Below are positions 1-64,000 of a stretch of DNA of 64,000 bases, one piece after another. The DNA lies in NCBI GenBank assembly GCA_051382295.1, contig JBBCAW010000021.1, forward strand, positions 32,001-96,000, in the 5' to 3' direction. Within the stretch, counting starts at the first letter, position 1; each line of letters opens with the position of its first letter. The notes beneath the pieces are model-generated. The model was not told the origin of the DNA. It saw only the letters and a program-made list of their open reading frames with translations, and ran no database searches. The position numbers and the translations under genes were made by a program. Source of the stretch: Bdellovibrionota bacterium FG-1 (GTDB lineage: Bacteria > Bdellovibrionota > UBA1018).

Positions 1-582
1 TGCTTTGAGTTTATTGCGATCCAGGGTGACGCGAATTTCGCGTTTTCGCCCGCCGATGACTTCGACGAGCCCCACTTGGTTGACCTGCTCGAGTTTCGGT
101 CGGATGATGTCATCCGCCATATCAAAAAGCTGACCTTCAGGGAGGTTTGCCTTCAGGGCAAGTGTCAAGACCGGCTGATCGGCGGGATCAATTCGTCGAA
201 TGACCGGTTCTTTGATGTCCATGGGCAGTTTGCGTTTAGCTGAGCCGACGCGGTCACGGATTTGCTGTTCCGCGTACTTGATGTCGGTTTCCATCGTAAA
301 CTCGGCAATGAGGCGACTGACGCCTTCCTTATTGTTGGAGGTCAGGCGTTTGATTCCGGAGAGGGTGCTGAGTTCGTCTTCGAGTGGCTTGGAAATCAAG
401 GTTTCGATTTCCGAGGGGCCCGCGCCGGGATAAACTGTGGTGATGGTGACCACCGGGAAGGTGACATCGGGAAATAGGTCCACGCCGAGGCGAGACATCG
501 AAAGGAGTCCAACGGCGAGCATGAGGGTCACTAGGCAGGTAATGAAGACAGGCCGCCGAATAGAAAGATCTGCGAGATTCAT
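1..582 (-). CDS. RND efflux transporter permease subunit (AcrB/AcrD/AcrF family), N-terminal part; runs off the window edge
   Basis: Manual minus-strand translation from ATG at 582: MNLADLSIRRPVFITCLVTLMLAVGLLSMSRLGVDLFPDVTFPVVTITTVYPGAGPSEIE..., a typical AcrB-family start. ATGA overlap with the TolC-family stop. Confidence 0.93.
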   Translation of the reverse strand, partial: MNLADLSIRRPVFITCLVTLMLAVGLLSMSRLGVDLFPDVTFPVVTITTVYPGAGPSEIETLISKPLEDELSTLSGIKRLTSNNKEGVSRLIAEFTMETDIKYAEQQIRDRVGSAKRKLPMDIKEPVIRRIDPADQPVLTLALKANLPEGQLFDMADDIIRPKLEQVNQVGLVEVIGGRKREIRVTLDRNKLKA

Positions 583-2045
583 AGGTCTTCTCCGAAAAGT
601 TTCATCTGAGTCAGAATTCCAAGAACTTCACTTTGAGTTTGGATGCGGTTGAGCTGAGCAGTGGCAAAATCAGATTCGAAAGTGAGCACTTGAAAAGCGG
701 TGGACCTTCCGCTTTGAAGACGGTCTCGCTCATGAAAGAGCTTGGCTTCTTGAACTTTTTCAAGCCCGGCGGCTAATTCAAGTCGATGTTGAGCATCACC
801 GAAACGCGCATTCAAGTCGAGCCAGCCGCGTTCTTGCTCAAAAAATTTGCGTTGATAGTTGAGAGCGGCGGCTTGTTCGTCTTTCTGATATCCAGCGCGG
901 GTATTGGCCGGAATGCTCAGCGCCAGCGGAGCTTGAAATCGTAGGCCAATACTTGCTGCAGGATGAGTCAAAGCGGTGGACTGTGAAAACGCCGAGCCAA
1001 GGCTCGCATCTCGTCCATTCAGCGAAAGTGAAGCAAAGGCATCTAAATTGGGTTTTTCTCGCTCTTCCGCTGCTTGTGCCGCCGCTATAGTCGCACGTTG
1101 TTGTTGTTCGGCCGCGCGCACGTCATCGCGGAGTTCTGTCCGCTTGGGCGGCGTCAGGGTTTGAACCATTTGAGGGGTAAGTGTTGTTAATTGCTCGTTG
1201 ACCTCTTCGGTGGAAGACCCTCGTGAAGTATTTAAGGCGCGAGCGGCGGATCTTTCTTCGTCGCGCGCACGTTGCAGTTCAAGTCTGCGAGCACTGAGCT
1301 GGGCTTGTGCTTGAAGTTCATCGCTTCTATCGGCAAGTTGTAGCTTTGCGCGACGGGCGCTCCATTCGTAGGTTTTTTGCGCGCGGTCAAAATTTTCTTG
1401 GGTGAGTTGGACCGCTTGTCTTGCGGTGACTAAGCGCCAATAGGTGCCTTCAGCTTCAGCGAGCGAAGCACGTGCCGCAAATCTATTTCCAAAGCTCGAG
1501 GCCAGGGCTTGGGCTTCTATCAAAGTTTGTTGGGCTTGAACACCACGTCCAAAACCATTGCTCCAGAGAGGCTGGCTGATTTCAAAAGTCGTGGCCGTGG
1601 TATAAGCGCTTACGGCGCTCGAAAGGCCTGAGGTCGCAGAAGCTCCTGCTGCTCCCGCTAAGGCTGCAAAGAGGCCAAAATTAGGGTTATCCAAACTAAG
1701 GCTCATTAAAGAGTAAGAAAGCTTGGCTTGGGCACCGAAGCAGGTTTGTTGGGAAACGCCCAGAGAAATGATGCCTGAATTCTGAAAGTCATAGGTGTAA
1801 AGAGGGAGAGCCGGTGGGCGTCCATCATGGACGTATTGTAAGGAGGTAAAGGCCATCGGCATGGTAATCATTGAGCCTTCTTGCGAGCGAAGCTCAGCAC
1901 CCTTGGATCCCTCGATGGCTCCTTGAAAGCCGGTATTTCCCTGGCGAACTTGAGTCAAAAATTCATTTAAGGGCAGGACGACGGCCTGAGCGGCAGGGGT
2001 GAAGGCCCATAAAAATAGGCCGGTTATTAAAAAGCGAGGTTTCAT
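579..2045 (-). CDS. TolC-family outer membrane efflux protein
   Basis: Signal peptide, OEP-like helical repeats (YWRLVTARQAV, ISQPLW) and position between TetR and the RND permease. Confidence 0.85.
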   Translation of the reverse strand: MKPRFLITGLFLWAFTPAAQAVVLPLNEFLTQVRQGNTGFQGAIEGSKGAELRSQEGSMITMPMAFTSLQYVHDGRPPALPLYTYDFQNSGIISLGVSQQTCFGAQAKLSYSLMSLSLDNPNFGLFAALAGAAGASATSGLSSAVSAYTTATTFEISQPLWSNGFGRGVQAQQTLIEAQALASSFGNRFAARASLAEAEGTYWRLVTARQAVQLTQENFDRAQKTYEWSARRAKLQLADRSDELQAQAQLSARRLELQRARDEERSAARALNTSRGSSTEEVNEQLTTLTPQMVQTLTPPKRTELRDDVRAAEQQQRATIAAAQAAEEREKPNLDAFASLSLNGRDASLGSAFSQSTALTHPAASIGLRFQAPLALSIPANTRAGYQKDEQAAALNYQRKFFEQERGWLDLNARFGDAQHRLELAAGLEKVQEAKLFHERDRLQSGRSTAFQVLTFESDFATAQLNRIQTQSEVLGILTQMKLFGEDL

Positions 2046-2668
2046 AGTGAACTCCTTTTTTGAAAGAGCCCGTGAAGGTGAATCTCCAGAAAGTGTTCAG
2101 TCACGGATTGTCGATAGGTTTTGTTTTTGATTGTTTTGCCGAAAAATTTTTCGCTGATTCGATCCATTCGCATAAAATGGACCAGACTTCCAAATATCGC
2201 GGACGCGGCGATTTGAGCATCCAGTTCAGGTTTTAAAATCCCGGATTTTTGGGCCGTCACCATAAATTGAACTAAGGTTTCGAAGACCTTGAGAAAAGTG
2301 TTGCGAAAGATATCCTGGGCGATGGGCATTTCGAGGTCGCATTCGCGATGAAGGATTCGGGCGAGTTGGCTATCTTCGAGATGGGCCCCAAACATTTCCT
2401 CAACAAAAAGCTTCAGTCGCAGTTGGAACTCCTCTGGCGATTGGGGAGCCTGTAAAACTCGTTCGGCCACGGCCAGGCGGGCTCGGCCAAACTGCTCCAG
2501 GCAGGTGCGGTAGAGGTTTTCCTTTCCTCCAAAATGATAGCTAATGAGGCTCACGTTGACTCCGGCAGCCTCCGCGAGTTCTTTTACGCTGGTGCCGTCA
2601 AAGCCGCGTTCTGAAAAAAGGCGGGTGGCCGCCTCGATTAAACGATTGCGAGTGTCATCATGCGACAT
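2042..2668 (-). CDS. TetR/AcrR family transcriptional regulator
   Basis: N-terminal HTH: RLIEAATRLFSERGFDGTSVKELAEAAGVNVSLISYHFGGKENLY. Confidence 0.95.
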   Translation of the reverse strand: MSHDDTRNRLIEAATRLFSERGFDGTSVKELAEAAGVNVSLISYHFGGKENLYRTCLEQFGRARLAVAERVLQAPQSPEEFQLRLKLFVEEMFGAHLEDSQLARILHRECDLEMPIAQDIFRNTFLKVFETLVQFMVTAQKSGILKPELDAQIAASAIFGSLVHFMRMDRISEKFFGKTIKNKTYRQSVTEHFLEIHLHGLFQKRSSL

Positions 2669-2700
2669 GGGTAAAAATAAAAATAAGAGGAATAGGGTAG

Positions 2701-2724
2701 AAAGTCAAACGAACGTTTAACTTT
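2701..2724. promoter_or_regulatory. Imperfect 24-bp palindrome, probable TetR operator overlapping the -35 of the tetR-tolC-RND operon
   Basis: AAAGTcAAACGaaCGTTTaACTTT. It contains minus-strand TTGACT (2703-2708), 17 bp from TATTTT (2680-2685). Confidence 0.6.
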
Positions 2725-2788
2725 AATGAATGAGTATTTGACTTATATTCTTGGCTTTGCGGCAAGCCTAAGTGAGAATGCCCTCATC

Positions 2789-4360
2789 ATGGCAATCCCA
2801 AAAAATCTCTTTATCAAAAAAAATCTCAATCTTCTCATTCAAGACGCGGGTGATCCCAATGTTCAGGAAGGGCATGCAGGGGCGCCTCACGGAGCACTTA
2901 AGCGCACGCTGACCGCCTTTAATCTCATGATGCTCGGGATTGGTGGCATTATTGGAGCCGGGATTTTTTCGCTGACCGGGGCCGCAGCCGCAAATTATGC
3001 AGGGCCCGGGATCGTTTATAGCTTTTGCATTGGGGGGGTTCTTTGTGCTTTGGCAGGCCTTTGCTACGCTGAAATGGCAGCAATGGTGCCGGTATCGGGT
3101 TCAGCCTATGCCTATTCTTACGCGACACTGGGTGAGTTGATTGCTTGGATTATCGGTTGGGATTTGGTGCTTGAATACGCGTTTGGTGCGGTGACGGTTT
3201 CAGCTTCTTGGTCGGGTTATTTTTATTCTTTGTTTCATAAAACCTTAGGGTTTGATTTTCCGGATTGGGCGATTCGATTGACCAAAGGCCCCTGGGAACT
3301 TGTCACGCTCGGCGATGGTACTCAAGTCGGCGGCGTGTGGAATCTTCCGGCCACCTTTATTTCTCTTTGTATTATGGGGATTTTGATTCGAGGGATGCGT
3401 GAAAGTGCGTTTGTCAATAATATCATCGTTGTTGTCAAAGTGACGATTATTTGCGTGTTTATCGCTTTGGGATGGTCGGTGATTGATCATGCCAATTGGA
3501 TTGCCGATTCTTCCGTGACGGGTTTTTTGGCCCTGATTCCGCCTCGCGGCGAGGCGATGCGGGATGGTCATGCAATTGCAGCTTATGGCTTTCCAGGGGT
3601 TTTGACTGGAGCCGGCGTGGTGTTTTTCGCCTACATTGGGTTTGATGCGGTTTCTACAACCGCGCAAGAGGCTATTAATCCGAAACGGGACATGCCCATC
3701 GGGATTCTGGGTTCACTCGTAGTCTGCACGATATTGTATATCTTGATGGCTTTGGTTTTGACTGGTGTTGTTCCCTACAAAGAACTCGGTGTACCGGATC
3801 CAGTGGCCGTGGGGATTGACCGCATCGTTCAGCTGCGAGGTTGGTCGATTGGCGCCCAGAAAATTTTTACCTTTATCGTGAAACTCGGTGCGCTCGCGGG
3901 TCTCACTTCGGTGATTTTGGTCCTTATTTTGGGGCAAACGCGTATTTTCTATTCGATGTCGCGTGATGGTTTGTTGCCTTGGTTTCATAAAATACACCCC
4001 CATTTTCATACGCCTTATGTGGCTACGATTGTGACGGGGATTTTTGTGGCGATTTGCGGAGGACTTATGCCCATGAGTTTGGTGGGTGAATTGGTTTCTA
4101 TCGGGACTTTACTGGCCTTTGTTTTGGTTTGTGTGGGCGTTCCCATTTTACGAAAAACCCATCCAGACGTGGAGCGTCCGTTCAAGACTCCAATGGCGAT
4201 GATTGTCGGCCCCTTGGGCGCGATCGCTTGTTTGTGGGTGATGTCAGGCCTTCCGATGGATACCTGGATCCGAATGATTGTGTGGCTCGTGATTGGTTTT
4301 GTGGTGTATTTCGGCTACGGCATCAAAAATAGCCGCATTCGGCGCTTAAGCTCGAACTGA
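2789..4360 (+). CDS. APC-family amino acid permease (copy 1)
   Basis: Motifs GIGGIIGAGIF, CYAEMAAMVPVSGSAYAY, FFAYIGFDAVST and SRDGLLP. Start moved to ATG 2789 (the ORF is open from 2726). Confidence 0.93.
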   Translation: MAIPKNLFIKKNLNLLIQDAGDPNVQEGHAGAPHGALKRTLTAFNLMMLGIGGIIGAGIFSLTGAAAANYAGPGIVYSFCIGGVLCALAGLCYAEMAAMVPVSGSAYAYSYATLGELIAWIIGWDLVLEYAFGAVTVSASWSGYFYSLFHKTLGFDFPDWAIRLTKGPWELVTLGDGTQVGGVWNLPATFISLCIMGILIRGMRESAFVNNIIVVVKVTIICVFIALGWSVIDHANWIADSSVTGFLALIPPRGEAMRDGHAIAAYGFPGVLTGAGVVFFAYIGFDAVSTTAQEAINPKRDMPIGILGSLVVCTILYILMALVLTGVVPYKELGVPDPVAVGIDRIVQLRGWSIGAQKIFTFIVKLGALAGLTSVILVLILGQTRIFYSMSRDGLLPWFHKIHPHFHTPYVATIVTGIFVAICGGLMPMSLVGELVSIGTLLAFVLVCVGVPILRKTHPDVERPFKTPMAMIVGPLGAIACLWVMSGLPMDTWIRMIVWLVIGFVVYFGYGIKNSRIRRLSSN

Positions 4361-4378
4361 AACGGGGAGTACGTTACC

Positions 4379-6118
4379 TTGCGGAAACAGCTATTTCGGG
4401 TCAAACCGATTGATCAACTTCGTGCGGATGATGACCCCCATGGCAATGTGGGGGAGGGAATTAAGCTTCACCGATCCTTGGGGGTCTGGGATCTGACCTC
4501 GCTCGGAATCGCGGCGATTATTGGGGCTGGGATTTTCTCCACCATTGGTAATGCTGCTTTTGATGGTGGGCCGGCAGTGGTGTTTTTGTTTGTTTTTACG
4601 GCGATAGCGTGCGCGTTTTCGGCGCTTTGTTATGCTGAATTTGCTTCCATGGTGCCTATGGCGGGTTCGGCCTACACCTATGCCTACACGAGTTTTGGCG
4701 AACTGGTTGCCTGGATCATTGGCTGGGATCTCATCATGGAGTACGCCATTGGCAATATTGCAGTGGCAATTTCGTGGAGTGACTATTTTTGCAGTCTGCT
4801 CGCGGGTTATGGGGTCCACGTTCCTGGTTATTTCACCATGGATATGCTGAGCGCTCATCGGTCCTTTGAAAAAGTAGGCACATTTTTAGCCCAAGGAGGC
4901 ACGCTGGCCCGTGCGGCTACGGAGATTTCTTCCGCTTCGGTGGCGGGTTATGAGGCGTGGAGTACCGCCCCTCGTATTTTTGGGATCCCAGTAGTTTGTA
5001 ATTTGCCGGCGCTTCTCATTACTGTGGTCATTACAGCAATTGTTTATATCGGGATTCGTGAATCCAAGCGCGCCTCCAATGCCATGGTGGGACTCAAGCT
5101 TTGCATTATTGCAGCAGTCATTGTGATCGGCGCGTTTTATGTGCGCCCTGAAAATTGGATTCCGTTTGCCCCGAACGGGGTGAGTGGGGTTTTGAAGGGT
5201 GTTTCAGCGGTGTTTTTTGCTTACATCGGCTTTGATGCTATTTCTACCACGGCAGAAGAATGTAAAAATCCGCAGCGGGATCTTCCACGTGGGATGATTT
5301 ACTCGTTGGTGATTTGTACGGTTCTGTACATTTTGATCTCACTCGTGCTCACCGGAATGATTAGTTATAAAGAACTGCAAGTCGGTGATCCACTCTCGTT
5401 TGTTTTTGGCCCTAAAGGTGCAAATATTCCTTGGATCGCGAGCGTGGTGGCGATCAGCGCAGTAATTGCTATGGCCGGGGTTTTGCTCGTATTTCAGCTC
5501 GGCCAGCCCCGTATTTGGATGTCAATGAGCCGTGATGGTTTGCTTCCCCCGATTTTTAGCGCCGTCCATCCCCGTTTTCAAACACCGTGGTTTTCGACGT
5601 TGGTGACGGGCGCGGTCGTGGCGATCCCTTCGTTGTTTTTGAACCTAACTGAGGTGACCGATCTGACAAGTATTGGTACGTTGTTTGCTTTTATTCTGGT
5701 TTGTGGCGGGATTCTGATGTTGGAACATCATCAGCCCCACCTCAAACGCTCTTTTAAAGTGCCCTATGTGAATGGGCAATGGATTATTCCGAGTTTAAGT
5801 GCAATCGCCGTTGTTTTGCTTTTGGTTTTCAATCCGAGCGGGGTGGCAGATTATTTCAAGTTTCAAGGGTTCGAAAAATTTCTGAGCCATCTCCCGATGT
5901 GGGCCTATTTAGTTGGGATGGTTTGCCTGAACTGGCTTTGCATGAAGCACCGTCTCTCGCTGATTCCCTCTCTGGGGTTAGCAAGTTGCGGGTATCTGAT
6001 GACCGAGCTTGGCGTACTGAACTGGATGCGCTTTGGGTTATGGCTCGTGGTTGGCCTTACGGTCTATTTCGGCTATGGGTTCAAACGAAGTCATCTGAAT
6101 AAAGCGGCCACGGCGTAA
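4379..6118 (+). CDS. APC-family amino acid permease (copy 2, tandem paralog)
   Basis: Motifs GIAAIIGAGIF, CYAEFASMVPMAGSAYTY, FFAYIGFDAIST and SRDGLLP. TTG start after GGGGAG. Confidence 0.93.
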   Translation: MRKQLFRVKPIDQLRADDDPHGNVGEGIKLHRSLGVWDLTSLGIAAIIGAGIFSTIGNAAFDGGPAVVFLFVFTAIACAFSALCYAEFASMVPMAGSAYTYAYTSFGELVAWIIGWDLIMEYAIGNIAVAISWSDYFCSLLAGYGVHVPGYFTMDMLSAHRSFEKVGTFLAQGGTLARAATEISSASVAGYEAWSTAPRIFGIPVVCNLPALLITVVITAIVYIGIRESKRASNAMVGLKLCIIAAVIVIGAFYVRPENWIPFAPNGVSGVLKGVSAVFFAYIGFDAISTTAEECKNPQRDLPRGMIYSLVICTVLYILISLVLTGMISYKELQVGDPLSFVFGPKGANIPWIASVVAISAVIAMAGVLLVFQLGQPRIWMSMSRDGLLPPIFSAVHPRFQTPWFSTLVTGAVVAIPSLFLNLTEVTDLTSIGTLFAFILVCGGILMLEHHQPHLKRSFKVPYVNGQWIIPSLSAIAVVLLLVFNPSGVADYFKFQGFEKFLSHLPMWAYLVGMVCLNWLCMKHRLSLIPSLGLASCGYLMTELGVLNWMRFGLWLVVGLTVYFGYGFKRSHLNKAATA

Positions 6119-6132
6119 GACTGGAAACGGGG

Positions 6133-6792
6133 CTATCTTCGGTTCATGGCACCTTCATTCTTCAAATAAAAGGGCTGAATAGTCCCCGTATCTTCATCGA
6201 CGGATGGGTCAGGGGGGGCTTTAGCTTTTGGAGTATCCTCCGAGGATACTGCGGCCGGCGCGCGTTTTTCAGACTCGGGTTTGCCTTGAGCCAAAGCGGG
6301 GTGTCCGTCCGGATAAAGCTGGGTGGGTTCTGCTTCGAGGCGATAAGCCACGACGCCGTCTGAAAGGCCATTATTGGAAATGATGATCTTGTCGAATTCC
6401 TTTTCGCTGGGGTCACGGTAGGTTTTGAAGCCTTCTTGAAGGTCAATGCCGAGGATCGCCCGTCGAATGAGTTGGGTTTCTGGCGCGTTGGTAAAGCGGT
6501 ATCCAATCACCATGACGGGTCTGCCTTTATTTCGCTTGTCGAGTTTGAGTGCGAGTCCTTTGAGGCTACCACTGGGGTAAACGTGGACTTCGAGGTTGCC
6601 CTCCCATTCGATGACGTGCACTTTTCGGCCGGATTTTCCGGTACCGTCGAGGCGATCGTAATCATCAGGATCGTCTCCTGCTCCCGGGGCTCCCGCGATT
6701 GCTGACTGGGCGAGAGCGAGAACAAAAACAAAGAAAGTGGCAAAAAAGGTCACGAAGAACGTCGGACGGCGAGTGAGTTTTAGCGATGGCAT
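6133..6792 (-). CDS. Hypothetical secreted protein
   Basis: 219-aa ORF with a basic N-terminus, a hydrophobic signal peptide and an upstream AGGA; no family recognised. Confidence 0.75.
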   Translation of the reverse strand: MPSLKLTRRPTFFVTFFATFFVFVLALAQSAIAGAPGAGDDPDDYDRLDGTGKSGRKVHVIEWEGNLEVHVYPSGSLKGLALKLDKRNKGRPVMVIGYRFTNAPETQLIRRAILGIDLQEGFKTYRDPSEKEFDKIIISNNGLSDGVVAYRLEAEPTQLYPDGHPALAQGKPESEKRAPAAVSSEDTPKAKAPPDPSVDEDTGTIQPFYLKNEGAMNRR

Positions 6793-6880
6793 GAGGTCCT
6801 CTGGATAGTTGAGCGGAGCGGTTATGTATTAATGATTGAACAACTCCAGGAGTTTGGGAATGTGTCATTTATGGCGCATC

Positions 6881-6931
6881 CATGGCAAGATTTCATGGCA
6901 GATTGACATGGCACATAATTTGTACTATGCT
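6881..6931 (+). promoter_or_regulatory. Sigma70-type promoter of the TA operon with three CATGGCA direct repeats (probable antitoxin operator)
   Basis: TTGACA 6903-6908, 17-bp spacer, TATGCT 6926-6931. CATGGCA at 6881, 6894 and 6907 (13-bp period). Confidence 0.65.
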
Positions 6932-6937
6932 TAGGCC

Positions 6938-7219
6938 ATGAGATCTGCTGCTAAGAGTACTAATTTTCATGTCCCTCTTCCGGAGGAGACCTATTCGGAA
7001 CTCAGGGAAGCCTCTCAGGATCTGAATCGTCCGGCCACGCAGCTTGTGCGTGAGGTGATTCAAACTTGGCTAAAACAAAGGAAAAAAGAAGTTTTGCGGC
7101 AACAGCTCGCGGCTTACGTTTCTACCCATTCTGGAACTCGCTATGATCTTGATCCGGAGTTAGAGGCAGCCGGAATTGAGCATTTATTAGATCAAGAAGC
7201 GGGGGCGAAAATAAAATGA
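6938..7219 (+). CDS. Putative ribbon-helix-helix antitoxin
   Basis: RHH-like N-terminus (NFHVPLPEETYSELREASQDLNRPATQLVREVI); ATGA overlap with the downstream MazF-type toxin. Confidence 0.8.
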   Translation: MRSAAKSTNFHVPLPEETYSELREASQDLNRPATQLVREVIQTWLKQRKKEVLRQQLAAYVSTHSGTRYDLDPELEAAGIEHLLDQEAGAKIK

Positions 7220-7563
7220 AGCGGGGCGAAATTTATTGGGCTGACCTGATTCCTCGGTCTGGGTCCGAGCAGCTGGGCAGAAGACCCGTCATCATTATTT
7301 CGCATGACGTGTTCAACGAAAGCCCTCAGTGGCATTCCATCATTATTGTTCCTGTCTCGACCTCTGAAAAACAGGCACAGCGTGGTCCTTCCGCGGTTTT
7401 TCTTCAAAAGGGAACGGCCGATCTTAAATACAGTAGTGTCGCCCTTTGTCATCAGATCACAACATTAGATCGTTCCAAGTTTAAAGAGCGAATTGGGATG
7501 CTTCCGGCCTCTATCCTTTCTGAAGTTGAAAGCGGGATTAAGGCGGCTTTGGATATTGCGTGA
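7216..7563 (+). CDS. mazF: PemK/MazF family endoribonuclease toxin
   Basis: Motifs MKRGEIYWADL..GSEQLGRRPVIIIS and ALCHQITTLDRSKFKERIG. Confidence 0.92.
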   Translation: MKRGEIYWADLIPRSGSEQLGRRPVIIISHDVFNESPQWHSIIIVPVSTSEKQAQRGPSAVFLQKGTADLKYSSVALCHQITTLDRSKFKERIGMLPASILSEVESGIKAALDIA

Positions 7564-7590
7564 AGTGTTTTGCCAGCATATATCCATATT

Positions 7591-9273
7591 ATGGCGCAAA
7601 AATTTGCTTATTCGATGCAGGGTGTTGGAAAGAGCTATCCCCCCAATAAACAGGTTCTTCGGGATATTTGGCTATCTTTTTATTACGGCGCCAAAATCGG
7701 TATTTTAGGTCTGAATGGTTCTGGAAAGTCAACCCTTCTCAAAATTATTGCCGGTGAAGAAAAAAACTTCAATGGTGAGGCAAAGCCCACTGAGGGCATG
7801 AGCATTGGCTATTTGCACCAAGAACCCGCGCTCGACGAAACCAAGAACGTTCGTGAAAACATCATGTCGGGATTGGGCGAGGTGGTTAAATGGCTCGCTC
7901 GATTCAATGAAATTACCGAGGCATTTTCCAATCCTGATTTGGATCCCGACAAAATGGAAAAGCTGCTCGAAGAGCAGGGGAATCTTCAAGAAAAAATTGA
8001 GCATGCGAATGGCTGGGACATTGATCGCACGCTCGATATCGCGATGGACGCGCTTCGTTGCCCTCCTGCCGATTGGCCGGTCAAACAGCTTTCAGGGGGC
8101 GAGCGCCGCCGAGTGGCCCTCTGCCGCCTCCTTCTTCAAAAACCTGACATTTTACTCTTGGATGAGCCGACCAATCATCTCGACGCGGAGTCGGTCGCTT
8201 GGCTTGAAAAATTTCTTCATGGCTATCCGGGCACTGTGCTCGCGGTCACTCACGATCGTTACTTTTTGGACAACATCGCGGGTTGGATTTTGGAACTCGA
8301 CCGCGGCCATGGAATCCCTTGGGAGGGGAATTACTCTTCATGGCTGGAGCAAAAACAGGGACGTTTGGCCCTGGAAGAAAAGCAAGAGACGAAGCGGCAA
8401 AAGAGTTTGGAACGCGAGTTGGAGTGGATTCGGCAATCTCCGCGCGCTCGGCAGGCCAAGAGCAAAGCACGTATTTCTGCGTACGATAAACTTCTCAGTC
8501 AGGATTTTTCCAAAGCCGTTGAAGAAATGGAAATTTTTATTCCACCCGGACCGCGCCTGGGGAATTTGGTTTTTGAGGCCAATAAGATCAGTAAAGCTTA
8601 TGGCGAAAAAGTATTGTTTGAAGATCTTTCGTTCAATATCCCCCCCGGCGGCATTGTGGGGGTGATCGGTGGGAACGGTGCGGGTAAAACGACGCTCTTT
8701 AGGATGCTCACCGGCCGGGAAAAGCCGGATTCCGGGGTGATTCGAATCGGTGAAACCGTTAAGATCGCTTACGTTGACCAGTCTCGTGATGCGCTGGATC
8801 CAGAAAAAACGGTTTGGGAAGAAATCGCCGACGGTAAAAATGAAATGATCCTGCTGGGAAATCGCGAAGTCGCGTCTCGTGCTTATTGCGCGCGTTTTAA
8901 TTTTACCGGTGCGGATCAGCAGAAAAAGGTCGGTATTCTTTCAGGCGGTGAGCGAAATCGCGTTCATATGGCCAAGCTTTTGAAAAGTGGCGGCAATGTG
9001 CTGCTTCTCGATGAACCTACCAACGATTTAGACGTCAATACGCTCCGGGCCTTAGAAGAAGCACTCCTGAATTATGCCGGTTGCGCCTTGGTGATCAGCC
9101 ATGATCGTTGGTTCTTGGATCGTATTTGCACGCATATCATGGCTTTTGAGGGTGACTCAAAAGTCGTCATGTTCGAGGGTAACTTCCAGGAGTACGAAGA
9201 AGATAAGAAAAAGCGCTTGGGTTCCGAAGCGGTGGAGCCGCACCGGATGAAGTTTAAGAAGTTAACGCACTAG
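7591..9273 (+). CDS. ettA: Energy-dependent translational throttle protein EttA (ABC-F)
   Basis: [23 protein letters not shown], two ABC cassettes, linker [21 protein letters not shown] and IPPGPRLG. Confidence 0.95.
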
Positions 9274-9296
9274 CTCTACCAAAAGGTGCGGAGCAC

Positions 9297-9848
9297 CTAA
9301 CTTTTCTGCTTAGCCGCAAACTTAGCCATATGCCCTACCGTTTCGCGAAGCTGTTCGATCTGGCCTTCTTCGCGGAGATCGGGGAGTCCTAGTTCATGGA
9401 GGGCGAGCCCGGAAAGCGGAATTCCGTAGCGGCGGAAAAAGTAATGCGCGGCTAGGACTGCGGTTCGGCGATTGGCGTCCTCAAAGCAATGTGCCAGCAC
9501 GAGTCCAGTATAAATCTCAATGGATGCATCAATCGGGTGGCCGGCTTCCGCGACTTCCGTGGCATGGTGCAGTTTTTCCCGCGCGATGACCATTTGATTG
9601 GCGATCACTTCCAGAGTTTCGGTTTTGCCGCCCGGAAGGGTGATCGTCGCTTTTTGTTGTCGCCAGGCCAAATCGGTATCAGCCGACCGTTTGCCCGTCA
9701 AAATATTGTTCAAACGGGCAAGTTCGGAAGTGGTGAGCAGGGCGCGGTGATCCGCAAGGCTTTCGGCCACCTCGCGGGCATGTTCAAACCGGGTCATTTC
9801 GAGTTGCCGCTTGAGTGTGAGCGGGGATTCACTAGATTCTGGAGTCAT
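9297..9848 (-). CDS. Fic/Doc family protein
   Basis: Active-site-like motif HCFEDANRRTA. Confidence 0.8.
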   Translation of the reverse strand: MTPESSESPLTLKRQLEMTRFEHAREVAESLADHRALLTTSELARLNNILTGKRSADTDLAWRQQKATITLPGGKTETLEVIANQMVIAREKLHHATEVAEAGHPIDASIEIYTGLVLAHCFEDANRRTAVLAAHYFFRRYGIPLSGLALHELGLPDLREEGQIEQLRETVGHMAKFAAKQKS

Positions 9849-9916
9849 GAGCTTTCCTCTTCCCCAGAATGGAAGAAACCCCCCAGTAGGTCAAGCATTC
9901 GGTTATAATCCCAATT

Positions 9917-10249
9917 ATGAGTTCCGGAATGGACGAAAATGATGCGGACGCTGGCATAGGGGTAGTCGTTCAAGATGGCCGACCTCAGTTGAAAGAGCCC
10001 AGCAAATATGCGGTGCTTCTCCATAATGATGATTACACGACCATGGAATTTGTAATGGAGGTTTTGAAACGTTTTTTTCATCAGGTCGAGGCTAATGCCT
10101 TTGAGATTATGATGAAAGTTCATCAGAATGGGAGCGGTGTGGCGGGCGTCTATAGTTTTGAAATTGCGGAAACCAAGGTTGCGCAGGTGACCGAGGCGGC
10201 TCGGGGTCGGGGCTTTCCTTTGAAATGCACGGTTGAAAGAGAAATATAA
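9917..10249 (+). CDS. clpS: ATP-dependent Clp protease adaptor ClpS
   Basis: YAVLLHNDDYTTMEFVMEVL...AETKV...GFPLKC; directly upstream of clpA. Confidence 0.97.
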   Translation: MSSGMDENDADAGIGVVVQDGRPQLKEPSKYAVLLHNDDYTTMEFVMEVLKRFFHQVEANAFEIMMKVHQNGSGVAGVYSFEIAETKVAQVTEAARGRGFPLKCTVEREI

Positions 10250-10315
10250 CTCGGTGCGCGATGTCAGAGTATTTGCAATAGAGTATAGGCGTGACAGGAG
10301 GGGCAGAGGGAAAAA

Positions 10316-12697
10316 ATGATAGGTCGTAAGGCAGAAACAGTTCTGAATCGCGCTGTTCGTTACGCGGTAGACCATGAACATGAGTATTTTACTCTTGAGC
10401 ATGTGTTGTGGAGCCTGCTGTCTGAATCTTCCGTCGTGGAGACGATCCGCGCCTGTGGGGGAGACTCCGCGCAGGTCCGTAAGGGATTGGAGATTTATCT
10501 GGAATCAGAAGTTCCTAAAGCTTCCAAGCCTACTCAGGAGGACGCTTTCACCGAGCACCCGGTAGCGACTTTAAGTATTCAGCGCCTCATTCAAAGAGCC
10601 CTTTTTCATGTGCAGTCAGCGGGTAAAGAAGAAATCCAACCGCTCGATCTTTTTGTAGCCTTGTTTCAATCCAAAGATTCACATGCGCTCCATCTGCTTG
10701 CGTTGCAGGGGGTTGAGCGTCTCGATGTTTTGAATTTTGTGAGTCACGGTGAGCCTAATGATTCTAACGATGCTAACGATGCTAAGGATTCTGAGGAACC
10801 GGAGCGGGACACGGATCATGGTTCGTCAGCCCAACCCAAATCAATCCCGCACGTCGCAGACGACCCGTTGGCTCTTTATACCACCAACCTGAATGAACGC
10901 GCAAAACAGGGTAAAATCGATCCCCTCGTGGGGCGACAAAACGAACTGGATCGGATGATCCAGACACTGTGTCGTCGTCGAAAAAACAATCCCTTGCTGG
11001 TGGGAGAGGCTGGAGTTGGAAAAACGGCCCTGGCCGAGGGACTGGCTGTTCGTGTGGTTGAAAAGCAGGTTCCAGACCTTCTCAAGGACGTCGTGGTGTT
11101 TGCCTTGGATATGGGGGCACTCTTGGCGGGTGCCAAATTTCGAGGCGATTTCGAGCAGCGGCTCAAAAAAGTTCTTCAAGCCCTCGAACGCACGCGGGAA
11201 AAAGGGCAAATGCCGGTCTTGCTCATTGATGAGATTCACACCATTATCGGAGCAGGCGCGGTCAGTGGTGGGGCTTTGGATGCCGCCAACCTTCTTAAAC
11301 CCCTTTTATCGCAGGGTGAAATCCGGTGCTTGGGCTCGACGACCTATACCGAATATCGCAATGTGTTTGAGAAGGATCATGCTTTGGCACGGCGATTCCA
11401 AAAAATCGATGTTTCCGAACCTTCGGTAGAAGAAGCGATTCAGATCGTAAATGGGCTTAAATCCCGCTTCGAGGCTCATCATGGGATTCGGTACTCCGGT
11501 GAGGCCGTCCGAGCCGCCGTCGAGCTGTCGTCCAAGCATCTGACCGAGCGATTCTTACCCGACAAAGCCATTGATGTGATCGATGAGGCTGGGGCCAAGG
11601 CTCGTCTGAGGCGTGGGACCACGGTGTCGGAGGTGCCCGAAATCATTGATCAGGCTTTTATTGAAGAAATTATCGCACAAATTGCCAGGATTCCCGCGCG
11701 TTCCGTCAGCACGGGGCAAAAAGAGCGGCTCAAAAATCTGGAACGAGATCTCAAGCTGAGTATCTTTGGGCAGGATCACGCCATTGATGCCTTGGTGGTT
11801 TCCATTCGTTTGGCCCGCTCGGGTTTGCGTTCGGGGGATCGTCCCGTGGGGTCATTTTTGTTTTGTGGCCCCACCGGGGTTGGAAAAACCGAACTTTCCA
11901 AGCAGCTCGGACATTGCATGGGCGTTCCGTTTTTACGTTTTGATATGAGTGAATATGGCGAAAAGCATACTGTTTCTCGCTTGATTGGGGCGCCTCCCGG
12001 TTATGTCGGCTTTGAACAACCGGGGCTTTTGACGGATGCAATTTTAAAGCATCCCCACTCGGTGGTTTTGTTGGATGAGGTCGAAAAAGCACATCCGGAT
12101 ATTTGGAATATTTTACTTCAAGTGATGGATCATGGGGTTTTAACCGATAACAACGGCCGCAAGGCTGATTTTAGGAACGCTGTCTTGATCATGACCTCCA
12201 ACGTGGGGTCGCGCGAGGTGGAGCGGCATTCGCTCGGTCTCATGCCTGGCGATGCGACGCAGTCCAATGCTCAAAAGGCTGTTGAACAGACGTTTAGTCC
12301 TGAATTTCGTAATCGTTTAGACGCGATTGTGTATTTCCATACTTTGGATCCCCTGACAGTGGGGCAGGTGGTGGGTAAGCAATTGGTTGAATTGGAGAGT
12401 CAGCTTTTGGCCAAAGGGGTGGAAATTGATGTCGCCCCTGAGGCTCGGGAATGGTTGGCTCAAAAGGGGTACGATCGGCGCATGGGCGCTCGTCCCATGA
12501 ATCGTTTGATCCAGGATCGAATCAAAAAACCTTTGGCTGAAGAGATTCTTTTTGGCCGTCTTGAGCAGGGCGGTGAGGTCGAGGTTCATGTTCGGGATGG
12601 CGAGCTTGTTTTTGATATTAAGCCCAAGGATCGGCGGGATTCAGGCGATAATGCTCATGAGTCCGCTGTAATCGGGCAAGAAAATCATCACGGCTAA
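10316..12697 (+). CDS. clpA: ATP-dependent Clp protease ATP-binding subunit ClpA
   Basis: Clp N-domain (HEYFTLEH), two AAA+ modules (GEAGVGKT, GPTGVGKT), RFDMSEY, no ClpB middle domain; follows clpS. Confidence 0.96.
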   Translation: MIGRKAETVLNRAVRYAVDHEHEYFTLEHVLWSLLSESSVVETIRACGGDSAQVRKGLEIYLESEVPKASKPTQEDAFTEHPVATLSIQRLIQRALFHVQSAGKEEIQPLDLFVALFQSKDSHALHLLALQGVERLDVLNFVSHGEPNDSNDANDAKDSEEPERDTDHGSSAQPKSIPHVADDPLALYTTNLNERAKQGKIDPLVGRQNELDRMIQTLCRRRKNNPLLVGEAGVGKTALAEGLAVRVVEKQVPDLLKDVVVFALDMGALLAGAKFRGDFEQRLKKVLQALERTREKGQMPVLLIDEIHTIIGAGAVSGGALDAANLLKPLLSQGEIRCLGSTTYTEYRNVFEKDHALARRFQKIDVSEPSVEEAIQIVNGLKSRFEAHHGIRYSGEAVRAAVELSSKHLTERFLPDKAIDVIDEAGAKARLRRGTTVSEVPEIIDQAFIEEIIAQIARIPARSVSTGQKERLKNLERDLKLSIFGQDHAIDALVVSIRLARSGLRSGDRPVGSFLFCGPTGVGKTELSKQLGHCMGVPFLRFDMSEYGEKHTVSRLIGAPPGYVGFEQPGLLTDAILKHPHSVVLLDEVEKAHPDIWNILLQVMDHGVLTDNNGRKADFRNAVLIMTSNVGSREVERHSLGLMPGDATQSNAQKAVEQTFSPEFRNRLDAIVYFHTLDPLTVGQVVGKQLVELESQLLAKGVEIDVAPEAREWLAQKGYDRRMGARPMNRLIQDRIKKPLAEEILFGRLEQGGEVEVHVRDGELVFDIKPKDRRDSGDNAHESAVIGQENHHG

Positions 12698-13289
12698 TCG
12701 CTTTGGCTCCCAGGCTCTTCATATGGGGAGTCAGCATTTGAATGTCGATCCACTGGACTCCATGGGCCTGGAGATGGTCGATGAGGGTGATGAGCGCTAG
12801 TTTTGAGGCGTTGGGTTCAGTGTGAAACATGCTTTCGCCCGCAAACACCCCCTGTACCCAAACTCCGTAAAGGCCCCCGACGAGTTGATCCAACGTCGAA
12901 TCCCAGGCTTCGACGCTATGGGCATGGCCAGCCCGGTGGAGGGCTAGATAGGCGCTTTGGATCTCAGGGGTAATCCAGGTGCCAGGTTGATCGGGGCGGG
13001 GTACGGCTGAGCAGGCTTGGAGCACGTTTGCGAAGGCTTTGTTGAAGGTGAAACGATAAGGGGATTTGTTCTTAAAAGTCCGCAAACTTCGGGGAATATG
13101 GAGGTCTTTGAATTCTAAAATCCCCCTTTCGGCAGGCGAAAACCAAGTCATTTCGGGGAATCCCTCAATCGGCCAAGGGAAGATGCCTTGGAGGTAGGCT
13201 TGGACCAAGGTCTCCACCTCCAGATTGGCGCCAAGGGCAACGAGTCCCTCCGGGCCGGCTTTTCTAGGATCAGGAAAGTGGATGGGCAT
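12618..13289 (-). CDS. aat: Leucyl/phenylalanyl-tRNA--protein transferase
   Basis: Motifs AYLQGIFPW, TWIT, AHSVEAW, LVGGLYG, FAGESMF and NASKLAL. Confidence 0.96.
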   Translation of the reverse strand: MPIHFPDPRKAGPEGLVALGANLEVETLVQAYLQGIFPWPIEGFPEMTWFSPAERGILEFKDLHIPRSLRTFKNKSPYRFTFNKAFANVLQACSAVPRPDQPGTWITPEIQSAYLALHRAGHAHSVEAWDSTLDQLVGGLYGVWVQGVFAGESMFHTEPNASKLALITLIDHLQAHGVQWIDIQMLTPHMKSLGAKAISRDDFLARLQRTHEHYRLNPADPWA

Positions 13290-13346
13290 CTTAAATCCTT
13301 TCACGTTTTAGGCAAGTTATGGTAGGCGTGACGGCAAGGAGAATTT

Positions 13347-13559
13347 ATGGCAACCGCCCAAACAAACGCACAAGCCCCAACCACTGAGATAGCCAAAAAG
13401 CGCGCTTTGCGTCGTCAAAAAAAGACCGCTGGCCGAAAAAAGCTAACCGCTAAGTTAAAGACCAATAAAGAATTTGCTAAGACCTATTTTGAGGGCCGTT
13501 CTAAGCGCGCCAACGAAAAAAAGGTCGCTTTTCGAAAGAAAAAGAGCCGTAAGAAGTAA
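13347..13559 (+). CDS. Small highly basic hypothetical protein
   Basis: Strong RBS AAGGAG, 70 aa with 26 K/R, followed by an intrinsic terminator. Confidence 0.8.
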   Translation: MATAQTNAQAPTTEIAKKRALRRQKKTAGRKKLTAKLKTNKEFAKTYFEGRSKRANEKKVAFRKKKSRKK

Positions 13560-13594
13560 TTAGATTCTTTTTGACTCCTTTTTGACTTGAGGGG

Positions 13595-13627
13595 GCCGTA
13601 CACTTTATTTTGAGTGTACGGCTTTTT
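13595..13627 (+). terminator. Rho-independent terminator
   Basis: Stem GCCGTACACT/AGTGTACGGC (10 bp) followed by TTTTT. Confidence 0.8.
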
Positions 13628-13644
13628 CTATTTTGGGAGGTTAA

Positions 13645-14154
13645 ATGTTCGAACTGCTTCAAGGACGTGTTCTCAGTTCAATTCCCACCACCTTCAAAGA
13701 AACGATCTTACTTCGTACTTTTGGAATTCTAAAGATTCCCATGCTTTTTTTTATTTCACCTTCCGTGTTGGAGGTGTCTGACGAGCGGTGCGTGGTCAAG
13801 ATCCCTTTGACCCGGCGTTCGCGCAACCATCTCAATTCCATGTATTTTGGAGCCCTTGCCGCCGGCGCTGATTGCGCGGGCGGGCTGATTGCGATGCGGA
13901 CGATTCAAACGGAAGGGGACGGCAAAGTCTCCCTCATTTTCAAAGACTTTCATGCGGACTTTCTCAAGAGGGCCGAAGGCGATGTGCATTTTACCTGTAT
14001 TCAAGGCCAGGAGATCCGGGCTTTAGTGAGGAAAGCCATTGAATCTGGCGAGCGCGAAAACCTCGCGGTTCATGTCGTGGCGACCGTGCCTTCGAAGATG
14101 GGGCAGGAGCCCGTGGCGAGGTTTGTGCTGACGTTGTCGCTCAAGAGGCGGTAG
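13645..14154 (+). CDS. Hotdog-fold thioesterase-like protein (PaaI/DUF4442-like)
   Basis: Motifs RSRNHLNSMYFGALAAGAD and DFLKRAEGDVHF; RBS GGAGG. Confidence 0.8.
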   Translation: MFELLQGRVLSSIPTTFKETILLRTFGILKIPMLFFISPSVLEVSDERCVVKIPLTRRSRNHLNSMYFGALAAGADCAGGLIAMRTIQTEGDGKVSLIFKDFHADFLKRAEGDVHFTCIQGQEIRALVRKAIESGERENLAVHVVATVPSKMGQEPVARFVLTLSLKRR

Positions 14155-14703
14155 GGGGGCATGGCGTGGGAAATGGGGAGCAGTTGGGCGGATGAGGAGT
14201 GTCACAAAGGGGCGAATTGGGACTGATAAGCTGAGGTTTTCAGCTAGAAGGAAGGATGCGCGCTTTACTTGCAGACAGAACCGCAAAGAAACTGACCATA
14301 TTCCGACGTAGCTCCAGCACAAGTCTTACATGACCATCGATAGCCTGCTGCAATTAATGCGATTGGCATCACTATGAATGGCGACGCAATCATCCAGTTA
14401 TTGGCTGTGTTGGCGACGCTCCATCCAATGCCATACCGTCCACTTCTGTGCTCGGCTTTAATATATTCATCTAAACTCAGGTCGCTAAATAGCTAGTATA
14501 AGCAGGATAAATCCGGGTGTCCGTTAAAAAATCGTGCAGGGTCACCCGTTTGACAAATCGGTCGTGGCTAAGCTCGTTTTTACTAGGGTCTGACGAAGCC
14601 GGGGCCACACCCGCGAAGGTGCGCGGAACCCGAGTTCACTCAATTGTATCCTTGTGTCAATTGTGATAAGAAGAAATAAGAATATTTAAGAAGGGAGATT
14701 CTT

Positions 14704-14934
14704 ATGCCAGCTAAAGCCATTAAAACAGTCACTATTTCGTTGCCGGTCGCAATGGGCAAGGAAATTGAAAAGGTCGCAAAAGAAGAACACAGGACTGTGA
14801 GCGAACTACTCAGGGAAGCCTTTCGCCAATATCAGTCCCAGCGGAATCTCCGCGCCTTGGCGCAGGAAGGCTGTAAGGTCGTCAAACGGAAGAAGCTGAC
14901 CCCGAAGGACTTAGGCGGTCCCTTTCAGGACTAA
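14704..14934 (+). CDS. CopG/RHH family antitoxin
   Basis: KTVTISLP...IEKVAKEEHRTVSELLREAFRQY; upstream of a PIN-domain gene. Confidence 0.85.
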   Translation: MPAKAIKTVTISLPVAMGKEIEKVAKEEHRTVSELLREAFRQYQSQRNLRALAQEGCKVVKRKKLTPKDLGGPFQD

Positions 14935-14937
14935 TTC

Positions 14938-15183
14938 ATGAACAAGCTGACGGTTTGCCTGGATGCAAACAGTTACATTTCCGGAATCGGATTTGGTGGA
15001 AAGCCGCTGCAAATCCTTGAGCGAGCTTTGAACCGGGATTTTGTGACCGTAACCAGTCCACAAATATTGGATGAGGTTCGGAGAAACCTACTCGGCAAGC
15101 TGGCGCGAAATAAAAAGCGGGTCGATAGATTTCTTGAAGATATGACCGAAGTCTCATCGTTTTTTGGAGCGACTGAGCGGTAA
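14938..15183 (+). pseudogene. Truncated PIN-domain (VapC-like) toxin
   Basis: N-terminal PIN motifs VCLDANSYIS and TSPQILDEV are present, but the ORF stops at 81 aa. I did not see the C-terminal D-x-x-D/TGD motifs downstream. Confidence 0.65.
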
Positions 15184-15370
15184 AATTTGATCGCCAGAAG
15201 GGGGTATCCCCTTAGCCACTCAGCCGTATTCAGGAAAACCCCCCGTTGAGCAATGAGACCTCGGCGGATTATCGCTTTTTGATTGCCGATCTGGACGAAC
15301 ACACTGCAACAATTTCGAAAGGGATTTGGAGATCTTCTGTAAATTGAGATGATCTTCGGTCAGGGGGTGG

Positions 15371-15751
15371 CTATTTGCCCTTCTTAGATGGCGCAGGTAC
15401 CGTCGGTGACTCAACTCCAGAAACAGTTCCTTTGTTGTAAATCATAAATCTGCAGAGATATTCCTGTGGCAAGTTCTCAAGCTTTGGAAAATGGAGGCAA
15501 AAGATGTGTGAGCCGACCTTTAGGATCGCTCCGGGATAATCCGTACGCTTTTCTTCTTTAATAGCAAGAGAACGATAAGTTATTTTTGCTGGTGCCCCCT
15601 TCAAGGATATCATCACGGGTCCGGCAACTTCCTTAGATCCCATATCGATCAGGTCACCAGCGAGAGGGACTATGGCTTGGTCCTCAGCGGCGGCAGGAGA
15701 ATTAATCATGAGGGCCATCAAAAGTACCTTCACAATTTTGAGAAGAGTCAT
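15371..15751 (-). CDS. Hypothetical secreted protein
   Basis: Signal peptide ending AAA; extended -10 (TGaTAGAAT) 6 nt upstream of the ATG. Confidence 0.7.
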   Translation of the reverse strand: MTLLKIVKVLLMALMINSPAAAEDQAIVPLAGDLIDMGSKEVAGPVMISLKGAPAKITYRSLAIKEEKRTDYPGAILKVGSHIFCLHFPKLENLPQEYLCRFMIYNKGTVSGVESPTVPAPSKKGK

Positions 15752-15886
15752 TGATGAATTCTATCAGGTCAAATTCATTGTCAGTCAAGCAGGAATTATC
15801 GGTGTGGGATGTCGGGGTCGGGCTTTCTAAGCCTCTGTGTCAAAAGTGAGTCTTCTTGTGTTCAGCATCCCGGACGTTTAGAATAA

Positions 15887-16405
15887 ATGCAAATCATGCT
15901 GAATCCAAAAATGCAGCGTTTACTCCTCATGATAGCTGGGCTAGCTTTGCTTTTGAGCACTAGTCATCGGGTTAGTCACCAGGCCAAGCTTTACATCTAT
16001 ATTGGTTGTGTGATCGTGGCATTGCTGATCCACATCATTCAGTCTCAAACAAGCTCTGTCCGCCCCCTAAGAAAAGAAGACTATCCAGAGTTCCAGAGAT
16101 TGGGCGAGGACGCCTTTGTCTCTCGTTTTCGGGAACAGAGGCAAAGATACTGGTTGCCACCCCTCGCTGCCATCGTCGGAGGTATCACACTCCTTTATGT
16201 GAAACAGAGTCAGCCGCACCTCTTTGGCCATCCCGAATATGTATTTCTCGGCGCTTTACTTATGGTTGTGACCGGAGGATGGCTGGGATTGCTCGCGAAC
16301 CGATGCCCCCTGTGTAAAGAGTTGCCTCCGAAATTTGCCAGCGGTTCGTATTACTTTGGATCGGGACCACCCAACTGCTTCCGTTGCGGCGTGAGACTTA
16401 ACTGA
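15887..16405 (+). CDS. Hypothetical membrane protein with a C-terminal zinc-ribbon-like CxxC...CxxC
   Basis: About 4 hydrophobic segments; CPLC...CFRC at the C-terminus. Confidence 0.65.
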   Translation: MQIMLNPKMQRLLLMIAGLALLLSTSHRVSHQAKLYIYIGCVIVALLIHIIQSQTSSVRPLRKEDYPEFQRLGEDAFVSRFREQRQRYWLPPLAAIVGGITLLYVKQSQPHLFGHPEYVFLGALLMVVTGGWLGLLANRCPLCKELPPKFASGSYYFGSGPPNCFRCGVRLN

Positions 16406-16759
16406 AGTAGGGGTTATATCGATAGACGCATGGCAATAGGTCGGTGTACGGAACATCCCTTGCTGATCCGTTGTCATGACTTAAATTGAAATGGAAGTAG
16501 GGAGTCGCGATGCTTTCGACAGTTCTAATCCTCTTGATTAGGACCGCAGTCGTCTTTGTATCGCGAGGGAATTAAATCGCCTATCGACGCAAACATTTGG
16601 ACACAAAAGCTTGATAAGAATGTTGCGCCTATTGCGCCGCAACCAACTCCTTTAGTCTAGTAAACTTCCTCATCTATTCCATTTTGCGGGTGCGCTCAAT
16701 CTAACCTCGTTTTTGCTGCTCTTCCAATCGAATACACTCCGGGTGTTTGTGTTCTGCTT

Positions 16760-16806
16760 AAAATACTAGGTTGACCTAGCAAAAATACCAGGTTAACCTA
16801 GTATTT
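16760..16806 (+). promoter_or_regulatory. Tandem palindromic repeats overlapping a promoter
   Basis: AAAATACTAGGTTGACCTAG (16760) and AAAATACCAGGTTAACCTAG (16782), 22-bp period. They contain TTGACC-17bp-TAACCT. Confidence 0.6.
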
Positions 16807-17958
16807 GTGAGAAAGTTTATAAATCTTAGTTTTATTCAGCAGTTAGAGCATAACATAAAACTCAATACCGGTCTATTGCAGGTGATTATTGGACCCCGGC
16901 AGGTCGGGAAAACCACGACCATTCTTGAATATCTAGAGCACCAGCATGCCGGCCGTTTTCATTATGTCAGTGCGGATGCGGTTTTCCATGCCTCGCACGA
17001 TTGGCTTGCTGAGCAGTGGCAGATTGCCTTTCAACAGCGAAAGCTCTTGGTGGTTGATGAAATCCAAAAATGTGAAAATTGGTCCGAAACGATCAAGACC
17101 CTTTGGGATCAGTTTAAAAGAGAAAAGAAAACGCTGACGTGCATTTTGTTGGGATCGAGTTCTTTGCAAATTCAAAAGGGTTTGACTGAAAGTTTGACCG
17201 GTCGTTTTCAGTTGATCAAAGTTTTTCATTGGAACGCCTGTGAGTCCAAGCGGGGATATGGGCTCTCTTTTGAGGACTATCTTCGTTACGGCGGATACCC
17301 TGGGTCCTATCCATTGATAAAGACCAACGATTGGACCGGTTTTGTTAAGCAGTCCATTATTTCCACGGTCATTGAAAAAGACATTCTTCAATACCAAAAT
17401 GTCAAAAGCCCCGCGCTTTTTAAACAGGCTTTTGAAATCCTGATTTCGTATCCAGCTCAAGAAATCAGTTACACGAAGCTCTTGGGACAAATTCAGGACA
17501 AAGGAAATACGGATCTCATCAAATATTATATTTCTTTGTATGAGGGGGCATTTTTAATTAAGGCCCTCGAAAAATTTTCAGAGAAAACGATCAAGGTAAA
17601 ATCTTCTTCACCTAAGATTCTGCCACTAGCCCCTTGCCTTTATTACTTATCCGTTCTTGATCAATACGATGGCACTGAGCGAGGACGGGCTTTTGAATTG
17701 GCCGTGGGAGCGCAGTTGGTTCGCGCGGACGGCGATTTGTATTATTGGCGAGAAGGCGATTTTGAAGTCGACTTTGTTTTGAAAGTCGGGCGGAATATTT
17801 ACGCGATCGAAGTTAAAAGTGGGCGAAAAAAGAAAAAAAGCGGTCTCCTCCAATTTAAGGAAAAATACCCACGCGCAAAAATGATTTTTATCACCCCAGA
17901 AAACTACGAGCTTTTTGAAAGCGATCCGATGGTTTTTTTGGTCAAAATGTCGGGGTAA
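16807..17958 (+). CDS. AAA_14 ATPase with a C-terminal DUF4143 (PD-(D/E)xK-like) domain
   Basis: Motifs GPRQVGKTT, VVDEIQ, LGSS, ESLTGRF, YGGYPG and YYWRE...EVDFV...AIEVKSG. Confidence 0.92.
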   Translation: MRKFINLSFIQQLEHNIKLNTGLLQVIIGPRQVGKTTTILEYLEHQHAGRFHYVSADAVFHASHDWLAEQWQIAFQQRKLLVVDEIQKCENWSETIKTLWDQFKREKKTLTCILLGSSSLQIQKGLTESLTGRFQLIKVFHWNACESKRGYGLSFEDYLRYGGYPGSYPLIKTNDWTGFVKQSIISTVIEKDILQYQNVKSPALFKQAFEILISYPAQEISYTKLLGQIQDKGNTDLIKYYISLYEGAFLIKALEKFSEKTIKVKSSSPKILPLAPCLYYLSVLDQYDGTERGRAFELAVGAQLVRADGDLYYWREGDFEVDFVLKVGRNIYAIEVKSGRKKKKSGLLQFKEKYPRAKMIFITPENYELFESDPMVFLVKMSG

Positions 17959-18008
17959 TTACAAAAGCAGCGCCATCAAAAGTTCATCCAGATAGCGCCC
18001 ATCTTCGG

Positions 18009-18110
18009 TCGTGGCGCTGGCCTCGTACCGAACCCGGTCTACTGCCGCGCGGAGGCAGTTCGTGGCGCTGACCTCGCACCGAGTCCGGTTTACTGCCGCG
18101 TGGAGGCAGT
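18009..18110. repeat. Two tandem 51-bp GC-rich repeats, each with an internal hairpin (REP-like)
   Basis: TCGTGGCGCTG.CCTCG.ACCGA..CCGGT.TACTGCCGCG.GGAGGCAGT at 18009 and 18060; hairpin ACTGCC-7nt-GGCAGT in each unit. Confidence 0.85.
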
Positions 18111-18222
18111 ACGCGGCGTCGGCCCCCTATTTTTTAAATAAAACACAATAAAAACAATAACTTGTAATGGCTGACAATATCTGTTGCGATGCGTCATTTT
18201 CTGGGATACGAAATCCTTTCAT

Positions 18223-19638
18223 ATGTTGAGAGTTTCGGCACAAATCACCATCATCGCCTGGGCCTTGTTGTCCTATGCAACCCACGACGCCCAAGCCAAT
18301 CTAGAATCTCGATTGCCTGAGCAATCCTCCATCGGCTTGGACTCCGTAGGTTATTTTCATGTCTCTCAAGAAGCTTCAGAGGGGTTTCGCAATCAAATGG
18401 CGCCTCAATTGGTGGGCAAGCTCAATTCGCATTATTTGGGCCCGGTGGTTGAAGCGGGGGCCCAGACGGATTTGATGTTGATGTTTACGCGCGCGACCGA
18501 TGGTTCTCTGAAACCGTCGCCCTATCTTGAATTACCCGAATTGTATTTTGGAACTTCAAAGGAACTTTTTCCGCTTAATCTCCAATTGGGACGCAAACTC
18601 GAACACTTCAGTCACCTCGACGAAGAGTGGCAACTGGGGCTTTGGCAACCCCGATTTCGGTGGGACTATCTGCATCCCGAAACCGTGGGGCTGACGGGTG
18701 CGTTTTTGAATCTCGATACTCCTTATTTTCGAGTGGTCGTCTCGGGGTCTCCCTTCTTTATTCCTGAACGAGGGGTACCCATCGAAACCAAGCAAGGCGT
18801 GTTTGCTTCAAATTCTCGTTGGTTCATTCCGCCGCCCGCGACCATTCCGATTTTTGGACAAGATACGCCGGTTCGTTACTCTTTGGTGATGCCGGAACTT
18901 GGCGACTTAGTCGCCCATCCCGGAGCCAGCATCATGGCTCGGGTTGGGGCCGAAAGCGGTCCTTGGGGTTTGGTGGGGTACGCATACAAGCCGGTCAATC
19001 AGTTGCTTTTAGCGGCGGATGGGGTGCTCCAGTTATCCGATCGTCAACCGATTTATGTGGATGCGCAGATCTATCCACGAGTCGTGTATCACCATTTGAC
19101 TTCGGCCGAAGCTGGTTACTCAGGCGAGAGGATGAATACCTGGTTTTCCGTGCTCGGAGAACGCCCTGAGATGGATACCACGCCCGCTCAGTGGACGACT
19201 CAGCAAATTGTGCCGTCGCTCGCGATGAGTGCGGCCTTTGATCTGCGTATCATGGGGAGTATCGAGTCTCCCACCTCGATCGGTCTGAGTTATCTGCGGC
19301 AATGGGGTGGCAATGCGGGAGATGAGGGGCCTGAAGCCACTGGGGGATCGGCATCGAGTTTTGAGGCGCGCTACCCGTATCAAAGTGCGGTGAGTTTAGG
19401 TCTTAAATCCCGGCTCTTTTCAAGTTTTTCTGGTTCTTCCCGTGTGCTTTACGATTTTGGTCATGAGGGTACGGTCTGGTCGACAGAATTGCGTTATCGT
19501 CCTCATCAAAATTGGATGTTGGGGGCCGGGGCAGATCTTTTAGCCGCGCCGAGTGGTGAGGATTTGGATGGCAGTGATCTTTTGAGCCGGTACCGGGCAA
19601 ATGATCGAGTTCATGCCGGGGTGACCTATGTTTTTTAG
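18223..19638 (+). CDS. Hypothetical outer-membrane beta-barrel protein
   Basis: Signal peptide, alternating beta-strand pattern, C-terminal ...HAGVTYVF (BAM signal-like). Confidence 0.7.
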   Translation: MLRVSAQITIIAWALLSYATHDAQANLESRLPEQSSIGLDSVGYFHVSQEASEGFRNQMAPQLVGKLNSHYLGPVVEAGAQTDLMLMFTRATDGSLKPSPYLELPELYFGTSKELFPLNLQLGRKLEHFSHLDEEWQLGLWQPRFRWDYLHPETVGLTGAFLNLDTPYFRVVVSGSPFFIPERGVPIETKQGVFASNSRWFIPPPATIPIFGQDTPVRYSLVMPELGDLVAHPGASIMARVGAESGPWGLVGYAYKPVNQLLLAADGVLQLSDRQPIYVDAQIYPRVVYHHLTSAEAGYSGERMNTWFSVLGERPEMDTTPAQWTTQQIVPSLAMSAAFDLRIMGSIESPTSIGLSYLRQWGGNAGDEGPEATGGSASSFEARYPYQSAVSLGLKSRLFSSFSGSSRVLYDFGHEGTVWSTELRYRPHQNWMLGAGADLLAAPSGEDLDGSDLLSRYRANDRVHAGVTYVF

Positions 19639-21868
19639 GATCGCCTGTATCGGCGTGGTCGTGGCCGAATTGTTTTTGAATAGTGGTTGCGCCAAAAAAG
19701 ATGTGCCTTCAAGCATGGGGATGGCTCTCGGGGGAGGCGATCTGGGTTGTTTGGACCGGGCGGCAGAAAGTGTGCCGCTCTATCTGGCTGGCAAGGCCAG
19801 CGATGCTCAGACCGGCGGAGTTTGGGATTGTGCCATTCAGTCATTGGATCTGTTTGTCGGTCGCACAAGGGGTGAAAATTCCGGGTATTATACGCCAGGA
19901 GAACTTCGGGCGTTTTTGGCAAAATATTTCCTGACTCAGGCTCAGATTTCAGATGGTTTTCTCGCGGAAGTCATGGCGCTAAAAAAAGCCCTCATCGGCG
20001 GTAAGACGGATTCTCTTACCGTGGACGAAATTAAGTCGGTCCGATCTTTCTTGCTGATTTTTAAAGAGCAGTCGCTGCGTTTGCGTTCTTTTATGCCGCT
20101 TACGATCGAAAATGCAAGGAGTCGAACTTACGACGAAATGGGCCAGGCTTCGGAGGCTCTTCAACAGGCGGCACAGGCGCTGGGCAAGGCTCTCGAAAAT
20201 ACCGGAAATCCCTATGCTTTTGACCGAATGAGCGAGTTACTTCGGCAGCTACAGGGGGTTATGAAGACCTCCCAGGTTTTTAATCGGGCTCGTGAAAACC
20301 TCCCCATTCTTAGGGCCGTCAAGGGCAGCGTGCTGGGATCCGAAAAAGATCGAATTGCGGGAAACGAGTGGTCATCGCTGAGTTCGACCCTGGCTCGTGC
20401 CTATGGTCTTTATTTGAAGTTCAATAGCTTAAGCGCTCATAGCGATTCTTACATTCTCGGCTCTGGCCGGGAGCCCTTTGTACAGCTGATCAAAGAAGGT
20501 TTGGGTTTAGTGGAAGAGGCCATCGCTCGTCATCCGCGTGAGCAGTTCACTTTTGAAGAACTCGATTCATTATTAGAAACTTTTTTTCCAGCGGGCTTTG
20601 AGATTAGCGGAGCCGGGACCATTACGCTGGCACACCTTCAGCAGTTTATGAGGCCGTTAGTGCTCCGTGTTTTTGCGGGGGCTGACTCAGGCCTTAAAGG
20701 TCGCGCAGCGGTGGGCTTAACGCGCCCTGTGATTCAAAGAATTTTAGAAGTGCTAGAGCATTGGGCGCAAGGGCAACAGTACCTTGAAACGATTTTCTCT
20801 CAGTCGCAAAAAGAAGCTTTTTCGGAGCAGTTGTTTTCTCGTGCGCGACTTGCAGATCCTGCGCGGCGTCTCAACCAGGTCATAGCCGAGGAGCGACCTT
20901 TCTTTTTGGGTGAAGATACTTTGATCAGCTTTACGGGGTCGCGCGTGAAAGAAAAAGTATCGCTTCATAATCTTTCTGAACGTAATTGGATGTATGAGCT
21001 GGTTCGGTTGGTTGTGCGTGGCTATGCCGAAGATTCGGAACGGGCAGTGAATGTTGATGATTCAGAAACTAAGATGACGTTTGAAGAATTTAATCGTTTT
21101 TGTGAAGATATTCGCGCGGTCGGGGTTGATATCAAGTATCTCGATCCCAATGATCACAAGGTTGCCCAAAAGCGGTTTAGGGAAGCGGCGCTTTTTACCT
21201 ATTCTGGGAATGGCGACGAATTTTTGAGCGTCACCGAAGGGGCCCAGCTTTTGGCACTGATGCTTTCCGCTAAGCGGTTAGCCAATCAAGTTCATCAGTT
21301 CGCGATCGATGCGGGGTGTCCAGTAGGCGAGATGGATCCCTTCAATTATCGTTTAATCGATGCGGATTGTTATCGACGTACTTTTTTTGCTAATGCCGAA
21401 AGATTTTGGGGCAAGATGCCCAATTTACTCAAATATATAAAGGGGTTGATGCCCGCGCAGCGACAGGAGTTGAAACGGGCCATTGAGGATGGCGCCCGCA
21501 AAGGCGGGTACAGCCAAGAGATGATGAACTCGAGTGACTCTGAGGGCTTTGGGATGATCGGGCATTATATCGAGGTGATCTTTGCACGCTATGACCAAGA
21601 CGATTCAGGGGTTTTGGATTGGGATGAAGCCGCCCAGGCCTTTCCGATTTTTAAAAGGTCACTGCGGGAGATGACCTGTCAAACGGGGCATTGTCTGGAT
21701 AGCGATGCAGATTTGACCGCAGTGTTTACCTACTTGCTCGCTCACGGCCATTCCCCGAGTACTTTTCAATTCATTCGGTGGCGGTATTTGCCGATTTTCA
21801 GAGGTTTATTTGCCGACCGAGGTCAGTTGGCGCAAATTTTTGCTTTGTTAGGCCGGCCGTCTCCGTAG
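19628..21868 (+). CDS. Large hypothetical lipoprotein with EF-hand-like motifs
   Basis: Lipobox-like NSGC; DQDDSGVLDWDE and SGNGDEFLSVTE resemble EF-hand loops; 11-nt overlap with the upstream gene. Confidence 0.7.
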   Translation: MFFRIACIGVVVAELFLNSGCAKKDVPSSMGMALGGGDLGCLDRAAESVPLYLAGKASDAQTGGVWDCAIQSLDLFVGRTRGENSGYYTPGELRAFLAKYFLTQAQISDGFLAEVMALKKALIGGKTDSLTVDEIKSVRSFLLIFKEQSLRLRSFMPLTIENARSRTYDEMGQASEALQQAAQALGKALENTGNPYAFDRMSELLRQLQGVMKTSQVFNRARENLPILRAVKGSVLGSEKDRIAGNEWSSLSSTLARAYGLYLKFNSLSAHSDSYILGSGREPFVQLIKEGLGLVEEAIARHPREQFTFEELDSLLETFFPAGFEISGAGTITLAHLQQFMRPLVLRVFAGADSGLKGRAAVGLTRPVIQRILEVLEHWAQGQQYLETIFSQSQKEAFSEQLFSRARLADPARRLNQVIAEERPFFLGEDTLISFTGSRVKEKVSLHNLSERNWMYELVRLVVRGYAEDSERAVNVDDSETKMTFEEFNRFCEDIRAVGVDIKYLDPNDHKVAQKRFREAALFTYSGNGDEFLSVTEGAQLLALMLSAKRLANQVHQFAIDAGCPVGEMDPFNYRLIDADCYRRTFFANAERFWGKMPNLLKYIKGLMPAQRQELKRAIEDGARKGGYSQEMMNSSDSEGFGMIGHYIEVIFARYDQDDSGVLDWDEAAQAFPIFKRSLREMTCQTGHCLDSDADLTAVFTYLLAHGHSPSTFQFIRWRYLPIFRGLFADRGQLAQIFALLGRPSP

Positions 21869-23948
21869 TTTCAGTCTTGCTGATGGTCGCTCGAATCAGG
21901 TCAGAAGCCCAGTGATACGCACTCCGTGAGCGTACTTTAGCGCGCATCGAGGCCATTCGGTTGAACCGTTCCTCAGGAGACAGGAGCAGGGCCGCATGGA
22001 TTGCATCGGCCATCTCTTCAATGGAGTACGGGTTGACGATGAAGGCTTCCGTGAGTTCGCGCGAAGCCCCGGTAAATTTGGATAAGATGAGTGCGCCACG
22101 GTCGGGACGCTGGCACCAGACGTATTCTTTGGCCACGAGATTCATCCCATCGTGAAGTGAGGTCACTAAGCAGATGTCGCCGAGTTGATAGAAATTTTGA
22201 ATTTCCTCCCAATCATGATGAGAGGGGAGGAAGATGATCGGAGGTTGGGAGTAGCGCCCATTGACTCTCGTGACCGCTTTTTCGAGTTGGTCCGCGAGCT
22301 GTTGATAGGCCGGAATTTGGGATCGGCTCGGCGAACCCATTTGCACAAAAGTGAATTTCCCGACAAATTTCGGATATTTCTCGAGAAAACGTTCGACGGC
22401 TTCCACTCTTTCCACAAGACCCTTGGTATAATCGAGGCGGTCGACCCCTACGGCCACCCACGGAGTTTTTATGCCATATCGGATTTTGAGCTGCTCTCTT
22501 TCGACATCGGTCAGAAATTTAACCGGGGTGGTTTCGATTCCAATCGGAAAGGCCCGGATTTCAGTAGAATGGTCTCCCATGGTCACCGAAAAATGCTCGT
22601 AATCGATTCGAGCCTCTAGGTAGCGATTGCAGCTCTCTAAAAAATTATTGCAATGATATTGGGTATGAAAACCAATCACGTCGGCCCCTAGCATTCCGCG
22701 GAGAAGATCCCGATTCCATGGGCAGATACCAAAGGCCTCAGGGTTGGGCCATGGAATGTGCCAGAATAACCCGATTTTTGGCTGGTCGGAACGCGTCCGA
22801 ATCATTCGAGGGAGGAGCGCAAAGTGATAGTCTTGAACGAGGATCACCGAGTCGGGAGCAAGCGAGCGTTCGGGTATCTGGTCGGCAAATTTTTGGTTAA
22901 CGGTTTTGTAATGCTCCCAATCAGGAAGCCGAAAAATCGGTCGGGTGTGGGCATAATGACAAAGAGGCCAAAAGCCCTCATTGGAAAAGCCATAATAGTA
23001 GCCTTTTTCTTCTTCGGGGGTCAACCAAACACGCCTCAGTCGATAGCGAGGGTTTTGGGGGGGCACGGCGACTTCGTTTTGGGCATCCACCACCTGACGA
23101 TCCGCGGAGCCGCTGCCATGGGCGATCCATAAGCCGCCGCATTGCCTCAGAATAGGTTCAAGGGCGGTGACCAATCCGCTCGCAGGTCGGATGACCTGAA
23201 TTTTGTCATCTTGCTGTTGGTGAATATAGGGCTCTCTGTTTGCGATAATCGTGAGTTTTTTGGAGCCCATGCTTTCTTTGAGCTTTGCCAGCCAATCCGA
23301 ATCACGGTGAGTGGAGGTCATCGTGAGCAACTTGTTATGGAGCTTTTTGAGATCCCGTTGAATCCAACCTCGGGTTTGGAGCCAGAAAATAAAAAGCAGA
23401 ACCGAACCCAGGGCCCAGGTGACCCCGAAGCTTCTGAAAAAGGCTTTCATCCACTGGGTTTTCAGGGGAGAGAGATCTTGGGCGATAATGACTGTTAATA
23501 GCTGCGCGCCATTTAACGGGTAGGCGGAGTATTGGAGCAGGCGGTGATCTTCAGAGGAGTGCCAGGTCAAACCTTGAGTGGGCGGCGGGATTTCGCGATT
23601 GAGCGTTTTGTTTTGGCAAATTGCATTCCAATCGGTTCGTCGTGGAAAGGAGATTGAACGTGAGGGATCCCACTGTTTTTTGGAATTGAAGGCACAAATT
23701 CCGAGACTGGTGACGGCCGGGGTCACAATGGAGCTGGCCTCGAACTGCTCTAAATTTTTTGCGATGCGTTCAAAACGGCGAGAATGGTTGTTTGCAAGGA
23801 TTTCGTTCACGAACTCGTGCACAATTGTGGTGGCACGAACTCGTGCTTCGCTCAGAAGTTTTCGTTCCTCGAGCATGCTCTGCGCACCGGCTGAAGCGAG
23901 TGCAGTTAAGGTGACGGCCAAAAGCCATAAGCGGTAGTACCGGTTCAT
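21798..23948 (-). CDS. otsA: Trehalose-6-phosphate synthase (GT20) with an N-terminal TM-periplasmic-TM extension
   Basis: Motifs ANREPY, ASGLVTAL, YYGFSNEGFWPLCH, QDYHF, FWHIPWP, GVDRLDYTKG, DGMNLVAKEY and LSKFTGA. Start placed at ATG 23948. Confidence 0.9.
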   Translation of the reverse strand: MNRYYRLWLLAVTLTALASAGAQSMLEERKLLSEARVRATTIVHEFVNEILANNHSRRFERIAKNLEQFEASSIVTPAVTSLGICAFNSKKQWDPSRSISFPRRTDWNAICQNKTLNREIPPPTQGLTWHSSEDHRLLQYSAYPLNGAQLLTVIIAQDLSPLKTQWMKAFFRSFGVTWALGSVLLFIFWLQTRGWIQRDLKKLHNKLLTMTSTHRDSDWLAKLKESMGSKKLTIIANREPYIHQQQDDKIQVIRPASGLVTALEPILRQCGGLWIAHGSGSADRQVVDAQNEVAVPPQNPRYRLRRVWLTPEEEKGYYYGFSNEGFWPLCHYAHTRPIFRLPDWEHYKTVNQKFADQIPERSLAPDSVILVQDYHFALLPRMIRTRSDQPKIGLFWHIPWPNPEAFGICPWNRDLLRGMLGADVIGFHTQYHCNNFLESCNRYLEARIDYEHFSVTMGDHSTEIRAFPIGIETTPVKFLTDVEREQLKIRYGIKTPWVAVGVDRLDYTKGLVERVEAVERFLEKYPKFVGKFTFVQMGSPSRSQIPAYQQLADQLEKAVTRVNGRYSQPPIIFLPSHHDWEEIQNFYQLGDICLVTSLHDGMNLVAKEYVWCQRPDRGALILSKFTGASRELTEAFIVNPYSIEEMADAIHAALLLSPEERFNRMASMRAKVRSRSAYHWASDLIRATISKTETTETAGLTKQKFAPTDLGRQINL

Positions 23949-24085
23949 GCGGCGGGCATAAAATTGCAACCCGCGTGCCACCCGAGCACGCCTCAGTATC
24001 GAAAAGCGCAAGGCGCATTACTGGCAGAAATTATGGCCTCAGTCTTGCTGATGGTTCCTAAGAGCAAATGAGAAGCGGGTGACCC

Positions 24086-25882
24086 ATGTCTCAGATGGAC
24101 TACGGCATAATTGGAAATTGCCAGATTTCGGCGTTATTGGAAAAAAGCGGAAAAATTGTTTGGTGTTGTATGCCCAAATTTGATGCTCCCTCCGTCTTTG
24201 CCTCGCTTTTGGATTCGCGGCAGGGAGGCTTTTGGAGTATTGAGCCGGCGGTTGATGGCGTTCTCGGACCCTGGGAAACAAAACAGCATTATATGCGCAA
24301 CACCAATGTGCTGGTTACCACCCATACCGGGCCTCAAGATGAACAATTTGAGACGATTGATTTTGCCCCCAGGTTCCAGATGAGTAGTGATGAATTTTAT
24401 CGACCGCCCCAAATTGTCCGGGTACTCAGGCCTTTGCGAGGGATCCCTCGGGTGGTGGTCCGATGCCGTCCCCGTCCGGGTTATGGTAAAGAGAATCCAC
24501 GGATCGTGAACTTAGGCTCGGCGATCGAGTATCGAAGTGAAAACCAGGAAGTCTTTTTTCTTTCAACGGATGCCTCGATTACTTACGTTTTGAATGAGAT
24601 TCCTTTTGAACTCAAGGAATCCCGGGATTTTGTTTTTTCTTATGGTGCTCCTTTTGCCGGGCGCATTCAATTTGAAGCCCAAGAGCAACTCGACCGGACT
24701 CTGGCCTATTGGCGGGGTTGGGCTAAAAATTGTAATATTCCTTTTGAATTTCAGAACGAAGTGCTGCGGTCAGCGCTGGCCCTTAAATTACACATTTTTG
24801 AGGATACGGGGGCCATCATCGCGGCCTCGACAACTTCGATACCCGAGGGGCCAGAACATGGACGAACGTGGGATTATCGCTATTGCTGGCTGCGCGACGC
24901 TTATTTCGTGGTAACCGCGCTGAATCAACTCGGACACTTTGAGGAGATGGAGTCGTTCATCCGGTATCTTCAAAATCTCGCATCCAGTGAACCCTCTGGG
25001 GTTCTGCAGCCGGTCTATGGGATCGGGGGCGAAAAGGAGCTTTTGGAGCAAGAGCTTCCCTGGCTTTCCGGATTCCGTGGCTTCGGTCCAGTTCGAGTGG
25101 GAAATTCCGCCTGGAAAATGGAACAACACGATGTCTATGGGGAGATGGTCTTGGCCATTACCCCTGCATTTTTTGATCGGCGGTTGGACCGAACGGACCA
25201 GGAGCAGGCCTTAAAAAATGTTCGAAACTTGATTCAGCAAGCGATTATTACCTTCGAAAAGCCAGATGCCGGAATTTGGGAGTTCAGAGGGACGATGAAG
25301 CACTCGGTATTTTCAAAGTTGATGAATTGGGCGGCTGTTGACCGGGGAGTCCGCATTGCTGGACATGTGGGTCGGCATGATTGGGTGGCTGAATGGGGTC
25401 CGATTCGAGAACGAATGAGAATTGAAATCGAGACGCGAGCCTGGTCTGAAAAAGAGCAGATCTATGCTCAAACCTACGAGTCAGAAAGTCCCGATGCCGC
25501 CAATCTGCTTTTTCCAGCGGTAAATTTTATGTCATTTTCCAACGAGCGTTTCCAAAAAATGTTGGAGGTTTATCACGAAAAACTTCGCTACGGCCGAGGA
25601 GTCTATCGATATCGCACGCCGGATGATTTTGGCGTGCCGAAGACAACCTTTACCGTATGTGCTTTTTGGATGGCGGATGCGTTATGGGGAGCGGGCCGCA
25701 AGGCCGAGGCGCGTGAATTATTTTCGGCCGTGACTCATAAAGTGAATCATCTGGGGTTGCTGTCGGAGGATATGGATCCTGAAACAGGGGAGCTTTGGGG
25801 AAATTTTCCGCAAACTTACTCACACGTGGGGTTGATCAATACGGCCTGGAAAATTTCACAGTCCTGGGATGATGCATTTTGA
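24086..25882 (+). CDS. Glycoside hydrolase family 15 (trehalase/glucoamylase-like)
   Basis: Motifs DYGIIGNC, WDYRYCWLRD, QHDVYGE, GIWEFRG, LLSED and GNFPQTYSHVGLI. Confidence 0.93.
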   Translation: MSQMDYGIIGNCQISALLEKSGKIVWCCMPKFDAPSVFASLLDSRQGGFWSIEPAVDGVLGPWETKQHYMRNTNVLVTTHTGPQDEQFETIDFAPRFQMSSDEFYRPPQIVRVLRPLRGIPRVVVRCRPRPGYGKENPRIVNLGSAIEYRSENQEVFFLSTDASITYVLNEIPFELKESRDFVFSYGAPFAGRIQFEAQEQLDRTLAYWRGWAKNCNIPFEFQNEVLRSALALKLHIFEDTGAIIAASTTSIPEGPEHGRTWDYRYCWLRDAYFVVTALNQLGHFEEMESFIRYLQNLASSEPSGVLQPVYGIGGEKELLEQELPWLSGFRGFGPVRVGNSAWKMEQHDVYGEMVLAITPAFFDRRLDRTDQEQALKNVRNLIQQAIITFEKPDAGIWEFRGTMKHSVFSKLMNWAAVDRGVRIAGHVGRHDWVAEWGPIRERMRIEIETRAWSEKEQIYAQTYESESPDAANLLFPAVNFMSFSNERFQKMLEVYHEKLRYGRGVYRYRTPDDFGVPKTTFTVCAFWMADALWGAGRKAEARELFSAVTHKVNHLGLLSEDMDPETGELWGNFPQTYSHVGLINTAWKISQSWDDAF

Positions 25883-25911
25883 GAGAGGGGCGTTTTAAGA
25901 AAGGGAAAGTC

Positions 25912-26289
25912 ATGAGGCTCATGGTGGCAGGAATTTGGATCTTAGGTGGGGCACTCGCAATGGAGGCCGGCGGGGGGCCGTTGAGGCGAGTTTATCAGAT
26001 TTCTGGAATGGTCGAGCAGGTGAGTGAAACCGAGATCGGCGTGCGCCAGGGCTCGGAGATTCTTTGGTTTGAAAAACAAGAGGAGCCGCCTCAGACGGAC
26101 GAGGCGCTTGAGAGCATGAAACCGGGAGACTCGGTGACCATATGGTATAAAACCCAGGTGCTCCGAACCCGGGTTGAAAAAAAATCACGTCAACAGCCCG
26201 GAACGCGCGCGCCCAAAAAAGGCGTCCTAGATGATCGGGCTTTTTATCACGCCAGGGGTAAGCGAATCACGAATCGTGTATTGGCGTAA
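25912..26289 (+). CDS. Hypothetical secreted protein (possible OB-fold)
   Basis: Signal-like N-terminus and MKPGDSVTIWY motif; start uncertain. Confidence 0.55.
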   Translation: MRLMVAGIWILGGALAMEAGGGPLRRVYQISGMVEQVSETEIGVRQGSEILWFEKQEEPPQTDEALESMKPGDSVTIWYKTQVLRTRVEKKSRQQPGTRAPKKGVLDDRAFYHARGKRITNRVLA

Positions 26290-27413
26290 TCGCGGTCTAG
26301 GCTTAAAGATCCCCCGTTTTCCTCGAGAACTTGACGCGCGATACTCAATCCAAGCCCAGTGCCTTGGCCTAGGCCTTTGGTCGTGTAGAAGGGTTTAAAA
26401 ATTTTTTCAGCTAGTTCTTCTGAAATACCATTGCCGGAGTCTGTCACGAATAAGGCTAACTGATTTTTTTCTGGCGTGATTTCAATTTGGATCCACCTGG
26501 GTTGAGGTTTTGGAAGCTCTGAAAGTGCATCAACGGCGTTATTGAGAAGGTTAAGAAACGCCTGTGAAAGCTGGACGGGTCTGCCGCGGATTAAGGGACA
26601 TTGAGTAGGAATATGAGTTTCGATCTTAATCGAAAAATGCCTCAGCCGTTCTTCGCAAAAATCGATGGTTTCGCGCACTATTGAGGAGGGATTAAAATCA
26701 ATGAGTGGGTCTTTTTGGCCGTCCCGACTTGTGGTTTTGAGGCCCGCTAAGACTCGGCTGATTCGATCAATGGTTGCATTGATTTTACTGGCAGAATCCA
26801 AAATATCTTCGATATCCTGCGGGTTTTTTTTGAGGCGGGTCTCGATCAAATAAGCATGATTTTTTAAAACGGTGAGTGGATTATTCAGCTCGTGGACAAT
26901 ATTGGCGGTCATTTGCCCCAGGGCGGCCAAACGTGCTGAGGCGATCAGGGGAAGAACATGGTCCGTCGTGGCCTTAAGTTTATGGTTCAGGCTTTTGGCT
27001 ATCCCTCGATAGATTTTTACGCCTAAGGCTGGATTTTTCTCCACCAGCCGCTCTAAGTCGTCGTATCGGAGTTCGAGAATACGACAATGATTTTGCGCAA
27101 CCACGCCTGCTGTTCTCAGAAAACTTTGTTTTTTTTCTGAAGGCTTTCGTTCGGCGAAAGCCATTTCGCCAAAAACGGAGCCTTCGTCCAACTCCGTGAT
27201 TCGAGAAAGTTGGCCGTTGGTACTGTTTCGCAAGATTTCGACACTGCCTTCTTCCAGAACAAAAAGCGAATAAGCGTGATCGCCTTCATAGATGAGCACT
27301 TCGCCGGGGGCCACGTTTCTTTCTTGAATGAGCTGAGCGACCGAGGTAATTTCGCCGAGGGTGAGGTCTGAAAAAATTTGCGCGTGTTGAAGGGCTTCTA
27401 CGGGGTTCATCAT
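26247..27413 (-). CDS. Cytoplasmic sensor histidine kinase with an N-terminal cyclic-nucleotide-binding domain
   Basis: cNMP domain (GSVFGEMA...RTAGV), H-box HELNNPL, N-box NLLNNAVDA and G-boxes DSGNG/FYTTK/GTGLGL. Confidence 0.92.
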   Translation of the reverse strand: MMNPVEALQHAQIFSDLTLGEITSVAQLIQERNVAPGEVLIYEGDHAYSLFVLEEGSVEILRNSTNGQLSRITELDEGSVFGEMAFAERKPSEKKQSFLRTAGVVAQNHCRILELRYDDLERLVEKNPALGVKIYRGIAKSLNHKLKATTDHVLPLIASARLAALGQMTANIVHELNNPLTVLKNHAYLIETRLKKNPQDIEDILDSASKINATIDRISRVLAGLKTTSRDGQKDPLIDFNPSSIVRETIDFCEERLRHFSIKIETHIPTQCPLIRGRPVQLSQAFLNLLNNAVDALSELPKPQPRWIQIEITPEKNQLALFVTDSGNGISEELAEKIFKPFYTTKGLGQGTGLGLSIARQVLEENGGSLSLDRDYANTRFVIRLPLA

Positions 27414-27478
27414 TTTAAAATGTTCGTATGATCTATGGAGTTTGTCAAATGAGGGGAGTTCGGCTATAAGCGCCTGAT

Positions 27479-28303
27479 ATGTCTAAGAATCCGAGTGCCG
27501 ATTGGGCTCCCCTAGTTCGCAAGCAGTGGGTTTCGGCTTGTCATTTCCATGATTTAAGCGAGACGGAGGTTTTGCACGAGGTCGCTCGCCGGGTCATTGA
27601 GGTCAACTCTAAGGCTGAAGGGCGCAAACAGGCACATCCTTTAGTGTTGCTGGATTTGGATTCGACCCTCTACGAGGTGGGACCGCGCACTTATCGAATT
27701 TTGTGCGAGTGGATGGATCTCTCCTCCTCGCAACAGTTTCCGGGTGTTTGCAGGGCTCTTCAAGAGGCTGAGCCTTGGCATGTGGGTTATTCAGTCAAGG
27801 ACACGTTAGAGGCGGTTGGCTTAGATGTTCTTGATCCTGAGGTGGCGGCCGCGCTACCGGAGATCAAGGCGTTTTGGGTAGAACGGTTTTTTACGAGCAC
27901 TTATTTGCACTACGATCATGCTTATCCAGGGGCGCCTGAGTTTACACGCAAGGTCCACGCGCTGGGGGCCGAGATTGTTTACCTCACGGGTCGGGATGAG
28001 CCGGGAATGGGGGAGGGAACTCGCGCGAATCTTTTGCGGGATGGGTTTCCTTGGCAAATGGATCGAACCCATTTATTGATGAAGTCTGCGGCCCATGTGG
28101 CTGATTTGGATCACAAAAAAGATGCCGCTCACTATATTCGAGAGCACGGGACGTTGGTGGCTTCTTTTGAAAATGAGCCGCCCAACTTAGTTGCATTGGC
28201 CGAGATTTTTCCGGATGCGATGCATGTTTTTGTCGATACGGTTTGCAGCGAGCATCCCACAAAAGCCTATGAGGGTCTTTATCGGATCGGAAGTTTTTTC
28301 TGA
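27479..28303 (+). CDS. HAD-superfamily hydrolase
   Basis: Motif I DLDSTL, motif II YLTGR and FENEP. Confidence 0.8.
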   Translation: MSKNPSADWAPLVRKQWVSACHFHDLSETEVLHEVARRVIEVNSKAEGRKQAHPLVLLDLDSTLYEVGPRTYRILCEWMDLSSSQQFPGVCRALQEAEPWHVGYSVKDTLEAVGLDVLDPEVAAALPEIKAFWVERFFTSTYLHYDHAYPGAPEFTRKVHALGAEIVYLTGRDEPGMGEGTRANLLRDGFPWQMDRTHLLMKSAAHVADLDHKKDAAHYIREHGTLVASFENEPPNLVALAEIFPDAMHVFVDTVCSEHPTKAYEGLYRIGSFF

Positions 28304-28755
28304 AGAACTTGGGTTCGCATTTCATCTTTGTAACGAACAATCCGGTCTAGAATAGCTGGATCTCCGGAACCTAAAATCTGGGCGGCAAGGATGCCGGCAT
28401 TCCAGGCGTTTCCGATCGCCACCGTGGCCACCGGGACTCCCTTAGGCATTTGGACCATTGAAAAAAGGGCGTCCTGACCTTGAAGTGGACCAATGGGAAC
28501 AGGCACGCCAATGACTGGAAGTTCTGTATAGGCTGCAATGACCCCAGGCAGGTGCGCGGCCCCCCCGGCTCCTGCAATAATAACGCGAATCCCCCGCGTG
28601 CGAGCATTTTGGGCAAACAGGGCGGCCTCGTGAGGCGTGCGATGGGCCGAGAGCACTGAAAGCTCATGAGCGATTGAAAGGTGATCGAGCGCTTCGGCGG
28701 CGGCCTTCATGATCGGAAAGTCCGAGTCGCTTCCCATTATAATCGAAACACGCAT
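28279..28755 (-). CDS. purE: N5-CAIR mutase PurE
   Basis: Motifs IMGSDSD, SAHRTP, AGAGGAAHLPG and VQMPKGVPVATV. Confidence 0.97.
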   Translation of the reverse strand: MRVSIIMGSDSDFPIMKAAAEALDHLSIAHELSVLSAHRTPHEAALFAQNARTRGIRVIIAGAGGAAHLPGVIAAYTELPVIGVPVPIGPLQGQDALFSMVQMPKGVPVATVAIGNAWNAGILAAQILGSGDPAILDRIVRYKDEMRTQVLQKKLPIR

Positions 28756-28788
28756 GGAGGGCTCCTTTGCTGGTGAATGAGGGGATGG

Positions 28789-30174
28789 TTATTGAAAAAC
28801 TTTACTCATCCAAGCTTGCCAGTGTCCACCCATTTGCTGATAAAAAAGCGAGGGTTGAAAAATTTTGAGCCGATTTTGAAGGTCTTTGGCCGATCCTGGA
28901 AGCCATACGGCGAGACCTTTGTATCTGAGAAGGTAAAGGTCAGGTTCAGTGCCTGTATAATGGCTGCCCAACGCATAGGACACAACGGTTCGGTCGAGTG
29001 CGGCTAGGGCTCCGTTCGTGGCTTGTGCAAGTGACAATGAATGCGGGCCTTCATCGCGCACCATTTGTTGCATTAAAGTCAAAAACCCCCCTAGCTCTTG
29101 CGATCCTCCGGCATAAGCGGGGGCCGCGTGTAACGTATTTTCGATCGAGATCGCCCGCAGCGGGTCTTCGTCCAGGTAGCGGTTCAAAGCGCTGGCAAAA
29201 ATCTTGAGAGCGGGAAGTAGGGAGTAGGTGAGTTCATCGCTGGCCACTGAACTGAGGGTGGCGGTTTGATTGGCGGCCGGTAAATGACGCCCGTGAAGGC
29301 CGTTTTCAGCTACGGACATTTTAAAAAGTTTTGGCAGAATTCGTGCCAGTAAAAAGGCCTCGTCTTGGGCGAGCGAACTCCCTGCAAGGCTAGGACTGGA
29401 TCGTTCATTTAAAAAACGTCCCGTATTAATTTCGAACATCATACGTCGATAGGGGAAACCCAAAAAGTTTTGGATTTGTGAGGATCCGATCACAAAGCGG
29501 GTGACATCTGAAATTTCAGTACTGACTTCGATCGTTTGCATCAGACAGGCATCCGAAGCATAGAGGTCAATGCGTTTTCCTCCTAACGTATTTTGCTCAG
29601 CATCTAAAAGCGCATCGTGAAGTTGCTGAATGCTCAAAAATTCAGCTTGATTTTTTGAATAGGCCAAACCGGCATAGCCTTGACCATGGCCCCATACAAT
29701 GACCAGCGTGTGCTCGGCTGGATAGTGTTGAAGCCCCCATTCTAAAAAACCTTCAAAGTCGTCTGCCACCGAAATCGGTGCGCCGGCGGAGGTCGTGAGC
29801 GAAACCTTGGCGACAAGGGGGGATTGGATATCTCTGGGTGATCGACTCGAAAAATCTTCGAGTTTGAGATTCGCGCGATAAGGAGCGGCTGCCTGCGTGA
29901 TGTGGAAACGCAGACCCTCTTTGGCTTCGGGGGTATTGAGTTGCACCACCATGTCAGCTCGCGCGGTCGATCCGGCGGCAATCCGACCACTTTCGTAACC
30001 CGCCTCCATCTCGTACAAGTCCCAGTAAGCATAGGGCAAAAGTTCATTGTCCGCAGCCATGTAGATCAACACGCTCCATGGCTTTCGCGCTTGTGCGCCT
30101 TGAGCGAGTGGTCCACACCAGACGACGAAAACAAGAATCGCGAACGCGAAACGCAGGCCGTTCTGGATAGTCAT
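28789..30174 (-). CDS. Clostripain-related cysteine peptidase (family C11), secreted
   Basis: WSVLIYMAADNEL, YPAEHTLVIVWGHGQG (His) and DACLMQTIEV (Cys); signal peptide. Confidence 0.88.
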   Translation of the reverse strand: MTIQNGLRFAFAILVFVVWCGPLAQGAQARKPWSVLIYMAADNELLPYAYWDLYEMEAGYESGRIAAGSTARADMVVQLNTPEAKEGLRFHITQAAAPYRANLKLEDFSSRSPRDIQSPLVAKVSLTTSAGAPISVADDFEGFLEWGLQHYPAEHTLVIVWGHGQGYAGLAYSKNQAEFLSIQQLHDALLDAEQNTLGGKRIDLYASDACLMQTIEVSTEISDVTRFVIGSSQIQNFLGFPYRRMMFEINTGRFLNERSSPSLAGSSLAQDEAFLLARILPKLFKMSVAENGLHGRHLPAANQTATLSSVASDELTYSLLPALKIFASALNRYLDEDPLRAISIENTLHAAPAYAGGSQELGGFLTLMQQMVRDEGPHSLSLAQATNGALAALDRTVVSYALGSHYTGTEPDLYLLRYKGLAVWLPGSAKDLQNRLKIFQPSLFYQQMGGHWQAWMSKVFQ

Positions 30175-31739
30175 TTTTTCTGTGCGAGCCCGATCAATTG
30201 CTCAACGATCTTAGCGAGTGGCATCCCGCCTTTGGCGGTCTTGGCGGCCGCCTTGCGCCAGGTTTCTGGTAAAACTTCATTGGCTTCCCATTTTCCGGTG
30301 GCAAAGCGATCGCCGGGGGTTTTGGCTTTTTCGCCCAGTCCTGGAGTCCAAATAAAGTCGGGATGTGCATTTTGGTACCATTCGCCGCCGATAATGGCTC
30401 CGTGGGTGTCTAGTTCGAGGTCATACATGTAGCGCACTGTGGTGGGATTGTCGTTTTTGGGTGAATCGGTTTTGGCATGACTCGGGTTGGTTTCTTCAAT
30501 GTAGGTGAGGTCCATCGCAATGCCCACCACGGTGCGGGCATTTTTGGATCGATAACTTTTAAACTTGTCGTCTTTAAAATCGTTGAGAGCGACCTGCGCG
30601 GCGCTGAGGGTTTCAGCCGGTTCTCCGGTCTGGGGATTAAAATAGGAGTATTGATAAGAGTAGACGGGTTGGTTCCACACTTCGTAATCGTAGGTCGCAT
30701 CGATCACCATGCTGCGTTTGGCAACGCCGATTTGGTTGATCATGGTCAAATGCCAGGTGCCTGGATTGGTATCGAAACAATCCTGCGAAATGATGCGGCC
30801 GTTAGGGTCCATTTGTGGGTCTTTTTCATTACAGCGCCCCCCGATAAACCGGCTCTCGGTTCGAGTCCTAGCCCAAAGGAGGGAGGCTAGGCCTTTGATA
30901 TCCGATGGATAAAAAGTAAGCCTGGTTTGTCCGTTGGCAGCCAAAACCTGAACCGTCCGGGTCGGACGTGGGAGCGAATAGGAGGCCGGGGCCCAGCCGT
31001 GACAGATTCCCATCCAATTTTCGACGGAACCGTTTTCTCGATAATAACCTTCGCCGTCACTCCACATGGCCTGAGTGAGTCCTTGATTGGAATCGCCGGT
31101 GAGAAGGTCGTATTTTTCGGAAGGAGACAACGAATCAATGGCCGTGACATCACCGGCCTGAAAGATCGAAAGCGCGGACGTCACAGGGTTGATGACATAT
31201 TGTTGATTGAGGAACCAGCTCGCGTTACCCGGGAATTGGTTGTCCGCATAACGTTGGCCCAGCGTCCCTAAATAGATCGGCCAATAACTGTCAGACCAGG
31301 GGCTTTCGGCAAGCTCAGCGCTTTTAAGATTTTGAGTTTCCATTTGGTCCAAAGTGCGAACCAGGGTGTCGGTGTTGTCTACTAAGTCTTCGACAAGGTC
31401 ATTTTCTTCGTAGGGAGCACGGCCGGGAAGGGTTTCGTTTAAACAGACGCGGTTTCCAGTTCTCGTGGTTTTACACATGCCTCTGCGGAGCTGGTCTTTT
31501 TGCCGAACGAACTCACCCGTAAGGATGGCGTCATCCGTAAAGGCCGAGTTGGAGGGTGCCGGTCGGCCCGAGGCTAAATCGAATTTTTTTGGAATCCGTT
31601 TCATGACTTGGGCGGGATGAGCCTTGAACTCTTGAAGGAAACCGCGAATGGCCTGGGCACGTTGGGCGTTCGCAGCTGGAATGCTGCAAAAGGCCGGAGT
31701 TCCGATTAAAAAAACGGACAAGCCGATAGAAAATTTCAC
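30171..31739 (-). CDS. Transglutaminase-elicitor family protein (oomycete GP42-like), secreted
   Basis: Motifs PWSDSYWP, SPSEKYD, WMGICHGWAPA, SDIKGL, DTNPGTWH, EVWNQPV and YDLELD..G.IIGGEW..HPDFIW. Confidence 0.82.
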   Translation of the reverse strand: MKFSIGLSVFLIGTPAFCSIPAANAQRAQAIRGFLQEFKAHPAQVMKRIPKKFDLASGRPAPSNSAFTDDAILTGEFVRQKDQLRRGMCKTTRTGNRVCLNETLPGRAPYEENDLVEDLVDNTDTLVRTLDQMETQNLKSAELAESPWSDSYWPIYLGTLGQRYADNQFPGNASWFLNQQYVINPVTSALSIFQAGDVTAIDSLSPSEKYDLLTGDSNQGLTQAMWSDGEGYYRENGSVENWMGICHGWAPASYSLPRPTRTVQVLAANGQTRLTFYPSDIKGLASLLWARTRTESRFIGGRCNEKDPQMDPNGRIISQDCFDTNPGTWHLTMINQIGVAKRSMVIDATYDYEVWNQPVYSYQYSYFNPQTGEPAETLSAAQVALNDFKDDKFKSYRSKNARTVVGIAMDLTYIEETNPSHAKTDSPKNDNPTTVRYMYDLELDTHGAIIGGEWYQNAHPDFIWTPGLGEKAKTPGDRFATGKWEANEVLPETWRKAAAKTAKGGMPLAKIVEQLIGLAQKK

Positions 31740-31892
31740 CCGGAGGTCCCCCTAAAAAACAGAAGCATGCACAGTCACTGTGTAATTGACGCGGACTATA
31801 ATTGAAACTCATGCGGTGCGCAACGGTAATTCGGCAGTCAGGTCGTGAAGTCTTGACCGATTGAGCGAGATGGCAGCATAATCCGGTGGAAT

Positions 31893-32489
31893 ATGATGGA
31901 GCTTTTTATCTTTCGACATGGCGAAACAGATTGGAATGCGCAGGGGCGATTTCAGGGGCATATCGATATTCCTCTCAACAGCCGAGGCCGTGAACAAGCT
32001 CGCGCCCTGGTTGAAAAGCTGCAGAGCAAGGGGATTGAGGCGATTTTGAGTAGTGATCTCAGTAGGGCAGTAGAGACGGCGCAAATTGTCGCAGCGGAGC
32101 TGAAGGTCCCTGTTTTTATTGATTCAGCGCTTCGAGAGGCCTATTTGGGGGCAGCCCAAGGGATGACTTATCAGGAAATTCTTGAACAATTTGGAGAAGA
32201 TATCACGGGGCGGTGGCGTTCCAGCCAGCCGACTGATGCGGATGTTTCTTATCCGGGGGGTGAGACGGCTACACAGGTGATTGAGAGAGTGTTTGGGGCC
32301 TTGGAACGTTTTATGGAAACCCAAACGAATTTGGTGCGAATCGGCGTTTCGTGTCACGGCGGGGTCATTCGGCGAGTGATGCAGCGCCTGAGACCACCGG
32401 GGAGTGATCCGGTACGGATCCCTAATACGGTGCTTTATCAAATCGGTTTTGATCCCCAGATGAAAAAGTGGCATTTGTATGGGGAATAG
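31893..32489 (+). CDS. Histidine phosphatase family protein
   Basis: Motifs RHGETDWN, SSDLSRAVETA, LREA and CHGGVIR. Confidence 0.93.
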   Translation: MMELFIFRHGETDWNAQGRFQGHIDIPLNSRGREQARALVEKLQSKGIEAILSSDLSRAVETAQIVAAELKVPVFIDSALREAYLGAAQGMTYQEILEQFGEDITGRWRSSQPTDADVSYPGGETATQVIERVFGALERFMETQTNLVRIGVSCHGGVIRRVMQRLRPPGSDPVRIPNTVLYQIGFDPQMKKWHLYGE

Positions 32490-32515
32490 CGGACGGGGAA
32501 CAAAGGAGAGTTAAA

Positions 32516-33031
32516 ATGGGATTCATGAGACTCGTGGGTTTATCGGCGGTATTCTTTTTGATTCCTTGTGCACAAGCCGAGCACACTCGGGTAACCAACC
32601 CCAGTGCGGTCAGTGTTGAATTCTTTGGGCGTGGGCTGACTTATGGGTTGTCTTTTGATCGGGTGGTCAGCGATGACCTTGCTGCAGGCGTTAGCCTCGG
32701 TCGGGTTTCGCTCAATGATTTGGCCGGCAATGATGCGGGCGTCAGTACGATGCTCATCCCGGTCTATGCCAATTATTACTTCACCCGAGATGCCGGTTCC
32801 TTTTTTGCGACGGCGGGGGCAACGCTAATTACCAATAGCGGCGAGGCCAAGGGTCTTAAGGCCACCCTGAGTGGTGTAGAATTTACTTCTTCGACCCCGA
32901 TTCTTGCTCAGGTGGGCGTGGGCTATGAAAACCGTGCGGATGCCGGGTATCTTTTTCGGGTAGCCGCCTATGGTATTTTGGGCAAAACGATTGTGCCGTG
33001 GTTTGGGGCTTCATTGGGCTATGCATTTTAG
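32516..33031 (+). CDS. Small outer-membrane beta-barrel protein
   Basis: RBS AAGGAG, signal peptide, beta-strand pattern and C-terminal ASLGYAF. Confidence 0.75.
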   Translation: MGFMRLVGLSAVFFLIPCAQAEHTRVTNPSAVSVEFFGRGLTYGLSFDRVVSDDLAAGVSLGRVSLNDLAGNDAGVSTMLIPVYANYYFTRDAGSFFATAGATLITNSGEAKGLKATLSGVEFTSSTPILAQVGVGYENRADAGYLFRVAAYGILGKTIVPWFGASLGYAF

Positions 33032-33049
33032 AGGGGGAAGGGTTGAGCT

Positions 33050-33658
33050 ATGAATCAAATTATTTTTTTGGGCGTGCTGGTTTTGGGTGGTTGTTTTTTA
33101 CAGTCGGGTCAGGCACAGGCTGATTGGCAAGGAACCTTTGAGGTGAATACGGGGGGAGCGGGCGCTTCTCCCAATCGATCTGGAAAGGTTTTTGCTAAGG
33201 CTTCTCGGATGCGAATCGAGGCAACCGCGGAGGGACACAATGTCGTGATCCTTTCGGATATGAAGACTGGAAAGTACTCGATGCTATTAGCGGAACAGAA
33301 AATGGTGATGGAGTTGCCCGCGGATCAAACGACTCAGCAGTTGGTGTTATGTTCTACGGATAATGTTGATTCTTGTTTTAAAAATAAAGGTTTTAAATCG
33401 ATCGGAAAAGAGGTGCTTCAAGGTCACCCGTGCGTGATTTTAGAGGGAAGTGAAAGTCATGGTGGCACGAAGATTTACCACAAGATTTGGCGTCCCACGG
33501 ACCTCAAGGAAGTCTTCATGCTAAAATCTGTTTCTCGCACCAATCAGGAACGCGAAGTGATCGCTGAGATCAAAAACGTCAAAATCATTTCACTGCAGGA
33601 TGCTATTTTTGCGGTTCCGAGTGATTTTCACCGTTTTCAGCTTCCAATGGGACATTAA
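33050..33658 (+). CDS. Secreted protein, DUF4412/LolA-like fold
   Basis: Signal peptide; RMRIE, IGKEVLQGHPC and FAVPSDF motifs. Confidence 0.6.
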   Translation: MNQIIFLGVLVLGGCFLQSGQAQADWQGTFEVNTGGAGASPNRSGKVFAKASRMRIEATAEGHNVVILSDMKTGKYSMLLAEQKMVMELPADQTTQQLVLCSTDNVDSCFKNKGFKSIGKEVLQGHPCVILEGSESHGGTKIYHKIWRPTDLKEVFMLKSVSRTNQEREVIAEIKNVKIISLQDAIFAVPSDFHRFQLPMGH

Positions 33659-34503
33659 AAATCCGCCATCACCCCCAGATACCCAAAAGTGTCCGTTTTG
33701 TTTTTATATACAAAGTATTTAAGTCGCGGATCCACGCCCGTATAAAATCCAGCGACCAATCTCGCGGTCTGCACATGGTCGGTGGTGAAGTGATTGCCGA
33801 GGTAGGCCCCGATCTGCGCATGAAAAATATTGGCCATGCCGAATTCCTCGGAGCCGGCTTGCTTGAAACTGAAGGCGATATAGGGCGAAGGCTTTTGCCG
33901 GTCATCGGCGCCGCCGAAAGGAAAAAGTTCGAAAAATTCCTCACCCCCGAAGAAGTTCATTGACGGTCCAGCGTGAATCACTGGTAAAAAGGTGACGCCG
34001 GCACGCACATAAAAACCTAGGTCATAGAGAAAACGCGCAAAAAGGAGGTTGTCGCCCAAATTCGGATCAAGCAGGTCTCGATCCACGCCGCCTTCGGCAA
34101 GATGGCCGGAGTAGTGAATGGCACCCAGCGAAAGTCGATAAGCAGGATCGAGCGCAAACTCAAAGACACCTCCTGCATGGACATCGAACTCATCCGTGTA
34201 GATGCGTCCGCTATCGCTAAAAATCATTGAAGCATTGACCGAAGCGATGGCCACTAGTTCAGGATGAGCGGGTGAATCTGGATTGCCATAAATCGCAAAG
34301 TTGCCGGCCACCGCACCCCAGGAGCGCTGCGCGCCGTACCAAAGAAGGGAGGTTTGCTCGTCAATAAAAAGCGCATAGGTTTGATAAAGTTGATGGCTAT
34401 TCTTAGGAAGCAGTTGCCAGTCGGCCTTGGCATTCGAAGGTCCAAAAGAGGTACTTAAGAAAAATAAAAGTCCTAAAAAAAGCGAAAAAATCGTGCGGTT
34501 CAT
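33655..34503 (-). CDS. Hypothetical outer-membrane protein (DUF1207-like)
   Basis: Signal peptide, HYSGHL motif and terminal Phe. Confidence 0.55.
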   Translation of the reverse strand: MNRTIFSLFLGLLFFLSTSFGPSNAKADWQLLPKNSHQLYQTYALFIDEQTSLLWYGAQRSWGAVAGNFAIYGNPDSPAHPELVAIASVNASMIFSDSGRIYTDEFDVHAGGVFEFALDPAYRLSLGAIHYSGHLAEGGVDRDLLDPNLGDNLLFARFLYDLGFYVRAGVTFLPVIHAGPSMNFFGGEEFFELFPFGGADDRQKPSPYIAFSFKQAGSEEFGMANIFHAQIGAYLGNHFTTDHVQTARLVAGFYTGVDPRLKYFVYKNKTDTFGYLGVMADF

Positions 34504-34512
34504 GACATTCTC

Positions 34513-36081
34513 CTAAAGTTGGCAACGAAACAGCGTCCAGGCATTGGCGCGCTCCAGCCATTGAAAAAAGTTGATGTATTTGACCCAAGTTCCCAGCGTT
34601 CGATAGGCCGGGGTACAATGCGCGGCGATCGGGCTGGCTTGAGGGGGTAAATCAAACTTGTGAGAAAACACCCATAAAGGTTCTTGGGGGTGTTTCTGAA
34701 GTTTTTCAGCGAGCTGTCCATAATCTTGAAAGGCCGTGGTGACGAGCTGAGGAGGACGATAAAAATAGACAGGATTTCCTAAAACGAGATAGGGATCCCG
34801 TTCTTGATAAAAAATTTCAAAGCGTTGGGCCTGCGCGGGAATGAGGTCTGCCACGGCCTCGTAAAATTGAGCCGTACGAGAATAGGGAAGGACGCAGAGC
34901 GCCGCGAGGGCGAGGATATTGTTAGCCACTAAAAAGCGCCACAGCCAGCGAAAAGCAGGGCTTTCGAGGGGATCGAAAAAACGTCCGGTTTGGCGAGAAA
35001 CAAGGGCCAAGGTGATCAGCGCTGGTCCCGCTAGAGCCAGTGGAAAGAAAAATCGGAGTTCTTTGTGCGGGATCAACTCATGCACCAAGAAAAACGGTAC
35101 TTGGCTCCAGGTTAGAATATGCCTGGGATGACGAACCCACGCCACCAGCGTGATAGCCGCTAGCGCGGTGCCGATGAACGGCCAAGACTCCGTAAACGAC
35201 ATCCGGAACACGTCCCACCAGGGAGCGTTACCGAAGCGATTGACCTCGCCGCGAATCAGGTTGTAGTGCAAGTAACGCCAGGGACTGAATACCCACTCGC
35301 CATACCCCCAGTGGTCCACAATACGGCCGAGTCCCACCATCAGTCCAAAACCTACAACCAGTGCCAGGCCGATTCGAAAACGCGGAAAGGTTGCAGCTGT
35401 CGCACCGGGACGGAAAAAAAGCCAAGCTCCCAAGCCTACGATCATAAAGCCCATTTGAAATCGGGCTTCAAAGCTCAAACCCAGCAGCATTCCGGCCAAA
35501 AGCCAAAGAGGAAAACGGATCATCGCATCAGGTAAAACCAGCGGTCCTACAGTCGTGAGGGTTTTAGGGTGAGGAGTAGCGAGCCAATCACAGAGAGCCA
35601 TGCCCAGAAGAAATGCGGAACCCGCGAGGCTCTCCGAGGAAGGTCGTACATGAAGCGAAGGTAAAAACCATAGCAGTGCGGCCGCCATTACGCTCAAGCG
35701 CCGCGCTCGCTCGGATTCAAACCAGTCGGTTGCCCTGAGTGCGATGGCCAGCGAGCTCGCCCAACCGATGAGTCCGGTGGCGAGCCTGAAACTAAAGGCC
35801 CAGGTGAATGGGCTTTTAACCCCCACCGCGAGCCAAGTTTGAGTCATGCACCAATATAGAAAAGGCTGCATCCACGGCCGCATTCGTTCCGAGAATTCGA
35901 CCGCCAGATCTTTCATCGGCGTTCCGCCGAGTTTGTAATTAAGGAACTCAAGAATTTGAAAATATTCGTCGGCCGAATGATAGCCTCGGCTGAACCAGGC
36001 CGTGATGATATGAAGAATGAGGCTAAGCCCCATCCATCGGATGACGAAATTTCGCCATTCACGGCTTTGGGCTAAGCTCAT
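34513..36081 (-). CDS. GT-C glycosyltransferase, Alg9/PIG-B-like mannosyltransferase (GT22)
   Basis: Polytopic membrane protein with HSADEYFQILEF, EARFQ and HKELRFFFP motifs. Confidence 0.8.
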   Translation of the reverse strand: MSLAQSREWRNFVIRWMGLSLILHIITAWFSRGYHSADEYFQILEFLNYKLGGTPMKDLAVEFSERMRPWMQPFLYWCMTQTWLAVGVKSPFTWAFSFRLATGLIGWASSLAIALRATDWFESERARRLSVMAAALLWFLPSLHVRPSSESLAGSAFLLGMALCDWLATPHPKTLTTVGPLVLPDAMIRFPLWLLAGMLLGLSFEARFQMGFMIVGLGAWLFFRPGATAATFPRFRIGLALVVGFGLMVGLGRIVDHWGYGEWVFSPWRYLHYNLIRGEVNRFGNAPWWDVFRMSFTESWPFIGTALAAITLVAWVRHPRHILTWSQVPFFLVHELIPHKELRFFFPLALAGPALITLALVSRQTGRFFDPLESPAFRWLWRFLVANNILALAALCVLPYSRTAQFYEAVADLIPAQAQRFEIFYQERDPYLVLGNPVYFYRPPQLVTTAFQDYGQLAEKLQKHPQEPLWVFSHKFDLPPQASPIAAHCTPAYRTLGTWVKYINFFQWLERANAWTLFRCQL

Positions 36082-37283
36082 GTTCGAGTTTCCTTTGCGG
36101 ATAGGACCAGGCTGATGGCCGCGATGATCACGCCCCAGGATTTAATGCCCGCTAATTCAAGCGGTTTGACCAGGGTTTTCCCGAGGACTTGAGGGATAAA
36201 AATTCCGATGCAGCAGGTGCCCAGAATGGCGATTGCAATCAGACGTCGATTGCCGATCTTGACCGCGCGAGCGACTGCAAGGGTGCAAAGCGGATAAGCG
36301 AGCACAAACGAATGGTGCCAGGCCAGTGGATGTACGATGAGGGCCAGCGCAATCCAACCTGCCCATCTTTCGGCCTCGGTGAGGCGCGCACTATTGCGTT
36401 GCCAAAGAGTACCCAAGATGAGGGCCAAAGATCCCGCCGTTACGATGTCAGCGGTAGCGCTGAGCGAACTGACCTTGAGAGTCCGCAAAATCAGGGCGGT
36501 GAGGCCGTGGTTGCCTTGTCCGCGAACGATTTCGGCGCCGAGCTGGGAGCCTCCGCTGGATGCGGCCATCGAAAAATCCCGATAATACTGGGTTAATGAT
36601 TGTTGGCCGGTCTTCCAAGAAACCAAAACAAGGATCGCATGGGAGGTGATGACGATCAATGAGGCCCAAAGCCATGGAGCGGGTCTGAGAAAGCGGCGCC
36701 AAATTCCGCCTAAGGTAAAAAGCGAAAATACCTTAGCGGAAAGCACCCAGGCCAACAGGCCTTCTCTGAAGCCGGTGCCTTGTTGAAGAGTCGCGGGGTC
36801 TTGGGGGCGTAAATCCGCAGGATAAGCCCAAAGTGAAGCGGTGAGTAAAATGAGCGTAAATTGACCTGCTGCAAAATGGGCATGAATCATCCACCAAAAC
36901 AGACATCCGACAAAACAAGCGAGTCGCCGAGGCACCCCCTGATGAACACACCAAAAAAGAGTATAGGCGAGACAAAGAACCTCGATGCCAAACCAACTGT
37001 GGCGAGCGGCTTCCCAGCTGAGAGCGCCTATTGGAAGAAAAAGGGGTAAAATCCAGGGGGGATATTTGAACACAAACCCGTGGTCCTCTGTCGTAAAGGC
37101 GTAAGGATTGCCTCCGGCAAGCCAGATATGGGCGGCTTTCCAATAAACATGAAAATCTTCAGCATACGCTTCACTATCCCGAAACATTCTTTTAAGCGCG
37201 GCTAGCGCAAGTATGCCAAAAAGTACGTCGATCCACATGCGGTCACGCCAAAAGCGGCGTTTAAGAGATTCGAGCTTAGACAT
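36078..37283 (-). CDS. GT87 (DUF2029) family membrane glycosyltransferase
   Basis: Motifs DFHVYWKAA..W..G.NPY, FKYPP, AGQF and PLAWHH; ATGA overlap with the GT22 gene. Confidence 0.8.
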   Translation of the reverse strand: MSKLESLKRRFWRDRMWIDVLFGILALAALKRMFRDSEAYAEDFHVYWKAAHIWLAGGNPYAFTTEDHGFVFKYPPWILPLFLPIGALSWEAARHSWFGIEVLCLAYTLFWCVHQGVPRRLACFVGCLFWWMIHAHFAAGQFTLILLTASLWAYPADLRPQDPATLQQGTGFREGLLAWVLSAKVFSLFTLGGIWRRFLRPAPWLWASLIVITSHAILVLVSWKTGQQSLTQYYRDFSMAASSGGSQLGAEIVRGQGNHGLTALILRTLKVSSLSATADIVTAGSLALILGTLWQRNSARLTEAERWAGWIALALIVHPLAWHHSFVLAYPLCTLAVARAVKIGNRRLIAIAILGTCCIGIFIPQVLGKTLVKPLELAGIKSWGVIIAAISLVLSAKETRT

Positions 37284-37290
37284 GGCTAGA

Positions 37291-38355
37291 TCAATACCCA
37301 AAGCTCGCCCCAAAAGAAAGGGACGAGGAGGTAATGGTGACTGGTATAATCGTCCCATTGGTGGCTACGCCATCGATGACCAGACTGAGCTGGGATGCGT
37401 CGAGGGAGAGCCCCCAGGTGTGACCAGAGAGCATCAGATAGGTGTAAGATAGACCTGTTGCGATTTCGTGATTTGTCAATGGTGAAAGGCTAAAGTCTGC
37501 AGATACGGGTGAGAATTTGAAATACACCAAGATCGAATCCCCCTTGTTCAATGTTCGACGCAGAGTTGGATAAATCTGAGGACCTGTCATATTTGTGAAG
37601 CCAAAGGTATTGGAGGCAACAAACATTGTCGTATAGTAACCGCCAAAAAACAGAGAGAGCTTCCAAGGTTCTTGAATAAAAGGTAGGGCATAGCCAAGTC
37701 GTAGATTCACTCCAAAAAAACGCGCGGAATCGGCGCGACTAGCAGCAAACGAGGCGATGGTAAAATAGGTCGTGAGCCCGAGGTCCCAGCGGGGAGGAGC
37801 TAAAAGAAAAGTGTAACCCAGTTTGCTGGTAACCCCCCATTCGTTGAATGGGTCAAACCGCGAATCGGTCACCTGGATCCTGCTGAGGCCTCCGCCGGCG
37901 AAAAAAAGGTTTCTTTTTTGGGACGGTGTTTCTTTGAGTTTTTTCCATTCAGGGATGTAAATGATCACTTCTTGTTTGCGGATTGTGCCATGGGAGTCAA
38001 TGACGGAGATCTCAATTTTACTGTTCTGCGCGAGGAGAGTAGCAGGGAATGAAAAGTCCCCGCCATCGCGGACGGGTAAGATGTCGTCTTTCCAAATCAG
38101 ACTGGCATGGGGGATCGGGCAATGGCCTGAAATCAGGGCGATGATGGAAATTTTCTTTCCTTGAGTGTGAATTTCGATTGCAGGCCCTTTTTCCGTGAAT
38201 TGTAAATCGGGAGCTTTAGGGCGAGCCCCCCCCAAAAAATAAAGGGCAGTATCTTTAGGGGTTTTTTCGATCGTTTCGGCGGCGCAGGGATGTCCTAGTA
38301 CCAGGAAAAACAGGGTCAAGCCGATCAAAGTAGAAAAGTCTTTATGGATAGACAA
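37291..38355 (-). CDS. Hypothetical secreted/outer-membrane protein (N-terminal Ig-like region, C-terminal beta-barrel)
   Basis: Signal peptide and beta-strand-rich C-terminus ending FGASFGY; TTG start uncertain. Confidence 0.65.
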   Translation of the reverse strand: MSIHKDFSTLIGLTLFFLVLGHPCAAETIEKTPKDTALYFLGGARPKAPDLQFTEKGPAIEIHTQGKKISIIALISGHCPIPHASLIWKDDILPVRDGGDFSFPATLLAQNSKIEISVIDSHGTIRKQEVIIYIPEWKKLKETPSQKRNLFFAGGGLSRIQVTDSRFDPFNEWGVTSKLGYTFLLAPPRWDLGLTTYFTIASFAASRADSARFFGVNLRLGYALPFIQEPWKLSLFFGGYYTTMFVASNTFGFTNMTGPQIYPTLRRTLNKGDSILVYFKFSPVSADFSLSPLTNHEIATGLSYTYLMLSGHTWGLSLDASQLSLVIDGVATNGTIIPVTITSSSLSFGASFGY

Positions 38356-38416
38356 GCCCCATGGATCTCCTCTATTTCAAAGTAACATGCCTCTGCTTAT
38401 GATCAAAACTGCAATT

Positions 38417-39211
38417 CTAATCGATAGTTGAAGCTATCGGACTGAGGTTCAGGGCGAGGCCTCGGGCGGTCTTTTGAATGATCTCCAGTGCTTCGGCGGG
38501 ATCATCGGTGAGATGAATGAAATCGAGGTCTGTCGGCGCCACGGCTCCCTGTGCGACGAGAGTGTCCCGAATCCAGTCCAGTAGACCTTTCCAATAGTTT
38601 TTTCCCATCAGGATGACTGGAAAATCGTAGAGCTTGCCGGTTTGAATGAGGGTAACGGCTTCGGTCATTTCGTCCAAAGTACCCATTCCGCCTGGCAAGA
38701 TCACAAAAGCATAGGAGTATTTGACAAGCATCACCTTTCGCACAAAGAAGTAATAAAAGGTAATGAAGTGATCCAGATAGGGATTGGGACGCTGCTCGTA
38801 AGGAAGGATAATGTTACAACCGATCGCTTGCCCTCCTGCCTCTTTTGCACCTCGATTAGCGGCTTCCATGAGTCCCGGGCCTCCGCCGGTCATGACCGCA
38901 AAACCCTCGCGCGCGAGCACGCCACCCATCTTGCGGGCAAGTTCATAGTAGGGGTGGCCCTCGCGAAAGCGTGCCGATCCAAACACGGTCACCGTTGGAG
39001 CCAGGCGATGAAATTTCATAAAACCTCGCCAAAACTCGATGCCGATTCGGATGAGTCGCCCCATCTCTCGCCAGCGCGAGTGCCGTCCCGCAAGAAATTG
39101 CGCTTCACTTTGGCGGTTTGCCGGCCGCCTTTCTAGCTCAAGGTGTTTGAGGTTGCTCAGTCGTTTAAGTTTGGGTTGAGGATTCAAAAATTTTTGCCAA
39201 GGCGACCACAT
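38417..39211 (-). CDS. LOG family (TIGR00730) nucleotide phosphoribohydrolase
   Basis: Motifs VFGSAR, TGGGPGLMEAANRGA, YFFVRK and PGGMGTLDE. Confidence 0.93.
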   Translation of the reverse strand: MWSPWQKFLNPQPKLKRLSNLKHLELERRPANRQSEAQFLAGRHSRWREMGRLIRIGIEFWRGFMKFHRLAPTVTVFGSARFREGHPYYELARKMGGVLAREGFAVMTGGGPGLMEAANRGAKEAGGQAIGCNIILPYEQRPNPYLDHFITFYYFFVRKVMLVKYSYAFVILPGGMGTLDEMTEAVTLIQTGKLYDFPVILMGKNYWKGLLDWIRDTLVAQGAVAPTDLDFIHLTDDPAEALEIIQKTARGLALNLSPIASTID

Positions 39212-39293
39212 AGGTGCATGAGCTTATCGAATCGGGGGTGTTTGCGAAAGGCTAAAGTAGACTCACCTAGTCAAAATATGTTAAGGGTAAGCG

Positions 39294-41216
39294 ATGCGCA
39301 TTTTGTTGCTCACCCCTCCTATGACTCAGCTCAATACTCCGTATCCTGCGACGGCGTATTTGAAGGGGTTTTTGCGCAAGGAGCGTCCTGATCTGGATGT
39401 GCGGCAGGCTGACCCCGCGATTGAGCTGGTGCTCCGTCTTTTTTCAAAAAAGGGGGTCAGGCGAGTCTGTGCGGACTTGGATCGATACAAGTTTAAAGAT
39501 GTCTTGCAGGCCCAAGACGCAATTGAGCGGGCGATGGAACCTGCGATCCGGTTTTTGCAGGGTAAGGATCCGAGTTTGGCGATTCGAATCGCAAGTCGTG
39601 AGTTTTTGCCCGAAGGACCTCGCTTCGCTACGATCAAGGAGCAGGGGGGGGACGGGACGTCAGCTGAGGACCCGTTATTTTGGGCTTTTGGTCAATTAGG
39701 CGTTCAAGATCGGGCAAAATATTTGGCGAGTCTCTTTGTCGATGACTGGGCGGATGTGATCCGCCAGGGGATTGATCCGCGTTTTGAGCTGTCCAAATAT
39801 GCCGAAAAACTGGCCGCCAGTACCGAAAGCTTTGATCCTCTGGGTGAGGCGTTGGAAAACTCCGAAACTACGTTGGTCGACCGGATTTTGGATGAGATGA
39901 CCACGGAACTTGTCGCCCAGCACCGTCCCGATATTGTGGGAATTTCAGTGCCTTTTCCGGGCAATGTGTATGGCGGGCTCAGGATCGCTCGGCGAATCAA
40001 AAAGCTCACGCCCCTCACGCGGGTGATTTTGGGGGGCGGGTATGCCAATACTGAGCTGAGAGAACTTTCGGATCCAAGAGTTTTTGATTACGTAGATTTT
40101 ATTACGCTGGATGACGGGGAGCGGCCGTTCTTAAGTCTTTTGGAGCTTTTTGAGGGAAAGAGAAACTCGGATCAGCTTTTGCGTACCTTTGTTTGCGAAG
40201 GCGGAAAGGTCGCTTTCAAAAATGATGCTTCCTTAACTGACTTTGCGTTTCGAGAAGTGGGAACGCCGACCTATGAGGGGCTCAAACTCGACCAATACTT
40301 ATCCATTGTTGAAATGCTCAATCCGATGCATCGGATTTGGTCAGATGGTCGTTGGAATAAAGTGACGCTTGCTCATGGCTGTTATTGGAAGAAATGCAAT
40401 TTTTGTGATGTGAATCTGGACTATATCGGTCGTTATGATCCTGCGGCCGCGGAGCAAATCGTGGATCGGATTGAGGCGCTGGTGCAAGAGACCGGTCAAT
40501 CGGGTTTTCATCTCGTGGATGAGGCCGCCCCTCCGACTTTGTTGAAAGCTATGGCGGAGAGGTTGCTTGCGCGGGGAGTGGTGATCACTTGGTGGGGTAA
40601 TATCCGTTTTGAAAAAGCCTTTACCCCTGCTTTGGCTGAGTTGTTGGCTCGCTCCGGATGTGTGGCGGTGAGTGGGGGACTCGAGGTGGCCTCGGACCGC
40701 CTTTTAAAATTGATGAACAAAGGGGTGAGTGTTGAGCAGGTCGCTCGTGTGACGAATTCATTTACCCAAGCTGGCATTATGGTGCATGCCTATCTGATGT
40801 ATGGTTTTCCGACTCAAACCGAGGGCGAAACCATGGATGCGCTTGATCGTGTGCGCCAACTTTTTGCGGCTGGCTGCATTCAGTCGGCATACTGGCATCG
40901 ATTTTCGGCAACCGTGCATAGCCCGATCGGGCGCGCGCCTGAAAAGTTTGGCATTCGGATTTTGAAGCGGCCCCCTCCGGTCGCTGGAGTTTTTGCGCGT
41001 AACGATTTGGTCTTCAAAGATCCTGTAGGAGCCGATCACGATCGGTTGGGAGTGGGGCTGAAAAAAGCCATTTACAATTATATGCATGGGGCAGGGCTGG
41101 ACGAGGATGTGAGGTGCTGGTTTGAGGAGGTCCAGGTCGGCAAAAAAGGCCGGGCGCGATTTCAAATGCCAGCGGCGCAGGTACCGCCGGACTTGATTCA
41201 GAGGGCGTTGGAGTAG
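39294..41216 (+). CDS. B12-binding domain radical SAM protein
   Basis: PPMTQLNTPYPA, LGGGYAN, the CxxxCxxC motif CYWKKCNFC, and LMYGFP. Confidence 0.9.
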   Translation: MRILLLTPPMTQLNTPYPATAYLKGFLRKERPDLDVRQADPAIELVLRLFSKKGVRRVCADLDRYKFKDVLQAQDAIERAMEPAIRFLQGKDPSLAIRIASREFLPEGPRFATIKEQGGDGTSAEDPLFWAFGQLGVQDRAKYLASLFVDDWADVIRQGIDPRFELSKYAEKLAASTESFDPLGEALENSETTLVDRILDEMTTELVAQHRPDIVGISVPFPGNVYGGLRIARRIKKLTPLTRVILGGGYANTELRELSDPRVFDYVDFITLDDGERPFLSLLELFEGKRNSDQLLRTFVCEGGKVAFKNDASLTDFAFREVGTPTYEGLKLDQYLSIVEMLNPMHRIWSDGRWNKVTLAHGCYWKKCNFCDVNLDYIGRYDPAAAEQIVDRIEALVQETGQSGFHLVDEAAPPTLLKAMAERLLARGVVITWWGNIRFEKAFTPALAELLARSGCVAVSGGLEVASDRLLKLMNKGVSVEQVARVTNSFTQAGIMVHAYLMYGFPTQTEGETMDALDRVRQLFAAGCIQSAYWHRFSATVHSPIGRAPEKFGIRILKRPPPVAGVFARNDLVFKDPVGADHDRLGVGLKKAIYNYMHGAGLDEDVRCWFEEVQVGKKGRARFQMPAAQVPPDLIQRALE

Positions 41217-41296
41217 GTCCCTGCCGTTTTGTCCCTTGAAGGGTTGTCTTTTAGTTATTTTGCCTGGATAATGAATTCAAAGAGGAATCCACTGGC

Positions 41297-41764
41297 ATGC
41301 TAGAAAAATCCGAAACCAAGAAGAAAGCTTTGCGTGGCCACTGGCTCATTTACCCCAAATTTCAACTGGGGTTGATTGGAGTGAATGCCTTGGTCATGGC
41401 CGGAGCTATGGCCTTGGTCGCCTATCAGTTTCACCGTTCCATGCAGAAACTCAAAGAGATGGGGCGCGTCGCTGGGTTGACCGAGGGCCATGCTTATTTT
41501 CGCTTCTTGGATCTTCAGAGTACGACGATTTCTTCGTATATCGGTATTGCTTTTGTCGTAGCTTTCTGTCTTTCGCTGGTTTTGACTCTTGTTTTTTCGC
41601 ACCGACTCGCTGGACCGATTGTGCGACTCAAGGGGTTTTTTAGAGCTATTTCTGAAGGTAAGGAGCCCGTGCAATATTCGGTCAAATTCAGGCAGGGAGA
41701 TTTTTTTGGCGATTTGCCGCCACTCGTGAATTCCGCAATCAATAAGATGCGCGGTTCACGCTAA
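41297..41764 (+). CDS. Two-TM membrane protein with a HAMP-like C-terminus
   Basis: Pattern FQ...TM...TM-SHRLAGPIVRL...RQGD. Confidence 0.7.
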   Translation: MLEKSETKKKALRGHWLIYPKFQLGLIGVNALVMAGAMALVAYQFHRSMQKLKEMGRVAGLTEGHAYFRFLDLQSTTISSYIGIAFVVAFCLSLVLTLVFSHRLAGPIVRLKGFFRAISEGKEPVQYSVKFRQGDFFGDLPPLVNSAINKMRGSR

Positions 41765-41782
41765 ATTTTATCGACTTTACTC

Positions 41783-42463
41783 ATGAGTATGGCTTCGATT
41801 CGTTTTCGCATTTTTCCTCTGGCTTGCGTGGTTTTTGCCACCGGGGTTATGCTCATGGGGGTTTTAGCCGACCCGACTGTGTTTCAGCCGCAGCCTATTC
41901 GGTCTGCGTCATCCACTGGATCGGGTGAGGTTCTGGCCGATCTTACCCAAGCGACTCATGGCGGTCTTCAGCATTGGCGCAGGATTTATTATTTTTCGAC
42001 CCATATTCCTGAAGTCTGCTGGGCCAATAATGCGGTCAACGAGTTTCAGAAAAAACAATGTGGTGAGTTTTGGGAGCATTTAGAATACGGCGTTTTGTTG
42101 AGCTTTCTCCCATGGGCCATCGGCGGGCTGTTTTGGTCGGTTATGATGAGATCTTATCGACGGGTGAGGAAGCAACTCTCTCGACGAATAGCGAGTCAGA
42201 AACCCGTGAGTCGTGGCGTTATTACTTCTCCTGCCGAAGCACCTTCCGAATTTTTCGGGTGGTTTTATGACCTTCGCGCGATGGGTGTTCAATTGTCTTC
42301 AGGGGAGCAAATCAAAGTATTCATTGCCAAGACTGACGCCGTGCCGCGGCCGGGGCAAACCATGCTGGTCTATGAATCGATAATGACATGGGGCGGTGCA
42401 AGGTGGGTTGGGACGGTGCATACCCCTCATTTAGCGGTTGTGCCAGGAGTTCGTGGAGTTTGA
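41783..42463 (+). CDS. Hypothetical membrane protein
   Basis: 226-aa ORF with two hydrophobic segments, co-oriented with its neighbours. Confidence 0.65.
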   Translation: MSMASIRFRIFPLACVVFATGVMLMGVLADPTVFQPQPIRSASSTGSGEVLADLTQATHGGLQHWRRIYYFSTHIPEVCWANNAVNEFQKKQCGEFWEHLEYGVLLSFLPWAIGGLFWSVMMRSYRRVRKQLSRRIASQKPVSRGVITSPAEAPSEFFGWFYDLRAMGVQLSSGEQIKVFIAKTDAVPRPGQTMLVYESIMTWGGARWVGTVHTPHLAVVPGVRGV

Positions 42464-42510
42464 TCGCAATAGACAGAGGCGGGCCACGTGTGCGATGACC
42501 TTTCAACGCA

Positions 42511-45500
42511 ATGGCCTTTACTCATCTTCATGTTCACACGCAATATAGCTTACTGCAGGGTGCCATTCAGACCGATGGGCTCTTTGAGCGCGTCAAAGCC
42601 ATGGGGATGGATTCAATCGCGGTTACCGATAGTCATAATCTTTTTGGTGCCATTGATTTTTATCTCAAAGCAAAAGAAGTCGGTATCAAGCCCATTATTG
42701 GGTGTGAGATTTTTTATGCACCCGGAGGGCGGGCTGGCATGCATGCCGCGGGTTTGGCAGGGGGTAGTGGCGCACAGAGTCAAAATGTATGCAAAATCCA
42801 TCATTTAGTTCTGCTTTGTAAGGATCTCCAGGGTTATCAAAATCTGTGTCAGCTGGTGACGCGTTCCTATATTGATGGCGCTGCGTTTGCGGCTGAAAAT
42901 AAAAAGATGACCGGTCCTCGTGCGATCGTGGATCGCGAATTGCTCGATCGTTGGGGAAATGGGTTGGTTGTTCTTTCAGGGTGTTTGCGCGGTGAACTTC
43001 CTTACAAAATCTTAACAGGTGAAACCGAGGCCGCGCTTGAATCCATGCTTTGGTTTAAAAAACGGTTTGGCGAGGATTTTTATCTCGAGCTTCAAGACAC
43101 CACCCTCCCTGAACAAGAACAGGTCAACGAACAGCTTTATGCGTGGGGTCAGCGGCATGGCATTAGATGTGTGGCCACTACGGATTGCCATTACTTGGAG
43201 CCTAAGGACGGCGAGGCTCACGAGGTGCTCCAATGCATTGAGCATGGCAAAAATCTAGATTTCGACCGCCCGAGAAGCTTGGTCCCCTCAGAATTTTATC
43301 TTAAGCCTGAAGCCGTGATGCGCGAGCATTTTGAAAGATGGCCTGATGCTTGTGATCACACTCAAGAAATCGCTTCCAAGTGTGATGTTATTTTTAAATT
43401 CAAGGATGAAAAAGGTCGTCCGATTTATCACCTTCCGAACTTTCGCCCCACGGGGGTTTCTAAGGATACCCCTTTTGATTTGATTGGGTACTTTCGGGAG
43501 CAATCGCAGGCGGGATTGAGGGATCGTTTTGGAGAACCCTGGTTTTTAGAGAAAAAATCGAAACCAGATTGGGATGAAAAGCAGAAGATTTATGAGGCTC
43601 GCCTTGAAGAAGAACTGAATATGATCGAACGAACCGGTTTTGCCGGTTACTTTTTGATCGTTTCTGACTTTATCAAATGGGCTAAAGGCGAGGGTATTCC
43701 GGTGGGGCCAGGACGTGGTTCGGGCGCTGGCTCATTGGTCGCTTATAGTCTTAAAATTACCGACATTGACCCGATCCAGTTTAATTTGCTTTTTGAGCGG
43801 TTCATTAATCCAGAACGTATCTCGATGCCCGATTTTGACGTGGATTTCTGCCAAGATCGGCGCGGTGAGGTGATTGACTACGTGGCTCGCAAGTACGGGC
43901 GCGACAATGTTTGCCAAATCATCACGTTTGGCAAGCTCCAGGCTAAGGCCGCGCTGAAAGATGTGGCGCGCGTGTTAGGACTTTCCTTTGCGGACTCAGA
44001 TCAGCTGACTAAACTCGTGGGCGATGAAGTCGGCATTGAGCTCAAAGATGCTTACGAGAGGGAGCCACGGCTTCGTGAGAAGATTGAGCAGGACCCTCGG
44101 CTGCGCAAGGTGTGGGAATATGCGCTTAAACTTGAAGGATTGTATCGAAGCGCGGGGATGCACGCCGCAGGCGTGATTATCACCGAAAATCCGGTGGTCA
44201 CCTATTGTCCACTTTTTGTGGGCAAAGATGGTCATTCAGTGACGCAATTCGATAAGGATTTTTCCGAAAAAATCGGCCTCGTTAAGTTCGATTTTTTGGG
44301 TTTAAAGACTTTGACGGTCATTGATAATGCGGTCAAGTTGATTCGGAGCGTGGCTGCGGCGGGAACCGCTGATGCGGAATTTCAGCTTGAAAAAATCAAT
44401 TATAGCGATCCCAAAGTGTTTGAGCTGATTTCTTCCGGCGACACGGATGGCGTGTTTCAGGTCGAAAGCTCGGGAATGAAAGATCTTTGCCAGCGCATTA
44501 TTCCCAATTCGCTTGAAGACATTACGGCCATTAATGCGCTTTATCGCCCAGGTCCCTTGGGTTCCGGAATGGTCGATGATTTTATCGACCGCAAACATGG
44601 TCGCAAGCCGATTGTTTACGACGTGGATATGTTGGCGTCCATTCTTAAGGACACTTATGGGGTCATCCTCTATCAAGAGCAGGTGATGCAGATCGCGCGC
44701 GAGTTGGCGGGGTATTCACTCGGGCAAGCCGACTTGCTCAGGCGTGCGATGGGCAAGAAAAAAGCTGAGGAAATGGCTCAGCAACGTGACCTTTTTGTCA
44801 GGGGTGCGATTGCCAAGGGCCTTCCCGCGGCCAAAGCTGAGTCGATTTTTGATCTGATGGCCAAGTTTGCTGAGTATGGGTTTAATAAGTCTCATTCGGC
44901 AGCCTATGGGGTTCTGACGTATCAAACGGCGTATCTAAAAACTCATTTTTCGGCCGAGTTCATGGCAGCGCTCATGACGACAGAAATGGATACGACTGAG
45001 AAGATCACCAAATACATTGGTGATTCACGTGCCCATGACATTCCGGTGTTGCCTCCCGATGTCAATTACTCGCAAAAACGTTTTAGTGTTGAGTGGCTTA
45101 AGCCGAATGATGCCGCCTATCCCAACCTTTTAATCAAAAAGGGACAGCTCGCGCATCCCATTAAGGCCATTCGTTTTGGATTAGAAGCGATCAAGGGCGT
45201 GGGAGGGATTGCGGTCGATACGATTTTAGAGTCCCGAGTTTCAGGCGGACCTTTTCAGAATGTTCTTGAATTTTGTCGACGGGTCTCCACTCGTAAGGTG
45301 AATAAAAAGGTTTTAGAGGCACTGACGTCGGCCGGGGCGTTTGACTCGATTGCCGAGGTGAATCGCGCATCCCTTTTTGTTTCATTGGAGAGCTTACTGG
45401 ATCATGCGGGCGATGAGCAGGCCGAGAGAGAACTCGGACAAAGCTCGCTTTTCGATTCGTTTTCGGCAGCTGAAGTGAAGTTACTCACCCCCACTCATTC

Positions 45501-46248
45501 CATCTTTAAACAGGAGGAAGATTGGCCAACCTCGCGCAAATTAATGGAAGAGCGCAAGGTGGTCGGTTTTTATGTTTCGGGCCATCCCATGGATGCCTGG
45601 CAAAAAATCTGTGAGGATTGGCTTGGGTGGAGCACGGAGCGTCTGAAGCGAACGGCCGAAGAAAAACAGGCGCAGAAAAAAGCAAGCCCTTCGGCGTCTT
45701 CCGATGACGGGTTTGTACCGCGGTCGATGCGCCCGCCTAAGCAAGAAATCCGGATAGGGGGCTTAGTGGGCGAGTTGCGAGAGGTGATGACCAAAAAGGG
45801 GTCCAGAATGGCCTTTGGTCAACTTGAAGATCTCCATGGTAAGGTTGAGATTGTATTTTTTCCGGAGGCTTTCGCTCAGTGTCAGGAATTGCTTAAACGT
45901 GCGACCACTGAGGCTGAGGCGGTCATTGTGAACGGCGAGGTCGAGTTTGGAGACGAAGCCCCTAAAGTATTGGTTAAGACGATTGAATGGGCTGCCGAAG
46001 CGCACAAAGGCCGAGTTCAACAAGTGGTTTTGAGACTTGCACCCTCCGAGGTCAGTGCTGACCAGTTGCGTGCCCTTAAGAAAAGTTTGCTCACATTTCG
46101 AGGTAAGTGTCCGGTTAGAATAGACTTTATTGATCCGCTTTTTAAGACACGACTCGACCTTCCAAAGACAGTTTCGGTCACGGCAACTCCTCAAATGGTT
46201 TCGGCGGTGAATCAAATCTTTGGTCGGGATGTGGTGGCGCTTCATTGA
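42511..46248 (+). CDS. dnaE: DNA polymerase III alpha subunit
   Basis: PHP domain (HLHVHTQYS), GPGRGSGAGS, ERISMPDFDVDF, KFDFLGL, FNKSHSAAY and an OB-fold C-terminus. Confidence 0.98.
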   Translation: MAFTHLHVHTQYSLLQGAIQTDGLFERVKAMGMDSIAVTDSHNLFGAIDFYLKAKEVGIKPIIGCEIFYAPGGRAGMHAAGLAGGSGAQSQNVCKIHHLVLLCKDLQGYQNLCQLVTRSYIDGAAFAAENKKMTGPRAIVDRELLDRWGNGLVVLSGCLRGELPYKILTGETEAALESMLWFKKRFGEDFYLELQDTTLPEQEQVNEQLYAWGQRHGIRCVATTDCHYLEPKDGEAHEVLQCIEHGKNLDFDRPRSLVPSEFYLKPEAVMREHFERWPDACDHTQEIASKCDVIFKFKDEKGRPIYHLPNFRPTGVSKDTPFDLIGYFREQSQAGLRDRFGEPWFLEKKSKPDWDEKQKIYEARLEEELNMIERTGFAGYFLIVSDFIKWAKGEGIPVGPGRGSGAGSLVAYSLKITDIDPIQFNLLFERFINPERISMPDFDVDFCQDRRGEVIDYVARKYGRDNVCQIITFGKLQAKAALKDVARVLGLSFADSDQLTKLVGDEVGIELKDAYEREPRLREKIEQDPRLRKVWEYALKLEGLYRSAGMHAAGVIITENPVVTYCPLFVGKDGHSVTQFDKDFSEKIGLVKFDFLGLKTLTVIDNAVKLIRSVAAAGTADAEFQLEKINYSDPKVFELISSGDTDGVFQVESSGMKDLCQRIIPNSLEDITAINALYRPGPLGSGMVDDFIDRKHGRKPIVYDVDMLASILKDTYGVILYQEQVMQIARELAGYSLGQADLLRRAMGKKKAEEMAQQRDLFVRGAIAKGLPAAKAESIFDLMAKFAEYGFNKSHSAAYGVLTYQTAYLKTHFSAEFMAALMTTEMDTTEKITKYIGDSRAHDIPVLPPDVNYSQKRFSVEWLKPNDAAYPNLLIKKGQLAHPIKAIRFGLEAIKGVGGIAVDTILESRVSGGPFQNVLEFCRRVSTRKVNKKVLEALTSAGAFDSIAEVNRASLFVSLESLLDHAGDEQAERELGQSSLFDSFSAAEVKLLTPTHSIFKQEEDWPTSRKLMEERKVVGFYVSGHPMDAWQKICEDWLGWSTERLKRTAEEKQAQKKASPSASSDDGFVPRSMRPPKQEIRIGGLVGELREVMTKKGSRMAFGQLEDLHGKVEIVFFPEAFAQCQELLKRATTEAEAVIVNGEVEFGDEAPKVLVKTIEWAAEAHKGRVQQVVLRLAPSEVSADQLRALKKSLLTFRGKCPVRIDFIDPLFKTRLDLPKTVSVTATPQMVSAVNQIFGRDVVALH

Positions 46249-46261
46249 GTCCGCGGATAGG

Positions 46262-47335
46262 ATGAATGATATGAGGGTATATGCAGGCATTGGGGGGTGG
46301 ATTCTAGGACTGCTGGCTTGGGGGGGGGGCGTGAGTTTTGGCGCCCCTATCGACGATGCAGTGACGCATAAGCTCAAGTCTGCAATTATCGAGAGTGAAG
46401 TCCGTTTAGGGGTTTTGGAACCGTGGCAGAAAAAGATCTTCGATGAAGAGGTGGTTCCTCAGTATCAGCGCTTTATTCGGGATTACCGTTCTTCGCAAAC
46501 CCATAGTGGCACGGCCAATAGTAGTTTGGCTGTCGACATTGATTTGGAGTCACTCAAAGATTACCTGCGATTTTATGCGCCTAAGGCCTTGGGGATCGCC
46601 CCCAAGGCGCCCGTATTGGCCGTGTTTTTGAGAATGGGCGAGGATTGTGGTGAAAAGTGTACGGATGCCACCGAGGGGTTGCGTAAGTTGCTGGTGGCAC
46701 GGGCAGTGCGGCGGGGATTTAAGTTGCAGTCTCTTACCACCGAAGATTTGGGTCCTACGGGCGAAGATCTCGAAGGCAAGGCGTTGGACGACAAGGTCAT
46801 GGCAGTCGCGGGGTCGCGGGGCGCAGTCGGAGCGTGGGTGCTGGAGTGGGGGAAAATGCCGGTCGACGATATGGATAGCGCCCATGCCGATGAAAATCAC
46901 TATTCGCTTCGCTCTTGTTTGACGCTTCGGTCGTTTGGTGGACCCAGTGGCTTTAGAAGCGAAGGCAAAATGGACCTTCTTGAAAACGATAATTTTGAGG
47001 CGGCTTTTTCCCGATTAGCTTCGGACGGGTTGAACGAGCTTGGCGCGCGCACGGCTCAGTTGGAGCGCAACATGAGTCGAACCGATACTTTTTCTGAAAA
47101 TGAAGTTCAAGTCATGATTTCAGGCTTCAAAAATTTTGCCCAATGGATGCGCGCCAAAACCTGGCTTCAAACTCGATTTCCGAATGCCTCGGTGCAAGAG
47201 CGCAAGTTAGCTCGTCTCAAGGGCGGAGTGGCCTTGGTGGGCGAAACATCAGCAGAAACTGTTCGAAAAGCTTTGTCTGAAGGGAGTAAGAGCTGGGGTG
47301 GGGATTCGGAAATTCAAATGGAGGTTGAGCCATGA
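46262..47335 (+). CDS. Hypothetical exported protein
   Basis: Hydrophobic N-terminus and long ORF; ATGA overlap with the next gene. Confidence 0.7.
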   Translation: MNDMRVYAGIGGWILGLLAWGGGVSFGAPIDDAVTHKLKSAIIESEVRLGVLEPWQKKIFDEEVVPQYQRFIRDYRSSQTHSGTANSSLAVDIDLESLKDYLRFYAPKALGIAPKAPVLAVFLRMGEDCGEKCTDATEGLRKLLVARAVRRGFKLQSLTTEDLGPTGEDLEGKALDDKVMAVAGSRGAVGAWVLEWGKMPVDDMDSAHADENHYSLRSCLTLRSFGGPSGFRSEGKMDLLENDNFEAAFSRLASDGLNELGARTAQLERNMSRTDTFSENEVQVMISGFKNFAQWMRAKTWLQTRFPNASVQERKLARLKGGVALVGETSAETVRKALSEGSKSWGGDSEIQMEVEP

Positions 47336-48318
47336 AGGGGTCAAGTTGGGTGCGCACCCTGGCTGGGGGGTGGCTGATGGGAGTGCTCGTTTTGAGTGCG
47401 TCTTGTCAGCGTTCCAATCAATACAGACGGGATCAGGATTTTTATAAAACGGATTCTTCTCCAGGCTATTACTCGGGAAAGGGGCCAAAGAGCGCCACGA
47501 CCCGAATTGAACAGATGGGCCAGCCTAAAAAACGGGTCATGGTATTTAATTTTTGGAATGACACTCCGGTTCCCATGGTTGACATCGGCCCCTTTGCCGC
47601 CGATGAGCTGAAGCGTGGCCTCTTTCTTACCCAGCGCATGATTGTTCCGCCAGAAGTGAAGACGACGTTTGGTACCGAGGACTTTATTCAGGGGGATAAG
47701 GTACGGGTGTCGCAATTGATTCGTGAAGGCCGTAAACACGGCGTGGCCGTATTGGTCATCGGTCGTGTCAGCAAGATCACTTTTCGCCAGCGGGGAGACG
47801 AGGTAGGTTTACTTCGGCAAAAACAATCACTGGCTGGCGTTGATCTTGAGATTAAGGTCTTTGACGTGGCGGGGGGGCGCGAGCTGATGGCGATCTCGAA
47901 GTCCGGGGATGCCTCAAGTAGCTCGTTGGTGGCTTTTGAAGGAAAGAGCCTGGAAACTCGCGAATTTCGGGCCGAGCTGACTCAGCTTGCGGTTCGTAAT
48001 GCAGTAGCCTTATTGGTGCCTGAGGTGGTGCGGACCGTTGAAAAAATGACTTGGGAAGGGCGGATCGCCAAAGTGGCAGGCAGTAAAGTCTATGTTAACG
48101 CTGGGCGTGCTTCAGGATTGGTGGGCGGAGACATCCTCAAAGTCCTGTCACCGGGTGACGATGTTTATGACCCAGCGACGGGCGCGTTTTTAGGTCGTTC
48201 GCAGGGGCAATTGAAGGGCACGCTCGAAGTAGTGGATTTTATAGGTCCTGATGGCGCTTTGACTGAAGTTCATACTGGATCAAACTTTCAAGAAGGCGAC
48301 ACAGTACAGTTGTACTAG
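47332..48318 (+). CDS. Lipoprotein, CsgG/FlgT-like
   Basis: Lipobox LSASC; KKRVMVFNF and a C-terminal VYVNAGRASGL..GDIL...DPATG..LG. Confidence 0.65.
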   Translation: MKGSSWVRTLAGGWLMGVLVLSASCQRSNQYRRDQDFYKTDSSPGYYSGKGPKSATTRIEQMGQPKKRVMVFNFWNDTPVPMVDIGPFAADELKRGLFLTQRMIVPPEVKTTFGTEDFIQGDKVRVSQLIREGRKHGVAVLVIGRVSKITFRQRGDEVGLLRQKQSLAGVDLEIKVFDVAGGRELMAISKSGDASSSSLVAFEGKSLETREFRAELTQLAVRNAVALLVPEVVRTVEKMTWEGRIAKVAGSKVYVNAGRASGLVGGDILKVLSPGDDVYDPATGAFLGRSQGQLKGTLEVVDFIGPDGALTEVHTGSNFQEGDTVQLY

Positions 48319-48356
48319 CTTTGGGTTGGTACGTCTCTGGCAGTTGAGCTGAACTC

Positions 48357-51140
48357 ATGGTGGTGAGTTGTCCCAATCATCTGGAGTGGCCGCATCAGCT
48401 GAGACGAAAATTTCGCCTCATTATTTTTGACTGGGATAGCACTGCGGCTTTGGACCGCAAGGAGCGAGTACCCTTTTTGGCCCAGTCTTTGACGCAGTTA
48501 CTTCAAAAAGGGATTTTTGTCGTTATTGTCACCGGAACAAAATTGGATTCGGTGTTAGGGCAACTGAATGCCCTGATTTCAAACAAGGATTTGGCCACAA
48601 AACAAGCCCTTGTGCATCTTTTTATCTGTACCTATCGAGGGTCGGAGGTTTGGTCCTTCTCTGCGGGGGGGCACTTCAAAGTGGGCTTGATGGGTAAGTC
48701 CGACTCGGTGCGCTGGGTGTTTGAAAACGTGGTTCTGCCCAATGGAATGAAGCCTGAGACTGTGGCCGTGGTTGGCGATGAGTTGAACGGACAACAAGAT
48801 AATCGGGGGAGTGACGGCTGGATGCAAATTCCAGAGCTGGAGGACGCGACTTTCTTTTCAGTTGGCGCAATGTCCAGAGACCTGACCGAAGGCATTCTGA
48901 GTCTGGGGGGTGGGCCCTCTCGTTTTCAACAGTGGCTCGCCTATCAAGCGGAACTGGGAGCAGAATTTGGGCAAGGGGGAGTGGGCTTTTTTGAAGGCGT
49001 GCATGAGCCCACCTCCAATCCCTCGTGGTTGATCGAACAGGAAGGTTTTGATCCCTCGCGGGAGCACGAGATGGAAAGTCTTTTTTCGATTGGAAATGGG
49101 TTTTTGGGCGTGCGTGGGTCGACGGATCTGCCCATTCCCAGTTCTCAGTCTGAACTGTATTTAGCCGGCATTTACGATCACAAGGCCGCAGGTTTGGCTT
49201 ATTCTGAACCTGAGTTCCAGGCGGACGATAACCGCACAGATCCTTATGCCGAGCTGGTTTTATTTCCCTCCCCGTTTCGCTTGAGGATCCACTTGTCTAC
49301 CGAGCACGGCGATGCGCAGGAATTATGTCCAGGCTCGGGAGGTGGACAAGGACAGTTGCAGATGAGTTCTCACGAGCGCATTTTGGACATGAAGCAAGGC
49401 CTATTGTTTGAGACTTTTTCCTTTACTACTGATCTGGGCTGCGTGGTTTGGTTGCGATCATTGCGAATGGCTTCGCTGGTTGATCCGCATCTTTTGCTCC
49501 ATGAGCTTGAGATCCAAGTGACCCACGTCGGCCAAGTTAGTAACGAACCGATGTTAATGGAGGTTGATGCCGCTCCTCCTTTTTTGGACTTTTCGCTCAG
49601 TTATCCTCATCTCAAAGTACCTTTAAGTCGCCTAGGTCTGACCCTCGCGGAGCCCTGGAATTTTGAGACGTCCGCCTCTCGTTTTCAGGCTGTAATGGCG
49701 GCAAAAATGGCGATTAACGGAATGGAGCAGAGCGCCACGATCTTCCGGTTTCGGGCCGAACCAGGACATCGGATCGCTCTTCGGTCGATGTTCAGTGTGT
49801 TTTCTAACCGCGATGAAAATTTTGTGCTCGAATCGGCAAAAATCCATCTTCAAGAGAAGTCATGGGAGAGTTTTGATCAGGAGATTTTCAGGCATGTCAC
49901 TGCATGGAAACAGTTTTGGAAAAAAGCCGATCTTCGTTTTTCTGAGCAGCCCGCACTGATTCAGGCGCATCGGTACGGACTGTATCAATTACGGAGTGCC
50001 GCGCCCACAAACGATAGGTCTTCCGTGGGTGCGCGAGGTCTAACAGGGCGAGCGTATGAAGGGCATGTTTTTTGGGATGCTGAAATTTTCGTCTTTCCAT
50101 TTTACCTTTTTATGCTGCCGGAGGCGGCAAAAAACATTCTGCTTTATCGGTACCGTACTTTATCGGGGGCACGAAAGCGTGCCGCGGCATTGGGCTATCA
50201 AGGCGCTTGTTATGCTTGGGAGTCGACGGTTGATGGCGCGGATGTCACTCCTTCGGTCATTGTTTTGCTGCAATCAAAAAAAAGAGTGCCCATTTTTACG
50301 GGTTTTCAACAGATTCATATTACGGCCGACATCGCGTACGCGGTTTTTCGCTATTGGGACTTGACCGGTGATGATGCCTTTGTGCGGGACTTTGGAGCGG
50401 AAATTTTGATTGAAACGGCCCGTTTTTGGGTGAGTCGGGTTTCGGCAGTTTCGGAGAAAGATGGGCGAGTTCACATTTTAGGTGTCGTGGGGCCCGATGA
50501 GTATCATCATGACGTGAATGACAACGCCTATACCAATTGGATGGCGCGGCTCAATCTCAAACGGGCCGCTGAGTGTGTGGCCTGGCTAGAGGGCCAACAT
50601 CCGCGACGGATGCAAGAACTCAGGAGACAACTCGGGTTGCAACGGGATGAAATCCAAAATTGGAAAACCGTGGCCGAACTTCTCTATTTTCCGGAGCCTA
50701 ATCAGGAAGGAATCATTGAGCAGTTTGACGGATTTTTTTCCCTTTCAACCACCCAGCTGAGCGACAAAGAGCTTTTGCATGCGCCAGTGAATCGCTTGTT
50801 GAACTGGGAAGCTGTTAACCGACTTCGAGTGATCAAGCAAGCCGATGTTCTGATGATTCCCTTTTTATTCCCGGGGGTCTGGCCTAAAGACGTTTTGGAA
50901 AAAAATTACCGCTACTATTCTTTGATCACCGATCATGGGAGCAGTCTTTCGCCCGGTGTTCATGCCGCGATTGCAGCTGATTTAGGGTTGAAACAGGAGG
51001 CTGAGCACTATTGGGACGAAAGTCTCAACTTGGACCTTCAAAATTTGATGCAAAACACCTCGCTGGGAATCCATCTTGGCTGCATGGGCGGGACCTGGCA
51101 GGCATTATTTTTCCATTTCCTTAAGAAAGGAATCGCATGA
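48357..51140 (+). CDS. HAD-like domain + glycoside hydrolase family 65 fusion
   Basis: HAD motifs FDWDST, VTGT and VGDE; GH65 motifs ESLFSIGNGFLGVRG, GARGLTG..YEGHVFWD, GPDEYH, KQADV and HGSSLS. Confidence 0.88.
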   Translation: MVVSCPNHLEWPHQLRRKFRLIIFDWDSTAALDRKERVPFLAQSLTQLLQKGIFVVIVTGTKLDSVLGQLNALISNKDLATKQALVHLFICTYRGSEVWSFSAGGHFKVGLMGKSDSVRWVFENVVLPNGMKPETVAVVGDELNGQQDNRGSDGWMQIPELEDATFFSVGAMSRDLTEGILSLGGGPSRFQQWLAYQAELGAEFGQGGVGFFEGVHEPTSNPSWLIEQEGFDPSREHEMESLFSIGNGFLGVRGSTDLPIPSSQSELYLAGIYDHKAAGLAYSEPEFQADDNRTDPYAELVLFPSPFRLRIHLSTEHGDAQELCPGSGGGQGQLQMSSHERILDMKQGLLFETFSFTTDLGCVVWLRSLRMASLVDPHLLLHELEIQVTHVGQVSNEPMLMEVDAAPPFLDFSLSYPHLKVPLSRLGLTLAEPWNFETSASRFQAVMAAKMAINGMEQSATIFRFRAEPGHRIALRSMFSVFSNRDENFVLESAKIHLQEKSWESFDQEIFRHVTAWKQFWKKADLRFSEQPALIQAHRYGLYQLRSAAPTNDRSSVGARGLTGRAYEGHVFWDAEIFVFPFYLFMLPEAAKNILLYRYRTLSGARKRAAALGYQGACYAWESTVDGADVTPSVIVLLQSKKRVPIFTGFQQIHITADIAYAVFRYWDLTGDDAFVRDFGAEILIETARFWVSRVSAVSEKDGRVHILGVVGPDEYHHDVNDNAYTNWMARLNLKRAAECVAWLEGQHPRRMQELRRQLGLQRDEIQNWKTVAELLYFPEPNQEGIIEQFDGFFSLSTTQLSDKELLHAPVNRLLNWEAVNRLRVIKQADVLMIPFLFPGVWPKDVLEKNYRYYSLITDHGSSLSPGVHAAIAADLGLKQEAEHYWDESLNLDLQNLMQNTSLGIHLGCMGGTWQALFFHFLKKGIA

Positions 51141-52000
51141 GACCGCTTCCGTGGGATTGTGTTTGGGCCCCGGTGTTTCCTGATCAAGAGCCAGAAGAGG
51201 TCGAACTTTTTGTGCGAAACAGCGTCAGTCTGGCGGGATGGTTGGGTGCGCAGATTTATTGGCTTGTATCAGAGTCTCAGAAGAATGACTTTCAAAGGTG
51301 GGCCGAATTTGCTTCTTCAAAAGTGCGGTGTTCTATCATCCCTCTGTCGGGGCAATTTATGCAAGGGGTTCTCAAACTTGTTTCACAATCAGCAGACTCA
51401 GAAAGAGGGCTCCTGCTTCTGAGCGCTAAAAGTCCGAGTCTGTTTGAGCTATTAGAGCAATGTTCATTGCCGGTATGGATTGTGCCGGCGGGTCTAAGAA
51501 TGAAGCCTGATCCTATTCATGCCATCTGGGTACCCATGAGTGGGGAAAAGCGGGATAGCGAGGCTCTTGATTTCGGAATCCGCCTGGCGAATCAGCATGG
51601 CCTTCCCGTGGATATCCTTCACGTCACGAGTTCCCAACCTAAGAACGAGTGTGATGAGTCCGTTCTAGGCCATATTCGTGACCAATTTCATCATGAGTAC
51701 CCCCGCTTAGTGGAGGAGCTGGTGGTCGAAGGAAGTCCCCTGTCTACCCCGCGTGAAAGACAGGTGATTCGAGAATTTTGCCATTCTTATGGAGACGTTA
51801 TTGAAGAGATCAAATGGAGGGTGAGGCAAAATAACGAAAGCTTATTGCTTTTTGAGTGGAAGGGAGTTCTAAAAAAGGGTCGGGCTGAAAAAATAAAACT
51901 TTTACTGCGCCATGCGAGAGGGCCGGTTTTGCTGATTCGAGAGCGCACCCGAGCGCGGAGTCGGCTGAAAATCGGCCGTCATTTTGGGGCTACGGGCTGA
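51137..52000 (+). CDS. Universal-stress-protein-like (tandem USP) protein
   Basis: LLEQCSLPVWIVP, IWVPMSG..DSEAL...VDILHV and LLRHARGPVLLIR. Confidence 0.6.
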   Translation: MRPLPWDCVWAPVFPDQEPEEVELFVRNSVSLAGWLGAQIYWLVSESQKNDFQRWAEFASSKVRCSIIPLSGQFMQGVLKLVSQSADSERGLLLLSAKSPSLFELLEQCSLPVWIVPAGLRMKPDPIHAIWVPMSGEKRDSEALDFGIRLANQHGLPVDILHVTSSQPKNECDESVLGHIRDQFHHEYPRLVEELVVEGSPLSTPRERQVIREFCHSYGDVIEEIKWRVRQNNESLLLFEWKGVLKKGRAEKIKLLLRHARGPVLLIRERTRARSRLKIGRHFGATG

Positions 52001-52927
52001 GGGTTGGCCATGTTGAAGTAAAAGCTTCATGACTTCTAGGTCTTGATCAATACGATCTCTGGGGTCAAAGCCTAAGAGACGGGCGACCAGGTATCCCAGC
52101 GCTCCAGCGGGCGGCGCATAAGAAAGCTCGATATGGAGCCGGGTGCCCCCCGTTTCAATTGATTCAAATTGAACGCTTCCTTCGGTTGCGATCAAAGAAC
52201 CAGGGATACTTTTCCAGGCGATCCTTTGGTTGGGTATCAGGTCAAAAACACTCGTTTCCCAGTGGACTTGCGCCCCACCGGGCGCTTTGGCCGCCCACCT
52301 TAATACGCCAGAATCATTGATTTGGACGTCTCGAATAAAGGACATAAAGCGCGGATAGTTTTTGAATTGGCTCCAGAAGCTGTAGGCTTCCTCCACGTTC
52401 GTTGAGACTGAAAGAGTTCTTTTCATCTGAATGACTGGAAGAATCAAGCTTCCGATGACCTGAGTGATGTCTCGATTGGTCATTGCGCGAGAAAGCAGGA
52501 GGCCGCCGATCCCTAGGGAAAGCAAACTCCCTAAGCCGGCCTTCTTTTCCTTCGTTCGGAAGCCTTGGATCATAATCATGACCCCCGACAGCCCTGCTAA
52601 AGCACGAAGCCAGGGGGCCCAACGACCGGCAATAAACCCGGGTTGGTAGCCGAAGCGGTTTTCTGGCAGATGTCCTGATGACGGTTTGTCAGAAGAGGAG
52701 TTCATGACTTCCAAATGATGGATGACGGGCGTGACCCCTACAAGCTTCTTAGCTATTTCTAGGATCGAGTGAACCTCATCGTCAAAAACTGAGCCCGCTA
52801 AAAAAACCTGGCCATCGTAAACGCTCGCTTCGATGAGTCCGGGGTGAGTCAAAATCTGATCGAGTTTGGCACGTAATTCCGCAGTTTTCTGTGAATCAGT
52901 GGAAGGAGGAGGAGTGGGCCGTGACAT
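51902..52927 (-). CDS. BON domain + SRPBCC (cyclase/dehydrase-like) protein
   Basis: BON-like IEASVYDGQVFLAGSV...GVTPVIHHL; SRPBCC-like AYSFWSQFKNYPRFM, RIAWKS and LSYAPPAG. Confidence 0.8.
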   Translation of the reverse strand: MSRPTPPPSTDSQKTAELRAKLDQILTHPGLIEASVYDGQVFLAGSVFDDEVHSILEIAKKLVGVTPVIHHLEVMNSSSDKPSSGHLPENRFGYQPGFIAGRWAPWLRALAGLSGVMIMIQGFRTKEKKAGLGSLLSLGIGGLLLSRAMTNRDITQVIGSLILPVIQMKRTLSVSTNVEEAYSFWSQFKNYPRFMSFIRDVQINDSGVLRWAAKAPGGAQVHWETSVFDLIPNQRIAWKSIPGSLIATEGSVQFESIETGGTRLHIELSYAPPAGALGYLVARLLGFDPRDRIDQDLEVMKLLLQHGQPSARSPKMTADFQPTPRSGALSNQQNRPSRMAQ

Positions 52928-52977
52928 GAGTACATGGGAAGCAAGGAAGGTGCCTATGCGACATCTTTAGCAGTCGA

Positions 52978-53283
52978 CTAAGTGCCTTTTCGAGGGTTTC
53001 GTTTCGCCTTAATTCTGGCTGCGGCTGCAGCCCCTCGCTCTTCGAGCGGGAGGCTGTCATCCTCTGAGCCAATCACTTTTCGTTTGAGGGCGACATTTTT
53101 TGATCGCCCTTCTGCCAATAGATCTTCGATTGCCCGAACCTCGTCCTCAAGTTCCCACTTAGCCAAGGTCATAATGGCCAAATCTTCATGGGATTCTGGC
53201 GCTTTCATGCTTTCGTGGACCTTGATCTTGTGGCGCAAACCCAAGGATCGTTGAAGGAGTTCAAGCTTTCGCAGTTTATCCAT
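52978..53283 (-). CDS. Hypothetical protein
   Basis: ATG 1 nt after the acnA stop; helical, basic protein of about 100 aa. Confidence 0.7.
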   Translation of the reverse strand: MDKLRKLELLQRSLGLRHKIKVHESMKAPESHEDLAIMTLAKWELEDEVRAIEDLLAEGRSKNVALKRKVIGSEDDSLPLEERGAAAAARIKAKRNPRKGT

Positions 53284-53284
53284 T

Positions 53285-55987
53285 TTATTTTCCCAACTGT
53301 TGGCGAAGAACGTAAGGGAGAATTCCCCCATGACGGAAATACTCAACTTCGTTCGGGGTGTCGATGCGCGAACGGGTCGTAAATTCGTGGGTTTTTCCAG
53401 AGCTGTCCGTCGCTTTGACTTTTACATCCGCACCGGGAGTCACCTGGCCCAATCCCAAGATTTCATAAGTTTCTTCGCCGGTCAGGCCGAGTGTTTTAGC
53501 GCTTTCGCCGTCTTTGAATTGAAGAGGAAGAATACCCATTCCGACGAGGTTTGAGCGATGAATTCGTTCAAAACTTTCGGCAATGACGGCTCGAATGCCT
53601 TGGAGCTTAGGACCTTTTGCCGCCCAATCGCGGGATGATCCTGTACCGTATTCTTTGCCCGCAATGACAATGGTGGGGATTTTATCAGCCATATATTGCA
53701 TGGCTGCATCGAAAATGGACATCTGCTTACCTTCGGGCAAGTGACGAGTCACGCCACCCTCAACCCCCGGAACAAGGAGGTTTTTGAGGCGCACATTGGC
53801 AAAGGTTCCTCGCACCATGACTTCGTGGTTTCCCCGGCGAGCGCCATAGGAGTTAAAGTCTTTGGGGGCAACACCTTTGGCGACCAAGTATTGGCCAGCG
53901 GGGCTCTCCTTTTTGAACGAACCTGCCGGAGAGATGTGATCGGTCGTTACTGAGTCACCTAATAAAGCCAGGACGCGGGCTGCATGAATGTCGGTGACGG
54001 GTACCGGAGTGGCGGTGATTCCGTCAAAGAAAGGCGGCTGTTTGATGTAGGTGGATGAAGTGTCCCACTTGTAAAGGTCGCCTGTAGGAACCTGAATGTC
54101 TTGCCATTGCTGCTCACCGCGGAAAACATCGGCGTAGCTCTTGGCAAACTGTTGGGAGGTCACGAACCGACCTACATAGTCAGCCACTTGCTCGTTAGTT
54201 GGCCAAATGTCCTTGAGGTATACGGCTGTTCCATTGACGTCTTTACCGAGCGGCTCATGGGTGAGATCAATTCGCATGGTACCTGCGATGGCGTAAGCCA
54301 CGACCAAGGGGGGTGAGGCCAAGTAATTGGAGCGAACGTTCGGATGGATTCGTCCTTCAAAATTCCGGTTACCAGAAAGGACGGCCGCTACGGCGAGGTC
54401 GCCCTTAACCACCGCATCCTGAATGTGATCGGGCAGAGGGCCTGCGTTTCCGATACAAGTGGTGCAGCCGTAGCCCACGACATGAAACTTGAGGGCTTCC
54501 AAAGAGCTTAAAAGGCCGGCCTCTTTGAGGTAGTCTGTCACCACTTTAGATCCCGGAGCCAAGGAACTCTTCACCCAAGGCTTGATGTTGAGTCCCTTTG
54601 AAACTGCATTTTTGGCTAAAAGTCCTGCAGCAATTAAGACACTCGGGTTGGAGGTATTGGTGCAGCTTGTGATTGCGGTGATGACTACGGCACCCTGTTC
54701 GAGACAATAGTTTTGCCCCGAAGGAGCTTTGACTTCAACTGAAGTCATCTTTTGTTTTTCAAACTCTGCCCCTTGAAGTTGAGGATAATAAGAGGGCAAT
54801 GCTTTCTCGAAAGATTCGCGGGCTTGAGCGAGAGCGACCCTGTCTTGCGGGCGAGCGGGACCTGCTAAGGCAGGCTCTACCTTCCCCAAATCCAGTTCAA
54901 GGGTGTCCGTGTAGGTAGGGTCGGCTTGTGAGCCATCGTACCAGAGTCCTTGCTCTTTAAAATAGGCTTCGACGACGGCCACGCGGTCGCCGCGTCCGGT
55001 GAGTTTCATATAGTCCATCGTCTTAGTGTCTACCGGGAAAATGCCGCAGGTTGCGCCGTATTCGGGAGCCATATTGGCAATCGTGGCGCGGTCTGCAAGG
55101 GTGAGACTGGCTAGGCCTGGTCCATAAAACTCGACAAACTTGCCGACCACGCCTTTTTTGCGAAGCATTTGAGTGACCATGAGCACGAGGTCGGTTGCGG
55201 TGGTGCCAGCGGCCGGTTTGCCGATGAGCTTGAATCCGACGACTTGTGGAATGAGCATCGTGCAAGGCTGGCCTAGAAGTGCGGCTTCGGCTTCGATTCC
55301 GCCGACTCCCCAGCCCAGGCATCCCAGGCCGTTGATCATGGTGGTATGAGAGTCCGTGCCCACCATGGTGTCGGGGTAAAGCCAGTTTTCGCCGCCAATC
55401 TGGCGCTCCATCGCAACGTGCGAAAGAAATTCGAGATTCACTTGGTGCACGATGCCGGTGTCCGGAGGAACTACGCGAAAATTTTTGAAGGCGGTTTGGC
55501 CCCAGCGCAAAAATTCGTAACGCTCTTTATTGCGTTCAAATTCAAGGTCGGCGTTGTCCTTCAATGCCGAAGAACTTCCGAAATGATCGACCTGGACAGA
55601 GTGGTCGATCACAAGATCGGCCGGCTGAAGAGGATTAATCCGGTCGGGGTTGCCGCCCAGACGCTGAACAGCGGCGCGCATAGCCGCAAGGTCCGCGACA
55701 CAGGGTACGCCGGTAAAATCTTGCATCAAAACCCGCGCCGGCATGAATTGAATTTCAGTGTCAGGTTCGGCTTTGGCCTTCCAGTTCGCGAGCGCTTCGA
55801 TGTCCTTCTTTTTAACGGCGACGTTGTCTTCTTGCCGGAGGAGGTTTTCGAGTAAAATTTTCAGCGAGAAGGGGAGCTTACCGAGGGGAATCTGTTTTCC
55901 AAACTCCTTGAGTGAGTGGAAGCGGTAGGCTTTTCCGGCTACGTTTAAAGTTGAAAGTGTTTTGAAGCTGTTGATATTGTGCGTCAT
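53285..55987 (-). CDS. acnA: Aconitate hydratase A
   Basis: Motifs RVLMQDFTGVP, DHSVQVD, GTDSHT, ITSCTNTSNP, GYGCTTCIGN, TTDHISPAG and GSSRDWAAKG. Confidence 0.98.
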   Translation of the reverse strand: MTHNINSFKTLSTLNVAGKAYRFHSLKEFGKQIPLGKLPFSLKILLENLLRQEDNVAVKKKDIEALANWKAKAEPDTEIQFMPARVLMQDFTGVPCVADLAAMRAAVQRLGGNPDRINPLQPADLVIDHSVQVDHFGSSSALKDNADLEFERNKERYEFLRWGQTAFKNFRVVPPDTGIVHQVNLEFLSHVAMERQIGGENWLYPDTMVGTDSHTTMINGLGCLGWGVGGIEAEAALLGQPCTMLIPQVVGFKLIGKPAAGTTATDLVLMVTQMLRKKGVVGKFVEFYGPGLASLTLADRATIANMAPEYGATCGIFPVDTKTMDYMKLTGRGDRVAVVEAYFKEQGLWYDGSQADPTYTDTLELDLGKVEPALAGPARPQDRVALAQARESFEKALPSYYPQLQGAEFEKQKMTSVEVKAPSGQNYCLEQGAVVITAITSCTNTSNPSVLIAAGLLAKNAVSKGLNIKPWVKSSLAPGSKVVTDYLKEAGLLSSLEALKFHVVGYGCTTCIGNAGPLPDHIQDAVVKGDLAVAAVLSGNRNFEGRIHPNVRSNYLASPPLVVAYAIAGTMRIDLTHEPLGKDVNGTAVYLKDIWPTNEQVADYVGRFVTSQQFAKSYADVFRGEQQWQDIQVPTGDLYKWDTSSTYIKQPPFFDGITATPVPVTDIHAARVLALLGDSVTTDHISPAGSFKKESPAGQYLVAKGVAPKDFNSYGARRGNHEVMVRGTFANVRLKNLLVPGVEGGVTRHLPEGKQMSIFDAAMQYMADKIPTIVIAGKEYGTGSSRDWAAKGPKLQGIRAVIAESFERIHRSNLVGMGILPLQFKDGESAKTLGLTGEETYEILGLGQVTPGADVKVKATDSSGKTHEFTTRSRIDTPNEVEYFRHGGILPYVLRQQLGK

Positions 55988-56044
55988 ATAGTGAGAGTCT
56001 CCCCACTCACTCTTTCGCACAAAAGATGAGCAGACGTCCAGTCA

Positions 56045-56213
56045 GGAATTCCCGGCGAGGATGTCGGGGTCGGCCTTCCCCCTTTGCAGCACTTCCTGTG
56101 CTGCAAGTGCCCTTTTGGGCACTCGGGCTTCTCGAACAATCCTGTTCTCGAAGGGCCTCCGCGCGAAAAGCGCTTCCTGCGCGCGCGGATCCCCTCATCT
56201 CGCCGGGAATTCC
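56045..56213. repeat. 169-bp element with 15-bp perfect terminal inverted repeats and internal hairpins (MITE/REP-like or structured RNA)
   Basis: GGAATTCCCGGCGAG (56045-56059) pairs with CTCGCCGGGAATTCC (56199-56213). Internal hairpins: TTGCAGCAC-TTCCT-GTGCTGCAA, AGTGCCC-TTTT-GGGCACT and GAACA-ATCC-TGTTC. Confidence 0.75.
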
Positions 56214-56337
56214 CTATGTGGGTCCGGAACAAAAAAGCCACAAAGTTAGAAGCCGATGCCGGCGCCGCCGCTGAGCGTAAATTAGGTATCACGAAGGCGA
56301 CCGTTGGCGAGCGGCCCGAAGTCCTACCCCGATTCTG

Positions 56338-57363
56338 TTACTTCGATTCTGAGTGTTCTAGCGCTGCAATGTCATGCTGAAATACTTTTGTTCGAATGAG
56401 TTCTTTGAGTTCATTGAAATTAAAAAGACCCTTGTTACATAGGTACCCGTAACGATCAGCAACATCGACGAAGTGCACGAGTTGAGCATAGGTTAGGCCC
56501 GGCACGTAATTTTTCACCTTATTATAGAGATGGAAAATAGTTTGACCGCCACCATGATGACTTTCATAAATCATACCGGCCATTTCCTTGGCTTCAGCTA
56601 GCTTTATTTCGTAGGTCGCCTTTTCTACCGCCGGCCAAACTCCTAGAGTCAGCAAACCCTTGAAAAAAGTAGCGCTCACACTGCCCTCGTTGCCGTAGTT
56701 TTCAAGCTCGCGGTCGTGGTTCCATCTCCAGTTAATCATGCGCACGCTGAGTGTATAGGAGTCGATACAGCCTGAATAGTCCTGTGTGTTGGAGGGTTTC
56801 TTGACTGAAAGTCTCAGTACAGTTTCAGGCACGAGATAATCGGAAATCTGGTCCGAAATCCCGTAATCCGAAGAGGCACCACGATTGTGTTCGACTGCAG
56901 CGAGTCCGGCGTATTCGTGATGAATGAGTCGATATTGTTTCGGCGCAGCCGTCGCGGCGAACCGCTCGGTGTTGCAAAGGATGTGGGGCAGACTATCTTT
57001 GACAGAAATGAAGCCTCGGCAGGTTTTGAATTGTCCATTCACACTTACCTTGAGTTCCTCATCTTGGGTGGCGGCTTCTTCTGCCAGCGTGACTGTCCCA
57101 ATTACAACAGCATGGCGAGGAAGGACTTTTCCCATTCCGCTGGCATAGCTCTCGTAAGTGACCGAGGGAGGAAGGGCTAGGCCACGAGCGCCCCCTTCGC
57201 TGATCCATTTCAAGAGATCCGCACGGATCTCATCGATCCTCATTTCGGAGGTAGCATCGCCGCCTCCGCCAGCGCCAACGCCGGCAAATGCCACGGGCAA
57301 GTTCAGCAAAGACGTGGCAAGCACTCCAAACATAAAATAGCGGGACACGGTAAGGAATTTCAT
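56338..57363 (-). CDS. Hypothetical secreted protein
   Basis: Signal peptide ending AFA followed by GVGAGGGGD; LIHHEYAGL..VE motif; start set to ATG 57363. Confidence 0.75.
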   Translation of the reverse strand: MKFLTVSRYFMFGVLATSLLNLPVAFAGVGAGGGGDATSEMRIDEIRADLLKWISEGGARGLALPPSVTYESYASGMGKVLPRHAVVIGTVTLAEEAATQDEELKVSVNGQFKTCRGFISVKDSLPHILCNTERFAATAAPKQYRLIHHEYAGLAAVEHNRGASSDYGISDQISDYLVPETVLRLSVKKPSNTQDYSGCIDSYTLSVRMINWRWNHDRELENYGNEGSVSATFFKGLLTLGVWPAVEKATYEIKLAEAKEMAGMIYESHHGGGQTIFHLYNKVKNYVPGLTYAQLVHFVDVADRYGYLCNKGLFNFNELKELIRTKVFQHDIAALEHSESK

Positions 57364-57381
57364 AAAACACTTTCTCTTTCT

Positions 57382-57516
57382 GGGCTGCACCAGCGGTCTG
57401 CACTCTAGTGGAGTTGACTTAATAAGTCAACTATTATCGTTCTCAGCATCCCCTTTCCGAATTTCCGAGGATGCCGAGAACGGTCAGCGATTCTCCCCGG
57501 TCGTCAGGTGCAGCCC
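57382..57516 (-). promoter_or_regulatory. Candidate structured 5' leader RNA (multi-stem)
   Basis: Closing stem GGGCTGCACC/GGTGCAGCCC, a 14-bp stem at 57438-57451/57469-57482 (G-U wobble only on the minus strand) and palindrome AGTTGACTTA-A-TAAGTCAACT. Confidence 0.45.
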
Positions 57517-57623
57517 GAAGGGACTGGGGATTCTTGCTGACGAACGGGTTATATAATGCGGTGCGCCTTACGGATAGATCAATTTTAGCTAATTTGATCT
57601 GCTGAATTTAGTTTTTTGTCTAA

Positions 57624-58176
57624 TAGTACCTTAGAAGATCCCCGGACGTAAGTCCGGGGGTGTATAAGGCTCCCAGGTCTTCTTTTCGTGGTAGAAGCTC
57701 GGTTCATGAGACTACGGAGACAAGCCCACTGCGTATACCGCACGATGTATCACATTGTATGGATACCGAGATATCGATACGCAGTGCTAAACAAGGGTGT
57801 AGCAGCGTACTTGTTGATAAAGTTGGATGAAGTTAGAAAATATCATCCTGAAATTGAATATATTGAGCGGAATGTCCAGCCCGACCACGTTCATATCGTT
57901 GTAAGTTTCCCGCCCAAATATAGCATCTCGCGCGTCGTGCAGCTAATGAAGCAAAACACAGGCCGCGAGCTGCGAGCAAAATTTGAGTTCATACGCAAAC
58001 GTTATTACGGGCGAGGGGGGATGTGGTCGGCTGGGTATTTCGCGTCGACCGTGGGCTTGGACGAGGAGATGATAAAGCGGTACGTGAAGTATCAGCAAAA
58101 AGAAGACCTGGGACAAGCGGAGCTTGCATTGCCCCCTGGTTCCCGAGTGCCACGGACGTAAGTCCGTGGATATCTA
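57624..58176 (+). mobile_element. IS200/IS605-family insertion sequence (tnpA only); ends approximate
   Basis: Subterminal hairpins CCCCGGAC-GTAA-GTCCGGGG (57640-57659) and CCACGGAC-GTAA-GTCCGTGG (58150-58169) flank a Y1 transposase. Ends inferred from the IS608 guide/cleavage rules (AGAT/CTAA; GAGT/TCTA). Confidence 0.85.
57706..58161 (+). CDS. tnpA: IS200/IS605 family Y1 (HUH) transposase
   Basis: YHIVWIPRYR, HUH motif DHVH, PPKYSIS, WSAGYFASTVG and the catalytic YVKYQ. Confidence 0.96.
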   Translation: MRLRRQAHCVYRTMYHIVWIPRYRYAVLNKGVAAYLLIKLDEVRKYHPEIEYIERNVQPDHVHIVVSFPPKYSISRVVQLMKQNTGRELRAKFEFIRKRYYGRGGMWSAGYFASTVGLDEEMIKRYVKYQQKEDLGQAELALPPGSRVPRT

Positions 58177-58208
58177 ATGAGGTTATCCCATTTCTCCGAA
58201 ATGGGAAT

Positions 58209-58961
58209 ATGACTTACGAAAACATGCGATCCCGTATTCAGGTGGTGACTCTCGATAATTTTTATCATTCCTTATATGAACCCAACGCCTGCCAGGTTTT
58301 CATCGATATGGTCAAGTTGCGCGCGGCGGGTTTTGGTCCTGAATATCCTAAATCCTTTTTACCGTTGGAACGGGGTGATTTTTTTGCGCGCCATCATGTG
58401 ATTTATCTGGTGACCGACGGCCAAAGAGAACCCGTTGCTTGTTATAAGCAAATACCCTTGTCGCTTTGTGATTTTTATAAAAATGATTTTCCTCTTTCGG
58501 TCATGATGAAAATGATCGGGGCGGTTTCTCATCTTCAGGAGGTAGAGCGGTTGATCAATCAAGCCAAGCAGACCACACGTGAGGTGATTTACGGGGGAAG
58601 CTTAACCCTCTCTAAGAATTTTCGATTGAACCATCCTTCGGAAAAAGAGCTGTTTTTCGACTTAATGGCTGCTCTTTTTTGTCTCGATTATGCCGAGTTT
58701 GGAAAGCCTTCATGTATTATTGGCGCTGCGACTCGCTTTAAGATCGATCGGTTTTTTGAAAAGGTAGGGTATGAAAGAATGAAAAGTTTCGGTCATTTAC
58801 TAGACCCGGTGCCTGTTATTTCGGCCGCGAATGAACCTGTGGTATTAATGTCTACTGATTGTGTAAGTGAATATGCCAAAAGCTGTCTCGTTGATAATCA
58901 AGACATTCTTGCTTCGCGCGAATGGATCAGAAACAGGGATGAAGAACTCATGGCTGCGTAA
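58209..58961 (+). CDS. Putative GNAT-fold acyltransferase, LuxI/FeeM (N-acyl synthase)-like
   Basis: Motif order resembles LuxI/FeeM: KLRAAGF..EY...LE.GDFFARHHVI...PVACYK...FPL...GSLTLSKNFR...RFFEKVGY. The upstream part of the ORF-track call is IS sequence. The ORF is clear; the function is tentative. Confidence 0.5.
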   Translation: MTYENMRSRIQVVTLDNFYHSLYEPNACQVFIDMVKLRAAGFGPEYPKSFLPLERGDFFARHHVIYLVTDGQREPVACYKQIPLSLCDFYKNDFPLSVMMKMIGAVSHLQEVERLINQAKQTTREVIYGGSLTLSKNFRLNHPSEKELFFDLMAALFCLDYAEFGKPSCIIGAATRFKIDRFFEKVGYERMKSFGHLLDPVPVISAANEPVVLMSTDCVSEYAKSCLVDNQDILASREWIRNRDEELMAA

Positions 58962-58965
58962 GAGG

Positions 58966-59877
58966 CTAGTGTGAAACGACGGACAAACGAACCCCAGTGT
59001 CCCGAACGCGATGGCTGGAGTAATCAAAGACAAAGCGGCACACGGGATCTCCGCGGTGCACACATCGAGTTTCTTGGATGTTGGCTAGCGGCATGCCGAT
59101 AAAGCCCGGAAGTCCCGCGAACAATCCAGAGCGGCCGGTGCAAACATGGGGGTTGCCAACCTCGTGTACTCCAAATGCCTCGGAAATCTCAGGTTTGGTT
59201 TTGCTTTCCAGGATGCATTGTTCATGATCCAATTTCATCAGTTGATAGTCGCAGTTTTGCTCAAAGTCCCGAAGCAAAGTCATATAGGCCTGCTCGAGTA
59301 CGCTTTGGGTGGAGCGGAGCTGTGAAAGTTGTTTCCCCATCGGGGTTTCGCGCAGATTGACCACTTGGTGATGCCCTATGGCTTGAAGGTCATTCTCGCT
59401 GAATCCTAGGTTGTTTCGTAGGTAACTATACAGCTCAGTCATAAACCGAATATTGATCGAATCGGTCATCCTGCCCCGCCAAAAGCTGCCTTTGATCTGA
59501 AAGTGCCGATTAATGGTGTGCGTAATATGGGAACCGCGATACTTTTCGGCAAAGCGCATGACATTGATCGCCGAATGTTTGCGACTATTGGCCGCAAAAG
59601 TGTATTTCGGGTGAATCGAGCAGTCGGGGTTTTTCTGGGCGAAAGCGAGGGTATCGAAGTCGAAAGTGTTCTCGTCAAAATCTGAAAGATTCATATCGAG
59701 TTGTTCCGACAGGCGGTACAAACTCAAGAGCGTGAGCGTACTTCTTCTGGATAGGATGAATTGGTATTTTTTTTGAGAAATTTTAAGATATTTGCTGGCC
59801 CAGACGTCTTTTGTGACGCCAAGCGCGGCTCTCGCGGTTTCGAGAGTGTTCACCAGTCGCTTGTCGGTCTCAAACAT
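58966..59877 (-). CDS. Degenerate XRE-type HTH + V4R (4-vinyl reductase-like) ligand-binding domain protein
   Basis: C-terminal HVCTGRSGLFAG...ETRCVHRGDPVCRFVF (V4R motif); N-terminal LETARAALGVTK...LSLYRLSEQLDM; TAATG coupling to the upstream gene. Confidence 0.7.
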   Translation of the reverse strand: MFETDKRLVNTLETARAALGVTKDVWASKYLKISQKKYQFILSRRSTLTLLSLYRLSEQLDMNLSDFDENTFDFDTLAFAQKNPDCSIHPKYTFAANSRKHSAINVMRFAEKYRGSHITHTINRHFQIKGSFWRGRMTDSINIRFMTELYSYLRNNLGFSENDLQAIGHHQVVNLRETPMGKQLSQLRSTQSVLEQAYMTLLRDFEQNCDYQLMKLDHEQCILESKTKPEISEAFGVHEVGNPHVCTGRSGLFAGLPGFIGMPLANIQETRCVHRGDPVCRFVFDYSSHRVRDTGVRLSVVSH

Positions 59878-60767
59878 TAGGCCGCTATCTTGACCCGATA
59901 TAAGCATCGAGGAGCCCCTTTATACAGATTTTCGACCAACGTCACCTTGACGGATCGGTGCCCGCTATAGGTGCTAAAGTTTTGAAAAAATCCTCGGTCA
60001 TAATGGGCAAAGAAATCGCCCAATAAAGGATTGTTTTGGTAATCGAAGGCCTGCATGTGCGCGGCCGGCTCTACCGCTATTTCGAGTTGCTCAGCGCTGG
60101 GGTTGACGTTGAGTAATGAGTAATGAAAGTTGGTCGAATATTTTGCGGCGTTTTCGACAAAGCCCGTGAGAAGCGCAATTTGATTGGACGATATAAATTC
60201 ATAAAGATGATGGAGGGAGCCGTGCATTTCGGGGTTACCGGCCGTGCGGGTCGCTAGTTCAGCATCTTTGCTGGTCATGCTATTTTTTCGAACGATGGTT
60301 TCACAAAGATCAATCGTGAAATTGAAGTTAATGGTTGCGCTGAGGTTGATAAAAAAATCGGGGTCGAGCTTGATGTCACTGAAAAATCGAGCGAGCCCTC
60401 GTTCTCCCAGTGTTTCTTTCGCGAAGTCGAGAAGTGGCAGGAGTGACCGGACTTTGGAGCCTTTTTCAAAGGCGTAGCGCTGAGGGAGGCGAATGGCGCT
60501 CTCTTTTTGTTCCATTTCAAACAAACCATGGGTCAAGGAGTCAGGAGAAATTCCTGAGGATTGGCAGAAAGTAAACCATTGGGACGCTGTCAGGAATTGT
60601 TTTCCACTTTCAATGCGCGAAAGCGCACTTTGGTCCAGCCCCAGCGTGGGGGCCACTTCAGTTTGGTTGAATCCCAGGTGCTTTCGGGTGGCTTGTAAAA
60701 GCTTGCCGATGCGCATAACGATCGCCTGATCTGGGTCGACTTTCTTTGAAATCCTATTTTCTATCAT
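59877..60767 (-). CDS. XRE/HTH_3 transcriptional regulator with a C-terminal V4R-like domain
   Basis: Canonical HTH IGKLLQATRKHLGFNQTEVAPTLGLDQSALSRIESGKQ; C-terminal ENLYKGAPRCLYRV aligns by eye to the neighbour's V4R end. Confidence 0.75.
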   Translation of the reverse strand: MIENRISKKVDPDQAIVMRIGKLLQATRKHLGFNQTEVAPTLGLDQSALSRIESGKQFLTASQWFTFCQSSGISPDSLTHGLFEMEQKESAIRLPQRYAFEKGSKVRSLLPLLDFAKETLGERGLARFFSDIKLDPDFFINLSATINFNFTIDLCETIVRKNSMTSKDAELATRTAGNPEMHGSLHHLYEFISSNQIALLTGFVENAAKYSTNFHYSLLNVNPSAEQLEIAVEPAAHMQAFDYQNNPLLGDFFAHYDRGFFQNFSTYSGHRSVKVTLVENLYKGAPRCLYRVKIAA

Positions 60768-60879
60768 CGTCTTAGTTGAATGCCATATTTCAAGCAAAAT
60801 TGCGAGCCAGGAAGAATGCGCGACGCATTAATATTGGAATTCCTATAAATCCCGCCCGAACAGTGCTAGACTAGCCCTG

Positions 60880-61062
60880 GTAGTGCATCCGTCCGCGTCA
60901 GAGTCCTCGAGCATGGTGCTCATGTCCTCTTTAGCGGCTTTTACGCTTAAAGTGGGCTTTACATGAGTACTCAACTTTACGTTGGCAATCGTTGGTAATG
61001 AATGGGTTGCACGGCTGTAATTTTTTTAGGGGCAAGGCTGTTCGACGGTCTTGCCCCTTTTT
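60880..61062 (+). ncRNA. Candidate stand-alone structured ncRNA (6S-like rod with a central bubble)
   Basis: Extended -10 TGcTAGACT (60864-60872). Stems GTGCATCCGT/ATGGGTTGCAC, GTGCTCATGT/ACATGAGTAC and CTTTAGCG/CGCTTAAAG. Ends in an intrinsic terminator. Confidence 0.5.
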
Positions 61063-61065
61063 ATT
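61028..61065 (+). terminator. Rho-independent terminator
   Basis: AGGGGCAAGGCTG-TTCGA-CGGTCTTGCCCCT followed by TTTTATT. Confidence 0.8.
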
Positions 61066-61077
61066 AAGATTGAAGAG

Positions 61078-62298
61078 ATGGAAAAATCGATAGAACAACA
61101 GGACTTAATAGATCAGGAAGCGAATTGGGATTTTTTGGGCCTTTCGCCCCAATCCCTCGAGGTCATTGCCAAAGCAGGCTATACAAAGCCAACCGCTGTT
61201 CAGGTTCAAGGGATCCCTATTGCGCTAGAGGGCAAGGATCTCATTGCCTCCGCCCAAACCGGTACGGGTAAGACCGCGACTTTTGTCCTCCCGATGATCG
61301 AAGCGTTCGTGGGCCGAAAGGGGACCTTTGGCCTCGTCTTGGCGCCAACACGTGAAATCGCTCAACAAATTGATGCTACGATTAAGGTGCTCGGTGGCCC
61401 GCTGGGAATTGAATCGATCGTCCTCATCGGTGGTGTCAATATGCGCCACGATGCAATAGCGCTTCAATCCTATCCTCAAATCATTGTGGCGACCCCAGGG
61501 CGCCTTTGTGATCATTTGGATCGGGGAAATATTTGGCTCGATTATATTGAAATTGTCGTTTTGGACGAAGCGGATCGTATGCTGGATATGGGTTTTTCGG
61601 ACCAATTAGCCCGCATTACCTCCGATCTTCCCCGGCAACGTCAAACATTATTGTTTTCGGCAACCATTACGCCTACCGTTCGTCGTTTGGCTGAAAAGAT
61701 TCTTTATCAGCCTCAAAGTGTGAATATCGGCAAACCTCTGACCGCAGCTATATCGGTGGAGCAACGCGTGCTTTTTGTGGCGGAAGAATCCAAAAATCGC
61801 GAATTGCATCGTATTTTGCGAAAAGAACCCGGGAGCGTGATTGTTTTTACCCGTTCCAAAGACGGAGCCACCCGCGTCTGGCGCTCTCTTCATAGTGCCG
61901 GATTTTACGACGCCACCTATATTCATTCGGATCGTTTGCAGAGTCATCGCGAACAAGCGCTGGCGGAGTTCAAAGAAGGCAAATACCGGATTTTGATTGC
62001 CACGGACGTCGCCGCACGAGGACTGCATATCGATGACGTCTCGTTGGTGATTAATTACGATCTTCCGATGGAAGCTGAAGATTACGTTCATCGAATTGGC
62101 CGGACTGGGCGAGCGGGGGCGACGGGGAGGGCTTTGACCTTTGTGACCCCTCGCGATCGGCGTGGGCTCAATGATATTGAGCGATTACTGGGGCGCGAGT
62201 TGGCCTCCATCGGCGAAAGCGGTTCGCGTGATGCAACCCCTGAACATGCCCCAGCGACACCTCAAAGGCCGCACCGAAGGCGTCGAAAACCCGCATGA
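61078..62298 (+). CDS. DEAD-box ATP-dependent RNA helicase (RhlE-like)
   Basis: Q motif, AQTGTGKT, PTRE, TPGRL, DEAD, SAT, TDVAARG and HRIGRTGR. Confidence 0.96.
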   Translation: MEKSIEQQDLIDQEANWDFLGLSPQSLEVIAKAGYTKPTAVQVQGIPIALEGKDLIASAQTGTGKTATFVLPMIEAFVGRKGTFGLVLAPTREIAQQIDATIKVLGGPLGIESIVLIGGVNMRHDAIALQSYPQIIVATPGRLCDHLDRGNIWLDYIEIVVLDEADRMLDMGFSDQLARITSDLPRQRQTLLFSATITPTVRRLAEKILYQPQSVNIGKPLTAAISVEQRVLFVAEESKNRELHRILRKEPGSVIVFTRSKDGATRVWRSLHSAGFYDATYIHSDRLQSHREQALAEFKEGKYRILIATDVAARGLHIDDVSLVINYDLPMEAEDYVHRIGRTGRAGATGRALTFVTPRDRRGLNDIERLLGRELASIGESGSRDATPEHAPATPQRPHRRRRKPA

Positions 62299-62320
62299 TT
62301 CAAGCGCAAGAGGCGATGGC

Positions 62321-63133
62321 TTAGGCCATTCCTACGATATAGGCCACCCAAGCGTAGGCATTGTCGCCATGATCGGCTTGAAGGTACTCACCGGTCCCTT
62401 GACCTTTGTGTTCGGTTTCCCAAAAGACACAAGTTTTGCGAAATCCCGCTTCTTTCATGGCATCGCGTATTTCTGGAATCGTCCAAAGTCGCCAATCGTA
62501 AGTGAAGGCGTCGTTGATCTGAATGCCATTTTTGAGTTTGAAGTGAATCGAATACTGAGCATCGTGGGTGATGGGGTCAAACGATTTTTGGTGCCAAGTG
62601 TAGACAAATTTTCCGATTTTTGGAGCTTTGGCCGTTTTTCGTTCCCGCATGGGCGCGATCATTCCGGGGCCGCCCGCAAGATCCAAAATCGCCATGCCAT
62701 TTTTTCCCAGGGAGCGCATACAACCACGGAGATAGCGAACGAGGGTTTCGCGTTCTTTAAAGATACAATATGAAAAATTACAGGCGATCAGCAAGTCTAC
62801 CTTCGGCTGGGTGATGGACAGGACATTGTCATTGAGCAGCTGTAGCCGTTTCCTCTGTTCAGCACTCAGCGTGCGCCAATGGTGTTTTTTTCCGTAAGCC
62901 AGGGGTTCTGGGTCCAGATCGATGGCGATGGCGGTGTTATTGCGGTTGCGCTTCACCCATTCCGCACTTAAGCGGGCCGTTCCGCAGAAATCTTCACGCA
63001 GGTGACGAGGGTAAGTGCCCCGAAGTTCTTTGTAAACGTGGACAAACCACTCGGCATGGTAATCTGGACTTTGGACGGAATTTTCATAAAGCGCGAACTT
63101 ATCGATTTTTGAGATGGCCTTTGAGATAGTCAT
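62321..63133 (-). CDS. Class I SAM-dependent methyltransferase
   Basis: Motifs LYENSVQSP, LREDFCGTA, AIDLDPE, NFSY and FTYDWRLWT; start reset to ATG 63133. Confidence 0.82.
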   Translation of the reverse strand: MTISKAISKIDKFALYENSVQSPDYHAEWFVHVYKELRGTYPRHLREDFCGTARLSAEWVKRNRNNTAIAIDLDPEPLAYGKKHHWRTLSAEQRKRLQLLNDNVLSITQPKVDLLIACNFSYCIFKERETLVRYLRGCMRSLGKNGMAILDLAGGPGMIAPMRERKTAKAPKIGKFVYTWHQKSFDPITHDAQYSIHFKLKNGIQINDAFTYDWRLWTIPEIRDAMKEAGFRKTCVFWETEHKGQGTGEYLQADHGDNAYAWVAYIVGMA

Positions 63134-63220
63134 GGAGCGTGGTTTTTCGCATAAACGGGCTGATTGGTCTAGAGGCAAGGCGTGCAATTCAGGTGGATAA
63201 CTGATAGCGTCGCCCCCCAT

Positions 63221-64000
63221 ATGGCTATTTTGGTCAGTGCTCACAGTCTTCGAAAAGCTTTTGCCGCGCGCCCTTTGTTTGATGGCCTCACGTTTGCGAT
63301 TGAAAGTGGCGAACGTATCGGTCTGATTGGGCCCAATGGAGCGGGCAAGTCGACATTGCTCAAGATTTTGGCGGGGAAAATTCAACCCGACGAGGGAAAG
63401 CTTTCCATTCAACGTGGATTGCGGGTTGGGTTTTTGGAACAGGTGCCCACTTTCAATCCTGGGATCTCGGTTTTTGAGACCGTTTTAGAGGGCACCCCTG
63501 ATCCCCATGATTGGGAGTGTATGGCCCTCGCTCATGAGCAGTTATCCAAGCTTTCCTTGGATGGTTCCGAGGGAGTAGGTCCCGATAGTCGAGTCGATAC
63601 GCTGTCAGGCGGTTGGAAAAAGCGGGTAGCCTTGGCCCGCGAGCTGGTGCGCCAGCCTGACTTGTTGCTTTTAGATGAACCGACCAATCATTTGGATGTG
63701 GAAAGCATTCTTTGGCTCGAGGATTTTTTAGCCCACGCCCCCTTCGCGGCATTAACCATCACGCATGATCGGCTTTTTTTACAGCGGATTGCCAACCGAA
63801 TTATTGAGCTGGACCCTAGAAATCCCGGCGGATTGCTGAGTATTCAAGGTGATTATGCCCACTACCTTGAAACTAAAGATTTACTGATGGCGGCCCAAGA
63901 GCGCCGTGAGATCATCCTCAAAAACACTTTACGGCGCGAAACTGAGTGGTTAAGGCAAGGGGCCAAGGCGCGTACCACCAAGCAGCAGGCCCGGATTCAA
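63221..64000 (+). CDS. ABC-F family ATP-binding protein (Uup-like), N-terminal part; runs off the window edge
   Basis: Manual translation from ATG 63221: MAILVSAHSLRKAF...GPNGAGKSTLL...LSGGWKKRVALA...[11 protein letters not shown]...THDR...EWLRQGAKARTTKQQARI. Confidence 0.92.
   Translation, partial: MAILVSAHSLRKAFAARPLFDGLTFAIESGERIGLIGPNGAGKSTLLKILAGKIQPDEGKLSIQRGLRVGFLEQVPTFNPGISVFETVLEGTPDPHDWECMALAHEQLSKLSLDGSEGVGPDSRVDTLSGGWKKRVALARELVRQPDLLLLDEPTNHLDVESILWLEDFLAHAPFAALTITHDRLFLQRIANRIIELDPRNPGGLLSIQGDYAHYLETKDLLMAAQERREIILKNTLRRETEWLRQGAKARTTKQQARIQ

Follow-up and report, generated by a model that had tools for sequence, protein, structure and literature searches.

The question raised by this locus was whether three adjoining genes of Bdellovibrionota bacterium FG-1 encode an autoinducer-like circuit in which XRE-V4R proteins take the place of LuxR, as an earlier note on the sequence had proposed. 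In a phylogenomic preprint, Bdellovibrionota genomes are reported to hold no predicted acyl-HSL synthases and no LuxI/LuxR homologues (10.1101/2020.11.01.364414), and no published description of the module was found in the open-access literature, subscription papers lying outside the search.

The three-gene locus and its relatives in the phylum

Within the window (the whole stretch of 64,000 nucleotides that was analysed), the gene termed SYN occupies positions 58209..58961 of the plus strand as an open frame of 250 aa and encodes a GNAT-fold acyltransferase of an unnamed family, the predicted synthase of a signal or metabolite. Its TAA stop codon ends at 58961, and a gap of 4 nt (58962-58965) separates it from the opposite stop codon (58966-58968) of two convergent minus-strand genes, R2 (58966..59877, 303 aa) and R1 (59877..60767, 296 aa). 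The TAA of R1, the upstream gene of the pair, overlaps the ATG of R2 at 59877 in a TAATG arrangement; if translation began at the in-frame ATG at 59907 instead, R2 would measure 313 aa. Both the 4-nt spacing and the coupling of the receptor genes were found as previously described. R2 carries a degenerate XRE-fold HTH and an H-NOX/V4R-fold domain and is the predicted ligand-sensing subunit; R1, with a canonical XRE HTH and a homologous domain, is the predicted DNA-reading subunit. Contig C89 of the FG-1 genome carries a second complete module of identical geometry, and a convergent receptor directly adjoins 65 of 97 homologous synthases, so the layout is not due to chance. The three genes and their arrangement are confirmed as real.

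An IS200-group element that the earlier note had overlooked lies upstream of SYN on the plus strand (57624..58177; tnpA at 57688-58161, without tnpB), directly 3′ of TCTAA (57619-57623) and 31 bp 5′ of the SYN ATG. It was annotated from its Y1_Tnp and transpos_IS200 matches, and it is a multi-copy element whose ends recur on contigs C76, C75, C58, C41 and C138. The native SYN upstream region (57391..57623) is separated from SYN by this insertion, which may have silenced or deregulated the module in the window. Metagenome scans for near relatives of R1 returned either nothing or HTH-only matches, and hence no IS-free allele of the window locus was found. A SYN homologue had no match among plasmids, and a scan of genome contigs with one homologue gave two short chance matches. 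No RNA dataset is listed for the locus, and in four DNA runs from one study the coverage was essentially confined to the IS.

Word-index searches retrieved just 2-3 proteins of the SYN family, and a full HMMER scan gave 452 clusters at E 0.001. When 401 genomes of the phylum were compared at E 1e-30, synthase and receptor occurred together in 91, the synthase only in 11, the receptor only in 9 and neither in 290, in line with the expectation that the genes would co-occur and be conserved in other genomes. A full-length receptor was present in the examined locus of 86 of 97 synthases, and eight receptor-bearing genomes had no synthase in the examined locus. Several divergent modules per genome as well as solo receptors occur. 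The distances between SYN proteins correlated with those between R2 proteins (rho 0.62, against a mean of 0.18 and a maximum of 0.36 in 300 within-family permutations), host descent being controlled down to the family level only.

The genes accompanying this core were surveyed at 96 loci, where a methyltransferase or a ThiF protein was found at 77 (methyltransferase only at 41, ThiF only at 35, both at 1) and neither at 19. The apparent mutual exclusion was not significant when tested on independent pairs from the tree, whose number was too small (median p 0.25). Alpha/beta hydrolases were linked at 56 of the 96 loci, and an acyl-CoA dehydrogenase was sometimes present. All 36 ThiF partners are 267-390 aa long; a nitroreductase domain was absent from the four that were scanned, and the top neighbour clusters included none recognised as a nitroreductase. 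The window copy belongs to the methyltransferase type, its cognate methyltransferase gene (contig positions 110682-111557) being separated from it by about 19.7 kb. No ThiF gene is present at the window locus, and the ThiF subfamily linked to the module is missing from the genome, whose best match scored E 2e-30 where the worst subfamily member scores 6e-63.

Fold and conserved residues of the synthase

The predicted structure of SYN (pLDDT 96.5) adopts the GNAT fold, and its top structural matches were FeeM (2g0b; Z 16.1, rmsd 2.8, 178 residues aligned, Foldseek rank 2), RpaI (Z 15.9, rmsd 3.2, 196 aligned) and LasI (Z 15.2); TofI gave Z 14.1, and the generic GNAT 1xeb trailed closely at Z 15.0. 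The resemblance to LuxI and FeeM, previously judged by eye, therefore holds at the level of the fold. It does not extend to membership of either family. Neither the window SYN nor any of 147 SYN-family members matched the autoinducer synthase profile PF00765 at E 0.1, and none of the 147 matched PF21926, the FeeM family profile, which in the FG-1 genome retrieved another protein. SYN matched no family in Pfam or NCBIfam, and nothing useful was found with its sequence in the PDB or PADLOC. Profile comparison of the SYN family by hhalign gave a probability of 12% with LuxI and of 59.5% over 91 columns with 21 FeeM proteins of the phylum. Canonical FeeM proteins constitute a separate family in the same phylum, with 88 of 201 genomes above the cut-off.

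The window SYN keeps the family residues R38, G41, F42, Y46, P52, E54, D57, H62, K80, Y128, R176-F177-K178 and G187, among which D57 is invariant in the family. In the LuxI alignment (probability 12%), TraI R25, F29, W35, D46, D49, R70 and F84 fall on SYN K/R38, Y/F42, Y46, D/E54, D57, K/R80 and F94. At the first six of these positions, within the same 12% alignment, the family has K in 63% and R in 36%, Y in 86% and F in 13%, Y in 94%, D in 90%, D in 100%, and K in 52% and R in 44%; the N-terminal Trp of LuxI is a Tyr in the SYN family, and LuxI E44 has no counterpart. The beta-4 Glu-x-x-Arg (TraI E101 and R104) is invariant in 8 of 8 LuxI proteins, and SYN has Y128 (86%) and S131 (S 52%, G 22%) at these positions. 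The beta-4 Glu of FeeM has a catalytic role, and it is likewise replaced in SYN, where Y-G-G-S-L-T aligns with E-I-S-x-L-A of FeeM. This residue appears as Glu94 in Table 1 of PMC9654057, and the same table gives FeeM Tyr27 and Tyr32, which the Tyr/Tyr pair of SYN resembles. Since LuxI-like N-terminal residues appear to be kept but the beta-4 Glu/Arg is missing, SYN is neither a LuxI nor a FeeM; it is a GNAT outside both families.

In a PF00765 search of 101 genomes of the order, three weak matches were obtained; the search carries little weight, 0 of 14 control genomes being positive. The best match adjoins an acyltransferase gene and is read as a lipid N-acyltransferase. The LuxR autoinducer-binding domain PF03472 was not found in the FG-1 genome (97.7% complete), the E. 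coli control being positive.

The C-terminus of SYN ends in Ala-Ala (codons at 58953..58958, plus strand), which is conserved in the family and is likely to be a ClpXP-type degradation tag. Such an ending was found in 65 of 97 locus synthases and in 96 of 149 representatives. Among the genome's ORFs of at least 250 aa it was seen in 45 of 2640, and it was seen in 0 of 89 R2 proteins and 0 of 42 methyltransferases.

An unequal pair of predicted receptors and the upstream DNA of the module

Both regulators had been described as an N-terminal XRE-type HTH joined to a C-terminal V4R-like domain, and this architecture was borne out. In R1, Pfam HTH_19, HTH_3 and HTH_31 all scored above cut-off, and weak antitoxin-type HTH matches were also seen. 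The HTH of R2 escapes Pfam; its family profile matched 3op9 (E 2.5e-8), and residues 9-81 of the model (overall pLDDT 92.6) gave Z up to 8.8. The C-terminal domain of R2 matched PF02830 at E 5e-5, its 23.7 bits lying under the curated cut-off of 31, and the model contains the whole H-NOX/V4R fold, with matches to So H-NOX (Z 14.7, rmsd 3.1, 180 aligned), VirS (Z 11.4), Bet3 (Z 10.2) and PoxR (Z 9.1). R1 had no PF02830 match and is homologous to the R2 family (hhalign probability 99.9 over 287 columns). An Atlas search with the R2 sensor gave scores that were all below 0.9.

The idea of two equivalent receptors was rejected. R1 and R2 form two old clades (SH-aLRT 100/100 for the split), and of 43 tandem pairs, 39 begin with R1. 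HTH_3 was matched by 65 of 65 R1 but only 4 of 89 R2 proteins, and V4R by 23 of 89 R2. The R1 residues R28, Q35, Q46, S50 and E53 are conserved at 90% or more, and R2 retains the XRE fold without this conserved Arg/Gln/Gln/Ser/Glu set of the DNA-reading helix. The regulators are thus predicted to be a DNA-reading subunit, R1, and a sensor-type subunit, R2. The proposed XRE-V4R circuit is partly supported, by the fold and the co-occurrence; its two receptors are to be seen as unequal subunits.

A complex of R1 and R2 was predicted with a score of 0.70, the best of three controls reaching 0.00; the mark used is attained by 116 of 157 solved pairs and 2 of 215 mismatched pairs. At least 77% of the contacts agreed between runs, and the partner pLDDT was at least 81. 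The predicted contact runs through the usual dimer helix of XRE proteins, so that resemblance to solved XRE dimers may explain why the mark was reached. In one genome (L026), R1 and R2 are fused into one gene. On the strength of the modelling, R1 and R2 are predicted to form a heterodimer.

As for the sensor pocket, C256, E279, C282 and C290 of R2 (numbered from the ATG at 59907) have the 23-3-8 spacing of MopR C155, E178, C181 and C189 and make up a candidate MopR-type zinc site. All four residues are retained in just 29 of 89 R2 proteins, and the window R1 domain retains two of the four positions. The proximal His and the Y-x-S-x-R motif are conserved in H-NOX proteins. Heme sensing of the H-NOX kind was rejected for R2 because no His is conserved, no His column across positions 172-223 exceeding 14 of 89; the Y-x-S-x-R motif is absent from the consensus, and no HNOB Pfam match was obtained in 89 R2 or 65 R1 proteins.

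Some relatives carry a palindrome, TATTCC-n4-GGAATA, upstream of SYN and of R1 alike. When trained on 18 SYN sites only, it was recovered in 13 of 52 R1 upstreams, 2 of 88 R2 upstreams and 6 of 271 upstreams of other genes; 17 of the 26 palindrome-bearing loci belong to one family. It was not found upstream of the window or C89 modules (best scores below 4.5), no motif common to the module promoters of the FG-1 genome was found, and a sigma-70 scan stayed at chance level (2 found vs 4.8 expected). The native SYN upstream region contains inverted repeats at 57412-57432 and 57576-57600 that do not match the family palindrome, and a 9-bp inverted repeat on the plus strand (58186..58206) stands immediately 5′ of the SYN start codon, overlapping the likely ribosome-binding region.

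Reading of the module and comparison with known systems

We favour, with a probability of roughly 0.6, the reading that the three genes make up an autoinducer-like circuit whose signal is a capped N-acyl amine. SYN would join a fatty-acyl group, presumably taken from acyl-ACP or acyl-CoA, to an amine, the likeliest acceptor being an amino acid, and a partner enzyme would cap the carboxyl group of the product: probably as a methyl ester in methyltransferase-type modules, and in ThiF-type modules perhaps by ATP-driven ring closure as in OxzAB. The linked alpha/beta hydrolases could turn the product over. The predicted R1-R2 heterodimer would sense the product, bound in R2, and control the module's own promoters through an operator read by R1; the synthase may have a short half-life, and the product may diffuse between cells. 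The usual presence of a methyltransferase or ThiF gene favours a tailored N-acyl amino acid over a homoserine lactone, and within the circuit a capped N-acyl amino acid is the probable product; a SAM-derived lactone seems rather unlikely, and another amide still more so.

This circuit is supported by the fold of SYN, the close linkage of synthase and receptors, the complementary conservation, fusion and predicted complex of R1 and R2, the MopR spacing in R2 and the tailoring partners, and further by the palindrome before SYN and R1 in relatives, by the Ala-Ala end and by the co-divergence of SYN and R2. Counted against it are the non-significant methyltransferase/ThiF exclusion, the usual XRE character of the predicted R1-R2 contact, the family-level limit on the control of co-divergence, the weak sequence links to LuxI and FeeM, the closeness of generic GNATs, the replaced beta-4 residues, the lack of the palindrome in the window and C89 together with its concentration in one family, the receptor genomes lacking a synthase at the locus, and the minority of R2 proteins with a full zinc site.

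The same enzymology (an NAS-like enzyme, ThiF, methyltransferase, hydrolases, sometimes acyl-CoA dehydrogenase) could also serve a biosynthetic cassette for a lipid or antimicrobial derived from an N-acyl amino acid, of the OxzAB, Tyz or stieleriacine kind, whose pathway-specific regulators would respond, inside the cell, to a precursor, to the final product or to a stress cue, with no signal passing between cells. Clusters of NAS, ThiF and methyltransferase are known from Stieleria (PMC12479983), and in OxzAB an N-acyltransferase and ThiF yield acyl-oxazolones that were induced by antibiotics (10.1101/2020.06.11.147165); all genomic features found are, besides, also compatible with an intracellular feedback loop. 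We nevertheless regard such a cassette as unlikely, for the constant core is the synthase-receptor pair and the tailoring genes vary, both being missing at 19 of 96 loci; multiple divergent modules and solo receptors look like signal dialects and eavesdropping, an enzyme of the first step that probably bears a degradation tag fits a switchable signal better than bulk synthesis, and the top neighbour clusters contain no exporter or resistance gene.

Inducible detoxification or signal quenching, in which the V4R-fold regulators would respond to a hydrophobic compound of foreign origin (prey or competitors) by inducing an inactivating GNAT, methyltransferase and hydrolases, is improbable. The nearest characterised transcription-factor sensors of this fold (MopR, PoxR, DmpR, VirS) do bind outside compounds, the enzymes concerned are common modifying enzymes, and antibiotic acetyltransferases appear in the SYN fold-search list; yet SYN is closest in structure to long-acyl amide synthases, with which 178-196 residues align, an ATP-consuming ThiF at 36 of 96 loci fits poorly, and the putatively LuxI-like acid/base cluster is conserved in SYN. 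Most improbable is that SYN acylates a protein or tRNA, for instance the receptors themselves, or is a GNAT toxin held by the XRE pair. The former would be in keeping with the fold neighbours of R2, among them Bet3/TRAPPC3, a protein that is palmitoylated and that was also matched in a palmitate-bound structure, but the small-molecule tailoring partners would be left unexplained; and the antitoxin-type matches in R1 and the GNAT toxins low in the SYN Foldseek list are offset by convergent genes with separate promoters, which is not a toxin-antitoxin layout, by an unstable-looking partner that is the enzyme and not the regulator, and by the lack of PADLOC matches for SYN and R2.

The favoured circuit, joining signal making to signal sensing, is likely to be a hitherto undescribed one, in a group of predatory bacteria reported to lack enzymes of this kind. 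If it is true, a Pfam-invisible module in 91 of 401 genomes would overturn the view that Bdellovibrionota predators make no autoinducer. The complete picture, namely native cell-to-cell signalling by an N-acyl amino acid with methyl-ester and oxazolone dialects, an obligate XRE-H-NOX/V4R heterodimer with a zinc-stabilised heme-free pocket, a feedback loop and a protease-tagged synthase, is put forward tentatively. The general logic of a lipid-signal synthase with a cognate one-component regulator is already known; the module also extends the uses of the H-NOX/V4R fold by a heme-free one that is linked to XRE.

Compared with LuxI/LuxR systems (LasI/LasR, convergent pairs of the EsaI/EsaR type, the CoA-dependent RpaI and BjaI), SYN belongs to the same branch of the GNAT fold and has like N-terminal residues (alignment probability 12%), with the beta-4 E101/R104 replaced. 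The tail-to-tail placing of synthase and one-component regulator is shared with the luxI/luxR pair of L180; module relatives carry a palindrome upstream of the synthase, and solo receptors exist. In contrast to LuxR, the receptor joins an XRE HTH to the H-NOX/V4R fold, and the module has two unlike receptor subunits and methyltransferase or ThiF tailoring partners. FeeM is the top structural match (RpaI and LasI lying within 1 Z) and has a similar Tyr/Tyr pair, but its beta-4 Glu is replaced in SYN and its profile PF21926 finds no match. ThiF or methyltransferase neighbours are common to the OxzA/OxzB, TyzABC, TrzAS and stieleriacine clusters and the module; OxzAB, Tyz and Trz combine an N-acyltransferase, ThiF and a nitroreductase, whereas the four scanned module ThiF proteins lack the nitroreductase domain. 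The accessible parts of the sources on the FeeM and oxazolone pathways mention no dedicated receptor pair, unlike the module.

Among V4R/H-NOX sensors (MopR, DmpR, PoxR; VirS; H-NOX; Bet3), R2 matches the fold over the whole domain and shares the Cys/Glu/Cys/Cys spacing of MopR. The output part here is an N-terminal XRE HTH in place of a sigma-54 ATPase, an AraC domain or a cyclase; the heme-ligating His of H-NOX is not conserved in R2, and a heterodimer of sensor-type and DNA-reading paralogues is predicted here. In the gamma-butyrolactone systems of Streptomyces, a receptor is accompanied by a pseudo-receptor, and there too a small-lipid synthase is flanked by two paralogous regulators with divided roles, the folds concerned, AfsA and TetR, being unrelated to those of the module.

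The three genes and their copies in the same genome

The three frames and the layout described in the earlier note were borne out. The putative acyl-signal synthase (SYN, 250 aa) occupied an open frame at 58209-58961 on the forward strand, and the reverse strand carried two XRE-HTH regulators with an H-NOX/V4R fold, the predicted sensor subunit R2 at 58966-59877 (303 aa if counted from the TAATG start and 313 aa if from an ATG at 59907) and the predicted DNA-reading subunit R1 at 59877-60767 (296 aa); the stops of SYN and R2 were convergent with four bases between them. Pfam found the XRE HTH of R1, the V4R domain of R2 only below threshold and no match for SYN, and an NCBIfam scan of the three proteins added only weak HTH matches. 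A strong terminator-like hairpin of 14 pairs (61028-61058, forward strand) lay between the R1 upstream region and a DEAD-box helicase gene.

Pfam/NCBIfam matches and the junctions placed an IS200 element with tnpA at 57624-58177, on the 3' side of TCTAA, with 31 bp left between it and the ATG of SYN. The genome carries several copies of it, the ends being found again on five other contigs. Near-identical pieces occurred in four DNA runs, all from a single study, the flanks lying outside the coverage of those runs. The window copy of the module may have been silenced or rewired by this insertion. A 350-aa ORF (56338-57390, reverse strand) was divergent from what had originally been the region upstream of SYN; its N-terminus was hydrophobic, it contained a Gly-rich stretch, and no Pfam or NCBIfam match was obtained for it.

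A second complete module of the same geometry, its SYN 28% identical, was present on contig C89 at 27833-30440 (L001:7834-10441); as at the window locus, no methyltransferase or ThiF gene adjoined it. Within 6 kb of it were genes for a DpgA-like type III PKS, an FAD monooxygenase and a receiver-plus-HTH protein. A solo R1 with 52% identity to the window R1 was found on contig C71 (L002:5659-6528), the contig ending about 560 bp upstream; its neighbours, named from sequence, we take to resemble reductive pyrimidine catabolism.

Synthase-receptor linkage and partner genes across the phylum

The Atlas clusters, together with one named homologue out of 10 checked, point to Bdellovibrionota as the phylum. 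SYN was present in 102 of 401 phylum genomes and receptors in 129 at E 1e-10. At this threshold 96 genomes had both, 6 SYN only, 33 a receptor only and 266 neither, and at a receptor E of 1e-30 the counts were 91, 11, 9 and 290, kin not being independent in either table. The locus set comprised 96 loci with about 6 kb per side, drawn from 93 of the 113 SYN matches in phylum genomes plus three further loci; 20 matches were left out as short-contig, fragmentary or weak, and SYN adjoined a receptor in all seven of their genomes that were fetched later. A full-length receptor lay within the locus for 86 of 97 synthases, convergent and abutting for 65, and in a stricter set the convergent abutting neighbour was R2 in 60 of 62. 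SYN and R2 distances were correlated over 82 pairs (rho 0.62; maximum of the within-family permutation 0.36), the nearest neighbour being identical in 32.

Among the nine receptor-only genomes, one concealed a divergent SYN, and none was found in the fetched locus of the other eight. In four of the six SYN-only genomes, a small XRE protein together with an unnamed protein of 230-260 aa stood in place of receptors. Loci L120, L130, L133 and L135 carried SYN with such proteins and no XRE-H-NOX receptor nearby, and another receptor type is a possible replacement there; L120 and L130 additionally carried an iron-containing redox enzyme (Haem_oxygenas_2 in L130).

Three kinds of partner recurred over the 96 loci: a SAM methyltransferase in 42, at a median distance of 49 bp from SYN, a stand-alone ThiF in 36 and alpha/beta hydrolases in 56. 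Methyltransferase only was seen in 41 loci, ThiF only in 35, both in one and neither in 19, and on a FastTree tree the starred branches required no fewer than 6-8 changes of the partner-type label. The exclusion was not significant on independent tree pairs (median p 0.25), these pairs being too few. The window SYN fell in a starred clade whose other nine members were of the methyltransferase type. A true member of the module's methyltransferase subfamily (E 1e-88) was located on the window's contig about 19.7 kb from SYN, behind a PGA_cap-like gene; this pair (contig positions 109463-111557; L183:6464-8558) is outside the window, roughly 19 kb away from SYN. Both genes directly followed SYN in L020, the PGA_cap-like gene standing between SYN and the methyltransferase. 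The best NCBIfam match of the module methyltransferase was BioC, far below cut-off. It is a putative carboxyl methyltransferase. The methyltransferases of the Stieleria clusters are proposed to be ring C- or O-methyltransferases (PMC12479983).

Two receptor families and a candidate operator

A midpoint-rooted tree of 141 full-length receptors from the loci separated two clades, 52 R1 and 89 R2 (SH-aLRT 100 and 100), homologous over their full length; in 39 of 43 tandem pairs R1 came first. HTH_3 matched all 65 aligned R1 sequences, with R28, Q35, Q46, S50 and E53 near-invariant, and only 4 of 89 R2, of which 23 matched V4R. The R2 model (pLDDT 92.6) combined an N-terminal XRE fold with a complete H-NOX/V4R domain, the latter matching H-NOX (Z 14.7), VirS (11.4), Bet3 (10.2), PoxR (9.1) and DmpR (9.0). 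No conserved His appeared in the R2 family alignment at the expected heme-ligand place. C256, E279, C282 and C290 of the window R2 had the spacing of the MopR zinc ligands, and all four were kept in 29 of 89 R2. Those ligands are given as C155, E178, C181 and C189 in a MopR study (10.1101/2023.07.11.548514).

An in-frame R1-R2 fusion of 602 aa was found at L026:8112-9920, the genome concerned carrying two modules in tandem. The predicted R1-R2 complex scored 0.70 (best control 0.00). Of 157 solved pairs 116 reached the mark for this score, as did 2 of 215 mismatched pairs; at least 77% of contacts agreed between runs, and the partners had a pLDDT of 81 or more. The confident contacts were located in the XRE dimer helix, so resemblance to XRE dimers of known structure may account for this pass. 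At L198:7892-9517 an alpha/beta hydrolase and an R1 receptor shared one ORF of 541 aa, through either a true fusion or the loss of a stop codon. ThiF-type loci without R1 (L132, L134, L136-L138, L140, L143, L193, L199-L201) often had a stand-alone XRE protein of 90-110 aa beside R2, or two of them, which would fit a DNA-reading subunit that has lost its sensor domain.

An ATTC-n6-GAAT dyad occurred upstream of 16 of 97 SYN (1.1 expected) and 10 of 52 R1 (0.7 expected), and no such enrichment was found upstream of R2. The refined consensus was TATTCC-n4-GGAATA. With a matrix built from 18 SYN sites only, matches were obtained in 13 of 52 R1 upstreams, 2 of 88 R2 and 6 of 271 distant genes, and also in upstreams of the methyltransferase (9/42), ThiF (11/36) and hydrolase (10/58), many in a divergent region shared with SYN. 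Ten loci had a site upstream of both SYN and R1, L081 and L091 through one shared region, and 17 of the 26 palindrome-bearing loci belonged to one family. Since neither the window locus nor the C89 module had a match, feedback at the window locus would be suggested by its relatives only.

The synthase, the proposed circuit and known systems

A full HMMER scan gave 452 SYN-family clusters at 50% identity, and none of the 147 sequences aligned was matched at E 0.1 by LuxI, FeeM or other GNAT Pfam models. The AlphaFold2 model of SYN (mean pLDDT 96.5) was compared with 48,161 chains, rows no more than 1 Z apart counting as tied; FeeM came top (Z 16.1, rmsd 2.8, 178 aligned), with RpaI (Z 15.9, rmsd 3.2, 196 aligned), LasI (Z 15.2, rmsd 3.2, 178 aligned), a generic P. 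aeruginosa GNAT (Z 15.0, 146 aligned) and then TofI and MesI among the best matches, and the Foldseek ranking was consistent with this. Eight plasmid LuxI proteins shared R25, F29, L33, W35, E44, D46, D49, R70, F84, E101, R104 and L127 (TraI numbering). In a profile alignment of only 12% probability, LuxI conserved positions aligned with K/R38, Y/F42, Y46, D/E54, invariant D57, K/R80 and F94 of SYN, and E101 and R104 of beta-4 with Y128 and S131. The profile match to 21 same-phylum FeeM-family proteins had a probability of 59.5% over 91 columns, the beta-4 Glu position being Tyr in SYN. From these structural matches, profile alignments and beta-4 replacements, SYN belongs by sequence to neither the LuxI nor the FeeM family, and likely works like their amide synthases. 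The C-terminus was Ala-Ala in 65 of the 97 synthases at the loci and in 96 of the 149 representatives; among the genome's 2640 long ORFs, 45 ended this way. The Ala-Ala end is likely a ClpXP-type tag.

We favor, at a probability of about 0.6, a putative autoinducer-like circuit. A short-lived SYN would produce an N-acyl amine, which the methyltransferase or ThiF would cap and the hydrolases would clear; the product would be bound by R2 and the operator read by R1. A self-regulated lipid or antimicrobial cassette is a considerably less probable account of the same genes, inducible detoxification appears unlikely, and protein acylation or a toxin-antitoxin role more unlikely still.

A search of the open-access literature found no published description of this autoinducer-like module. 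Bdellovibrionota are reported to be without predicted acyl-HSL synthases (10.1101/2020.11.01.364414). Canonical FeeM-family (PF21926) proteins were frequent in the phylum, with 88 of 201 genomes over the cut-off and frames often longer than 400 aa (L151-L175), and they form a set distinct from SYN.
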